Shown piece after piece: positions 1 through 64,000 of a stretch of 64,000 nucleotides of DNA. The stretch is from Macrostomum lignano. Its lineage: Eukaryota. The stretch is taken from contig NIVC01000606.1 in NCBI GenBank assembly GCA_002269645.1, positions 1 through 64,000 on the forward strand. The letters run 5' to 3'. The notes beneath the pieces were generated by a model. It did not search any database. It was not told the origin of the DNA and saw only the letters and a list, made by a program, of their open reading frames with translations. Within the stretch, counting starts at the first letter, position 1. Every line of letters begins with the position of its first letter. Made by a program: the position numbers and the translations under genes.

Positions 1-225
1 ACACACTCACACAGGAGTGTACAGCGGCCCTGACTTTATTCATCGTTAAGGCATGTACACTTCACTGCGCCTTGGGGGGTTGGCCCTCAATGGCGTTAAT
101 TGCACTAGCAGAGCCAAGCCGAGATTCCAATTCAGCCCCAAATTAATGCGACTGCACTTGGAATCGAGCCTGGGCCGCTGGTACATCAGAGCGCTAGCTG
201 CGCTGGACCACTGGACTGCGGCCTT
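1..225 (-). mobile_element. tRNA-derived SINE copy (continues past the left edge of the window)
   Basis: Minus strand has an A-box-like AGTCCAGTGG and B-box-like GGCTCGATTCC. The body is near-identical to copies at 31670-34602, 44060-44310 and 55655-55885. Confidence 0.7.
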
Positions 226-849
226 CGGCTCACTAGGATATTTATCATATAGAGGTCCAATCTACGACACTCGTTTTCTCTCTCTTGCCTGCAGCCCCAC
301 AAGCCAAGTGGCTTCTGTTCCTATCGAACGCAATAAGAGCTTCAGGAAGAACTCAAGCAGACAATCAGTCTCGACAATTCTATAGCAAGTCGGGAATGAA
401 AGCAAAATTTTGAGGAAATATTTAGTGCACTATAATACATGGCGCATGCTCTATACAATGTCCTTATTGACAGGCATATTAAAAAAATCATTGTGATTAT
501 TCATACAATAACTGGTGCAGTGGTTATCGACAATAAGTTAATAAAGATCCTTTTCAAAGGAAAACACCCCACCATAGCCTACTTCAGGTAATAATGTGCG
601 TATATTGCATGCCTTCGTAGGTGTTCGTATTAACATGTATATATAGGTAAAAGTTGGGCAAGGTGGCAGCAGAGATAATTAATGCTCTACGAGTGAAGGC
701 TGTGCTCAGTGTTATACCGTCTGTGCAGAGCGCCGCCCTGCCTGCTGCTGTAAGCGGCGTGGCTTGAATAGGCATAGGAGGCCAGGCGGCTCTCGGGCCT
801 ATAGGACGGCTCGGCGCTCTGGACCGGGGCGCGATCCGGGTGCATCGCG

Positions 850-863
850 GTCGCCATGGCAAC
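850..863. promoter_or_regulatory. RFX X-box-like motif
   Basis: GTCGCCATGGCAAC fits the X-box consensus GTHNYYATRRNAAC and lies in a GC-rich patch (about 640-960). Confidence 0.45.
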
Positions 864-1334
864 GGTGTCGCCGCTTCGAGTGGGGGTTTATGGGGTTGTG
901 TTTCATGTTGTGCGTCAGAAGCGGTTTGGACAATTGCTTTTTTGGTGTTTAGCTTCGAGGGTCGCCAGCCGATTGGGATAACTCATCACCGTCTGCAGCA
1001 TTGAAAGTTAAGCAGACTTGGTCGTGGTTAGTACACGCAGTTTTAATAGGCTTATAGCCTCAACCCTCACGGAAGCCACATTGAGCGAGTGTGCTCAGTT
1101 AATCTGAGCACCAGAGCCCTCAGATAAGCCTTTGACTGCCACATCTTGCCGACCCGCAGCGGGTCAGGCGTGTTTCTATTTCTGTTCATTTCTTTTTGAA
1201 AACTCCACAACTCAATGCAGATTCATTGGCCAATGAAGTTAGTAAAAAAACATTGCAAAAATCAATCAAAGTTCTTTTAATGACTGCTGAGGTACGATAT
1301 GCAAAACTGCTCTATCGGAGCTCAGAGCACCCCC

Positions 1335-35108
<33,774 letters not shown>

Positions 35109-36531
35109 GTTGGACTTGGGCCTGCTGAGATGAAAGATTTGGGAGAGTCTAAGTTTAACGAAAGTAAGCCAGAGTGCCTGTTCTCAACAACTACGGCTCG
35201 GACCGCTGCTGAACTCTGGCAACCTCCGCAAGCGAACCAAGAGGGATCTCGAACTCTGTCCCGATCGATCGATATGATTAGCAACTGTAGCAAGAAGTTA
35301 AACAGGTAGACCCAGCGCTCTTACGTACCAGTGCAATTGATATGGAAAAGGAAGCAAAACTGCTGGTGCTTATTAGAGTCTCTCTCTATCTCAACGTAAA
35401 TTTAATAACGCTCGAATATATAATTCTGTTCTGTTGTCTTTTTCTCAGCCCTCCGGTGCCGCCGAAACTTACTCGGGCCAGCGGTGTTCGCTCAACCCCA
35501 ACTCCTATTTTCTTCTTTCTCGTCTCTTCAAGCTTTGGCTCTCAAGTTAAAGCAAAGAGACTGGCAATAGCCTAGTGGCATTGCTGCTAGGGTGGATCTG
35601 AGGGGGTGCAAGGGGTTAATTGTGCAAAGCATCTGGCTGCTCAGGTGGAAGAGGAAGCTCTAACGGACTGCCATGGCAGGGCGGTGCGCAGTAGGGAGAG
35701 AGGGAGGGGTAGGGTAGGGAGAGCGAGAGGTACAAGCCTTCCTTAGCACTCAGAAACTATAGTAAGACTGGAAAATGAGTGATAGGGCTTCTGGGTCCTT
35801 TAGCACCGAGTTCATTCCCTTCACCCCCCTCTCTCTCTCTCTCTGCTTAATTTTGCAGCTACCAAACATCGAAATGCGCCTTTTGACACTGCGCAGTCCT
35901 GCACGCGGGGGGGGTCAGCCCTATCTAAGTCTCATTCGATTCCAAACCATATTAGCTCGTATCTGGTCGCTAGGGCGGCAAGAATGCTTTCTCTATACTA
36001 CTTTTAAAGAGATTCGCGCTTTTTGAGTTCAAAGATGACTCTCCATCTCTCTCTTGCCCTGCCCTGCCCCAGGTGCTCAAAATATTTGCACAATGTTGAC
36101 AGACTCCAGCTGTCCCTCATTCATTAACTGCACATTAGGCTTCGCTTCAAACAAACTGGCGTGCTTGACATCCATCCTTGATTTGCTAAATGATGGGGTT
36201 AATAATTAGTACGAGCTCGTAAATGTATTTCAAATAAACTGTCAATCACGAGGAGACAGTCCAGAACACAAGGAGATAGCCTCTGCAACAGTCCCTTCCT
36301 CCCATTCGTATATTCGAGTAAAGAATGCAATAACCTCCTTTTTATGATCGAAAGACATCAAGATAACAATCTGTTTCGTAAGATTCGTCCGAAAAATCAA
36401 GGAGAAATATAAAACTCATTTAGAACAACTGCCGAACTAATAAATTTATGCTACTTGTCGCTAGTAGTGTTATTAGCGTTGATACGCTAGTAGTGCAACA
36501 ACAACTCATTCGAGAGAAAGCGAAGGATATC

Positions 36532-37290
<759 letters not shown>

Positions 37291-37637
37291 ATCTGTATCA
37301 TCAGTACTGTAGTGACCTTCGGACATGGACCTAAAAATGGAAATAATTATTCTTAGAGTATCTGAGCTAGCCATACTTGCGCAAAAAATTCACCAAATAT
37401 AGAGTTGGAGCTGCTATGCAGGATGATAAACGATACTCCCCCACGGATGTTTGTGACGCAGAAATTTATTTATGCAGTTTGTCGTAACTGCGCAGACTTA
37501 CCCGTTGCCATGAGTATCGCATGTAGAGAGCTTATATAATAGCCTTGCCTCTCTACTCCCGTGAACTGACACGCCCAGTTCAATTTCAAGGACAACAAAA
37601 CAACAGAGCGCAGTCAGCTGAAGTCCCCAGTCAAACT

Positions 37638-40600
37638 ATGCTGGGCAAGCTCAAGACCGCAGCTAAAAATCGGGCTCCGGTGTTCTCGACAAAACAACAG
37701 CAGCAACAGCGGTGGAAGCCGAAGAATGCCGACGTCAGCTCCCAAGCTTCTCCGGTGTCCAAGGACTCCGAGAAGCTTCCACCCTTGGCCCAACAACCAA
37801 AGCGAGCTGCTCAACAAAAGCAGCAGCAGCAAAAGCTGCATTTGCCTGCAATAGATGCAGCGCCAGTAGAGAAGCTGGTGGTCTCAAAGCCTGCCAGCGA
37901 GTCTGGGATTAATGATGTCCGGCTGCCAGAGCAGCGGATTGAAGTTTCGGTGCACATTCGGCCTTATCTCGATCTACTTGAGGCGAGTAAATTAATTATT
38001 AGCTTCAGATTTTAGTATTGCAATACTAGCCACGTTATACTTGCCTGGCTGTCACGACACATGCAGACTGTTAGCGAGGAATGGCGACTGGCTGACAAAA
38101 CTGCGCGCAAAAAATTCGATTTTCTCCTCGAGAATGTCATCGGCGGAGACTCTGTGTTTGTTGGACCGTTTGGCTTGCGAAAACGTGAGTATATGAAGTG
38201 AATAAGTCTAGCCAAGTGTTGAGTAACTGACGGAAAACCAGTGTTTAGTGACGTCACCTCGATGTGGGGTGTTTAGTGACGTCACCTCGATGTGGGGAGT
38301 TTAGTGACGTCACCTCGATGTGGGGAGTTTAGTGACATCACCTCGATGTGGGGAGTTTAGTGACATCACCTCGATGTAGGGTGTTTAGGGACATCACCTC
38401 AGTGTGGGGAGTTTAGTGACATCACCTCGATTGGGGAGTTTAGTGACGTCACCTCGATGTAGGGTGTTTAGGAACATCACCTCAGTGTGGTGAGTTTAGT
38501 GACATCACCTCGATTGGGGAGTTTAGTGACGTCACCTCGATGTAGGGTGTTTAGGGACATCACCTCAGTGTGGGGAGTTTAGTGAAATCACCTCGATTTG
38601 GGAGTTTAGTGACGTCACCTCGATGTGGGGTGTTTTGTGAAGTCGAGGTCGATGACAATCTCAGCCTGGCAGTGGATCACTGTCTGAACTCTATAGAATT
38701 TCATTGCATTTCAGTTCTATATTTCGATTACGTGGCCTCCGGCAGGTGAGAACAGTAAAAACTGGTGGAAATATTAAACTAAAATGTGTATCTTGTCAGT
38801 AACTAAGATAGATTTGCTATCGCCTCTCATTTAGGAGCCTCCGCTGTATCGAAGACTTCATCCAGAGCTCGGTGCTACCGAGGTACGGCAACACGCACAG
38901 TAGTGGGTCGCTGGTCGCTCTTCAAAGCAACGCCTACAGGGAGGAGGCGAGACACTTGATCAAAAAATGCGTCAACGCTGGGCCAGGCGATGCACTTATC
39001 TTCACCGGTAGCGGTGCTACTGGCGCTGTGCAAACGCTGATTGGAGTCCTGGAGCTTCAGGAGCGTCGCCGCCGAGGAGAGAAACTTGCAGTAGTGCACG
39101 GGCCTTTCGAGCACCACTCGAACCTGTTGCCTTGGCGGGAGCTGGCCGACGTCTGCACTAGAACGCCGCTGGATTCAGCTGGTGGCGTCGACATGGCGGC
39201 GTTAGAAGCGACTCTGAAGCAATTACGGTCGGGCGAGAAGCAGAAACTGCTGCTTATTGGAGCTTTCTCAGCCGCCAGCAATGTCACCGGAACGGTGACC
39301 GACACCGCCTCTGTGACAGCCATGCTGCACGCCTACGGAGCCATCGCGGTGTGGGACTACGCCTGTGCCGGGCCCTACGTGTCGGTGGACATGAACCCTC
39401 GCGGCGCCAAGTCGGGCGCGTTCGACGCGTTGCTCTTGTCGCCGCATAAATTCGTCGGCGGGCCGGGCACGCCAGGCGTTCTGGTGGCCAAGCGGCACCT
39501 TTTCGCCAACAGGGTGCCGCACCGGCCTGGCGGCGGCACCGTGGATTTCGTCACGCGCGACTCGCACCAGTACGAGGCGGACGTTGAGACGCGCGAAGAG
39601 GGCGGCACCCCGGCAATTGTCGATTGCATCCGCTGCGGCCTGGTGTTCCGGGTTAAGCGCACCATCGGAGACCGGGTCATTGAGAACCGAGAGGCTGAGC
39701 TGCTCCGCTGGGCCTGGCAGATTCTGCCGGACATGGAGTCCGTGCTGCTACTTGGCAACCGGCAACAGCCACGCCTGCCAATCTTCTCCTTCCTGGTGGT
39801 GAACCGGGAGACCGGGCTGTTTCTGCACCACAACTTTGTGGCCATTCTGCTCAACGACCTGTACGGTGTGCAGAGCAGGGCCGGCTGCGCCTGCGCTGGG
39901 CCGTACGCTTCGGTAAGATGCCTGGCCTCCTGGCATTCGATTTAGCATGCTAAGCAATGACTCACTTCACCATAAATTCAAGCCCATATTTATACTGAGA
40001 AAGACTCTGTATTCACGTCGCTGTCACAATTCACCATAAGTTCGACCTGTAACACGGTTTCGCTCTGAAGCTGAATAGAAATTTCCCAACTAGAAGACAC
40101 GACTTAGAAAGACTTGGATGCAGAAAGTTTCTCTTTTCAAAGTTACCGTATCGTATTTAATAGAGCCGATTTTTACGGATCTATGACTAATTGACTGGCA
40201 CACTTGACGCCAGGATCAATGCACTCGAATATGGCTGCATAATTCCTAGCTAAAAATAGCCAGCAGAAATTCCAATGCAATTGCGTCGCGTCGCGGCTGG
40301 GCGTGCGAATTTTTTTTCTTTTTTTAATGCAAAATTTGTTTTTTTGTACTACGTGAAAAATTTAAAGCATTGGAGTGTAGCATAGAGTGATATGACTATT
40401 ACCTTGCTTGAATCTCTCAGGATCTATTAGAATTCGACCAACAAACTCAAAATCGGTATCCCTACCTGGCGGATGGAATCAACAGGTAGGTGACTTCATT
40501 TTGCTTTCAATCCTTCAAGACATGCTGCTCATACAAACTGACACAATTGAACTTTAGGCTGAAGTACTGCATGGATAACTATCCGAAGATGAAGGAGATG

Positions 40601-43549
40601 TGCCGGGAAAATGATAGGTAAGAGCTGAGCAATGTCTCTTCGGGAGAGGCCAACCCGTTGTCTTTATCGATTGCTTGAGTCAGGGGTTGCCAACCTTTTT
40701 ACCTCAAGGGCCAAATGGAGAATCTAGTTGCAGGCTAGAGAACGGGAGAGAGGAGATGGGATAGAGGAGAAGAGAGGAGAAGGAAGGAGATAAGGGAGAG
40801 GAGAGAAGGGAGAGGGGAGAAGGGACGGGAGAGAAGGGAGGGGAGAGAAGGGAGAGGAGAGAAGGGAGGGGAGAGAAGGGAGGGGAGAGAAGGGCGAGGA
40901 GAGAAGGGAGAGGAGAGAAGGAAGAGGAGAGAAGGGAGCGGAGAGAAGGGAGAGGGGAGAAGGGACGGGAGAGAAGGGAGGGGAGAGAAGGGAGAGGAGA
41001 GAAGGGAGGGGAGAGAAGGGAGGGGAGAGAAGGGCGAGGAGAGAAGGGAGAGGAGAGAAGGAAGAGGAGAGAAGGGAGCGGAGAGAAGGGAGAGGAGAGA
41101 AGGGAGGGGCGAGATGGGAGAGGAGAGAAGGGAGAGGAGAGAAGGGAGAGGAGAGAAGGGAGAGGAGAGAAGGGAGAGGAGAGAAGGGAGAGGAGAGAAG
41201 GGAGAGGAGAGAAGGGAGAGGAGAGAAGGGGGAAAAGAGATGGCCCACGGGTCGGAGTTTCCCTACCCCTGGCTTGAGTTAGATCGGTGAGTCCTAGAGA
41301 ACATCACAAAGCCTGAAGACTCGTCAGGCTAATCAATAATAAATTTCCTCTTTTTTCCAGCGCCTCCATACCTGAAGAATTGGAAATACTGAAGTGAGCC
41401 TCAATTTGAATTTCTCAGCTTCAATCGTTCAACCCAAGCTTGGTTGTGTGTTGAACTTGCCGCCTTTTCAGACCCGGCTTTGTGCGGGTCAACCTGCCGT
41501 ACTTTTACACGAACGAGATGGTCGCGTTTTTGTTTCACGCTATCGACATGATCAGCCAGCACGGCTGGAAACTGCTGCCCGAGGTGATTTTTTACGAAGC
41601 ATTTAACTTAGTTAAACCACAGATACTAAAATAACTAGATGGGCCACTCAGGCACATATACTTAGTAAAACAGCTTTCTACTTTCATTTCAGTAGCAAAG
41701 AAGAATACATAAGCTTTTATAAAAATAAAGGCAGCTGAAATGACTTTGATAAGTTTAGAAGCCCAAGCTTGCAGGCGTAAACAGCTTGCTAATTGGTTCA
41801 GCAGTAATGTACATTAGCCAGTCCACTGAAATGTACATGGCAGCTTTAGGCTGGAATTCCGAGAAAGGCAATAAAAATTGGGGTGGGGCGGGGGGTTAAT
41901 GTGGAAAGGCGCAGTTGGAGGGTTTAAGCTGGGGTAAAAGCCAATAAATGAGCCTTGACTTTAAAAATAAATTAAAATGCTTCTGTTTAACTTACTACTG
42001 AACAGAAAGTAGCTTACACGCAAATGTGCTGAGTGGCCCATCTAGTTATTTTAGGATCTGTGAGTTAAACTGAATTTTTTTGTCCGCGGTTTGTTCACAT
42101 GTTTAGTAAGCTAACTTTTTTAGAAATGCCACTAAAGACTGGATAGCCAGAGAAGTTCCTATCTTTTATGCTATTTTTAGGGTGCTGTCTATGGTAGAAC
42201 CCGATGAAATCTATTTTGAGTCCGCAATTTTATTTTCCCGTTTTTTTAAACATATAGATCCAATCACAGAATATAAACAGAATGCCGATTCGAGCATTTT
42301 TGTTTAAAAAATCGGTGCAAGAATTGAAATCTTTGCTAAATTACTCTTCGCTAATTTATACTACTGGCCATAGACTTCACAACAAGAGTAGTGCACACGA
42401 ATTTTAATTCGGCTTCATGGAAATCGCTCGATTTGGCATTCTGTGTATATTCTGTGGATCCAATTGTTGTTGATCAATTGCGGTCTTTAAAAACTTCCAA
42501 GAGGACAACTCAACCCTCTCCGTTTCTCAGTACACCTGCAACCCGCACACGGGGGCCTGGAGGCACACCGACTATGCCAGTCAAATTGCCAGCCTGAAAG
42601 ATTTCCGTCTGGACCGGCCGGTCAGCAGGATGAGCTACTTGGAACAGCAGCCGGTCAGCCTGCAGGTACGAATTCACCATTTTTATGCAGGATTTTATGG
42701 TGGTGGGGGACAAAGCCGAGGATTTTACATGTACATGACTAAATTCCTAATCGGTGTTGTCATCGATCATTTTAGCGCCGCAGGCACTCATGTTAGCGCC
42801 GCAGGCACTCATGTTAGCGCCGCAGGCATTCATGTTAGTGCTGCAGGTACTCATTTTAGCGCCGCAGGCACTCATTTTAGCGCTGCAGGCACTCATGTTA
42901 GCGCCGCAGGCACTCATTTTAGCGCCGCAGGCACTCATGTTAGCGCCGCAGGCACTCATGTTAGCGCCGCAGGCACTCATTTTAGCGCCGCAGGCACTCA
43001 TGTTAGCGCCGCAGGCACTCATTTTAGTGCTGCAGGCGCTATGTTTTGTCGCCCTGAAGCAAAATTATTGATTTCCATAACGGGTCAACAAGGTAGGGTG
43101 GGGGGGGGACAAAGCATTGGCATGTCCCCCTATAGGCTCTTACTGGGGGGGGGACATGCCCCCCTGTCCCCCGGTAGCGACGCCCCTGTTTTTAAGCCAC
43201 AAACCTGGATCATTTATCGTAGCGATTTATGGGATTCAAAGCAATTGTATTTCTATTAATGCAGAGCATTGCAAAGTCGGCTGCCAATGTACTTCAGTCT
43301 GCTTCAAATCGAATTAGAAAGGTAAGTCGTGTTTAAGTAGATTAACAATGTCATCATGCATCTAAATAAGTGGTGTACTCGCCTCATTTCTGAATGCTAA
43401 TTTACCAACAGCGACTACAAGACGGCAAAGCCAAAGCTGCGAACCCGCTTGACAACAGCGGCCTCAGCCAGCAGTTGGAGACTCGAATGCGCTGGTTTGC
43501 TATGCCCGACGAAGCTGCCGACAGTCTTCTGCTGGGACAGAAAACTTGA
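37638..43549 (+). CDS. Class-V PLP-dependent aminotransferase / cysteine desulfurase-like protein, 11 exons, about 723-740 aa
   Basis: Exons 37638-37982 (GC donor), 38067(or 38016)-38184, 38715-38745, 38835-39912, 40421-40485, 40558-40617, 41361-41393, 41472-41583, 42531-42665, 43265-43321, 43412-43549; phases are consistent. Motifs: YFDYVASGR, YGNTH, EHHSNLLPW, WDYA, SPHKFVGGPG (PLP lysine), EEGGTP, RAGCACAGPY, KPGFVRVNLPYF, RWFAMPDEA. Confidence 0.85.
38245..38640. repeat. 27-28 bp minisatellite containing TGACGTCA palindromes
   Basis: gtttagtgacgtcacctcgatgtgggga, about 14 units. Confidence 0.9.
40681..41271. mobile_element. hAT-like MITE carrying an internal purine-rich array
   Basis: Termini CAGGGGT...ACCCCTG with a perfect 8-bp TSD, GCTTGAGT (40673-40680 and 41272-41279). 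Confidence 0.8.
41608..42073. mobile_element. MITE with about 90-bp imperfect TIRs
   Basis: cacagatactaaaataactagatgggccactcag on the left is the approximate reverse complement of ctgagtggcccatctagttattttaggatctgtg on the right. Confidence 0.7.
42688..43188. mobile_element. MITE with an internal 21-bp minisatellite (family shared with 62425-62966)
   Basis: Right end agcgacgcccctg; flanks tttttatg/tttttaag may be an imperfect 8-bp TSD; array unit ttagcgccgcaggcactcat(g/t). Confidence 0.6.
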
Positions 43550-43659
43550 GAAAACTTTTGTCTATGGCGAACATGCTTCAATAAGCTAACCGGATTGCTG
43601 CTGATGTGCGTGAACTGGCTTAACATTTCAAATTGACTGTCACAATTAGACTGGCCGGT

Positions 43660-43985
43660 GACATTTGACTGCCATAGTGACATTTGACTGTCATAGTGAC
43701 ATTTGAGTGCCATAGTGACATTTGACTGTCATAGTGACATTTGAGTGCCATAGTGACATTTGACTGTCATAGTGACATTTGAGTGCCATAGTGACATTTG
43801 ACTGCCATAGTGACATTTGAGTGCCATAGTGACATTTGACTGCCATAGTGACATTTGAGTGCCATAGTGACATTTGAGTGCCAGTGACATTTGAGTGCCA
43901 TAGTGACATTTGAGTGCCATAGTGACATTTGAGTGCCATAGTGACATTTGACTGCCATAGTGACATTTGACTGCCAGTGACATTT
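43660..43985. repeat. 19-bp minisatellite
   Basis: catttga(g/c)tg(c/t)catagtga repeated. Confidence 0.9.
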
Positions 43986-44059
43986 GAAAAATTTCTTGTG
44001 CAAGTTAAGACTTTTGACAACCTATCGGCACGTGCAAGACCGTATAGCCCTGCATGTGC

Positions 44060-44310
44060 AATGTGCAATTAACGCCCTTGAGGGCCAACCTTCCATGGCA
44101 CAGTGAAGTGTACATGCCTAACGATAAATAAAAGTTAGAGCCACTGTACACTCTGCGTATGACTGCGTATGTATCCGAGCGCTTGTGTGCCTGCTCAGGG
44201 GAGTCGGCGGAATGGGCAGTAATGCCTCTCGCCGGTTGTGGGCCAATGTCGCTTACAGTGGTCACTTAAATTGCGCCAGGGTGCGCACAGCCTCTGCCTC
44301 TAATAAAAAA
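44060..44310 (+). mobile_element. 5'-truncated tRNA-SINE copy
   Basis: Reverse complement of the body at 55655-55820; ends cagcctctgcctctaataaaaaa. Confidence 0.7.
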
Positions 44311-45290
44311 TGGACTACGCGCTTTGACTACGCGCCCATACACAACACGGACATGTACCAGTACATGATTAATATTTTCCCTTTTTGAACCTCTTCGAAA
44401 TGGAATAATTTAATTTAAACAAGAACTTAAAAAAACGATAACAGGCTAGATGTTGAGTGTTCAAAGACGCCAAGTATTATAGTATGATTGTTAAATACAT
44501 GTACTGCACATGTACCTTAATAAGTAGCAAGGATGATTTAGCGAGAGCGTGAGAATATAAAAGTACAGTCATTTCCTAGCTGTGATATTAGGTTGTCGTT
44601 TAACCTAGCGCACAATTATACATGTAGTTGACGAAATACGAGTAAAAAAATTGTGCCGCTTTGAAACGACCGCTTCTTTAGCACAAGCAACAAAAAGGCA
44701 ACAAAGCAACATGAACACCAAAATGCGCTGTAAAATTAAGTTTCTTATAGAAGCGGCACAAGATTTCGCTCAAGTTTGGGCAGGAACGCACATGTACATG
44801 ACCGTGTGGTCAGCAGGCAGTTTACGAAATGCCGAGTGCGTGACTGCCCTCGCATGTACATGTAGGCTGCATACGCTGTACGTAGTCTGGTCTGCGGCAC
44901 CGGAATCGGTACTAACAACGCCGATTCTTAAAGTACATTGTAGGAAATCTTCGTTTAATTATAAGTTCTTGATTTTTTCCTCCACAATAAAATCGCCATT
45001 GTATAGTAAACATACAACCTAGATAGATCCATGTACGCGATCTTATTTCTGATTGCAAGTAATAAATTAAGTGCTTTTATTTAACAGTACGCTTGTACTG
45101 GTAAACGGACATTTGTCAACCGGTATTTGTTTCAAGCTAAAATTACTGTATATTAACGTTAAAAAGTGTGTCATATGTTAATTTTGTTTGAGACATAAAA
45201 TCGTTTGATATTTCGATACACAAGTGAAGTAAAGCCACGAAGCTAGCCACAAGAAGAAAAATTGAATGTAGCCTCTTGTGCTATGGCTGG

Positions 45291-46060
45291 TTATAATTTA
45301 CACCGCCTGCGGTCATAATGGAAAAGGCATACAGCCCTTTGGCAGTACCGACGGCAGCAATTCGAGCAGTGCCGGCCACAGACGGCGGCCTCAAAGTCGG
45401 CCAGCTTGACGGACTCTACGACAACGTGGCCCCAGTGGCGTAGAAGGTGCCCGAAGACTGCTTCGTACATGTAGTCCTGCTTGACTTTCCGGACATTATC
45501 ATGAAGCTGCTGTACATGTTGTACATGCTGTACATGTGCGTGGACGCTGTAGAACTGGGTGAATGGTGACTTCACTGTGCCATCGAGAAAGCAGCGCCTT
45601 GCGCTTCGCAGCACTGACAGTTGGTCGGCGTCTGCGAACAGCAGATGCCGCCGCGAGGTGCCTGGCACCCACTTCAATTTCAAGCTCGATTGGGTGTTTT
45701 TTAGCCGCCCTTTTTTGTCTGCAGCACACACAAAACACGAAAGTTTGCCGCCTCGGCGATCAAACTCTCGCTGCGCTATATGGCAGAAGCCGGTGTGAAA
45801 GGCATCCGCCATAGCGACCCTTTTGTCTTATTTTGTACGTGCCGCCGCAGTGCCCGGTCGACATCCAGCTCGTAAGTGTGCCGCTTGCCATGACAGTGCG
45901 AAAAATGCGCCTGGCGACTGTGTGGCAGTACCACCGGAATGTGTGGCCGCGACAACGCATGACGCAACGCTAGTACATGCTGCCAGCCTTGCCCCAATTT
46001 CGGCCCTGCTCGATCGTAACAGAGTGACAAAATCAGAAGGTCCGCGCCCCTCACCACTCT
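45291..46060 (-). pseudogene. Degraded MULE/Mutator transposase fragment, with a possible FLYWCH remnant
   Basis: RHLLFADADQLSVLRSARRCFLDGT-VKSPFTQFYSVHA, DFEAAV and CLFHY resemble the MULE DDE domain; GHTFRWYC lies upstream in another frame; the reading frame is disrupted. Confidence 0.7.
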
Positions 46061-49000
46061 GCTGCCGCGGGAACGATGTGGAACACCAGCTCGGGCCCTT
46101 CTTTGTCTTTAAATTCTGGCCGGGCAACTCCGGCAACTCAAACGGCGACTCATGGCCGTGAATTGGTCAGACATGGATCGAAGGACGTCACCTACTCCGC
46201 CAGCAGGTGCGACAACTACGTACCACCCGTCTCATACATTACGTACTTAATTTTAATTACTTTTACAACGATAGTTTCTAAGAAAAGTTACTTCCAAGAA
46301 TGTACGCGTTTTAAACAATTTTAAAATAATGCAATTTTAAAATTCTCTTGCTTGTGCAGCTACATGTATATAATCAATGTGCCATGTCCTTTTGTACTAC
46401 ATAATTCTAGATGCCGGTTCTTTGGCTTGCAGACGGGAGTTCTGCAAATACCACTCAGATATCTGTTCATTGCTAGGTTTATCGAGCTGTGAACACTAAC
46501 CTGCAATGGTTTTAATTTTTTCGAAACGATAATGTCACGAGGGCACAATTATGTTTAACATAACAATTTTACTCGTTAAGAAACAGTAACCGTTTCTTTG
46601 GTCTTTGAGGATTACCAATATTGAGTTTAATTAATATTATTACCTTTATTTTTCAGTGTTACGGCAAAATGAGTCACAGATTTTTAATTTTCAAACGATC
46701 TAAAATGTATTCAGTAGTTTTTGTATTTGCTAACAGACTCGACCAGAGGTCAGCCTGTCTGTATCTGACTTTTTCTTTTTTTACCTCTTTAGTGTTTGTT
46801 AAGAAATTACTACTGCATAATATATTCATGAGAGTCCTATCCCTTTAAACCTGCTAGTGAGATTATTAAACCTTATAATTTTCTCAACCTCCGACCTAAA
46901 TCACTTGATTCGATTCGACCTGTCGTCCTGTCGAGTCTACACGACTTTACACAATTTCCACCATCCACCCTTATTTAATGTGAAGTTTCTGGGACTCTAT
47001 GACTAATATTTAAGTCTATTATATTTTAAGTACAACTATTTCTTTAATAGCAAGTCCGGTAGGCCTATGACGTGTCCATCACTTTGATTTTGGTGGGCCA
47101 TGCTTTTTGATAGGCCAACCCCAGTCCAGTTTGCCTTTGCCTCTAGGTGCCCAACTGTCAACTGTCATGACTGTTCTGTGTTTGACATTCATGGTATAAA
47201 GTTATCTTGATTCTAGGTATAGTCTTAGACTCATAGGCCCTAGTCTTAGTCATTTAATTTTTCTATGTATATATTGTCTTGAGTTGCAAATAGACCTAGG
47301 CCATGCCCTAGGCCTACCCTATGCTATATTGCAGATTGTGGCAAGTTGATTTTGACAAAATTACTGCATACTAAAAATAGGCCTTATTAGGCAAAAAGGT
47401 GGCAAGTGTTTATACTAGAATGCCAGAATAAAACTGGATATTTTAAGATAAGAATTAATTTTTGTTTTTTTACATTGCATTGTATAAACTGTAAACTATA
47501 ATTTTTTCAGTTAAAAGTATTAATTGTTATATATTGATTGTAGATTAAAATTATTTTTACATTGTATGCTAAATTATATGTTAGGTTAATTAGAGTAAAA
47601 AGACAACTCTATGGAGTGCGGATCTATGGATATGCCATAGTTTGGAATACCCTGAATATTATATGCTGGACTAAAATCTCTCACAATTTTTTTGGTATGC
47701 CAGTGTATGCCAAATTTTGAGTGCAGGCCCACTTTTAAATCTACGCCAGTATTGCAACAATAAATGACCTTTTTTATGTTGCAACAATGAATTTTTTTTA
47801 ATTATGTAAAGTAACCTTTTTTTGCTAACAATTTGGTTAATACTTTTGCTTTTTTGCTGATATTATTTATAGTGGAAACTTAAAACATGTAAAAAATTGT
47901 TTAAATTTTCTATTACAAGCTCTAAAAACCTAGAAAGTTTAAAATTGCTTAAAAAGAAACTTGTTTTATATTTTTTATTCACTTTTCACAAACTCTTCTG
48001 TGTGATATTATTAACTGCATGCACACTATTTTCTTAGACTTTTTGATTTGATTCTGCAATTGCAAGAACATATATGGCACTTTTTGAAAATGCATTTTTA
48101 TATGCTAGATAGTATGCCAGATTTCAAAAAATAAAAAATTGTATGCCAACTTTACGCCAAAAGTTGTGAGTGTATGCTGGATTAATCCGGCATGCTACCC
48201 CTCTTCCAGACTATGGTGGATATGTCTTTACTCATATAAACAAGGTCTATCATACTATATAGTATAAAATAAAAAAATTTAGAAGTTTCAAAATCTCACT
48301 CGACCCCCTACTCATTGGCTGGTGGGTTTCAAATATACTAGGAAGATAAAAACAACCTTGAAAACAAACTCCTATATTTACCTCTTTATTCACCATGGCC
48401 CACAAGCTACCTTGTTCCTAGCTAGCTTTCTAACTACTAGGCAATTTTTTTATATAAGTCAGTATAGCAAGTGAGCTAAAAGCAGGGGTTTTGCAAGTCA
48501 CATTTTAGGCATATTAAACATTTTTAGGTGGAGTAGTTTGACAATCTAGTTGTTATATATTATCATTGGTCTGACATCCCTCTATGGATATGCCTATGGT
48601 AGATAACTGCTCTTATAGCTATGACTATAGAAATATGGTAGTTGCAATCATATTTTGTAAACTCCCATAGCCACCACCTCTCAAATCTGTTATATGGTAT
48701 GCCAGAAAAAGTGACCCCCTATATCATAGTTATAGTTTCTACTAGAAAAACAAATTTACTCATGATATATATACTAAACATTATCTAAAATCCATTGCAG
48801 CAATAATGGACCTTTTTGTTGCAACAATAAAGGACCTTTTTTATTATGACAATAAAGGACCCTTTCTTACATTACAATATTTCATCTTTTGTATACCAAT
48901 TGCTAAGCCATACACTAGCTCTGTGAAGCAATTTTCTTGCAGGGATAGATTGTTTTATATGCTAGATTTTATGCCAACAATTTTTTCAATTATATGCTGG

Positions 49001-49704
49001 AATTTTCTGGCATGTAAAATTTAGGAGTTGGGGTATAGCCATTGTTATAAATAAATTAAAAAATTAAAAAATTAGAAACAAAATAAAACATAGATACTTT
49101 AGCAAACTATATAATAGATTTAAAAACTTTAAATTATACATAATAAAGTACAATATAACACTACCAAATTATAACTTTTATTAATGTGAAAAAGTTCATT
49201 AGTTGTGCTTTCAGTAGTGATTTGGTATTGAAACTCTATAAAATAAATGGAAATGTAATCTTACAAAAGCAACTGAGTGTTTGTTTAAGTTTCTACCCTT
49301 ATTTAAGTACTAGATATTATGTGCTATAAGTATTATGTTATCTTCCTGATTCAAAATACTTTATTACTAGTTTAAAGTGTGCCATTTTTTATCACTTTTG
49401 AATAAAACATAGTGTCTATATAAGATAGTGGTGCTTAACATTTTTTAGGTGACCCTAATTTATTTACTTGCATCATTTTTTAATGTTTGCAACTTCTTTT
49501 ATAATCAATATAATGCATTGTTAAGTATGATGTACTCACATTTCTTAGTGCTGCAACCCCTAGAAAATGTTCACGCAATCTCACTGGGGGTTTCAACCCA
49601 TAGGTTGAGAACCACAGATATAAGGCAGGCTACTTGGGATATAACTTTGATCAATAATCTTGTATTTTTGTTCCAATCAGAAAGTAGCCAAAAATTGTCT
49701 CAAT

Positions 49705-49925
49705 AAAATTACTTTAGGGATAACAGGAAAATAAAAATTAAAAGTTCAAATTTAAATTTTTGTTTTTTACCTCGATGTTGAATTAAAAAATCAAATTAAA
49801 GTTTAAAAAAAAATAAATTATAATTAAAAAAACTTTATTTTTTAATTAAAAAAAAAAAAAAAAAAACCGGAATAATCTTATTATTAAATTTTTCTTATTT
49901 AATATAAAATATGTACCTAAAGTAA
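49705..49925 (+). other. Mitochondrial LSU (16S) rRNA-like fragment (NUMT-like, extremely AT-rich)
   Basis: TTACTTTAGGGATAACAG, AGTTC, ACCTCGATGTTG and ACCGG occur in the order and at roughly the spacing I recall for the rrnL peptidyl-transferase region. Confidence 0.55.
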
Positions 49926-50450
49926 ATAAATATTATTGATTAAAAGTATTAATTATATTAAAATGAATTGCTTAACATTCAGTAGTAGATGATTTTTTAA
50001 TATTAATTTTCTTTTAAACATCCACAAAACATCATTGGAACAATTTCTTATAGGTCTAATCCTTATGCTTAAAATACATGATTTAATTTTGACAGAAAAT
50101 TCAACTTAATTTTGCCATTTCATTATTGTTAAGTTCTCTCAAAAGGTAAAAAAAATATCAATAAAACCATGAATAAAACCATGAAGCTAGAATTAAACAA
50201 AGTTTACTTTTTATGTTTTTGTTGACATTTATTTTCCGCCTATTATATGTAGTAAATGTATTATATATAGTTAAAGAACAGCAGATGCAATATATGCACT
50301 ATTTAAAAAAATTATTACACACTGTAAAATGGCAACATAAGCATACTTCAATAAAAGATTAAACATTTTTGCATTAAGCAACAAGGTACATATACAAAAT
50401 TAACAATGATCTACATTTGTGTTATTCTTATAAACTGACAAAAATTGCAG

Positions 50451-50885
50451 GCTAACGGCAGGCCAGTGGTCACGGTGACCCGAGTGGCATCATTCTCAGC
50501 GGCCCACAGGTTGCACTCGATTCATTTATCAGCTGAAGAGAATGCCAGCTTATTTGGCAAGTGCAACTGGCCCAATGGTCACGGGCACAACTATACAGTT
50601 GAGGTGAGTGTCCGCGGTCCAGTAGATCCAAGCACCGGTATGGTAATGAATATCGCCAATTTAAATCAGATTATTGATGAGAAACTGCTTAGCCAAGTGG
50701 ATCATTGCTGTCTGGACAAAGACGTGGCCTATTTTGCTAATGAAGGCCACGTCAGCACAACTGAAATGCTAGCGGTGTTCGCTTGGGATTGCTTGAAGCC
50801 TCACCTGCCAGACGGTCTCCTGCACAAGGTGTGCGTGTGGGAAACGCCTAAGAATGCCTTCGTCTATAAGGGCCAGAGGGCTTGA
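50451..50885 (+). CDS. PTS: 6-pyruvoyl tetrahydropterin synthase (single exon; no genomic ATG at the 5' end)
   Basis: FSAAHRL, GKCNWPNGHGHNY, DPSTGMVMN, DH, STTE and VWET motifs. The ORF begins directly after an acceptor, ttgcag|GCT. Confidence 0.92.
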   Translation, partial: ANGRPVVTVTRVASFSAAHRLHSIHLSAEENASLFGKCNWPNGHGHNYTVEVSVRGPVDPSTGMVMNIANLNQIIDEKLLSQVDHCCLDKDVAYFANEGHVSTTEMLAVFAWDCLKPHLPDGLLHKVCVWETPKNAFVYKGQRA

Positions 50886-50984
50886 TTTTATATGTTGCTT
50901 TGCCCAAGAATTGTGATTATTTTGCTACAGTAGTGTTTTAGTCTCGACCTAATTTTGCGCTGCTTCCCTTCCAGATCTGAAATT

Positions 50985-51630
50985 TACACCGTTAGCTCCC
51001 CCTGATCCCATATTTACCCTGTTAGCTTCCCAGATCCCAAATTCATGCTGTTAGCTCCCCCTGATCCCATATTTACCCTGTTAGCTTCCCAGATCCCAAA
51101 TTCATGCTGTTAGCTTCCACAGATCCCAAATTGATGCTGTTAGCTTCCACAGATCCCAAATTGATGCTGTTAGCTTCCACAGATCCCAAATTCACACTGT
51201 CAGCTCCCACAGATCCCAAATTCACACTGTCAGCTTTCACAGATCCCAAATTCACACTGTCAGCTTTCACAGATCCCAAATTCACACTGTCAGCTTTCAC
51301 AGATCCCAAATTCACACTGTCAGCTTTCACAGATCCCAAATTCACACTGTCAGCTTTCACAGATCCCAAATTCACACTGTCAGCTTTCACAGATCCCAAA
51401 TTCACACTGTCAGCTTTCACAGATCCCAAATTCACACTGTCAGCTTTCACAGATCCCAAATTCACACTGTCAGCTTTCACAGATCCCAAATTCACACTGT
51501 CAGCTTTCACAGATCCCAAATTCACACTGTCAGCTTTCACAGATCCCAAATTCACACTGTCAGCTTTCACAGATCCCAAATTCACACTGTCAGCTTCCAC
51601 AGATCCCAAATTCATGCTGTTAGCATCTCA
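50985..51630. repeat. 30-bp minisatellite, about 20 copies
   Basis: agatcccaaattcacactgtcagctttcac repeated. Confidence 0.95.
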
Positions 51631-52737
51631 GATCCCAGACCAGACAGATATTCGGCCTTCAAAATTTTGAAGGGATTCCTCGTGAAGCTTGATATTTATA
51701 TTGTCGTGCAATATTTTAACATGAAGTTATTTTCCTTAACAGTTGCTTCATCTTTTATAGTCAATTTTTATCTATTTTTACAGTCCCATCTGTTAATTAC
51801 CTCTACTCATTTTCATTTAGTGTTGGTGTTTTGCATAATACGTTCATTATTCCGAAATTTTCTCAATTATTCCTATTGGTATTACCTACAAGTAAAATTA
51901 AATATGCACCTCGATCATTTATTGTATATTTTCTGATACTTTATATATTCAATATGTACTGTTAACTACAAGCTTAAAGACAAACCTGATCATTCATTGA
52001 ATCTGCTAAGTAATTTTTATACTTATTTTTCTAGATGCATCATCTGAGGTCATTTTAAAACAATCGAATTGTTAAATAAACAATTGGTAGAGGCCGCTTT
52101 TTATTATAAACTGAGGCATTCTATGTTTGAGTATTATGTTTTATTAATTCAGTACAATATTATGTTAGTAAAGTCTGTCAGCTTTAGGTGGATAATCTTC
52201 TTTGGCATCAAAGCGCTCTGAGAAGTTCAAGCCATGGCTGAATCCTTTGGCATCTCAGCAATCCCCTCCATGCGCCAAAGCATTTCAGCAATCAACTTTA
52301 TGAGTACTGTTACCCTCTAATTCAAGTCGCAATTGCAATTCAGCCAGTCAACTGATGATTAATAAAAAGCCTGTTGTGATTCAATCTTTGTCAGAACCAT
52401 AATTCAGTCAATCAGTTTTTGTTCAATTCAATTCTCACAATGCATTCACAGTCGAATAAATCTTGACCTTCGCAAAAAGCATCTTTTGCTAATATTTAAG
52501 CCCCTTCCCTTAGCATTAAGCAAAGACTTGCCCACCGGCGCCCGACATATTCTCTCCACTGGGAAGTTATCCTTACCCTTCTGGGGTACCGGGTGCTTAA
52601 ATCTCAGAATGGTAGTTTTTTAAGCCGTTTTTGCGCTTTCAACTGCAAGCCCCTAAAGGGGGCTCGTGTGCTAGTCTACATATACTAAAATCATATTCTC
52701 AAGCCGAAAGTTTGATTCCCCTATTCCAGCGCCTGAG

Positions 52738-52920
52738 ATGCTGCAACGGTTTCGCCAGTTGGACCATCTAGGCAAGAGTTTCGTTGGCACAGTGGTCGTG
52801 TTTGTCTCATTCGGCACCGGATTTGTATTCTTTGTTAAGCTGATGCGTTACAGACAGCTTGCCGCTTACAAAGCCGAACGATTAAGTGCGGCCGAAGCGG
52901 CCAGGCAAAATTCTTCGTAG
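52738..52920 (+). CDS. 60-aa single-pass membrane small protein of unknown family
   Basis: Acceptor-like ttcccctattccag 8 nt before the ATG; GC-rich codons in AT-rich surroundings; hydrophobic FVGTVVVFVSFGTGFVFFV followed by basic KLMRYR; AATAAA near 53050. Confidence 0.55.
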   Translation: MLQRFRQLDHLGKSFVGTVVVFVSFGTGFVFFVKLMRYRQLAAYKAERLSAAEAARQNSS

Positions 52921-53177
52921 TTACTACTGAGCGATAAAATGAACAGTTGATGGATTCGGTTTCAATGCGATTTAGATCTTTATTATCGAGTGTGTTTGTG
53001 CTATAGAGTACTTGTGCGCGTTAGATTTCACAATTGAAATTGTAGATATTAATAAATAAATTATTTGTACTGTGCATTCTGTAATTTAACCCAGTTATTT
53101 GGGTGCTTAGGTTGTTTACTTATATTTACTGTTAATTAATTCTGGGTCTAGTTAGTTCAGTAGATACTTCAGTAGGA

Positions 53178-53490
53178 CTATTGACTAACCCCTGATACTC
53201 TAGTAGGGCTATTGACTAACCCCTGATACTCTAGTAGGGCTATTGACTGACCCCTGATACTCTAGTAGGGCTATTGACTAACCCCTGATACTCTAGTAGG
53301 GCTATTGACTGACCCCTGATACTCTAGTAGGGCTATTGACTAACCCCTGATACTCTAGTGGGGCTATTGACTGACCCCTGATACTCTAGTAGGGCTATTG
53401 ACTAACCCCTGATACTCTAGTAGGGCTATTGACTGACCCCTGATACTCTAGTAGGGCTACTGACATCCCAGATACTCTAGTAGTAGGGCT
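53178..53490. repeat. 31-bp minisatellite, about 10 copies
   Basis: ctattgact(a/g)acccctgatactctagtaggg repeated. Confidence 0.95.
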
Positions 53491-53616
53491 ATTTGCTCAG
53501 CACGCTGTCTAAAGTGTATATTTTAACTTTAAAAGTGTATATTTTAAAGTGTAGTCAGTCAGTGCTACTCAAAAACTATTTTTTTATTTCAGCAGCAGCA
53601 ATCGTAACCAATAGCG

Positions 53617-54111
53617 ATGCCGCCCAAAATCGATCCCACCGCTATTAACATTGTCTACTTGCGCGCCGTCGGCGGAGAAGTTGGCGCCACAGCCTCGCTG
53701 GCGCCGAAGATCGGTCCGCTAGGCCTGTCGCCAAAGAAGGTCGGCGAAGATATTGCCAAGGCTACTAAAGAGTGGAAAGGCCTGAAGGTTACGGTGAAGC
53801 TGGTTATTCAGAATCGCCAGGCCGTGGCTAGCGTGGTCCCCACCGCTTCAGCTTTGGTCATTCGCGCGCTAAACGAGCCGCCGCGCGATCGCAAAAAAGT
53901 GAAGCACGTGAAACACACCGGCAACATTACCTTCGACGAGGTGGTCGACATTGCCAAGACTATGCGGCCGAGATCGATGGCTAAGACCATGGCTGGCACT
54001 GTGAAGGAGATTCTCGGCACAGCCCAATCTGTAGGCTGCACAGTGGACGGCTCCAATCCGCACGACATTATTGACAAGGTTAACGACGGCTCCTATGCTG
54101 TGCCAGAATGA
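53617..54111 (+). CDS. RPL12: 60S ribosomal protein L12 (uL11), intronless CDS, 164 aa
   Basis: [70 protein letters not shown]; AATAAA near 54190. Confidence 0.97.
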
Positions 54112-54439
54112 CAACTGAAACTGTTGTTAGCGATTGACACACCGGCTGCTATATGCGTCTGTTGTTGGGAGAGTACAACTAAGTAAAAAAATAAATTGAT
54201 TGGCTAATTGATAAAGCCAGACTGAGGTCTGCGTGTTCTCTGGAAGAAATCGCCTCTGTCTTCGCTTCACTCATTTTTATACATTTTCGTTCAATTCTTC
54301 CATGTTTAGATCTTCCATGTTAGTGAAACTTTGGGTTGATTGTGTCTAGCTAAAGCTCAGTTCCAGTCGTGTATTTATCAACTCCTAATCATCTACAGTC
54401 AGCTGCAATCGTTTTGAAATATCACCAAGTAGTGCCCGC

Positions 54440-55195
54440 TAGCAGCAGTTGCATCAGACCGAGTAGTGTTAGCAGCAGTTGCATCAGACCGATTAGTGCT
54501 AGCAGCAGTTGCATCAGACCCAATAGTGAAAGCAGCAGTTGCATCAGACCGATTAGTGCTAGCAGCAGTTGCATCAGACCGATTAGTGCTAGCAGCAGTT
54601 GCATCAGACCGATTAGTGCTAGCAGCAGTTGCATCAGACCGATTAGTGCTAGCAGCAGTTGCATCAGACCGATTAGTGCTAGCAGCAATTGCATCAGACC
54701 CAATAGTGAAAGCAGCAGTTGCATCAGACCCAATAGTGAAAGCAGCAGTTGCATCAGACCCAATAGTGAAAGCAGCAGTTGCATCAGACCCAATAGTGAA
54801 AGCAGCAGTTGCATCAGACCGATTAGTGCTAGCAGCAGTTGCATCAGACCGATTAGTGCTAGCAGCAGTTGCATCAGACCGATTAGTGCTAGCAGCAGTT
54901 GCATCAGACCGATTAGTGCTAGCAGCAGTTGCATCAGACCCAATAGTGAAAGCAGCAGTTGCATCAGACCGATTAGTGCTAGCAGCAGTTGCATCAGACC
55001 GATTAGTGCTAGCAGCAGTTGCATCAGACCCAATAGTGAAAGCAGCAGTTGCATCAGACCCAATAGTGAAAGCAGCAGTTGCATCAGACCCAATAGTGAA
55101 AGCAGCAGTTGCATCAGACCCAATAGTGAAAGCAGAGCAGCAATTGCATCAGACCCAATAGTGAAAGCAGAGCAGCAATTGCATCAGACCCAGCA
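54440..55195. repeat. 30-bp minisatellite with two interleaved variants
   Basis: agcagcagttgcatcagacc + gattagtgct or caatagtgaa. Confidence 0.95.
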
Positions 55196-55216
55196 GTGCA
55201 TCCCGCCCGCAAGCAG

Positions 55217-57532
55217 CATAGAGTCTCGCCCATCGGCTCACTGCTGACCCGCTACGCCCAGCTAGTGATCGGTCCGGCCGGCAGCGGCAAGAGCACCTAC
55301 TGCGCCAACTTGCAGCGCCATGCTGAAGCCTGTCGACGACGAATTCTAGTGGCCAATTTGGATCCGGCCGCTGAGCATTTCGACTATCAGCCTGTTGCTG
55401 ACGTTCGAGATCTTATCCAGGTGCGATTAACATTATACGAGAATCAGAAATCGTCTACTAACGAGTAGCAAGAAGAGAATGTGCAAAAATGATTGCAGTA
55501 CAATAGTAGTTAAATGGGATTTTTTCATAACTTATTTGTCTACTGATAAGTTCCTAGCTAAGTGCTTTGTGCCAGCTGACTAAGAACTCCTCAAACTCGT
55601 TTCTTGACTGTCGCAAATTCTCTCAAGTCTTGATAATCAGTCGGAAAGTGCAACGACTCCCCTGAGCAAGCACACAAGCGCGCGGATACGTACGCAGTCA
55701 TACCCACAGGCACACACTCACACGGGAGAGTACAGCGGCCCTAACTTTATTTATCGTTGGGCATGTACACTTCACTGTGCCTTGGGGGGTTGGTCTTCAA
55801 GGGCGTTAATTGCACGAGCAGAGCCAAGCCGAGATTCCAATTCAGCCCCTAATTGATGTGACTGCACTTGGAATCGAGCCTACATCAGACAACTAGGCTA
55901 CGGCTGCCAACCCCGAAACACAAAGAAGTATTTTACAATTAGAAAGTCCGTGGCCGCTGTACGAGTACATCCTGTACTTGTGTGCCAGTGATTCGTGATT
56001 TGATATTCTATCCTCTTCAATCCAACCAGGTCCACGACGCCATGGAGGACTCCGAATTGGCCTTCGGTCCCAATGGCGGCCTTGTATTCTGCATGGACTA
56101 CTTGGCGCACAATCTGGACTGGCTTGACAACGCATTGGACGCCGTGGCAGAGGACGAATACCTTCTGCTAGACTGTCCCGGCCAGATCGAGCTGTACTGC
56201 CACCTGCCCGTGATGCGGCAGATTGTGGACTATTTGCAGTCTCGCGAGTTCCGCCTCTGTTCGGTGTTCGTGCTGGACTCGCAGTTCCTTGTGGATCCGT
56301 GCAAACTGGTCTCGGGCCTGTTCGCCGCCCTGTCGGCCATGGTTAATCTGGAGCTGCCGCACGTTAATCTGCTTAGCAAGCTGGACCTGCTCAGTCGGGC
56401 TCAGAAGCGTCAATTAACCGACTACCTGGAGCCGGACCTGGCTCACCTGCTGGCTGAACACGGCGGCCCCCTTTCTGCCCGCTATGCCGGATTGAACGCT
56501 GCAGTTGTAGACTTGATTGACAGCTATAGTTTGGTGCGATTTGTGCCATTCGATGTTAGCGACGAGCAGTGCGTGACGGATGCTCTGCTGCAGGTATGTC
56601 ATAGGGACTCTGCCGTGTTTGCTTATGAAAATTTCTCCGTGAATGTCTGAATCTGCATTGTGAATATTCGTGAATCTGTATCGTGAATGTCTGTGAATCT
56701 GCTCCGCGTAAATGTCCGTGAATCTGTAACGTGAATGTCTGTGAATCTGTAACGTGAATGTCTGTGAATCTGCATGTGAATGTCTGTGAATCTGCATCGT
56801 GAATGTCTGTGAATCTGCACCGTATGAATTTCCGTGAATCTGCATGTGAATGTCTGTGAATCTGTACCGTGAATGTCTGTGAATCTGCATCGTGAATGTC
56901 TGTGAATCTGCATCGTGAATGTCTGTGAATCTGCACCGTATGAATGTCCGTGAATCTGCATGTGAATGTCTGTGAATCTGCATCGTGAATGTCTGTGAAT
57001 CTGCACCGTATGAATGTCCGTGAATCTGCATGTGAATGTCTGTGAATCTGTACCGTGAATGTCTGTGAATCTGCATCGTGAATGTCTGTGAATCTGCATC
57101 GTGAATGTCTGTGAATCTGCACCGTATGAATGTCCGTGAATCTGCATGTGAATGTCTGTGAATCTGTACCGTGAATGTCTGTGAATCTGCATCGTGAATA
57201 TCTGTGAATCTGCACCGTATGAATGTCCGTGAATCTGCATGTGAATGTCTGTGAATCTGTACCGTGAATGTCTGTGAATCTGCATCGTGAATGTCTGTGA
57301 ATCTGCACCGTAAAGTACGTGAATCTGTACCCTGTGAATTTTTCAATGTCAGGTGGACATGGCTCTACAGTACGGCGAGGACCTGGAACCGCAGGAGCGG
57401 GACTATGAAGCAGCAGAAGGCGGCGCCGAGCATGAGCGAGTAAACGGCGACGGCGACTGCGAAGGCGAAATCGGCGCAGTTGGCGGCGGGCCACAGTTCA
57501 ACGTTGAAGACCATTTGGACTTTGGGTCCTAA
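55217..57532 (+). CDS. GPN3: GPN-loop GTPase 3, 3 exons (5' start uncertain; no in-frame ATG before the P-loop)
   Basis: Exons about 55217-55420, 56030-56593, 57353-57532. Motifs: [52 protein letters not shown]. Confidence 0.92.
55655..55885 (-). mobile_element. tRNA-SINE copy in GPN3 intron 1
   Basis: Near-identical to 1-170 and to the split copy at 31750-34560. Confidence 0.75.
56640..57335. repeat. About 22-bp minisatellite in GPN3 intron 2
   Basis: gtgaatgtctgtgaatctgcat(c) variants. Confidence 0.9.
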
Positions 57533-57896
57533 ATTGCCGACCTTTTGTGTCACTTGCGCGGCCTTTGTGTCATCTGAGCGTAGCAAAATACATGGAATAT
57601 TACTTACGGACACGAACGTTTCAACTGCATTTTTACGTGTATAAATTATTTATTTTTAATCGACTACGAGTGTGTATTTATCTTTGCTAAATTTGTTATT
57701 TAGTATTTGTTTTCAAGGGAATTTTACTGCACTGGTGGGAAGAGGCAGTCTTAGTAAAAGGCCTTCGCTTATAAAATTAACAATAGGCATGTACACTCTG
57801 TGTGCATTGGGGGTTGGGCCCTCATGCCTGTGAATCGCAGGACAAGGAAATGAATGTGCAGGCCGCGCACGGAATCGAACCAGGGTCGTGACGCTA

Positions 57897-58258
57897 CAGT
57901 CGGGCTGTCACTTTTGACTGATTCTTGAATGAGGCTGACACCTGGGCCCTGCCGCAGATCACAGGCGACAGTCGGGCTGTCACTTTTGACTGATTCTTGA
58001 ATGAGGCTGACACCTGGGCCCTGCCGCAGACCACAGGCGACAGTCGGGCTGTCACTTTTGACTGATTCTTGAATGAGGCTGACACCTGGGCCCTGCCGCA
58101 GACCACAGGCGACAGTCGGGCTGTCACTTTTGACTGATTCTTGAATGAGGCTGACACCTGGGCCCTGCCGCAGACCACAGGCGACAGTCGGGCTGTCACT
58201 TTTGACTGATTCTTGAATGAGGCTGACTGACACCTGGGCCCTGCCGCAGATCACAGTC
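57897..58258. repeat. 72-bp tandem repeat, about 5 copies, adjoining a SINE-like head
   Basis: cagtcgggctgtcacttttgactgattcttgaatgagg... units; adjacent ggaatcgaaccagggtc is a reverse-complement B-box. Confidence 0.9.
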
Positions 58259-58925
58259 GACTTGCAGCCAGTGGGAAAAAAGTTTCAAAATGTTTTCCAT
58301 GCAACGTTAAGGCATGGAGTAGCTAGGTGGTTTTGTCCTCCCTGATGTTAGTATTTCATATAAATTAACATGTAGGGGTAAGTCAAGTCCATCAGTTGCT
58401 GATATGATATCCAGCAATTTGATTAGAATTTATATTTCGCTCAACAAGATTGCTGTTTCCAGTTTATTTTAATCCTACTGCTCGTTGCTTAATCGCCTGT
58501 TGGGAACAATTCAGTCAGGATCGACAGTCTTGCGGGTGGGTTACGACTGAAGTTATTATAATAATTTGGTTCATATTAATTAGTTAACCGCGGCCAAATC
58601 TCAGGGTGGAGATTGGCGGCAGCTTGCTCTGCCTCTTGTTGTTGCCGACTGGCCTTAGCCGGGTCAGGAGCCGCTGCAGAGACACTGCAAAGGTTGGGTA
58701 TTAATTGCGAATGCGGATTATTCTCAACATTTGCTTTGAGGTGTCCGCTCCTTTCCTATCTGCATTGCATCTGTCAACCAGCTTCAGCTCTGGCTGCAAA
58801 TATTTGACTGGGAGAAATCTGGCCTGCTGTTTTTACAACTGTTATGCAGGGAATCTGCAGTGTTTGCTCTCTCTGTATCTCTGTGTATTTTTTGCTGCTT
58901 TGAGCGGCCTACAGTTCAAAAGTGA

Positions 58926-59365
58926 TCATAAAAAACTCTGCCAACCTCGCTTGGCCAACGAGTGCAGCTGCTCTTCTTCGCGCAGCTCAGCTGGCTGTCT
59001 CTGGTAGCCCTCAGCGAAGTCCAGGCTGTCTGCAAAGATCAAATCTCTTTATAGTTGAGTTGGTAAAGGATTCGCCAGCAGAAATGCTAAACATTTTTCG
59101 ACGCTAATAGCCGCGACAAAGTTTTTGCCAATTCGTATTTAAATAATTCATCATTTCTAATGGATCGATCGAGGCGCTAAATGGAGTGAGCGAGAAAATC
59201 TAGTTTGATACTCGAAGATAGAATAGCAACAGGCAGACTTTCTCGAGTTTCGAACTCACCATCGCCCGGATATTCGACAGCTGAGCAGGCCGCCTGCTGC
59301 GGTAGCATTGTCAGGCAGGAGAGCGCAATGCACAGGCCCAGGATTGTCTTGCACGCGGCAGCCAT
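58926..59365 (-). CDS. Small secreted neuropeptide-like precursor, 2 coding exons, 69 aa, ending KR-GWQSFL-stop
   Basis: Exon 59365-59260 encodes a signal-peptide-like MAAACKTILGLCIALSCLTMLPQQAACSA and has donor G|GTGAGT. Exon 59029-58926 follows ttgatctttgcag. The pro-region is acidic, with a dibasic KR. A TATA-like TTTAAATA lies at 59498-59491. Confidence 0.7.
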
Positions 59366-60149
59366 TTGCTTGTGTGTCAACTGTATCTACGGGCAAACTT
59401 ATTAAAGGCTTAATTTCTGGGGGTTGGCTTGGCGCTTGCAGCAGCTGACGTTTGAGTTCGCGAGCTCCGGGCCACTGTCTGTCTGGCTCCTATTTAAAGA
59501 AGTTTACGCTCAACTGCAGTGTCCTCATTGGTCCATCCGACGTGTTGACAGCCGTAGTCACTCTCCTATACACGCCTAGGCTGAGGCCTATAGCTTTTCC
59601 TTAATCCCCTAGTCAGCTCCACTCGCGCTCATCATCAATCCCCGGCCATCTCGGACCTCCCCAATAGCGCTCCAAACCTTAAGTGCTCTGGGACCCGCAG
59701 GAGGTGTTAATTATTGAGCAAAACTGTGCGCCAACTCCGACTGCGCCTATACAAACCTTGCTGGTACCTGAGACAGGCTTGATTTATTTTCCCATCTCCA
59801 TCTTTCTTGTGCGAGAGACTGCGGTGCCGCGGACAATCAATCTATGGGCCGAAAGCAGCGGCCGACCCGATCCAGTTGTCCACATATTTTTGACGCGTCC
59901 AAGTCATCTTTTGCAGTCATCTGTCCCGGGCATTGAAAATGAGATGGATTGGCATCGCCAAATTATATGGCTGTTTGAAATGCATTTTTCCCAAAAAATA
60001 AAACGCATAGCGGCTTGCTTTCGTGTGCGAATTTGTCTAGGAATTGCTGAAACAAAATAGGCAGATGAATCCCGTGGTTTCAAATGATGGTTCCACGGCC
60101 CGAAGGATAGGGAATTGTGGCCGAGAAGGAACGAGAGGTGGCTAGGTTG

Positions 60150-61610
60150 GCCTGGAGGACCGGAAAGGGTGGCATGAGGGAGCGGGAAGGGTGACATGAA
60201 GGAGCGGGAAGGGTGTCCTGAAGGAGCGGGAAGGGTGACATGAGGGAGCGGAAAGGGTGACATGAAGGAGCGGGAAGGGTGGCCTGAAGGAGCGGGAAGG
60301 GTGGCCTGAAGGAGCGGGAAGGGTGACATGAATAAGGAGCGGGAAGGGTGGCCTGAAGGAGCGGGAAGGGTGACATGAAGGAGCGGGAAGGGTGACATGA
60401 AGGAGCGGGAAGGGTGACATGAAGGAGCGGGAAGAGTGACATGAAGGATCGGGAAGGGTGACATGAAGGAGCGGGAAGGGTGACATGAAGGAGCGGGAAG
60501 GGTGAAATGAAGGAGCGGGAAGGGTGACATGAAGGAGCGGGAAGGGTGACATGAAGGAGCGGGAAGGGTGACATGAAGGAGCGGGAAGGGTGACATGAAG
60601 GAGCGGGAAGGGTGGCCTGAAGGAGCGGGAAGGGTGACATGAAGGAGCGGGAAGGGTGGCCTGAAAGAGCGGGAAGGGTGACATGAAGGAGCGGGAAGGG
60701 TGGCATGAAGGAGCGGGAAGGGTGACATGAAGGAGCGGGAAGGGTGACATGAAGGAGCGGGAAGGGTGACATGAAGGAGCGGGAAGGGTGACATGAAGGA
60801 GCGGGAAGGGTGACATGAAGGAGCGCGAAGGGTGGCCTGAAGGAGCGGGAAGGGTGACATGAAGGAGCGGGAAGGGTGGCATGAAGGAGCGGGAAGGGTG
60901 ACATGAAGGAGCGGGAAGGGTGACATGAAGGAGCGGGAAGGGTGACATGAAGGAGCGGGAAGGGTGACATGAAGGAGCGGGAAGGGTGACATGAAGGAGC
61001 GGGAAGGGTGACATGAAGGAGCGCGAAGGGTGGCCTGAAGGAGCGGGAAGGGTGACATGAAGGAGCGGGAAGGGTGGCCTGAAAGAGCGGGAAGGGTGAC
61101 ATGAAGGAGCGGGAAGGGTGGCCTGAAGGAGCGGGAAGGGTGACATGAAGGAGCGGGAAGGGTGACATGAAGGAGCGGGAAGGGTGACATGAAGGAGCGG
61201 GAAGGGTGACATGAAGGAGCGGGAAGGGTGGCCTGAAGGAGCGGGAAGGGTGACATGAATAAGGAGCGGGAAGGGTGGCCTGAAGGAGCGGGAAGGGTGA
61301 CATGAAGGAGCGGGAAGGGTGACATGAAGGAGCGGGAAGGGTGAGTACATGAAGGATCGGGAAGGGTGACATGAAGGAGCGGGAAGGGTGGCATGAATAA
61401 GGAGCGGGAAGGGTGACATGAAGGAGCGGGAAGGGTGGCATGAATAAGGAGCGGGAAGGGTGACATGAAGGAGCGGGAAGGGTGGCCTGAAGGAGCGGGA
61501 AGGGTGACATGAAGGATCGGGAAGGGTGACATGAAGGAGCGGGAAGGGTGGCATGAAGGAGCGGGAAGGGTGACATGAAGGAGCGGGAAGGGTGACATGA
61601 AGGAGCGGAA
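60150..61610. repeat. 22-bp G-rich minisatellite, about 65 copies
   Basis: gaaggagcgggaagggtgacat repeated. Confidence 0.95.
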
Positions 61611-62424
61611 ACGGTGTTGAAGGTGGCGGGAATGAATCAAAAGCATTAATTTTAATTTCAGGTAATTAAAATGGGGTCTTCACCAGAACAGTTGACAATT
61701 AATACGATAGTAGAAATTTTGTCCTCTTAAAGTACTTCCAAATCAAGCCTCTGAACTATTCATTTCATTTTACTTTTGAAAAATGTATCTTAAACTGACG
61801 AAAGAAAATAAAACAGTGGATTTTTTACTTATCAAAGAAATTTTTTAACCATAGTTTTTAAATTTTCATCCGAGCCAACTTACTGCTTAAATAGCTATCG
61901 ATTTGGCCCCTGTTTGACTATAGTTTGTTGTTTTACACTAATTCAAATTACGCGCTGTCTGGGTTGCCTGTAAATCGATGCATTTGCATGTCAATCAACT
62001 GCGTTCTAAAAAATTTCCATCTTGACTTTCAATGTCAATTAAAAGCTAACTAGCTGATTAGGGTTTTAATTAGTTTTCCCTGTTCTGAAACTATGTTCCT
62101 CGGAGTATGTCTCAATTAAATAAATAAATGTGTATTTACTTGGCCTAGTAAATTAAATCCTTATTCTACAAGAATCAAATCAAGTTCACCAGATACTACT
62201 TATACCACAGTGCATGAGTAGCGACATTGAAATCAGCACAAATACTGTGGTTTATATTATAGTTGAATTATTTTATGACATTGTAAATTTGTAACACAAC
62301 TTTTCAGAGACTTTTCAGAGTGAGGGGAAACCAGAACCATCTCTCAACACTGGACCTGTCAATGGGCAGTTGCTGTACTTGATTAAAACCGTGCCTCCGC
62401 GCAGGCTGAGCGACACGGCCTGGC

Positions 62425-62966
62425 CATGGGGCGTTGCCTGGGGGGGGGGGCACAGTCAAGAATTCAACATGTACATGTGCATGTGCATTACATGACTAGA
62501 TTCCTACAGTTCCATTACTTTGAGAATCGTGTTGTCAGCGCTCATTTTGGCACCGCAGTATTGGTCATTTTAGCGCCACAGGTTCTCATTTTGGCGCCGA
62601 AGGCACTCATTTTGGCGCCGCAAACACTCATTTTGGTGCCACAGACACTCATTTTGGTGCCACAGACACTCATTTTTGTGCCAAAGGCACTCATTTTGGT
62701 GCCGCAGACACTCATTTTGGTGCCGCAGACACTCATTTTGGTGCCGCAGACACTCATTTTGGTGCCGCACTCATTTTGGCGCTGCAGACACTCTGCATTT
62801 TGGTGCCACATGCACTCATTTTGGTGCCACATGCACTCATTTTGGTGCCACAGGCACTCATTTTGGCGCTGCAGACACTCATTTTGGTGCTACAGGCACT
62901 CATTTTGGTGCCACAGGCACTCATTTTGTCCCCCCCCCCCACCATAAAATCCATTCGACGCCCCTG
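62425..62966. mobile_element. MITE with an internal 21-bp minisatellite
   Basis: Ends catggggcgttg...tcgacgcccctg, flanked by ctggc on both sides; array ttttggtgccgcagacactca; shares a ggattttatggtgg..ggacaaa arm with 42688-43188 in the opposite orientation. Confidence 0.6.
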
Positions 62967-64000
62967 CTGGCAGTATAGATACTTATAAATATTTATTAAA
63001 GTGGAAACTTCTTTCAGTAGCAAAAGACTATATTTGCTCGATGGAGACCTTGTGTTGTATATATGAGGTGATTCTTAAATTTTTATGTTGATAAGTTAAT
63101 TGTCAGCACTACTCAATTTTATTCTTAATTAATTTCTCTCTCCTGATCTCACTGCCACCCTGCTTCTGCTGTAACTCGAAAGATGTAAAATAACTCGATC
63201 TACATGTACATACAATTCTGCAATTGACTTTGTTGCAGTCAATTAATGTTACGTACCGTAAGCATACATTCGCAATTCGGGAAAATGACGAAATTATTAA
63301 TCTGCTGTATTCATGCAGACGAGATTTAGATATCGAAAAGCATTTCTTATGTACATGTACATGTAGGCTTTCTCTTAACAATAAAAATGTGCCAAAAAAG
63401 TGCAAAATTTAATGTAAATTACAGTACACCTCCTTGAAAAATGCCTAGCAAACATGCGGAAAAACATGTTGAATAAATGTGCCGTACGGACATGAGGAAT
63501 ATGTGCAATATAAAATTGGAATAACGTGCGGAATATAGCTAGGCTTTAATTCATATACCGATTTCACATTCTGGAAGCAGAATCGGTTTAGATGATCTCT
63601 TCCAAAAAAGCAGTATAATTATTTAACTTTGTTGGACGTTTGGCTGCCTAAACAGCCTCACTTTGCCCAGTTTTTTACTTTCTTCTTGACTATATATTGT
63701 CATTCAATAATTACAACTTTATAGCACACGTATATAGCACGTTAACAAAGTTATACTTTACAAGTTGGATCTGGTTCAAGAACTAGAAAAAGCGATATGA
63801 AAAGGCCCTAACATGCGGACAACGTGCGGAATATAACATATGCAGCGTAAGTTATTCACGTCAAAGATGCGCAAAAACAAGAGTTTAACAAATGAAAGCA
63901 AACATCAGCATAAATAATAGCATGAACTTAATTTAAATATACATTTGAGTTGTAGCTTTAGACTGGTTTGTTGTCGTTGTTGTTGTTGATGTTTTATATT

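Follow-up and report, generated by a model that had tools for sequence, protein, structure and literature searches.

The 6-Pyruvoyl-Tetrahydropterin Synthase Gene of Macrostomum lignano Probably Takes Its Start Codon from the Spliced Leader

The PTS gene of Macrostomum lignano, a flatworm that is free-living, lacks an ATG at the start of its single coding exon, and we consider it likely (with a probability of about 0.85) that its translation initiates at the AUG of the spliced leader after trans-splicing at position 50451. In the proposed mechanism the PTS pre-mRNA would be trans-spliced at a TTGCAG acceptor, and the 35 nt leader, which ends in AUG, would be joined to G50451 (...TTTATTGCATG followed by GCTAACGGCAGG; junction string TTTATTGCATGGCTAACGGCAGGCCAGTGG). 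The leader AUG would then act as the initiator codon of a 145 aa 6-pyruvoyl-tetrahydropterin synthase (PTPS; M-ANGRPVVTVTR...), and the gene, having no start codon in its own DNA, would depend on trans-splicing for translation. We infer the joining of the leader at this position and the start of ribosomes at its AUG from the sequence, from the leader known from the literature and from 5'-partial gene models.

Results

A Coding Exon without Its Own ATG Directly Follows a Consensus Acceptor

The window, i.e., the whole stretch of DNA that was analysed, comprises 64,000 nt of contig NIVC01000606.1 from the M. lignano genome GCA_002269645.1, which we take to be the Mlig_3_7 assembly. Since the RPL12 ORF is found at record position 53617 of NIVC01000606.1, window coordinates equal record coordinates. 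The features of the PTS region are listed in Table 1.

Table 1. Features of the PTS gene and of its downstream neighbours in the window.
Feature	Position	Strand	Basis or remark
CTGAC, possible branch point, 12 nt 5' of the acceptor AG	50435..50439	+	read from the sequence; branch-point role inferred
3' splice acceptor TTGCAG, proposed site of spliced-leader addition	50445..50450	+	fits [T/C]TNCAG; kept in L009 and L010
PTS coding exon, single, 144 codons + TGA, without ATG at its start	50451..50885	+	PF01242, 3i2b and 1b66 matches
GTGAGT donor inside the PTS coding exon	50604..50609	+	joined to the acceptor of the next gene in an L009 isoform
First in-frame ATG of PTS, codon 64 (..TGMVMN)	50640..50642	+	follows FSAAH and GKCNWPNGHGH
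Tandem repeat, 30 bp units, 22 copies	50972..51637	+	3' of the PTS stop
Next gene: TTCCAG acceptor 52724-52729, 60 aa ORF 52738-52920 with own ATG	52724..52920	+	
RPL12: TTTCAG acceptor 53587-53592, own ATG at 53617	53587..54111	+	
GPN3 first exon, without ATG, annotated CDS from ACC	55247..55420	+	GenBank annotation; PF03029; 9t5j_C

The acceptor region reads ...ataaacTGAcaaaaaTTGCAG/GCT AAC GGC AGG CCA..., with 50451 as the first base of the exon. Upstream of it the codons in frame are ...AAC TGA CAA AAA TTG CAG, which places a TGA stop (50436-50438, overlapped by the putative branch point) four codons in front of the exon; the ORF ends with a TGA at 50883-50885, and the gene is intronless. 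An earlier note on this DNA had described an ORF that begins in phase 0 right after ttgcag/GCT AAC GGC, with its first in-frame ATG behind the catalytic Cys/His motif, and our analysis agrees with it on both points. It also proved right about the DNA in front of the gene: the candidate exon with the donor AAG/GTACAT (ending at 50385) has no in-frame ATG, being open in phase 0 back to a TAA at 50338, and the preceding kilobases are AT-rich (31% G + C in 46000-50450 versus 51% in the PTS ORF). Translation from the ATG of codon 64 would give an 81 aa fragment devoid of the three zinc ligands and the catalytic Cys. With a stop four codons upstream and the first ATG at codon 64 there is thus no genomic in-frame AUG for a functional PTS, unless a cis-spliced upstream exon provides one. 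An assembly error as the cause of the missing ATG was rejected, because three separate contigs carry the same ATG-less sequence.

In order to get an idea of how often such an acceptor occurs by chance, we counted the motif YTNCAG in the window. It occurs 345 times on both strands (323 expected), which makes about 172 occurrences on each strand of the 64 kb and a density of about 0.0027 per position and strand. By rough arithmetic, the approximately 10 in-frame codon positions that separate the stop from the conserved core would contain a match with a probability of about 0.03. When the whole window was scanned for YTNCAG-led ORFs of at least 70 codons without an early ATG, PTS was the only credible first exon; the remaining ORFs were either noise or, at 1-5 kb, exons internal to a coiled-coil gene.

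The Exon Encodes a 6-Pyruvoyl-Tetrahydropterin Synthase

Judged by sequence similarity, 50451-50885 encodes a PTPS, an enzyme of the tetrahydrobiopterin pathway, with predicted activity on dihydroneopterin triphosphate. The PTPS domain PF01242 was detected with 102.3 bits (cut-off 22.4), and residues 8-143 match human PTPS (3i2b) with E = 1.4e-44; the E value for rat PTPS (1b66) is 5.7e-44. Identity to animal orthologues is 52-60% among the matches listed. In an alignment of 13 sequences PTS keeps all invariant columns, including His20, Cys39, His45, His47, Asp85-His86, and Glu132, and deviates at three nearly invariant columns (N41W, N107M, and I112A). The conserved residues correspond to those that act in rat PTPS as the three zinc-binding histidines, the catalytic Cys, the Asp-His pair, and the Glu.

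The M. lignano protein shares with its human and rat counterparts the zinc-binding histidines, the Cys in GKCN.PNGHGH, the Asp-His pair, the STTE motif, and the C-terminal ET.KN..VY.G. It differs from them by a W in place of the nearly invariant second N of CNNPNGHGH, and by CC for KN after DH together with a two-residue insert (NEGH). In addition, and unlike the human and rat proteins, it is encoded in one exon that lacks its own ATG.

The Leader AUG Would Open the Frame at the N-Terminus Expected from Orthologues

M. lignano has a single spliced leader of 35 nt, CGGTCTCTTACTGCGAAGACTCAATTTATTGCATG, which is carried by about 30% of the genes, and [T/C]TNCAG is the top motif of its trans-splice acceptors, located right at the junction (PMC8629364). 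The PTS acceptor TTGCAG conforms to this motif. The last 7 nt of the leader, TTGCATG, are common to M. lignano and Schistosoma mansoni (primer sequence in PMC5832876), and Wiberg et al. regard the final ATG of the Macrostomum leader as a likely translation start codon (PMC10468722). We searched the window for an SL RNA gene with the leader sequence, allowing up to 3 mismatches, and by an Rfam scan; neither search gave a hit, so the window contains no SL RNA gene.

When the leader is joined in silico to 50451-50885, its AUG opens an in-frame ORF of 145 aa with no intervening stop (MANGRPVVTVTRVASFSAAH..., i.e., M-ANGRPVVTVTR...). The next AUGs of this mRNA are out of frame (ORFs of 21 and 10 codons) and are followed by Met64. 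The resulting N-terminus, MANGRPVVTVTR, stands in the same register as those of the orthologues MDGRPVVFVSR (P0011), MIRRPIAYLTR (P0088), and MQAPVVYITR (P0010). Two expectations of the earlier note are borne out by these results: a spliced leader ending in AUG, described for this very species (PMC8629364), and an N-terminus of normal PTS length when this AUG is placed in front of GCT; the length of the whole protein is normal as well. A point against initiation at the leader AUG is its weak -3 context on PTS (UUGCAUGG; U at -3, G at +4).

Gene Models of the Paralogous Copies Lack an Upstream Exon

Two further contigs, NIVC01003113.1 (L009) and NIVC01000197.1 (L010), have the same PTS-RPL12-GPN3 arrangement as the window. 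The PTS coding sequence of the window is identical to that of L010 and differs from that of L009 at 3 of 435 nt (0.7%), and the 5 kb upstream of PTS are 87-96% identical between the window and L009 and are rearranged. All three copies keep TTGCAG/GCT and lack the ATG.

The annotation pipeline had mapped leader-trimmed reads and cut transcripts at peaks of leader-bearing reads (PMC5730564). In L009 and L010 the GenBank models for PTS are 5'-partial, begin without Met and have no upstream exon. The L010 product (P0121) has 143 aa and starts with NGRPVV..., as its CDS begins 3 nt after the acceptor. For L009 a product of 64 aa over 5405-8953 is on record; rebuilding it from 5405-5557 and 8912-8953 gives exactly 64 aa plus a stop, which puts the start of the L009 CDS at the base immediately following the acceptor. 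The annotated 5' ends mark an exon boundary at this acceptor. In the loci compared, Met-less CDSs starting at a CAG acceptor or within 3 nt of it were found for four genes (an EF-hand protein, PTS, a 62 aa protein, and GPN3), and genes with an in-frame stop in the 5' UTR have CDSs annotated from an ATG. In each of the three copies, a stretch of at least 5.4 kb upstream of PTS is free of gene calls.

The window's own PTS copy has no gene on record for NIVC01000606.1, although it is identical to the annotated copy of L010. A UniParc entry of 79 aa (P0003) begins at the second internal ATG of PTS and carries the L009 allele (DHRCLD); it shows what a predictor that requires an ATG makes of this locus. 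A contig look-up for this entry gave no match. Exact look-ups of M-ANGRPVV..., of ANGRPVV..., of the form starting at TTG, and of the L009 allele found none of them in a collection of 15 billion proteins, in which PTS is represented only by the 143 aa GenBank partial and the 79 aa UniParc fragment. Among the 120 matches listed there was no other PTS of M. lignano, and the supplements of PMC5730564 and PMC5816591 list neither PTS nor GPN3 or RPL12.

Other Ways to Start PTS Translation Are Less Probable

A cis-spliced upstream exon, overlooked both in the earlier note and in the annotation, could supply an in-frame AUG together with a short N-terminal extension. The 10 kb upstream of PTS contain 239 ATG...GT stretches that are phase-compatible with the acceptor, and one of these, at 43229-43321, has the consensus donor AAG/GTAAGT and would add 31 aa. 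A further point in favour is that some insect PTPS proteins are 165-177 aa long. This stretch, however, is 7.1 kb away, has 38% G + C and lies at the edge of a tandem repeat, and the scan of the 10 kb revealed no nearer phase-0 candidate with the GTRAG donor motif of the species. The RNA-seq-guided models of the two paralogues do not include such an exon, no gene is called in the region in front of the three copies, and the N-terminus predicted from leader addition already matches the orthologues without any extension. We regard an upstream exon as improbable.

Even less probably, the PTS locus could be a duplicate in decay that is not translated, or could make only the 81 aa fragment from Met64. 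M. lignano has many recent duplicates (PMC8629364), and the intronless structure, the three changed columns and the missing record for NIVC01000606.1 would fit this view. Nevertheless, RPL12 next to it is intronless too, the copy in question is identical to the annotated one of L010, and there was no second M. lignano PTS among the listed matches. An intact ORF is found in each of the three copies, no catalytic residue is lost, and the coding sequence is far more conserved than its flanks, which argues against decay.

Least probable of all is a near-cognate start, in the absence of trans-splicing, at the in-frame TTG of 50445-50447, two codons before the exon: this TTG lies 3' of the TGA stop and has an A at -3, but it is part of the consensus acceptor, the annotated transcripts begin after it, the many ATGs of the AT-rich upstream region would capture scanning ribosomes before they reach it, and UUG is a poor initiator in eukaryotes.

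GPN3 Is a Second Gene without Its Own ATG

Initiation at the leader AUG receives further support from GPN3, which is located 4.4 kb downstream of PTS. The P-loop domain PF03029 starts at residue 7 of the first GPN3 exon, and the window has no in-frame ATG 5' of the ACC start. In L009 the gene begins with CTGCAG/ACC CGC TAC; with the leader AUG added in front, residues 1-59 align with residues 1-59 of 9t5j_C, the solved GPN-loop GTPase 3 (PDB), with E = 9e-22. As far as sequence comparison goes, this alignment from the very first residue is the strongest support for the view that the M. lignano leader AUG can be an initiator.

The GPN3 acceptor varies between the copies. It reads CTGCAG/ACC in L009 (12436-12447) and CTGCTG/ACC, without the AG, in the window (55236-55249) and in L010 (11650-11663). 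Because GPN3 has no ATG of its own and CTGCTG no AG, the copies in the window and in L010 may be left without a start. Another possibility is splicing of these copies to the in-frame caag/cag/cat acceptors (55214 or 55217), by which the protein would gain 10-11 residues.

Relation to Known Leader-AUG Systems

According to the account in PMC9851317 of Cheng et al. 2006 (J Biol Chem 281:733), the AUG at the 3' end of a flatworm leader can be the initiator Met. The same account puts the share of trans-spliced S. mansoni mRNAs with an in-frame leader AUG at 28% and states that more than 40 cDNAs need it. The reported leaders of parasitic flatworms all end in ATG and can provide a start codon (PMC12582326).

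PTS resembles the leader-AUG mRNAs of S. mansoni in several features: a flatworm leader ends in ...UUGCAUG, the first sense codon follows the acceptor in phase 0, the essential residues are not preceded by a genomic AUG, and the recipient is a conserved enzyme. There are also clear differences. M. lignano is a free-living macrostomorph and not a parasitic neodermatan, two neighbouring genes of one cluster share the trait, and the case made here is built on sequence and annotation, in contrast to cases built on cDNA or translation assays.

Start codons that sit in the leader are also known from the slORFs of nematodes, Oikopleura, and trypanosomes (slORFfinder, PMC9851317). The leaders of slORFs mostly provide near-cognate NUG codons, and frequently the resulting ORFs are alternative or extended versions (PMC9851317). 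In M. lignano PTS, by comparison, the only productive ORF of a housekeeping enzyme would start at a true AUG. With the start codon in the leader, gene finders that work on the genome alone miss or truncate such ORFs (PMC9851317). Our literature search found no study that lists leader-AUG-initiated genes in Macrostomum.

Of the four acceptor-started genes in the PTS cluster, two (PTS and GPN3) lack their own AUG. Conserved housekeeping genes of Macrostomum may commonly depend in full on the AUG of the leader, and we would put the odds of this slightly below even. If true, initiation at this AUG would be older than the parasitic flatworms. Genes of this kind would then be locked into trans-splicing, and one mutation of the acceptor, as in the change from CAG to CTG in two copies of GPN3, would displace the start or remove it. 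The PTS case would extend the mechanism shown for schistosomes to a free-living, early-branching flatworm that is ready for transgenesis; since M. lignano can be made transgenic, the mechanism is directly testable there.

The main use of our results is the correction of gene models; the understanding of the mechanism itself is unchanged. In public databases PTS is mis-annotated or missing, as a 79 aa UniParc fragment, as a Met-less 143 aa GenBank partial, and with nothing for NIVC01000606.1. Other leader-AUG genes will likewise defeat any gene finder that depends on a genomic ATG.

Neighbouring Genes and Repeats

In a minor GenBank isoform of L009, the donor at 5558 within the PTS coding exon is spliced to the next gene's acceptor at 8911, which forms a chimeric ORF of 64 aa. 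This isoform is a sign that PTS and the following 60 aa gene can be part of a single, operon-like precursor RNA. Downstream of the PTS stop, the + strand has its first AATAAA at 52075, and the tandem repeat in front of it (Table 1) is probably part of a 3' UTR or of an intercistronic region.

Initiation at the leader AUG cannot be obligatory on every mRNA, as the two genes between PTS and GPN3 indicate. In the annotation, the CDS of the 60 aa gene opens at 52732 with the first complete codon that follows the acceptor. Here the leader AUG would be out of frame and would give an overlapping ORF of 14 codons in front of the gene (MRLRCCNGFASWTI followed by a stop). At RPL12 it would open only MQQQS followed by a stop, a tiny upstream ORF of about 4 codons. 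RPL12 is intronless, and exactly the same product is encoded on six contigs of GCA_002269645.1; the look-up of RPL12 gave genome contigs and no transcript assembly.

Some further observations concern the surroundings of these genes. The 60 aa ORF is an annotated gene with no Pfam match and contains a hydrophobic stretch (MLQRFRQLDHLGKSFVGTVVVFVSFGTGFVFFVKL...). The four same-strand genes (PTS, the 60 aa ORF, RPL12, and GPN3) are separated by gaps that each contain a different tandem array; these arrays (50972-51637, 53163-53483, and 54438-55135) consist of 30-31 bp units in 10 to 23 copies, and the array after PTS in L009 is about 1.9 kb long. Within the AT-rich region upstream of PTS, 49440-49620 forms a GC-richer island (...gctgcaacccctagaaaatgttcacgcaatctcactgggggtttcaacccataggttgagaaccacagat) that resembles a short interspersed element; it has no Rfam match. 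In the three RPL12 copies without PTS (L007 5385-5440, L011, and L012) an EF-hand gene is located upstream instead. Its CDS is annotated from tgcag/TCA CGC ACT CGC ATG, and the leader AUG would be in frame there, 5 codons before the gene's own ATG.
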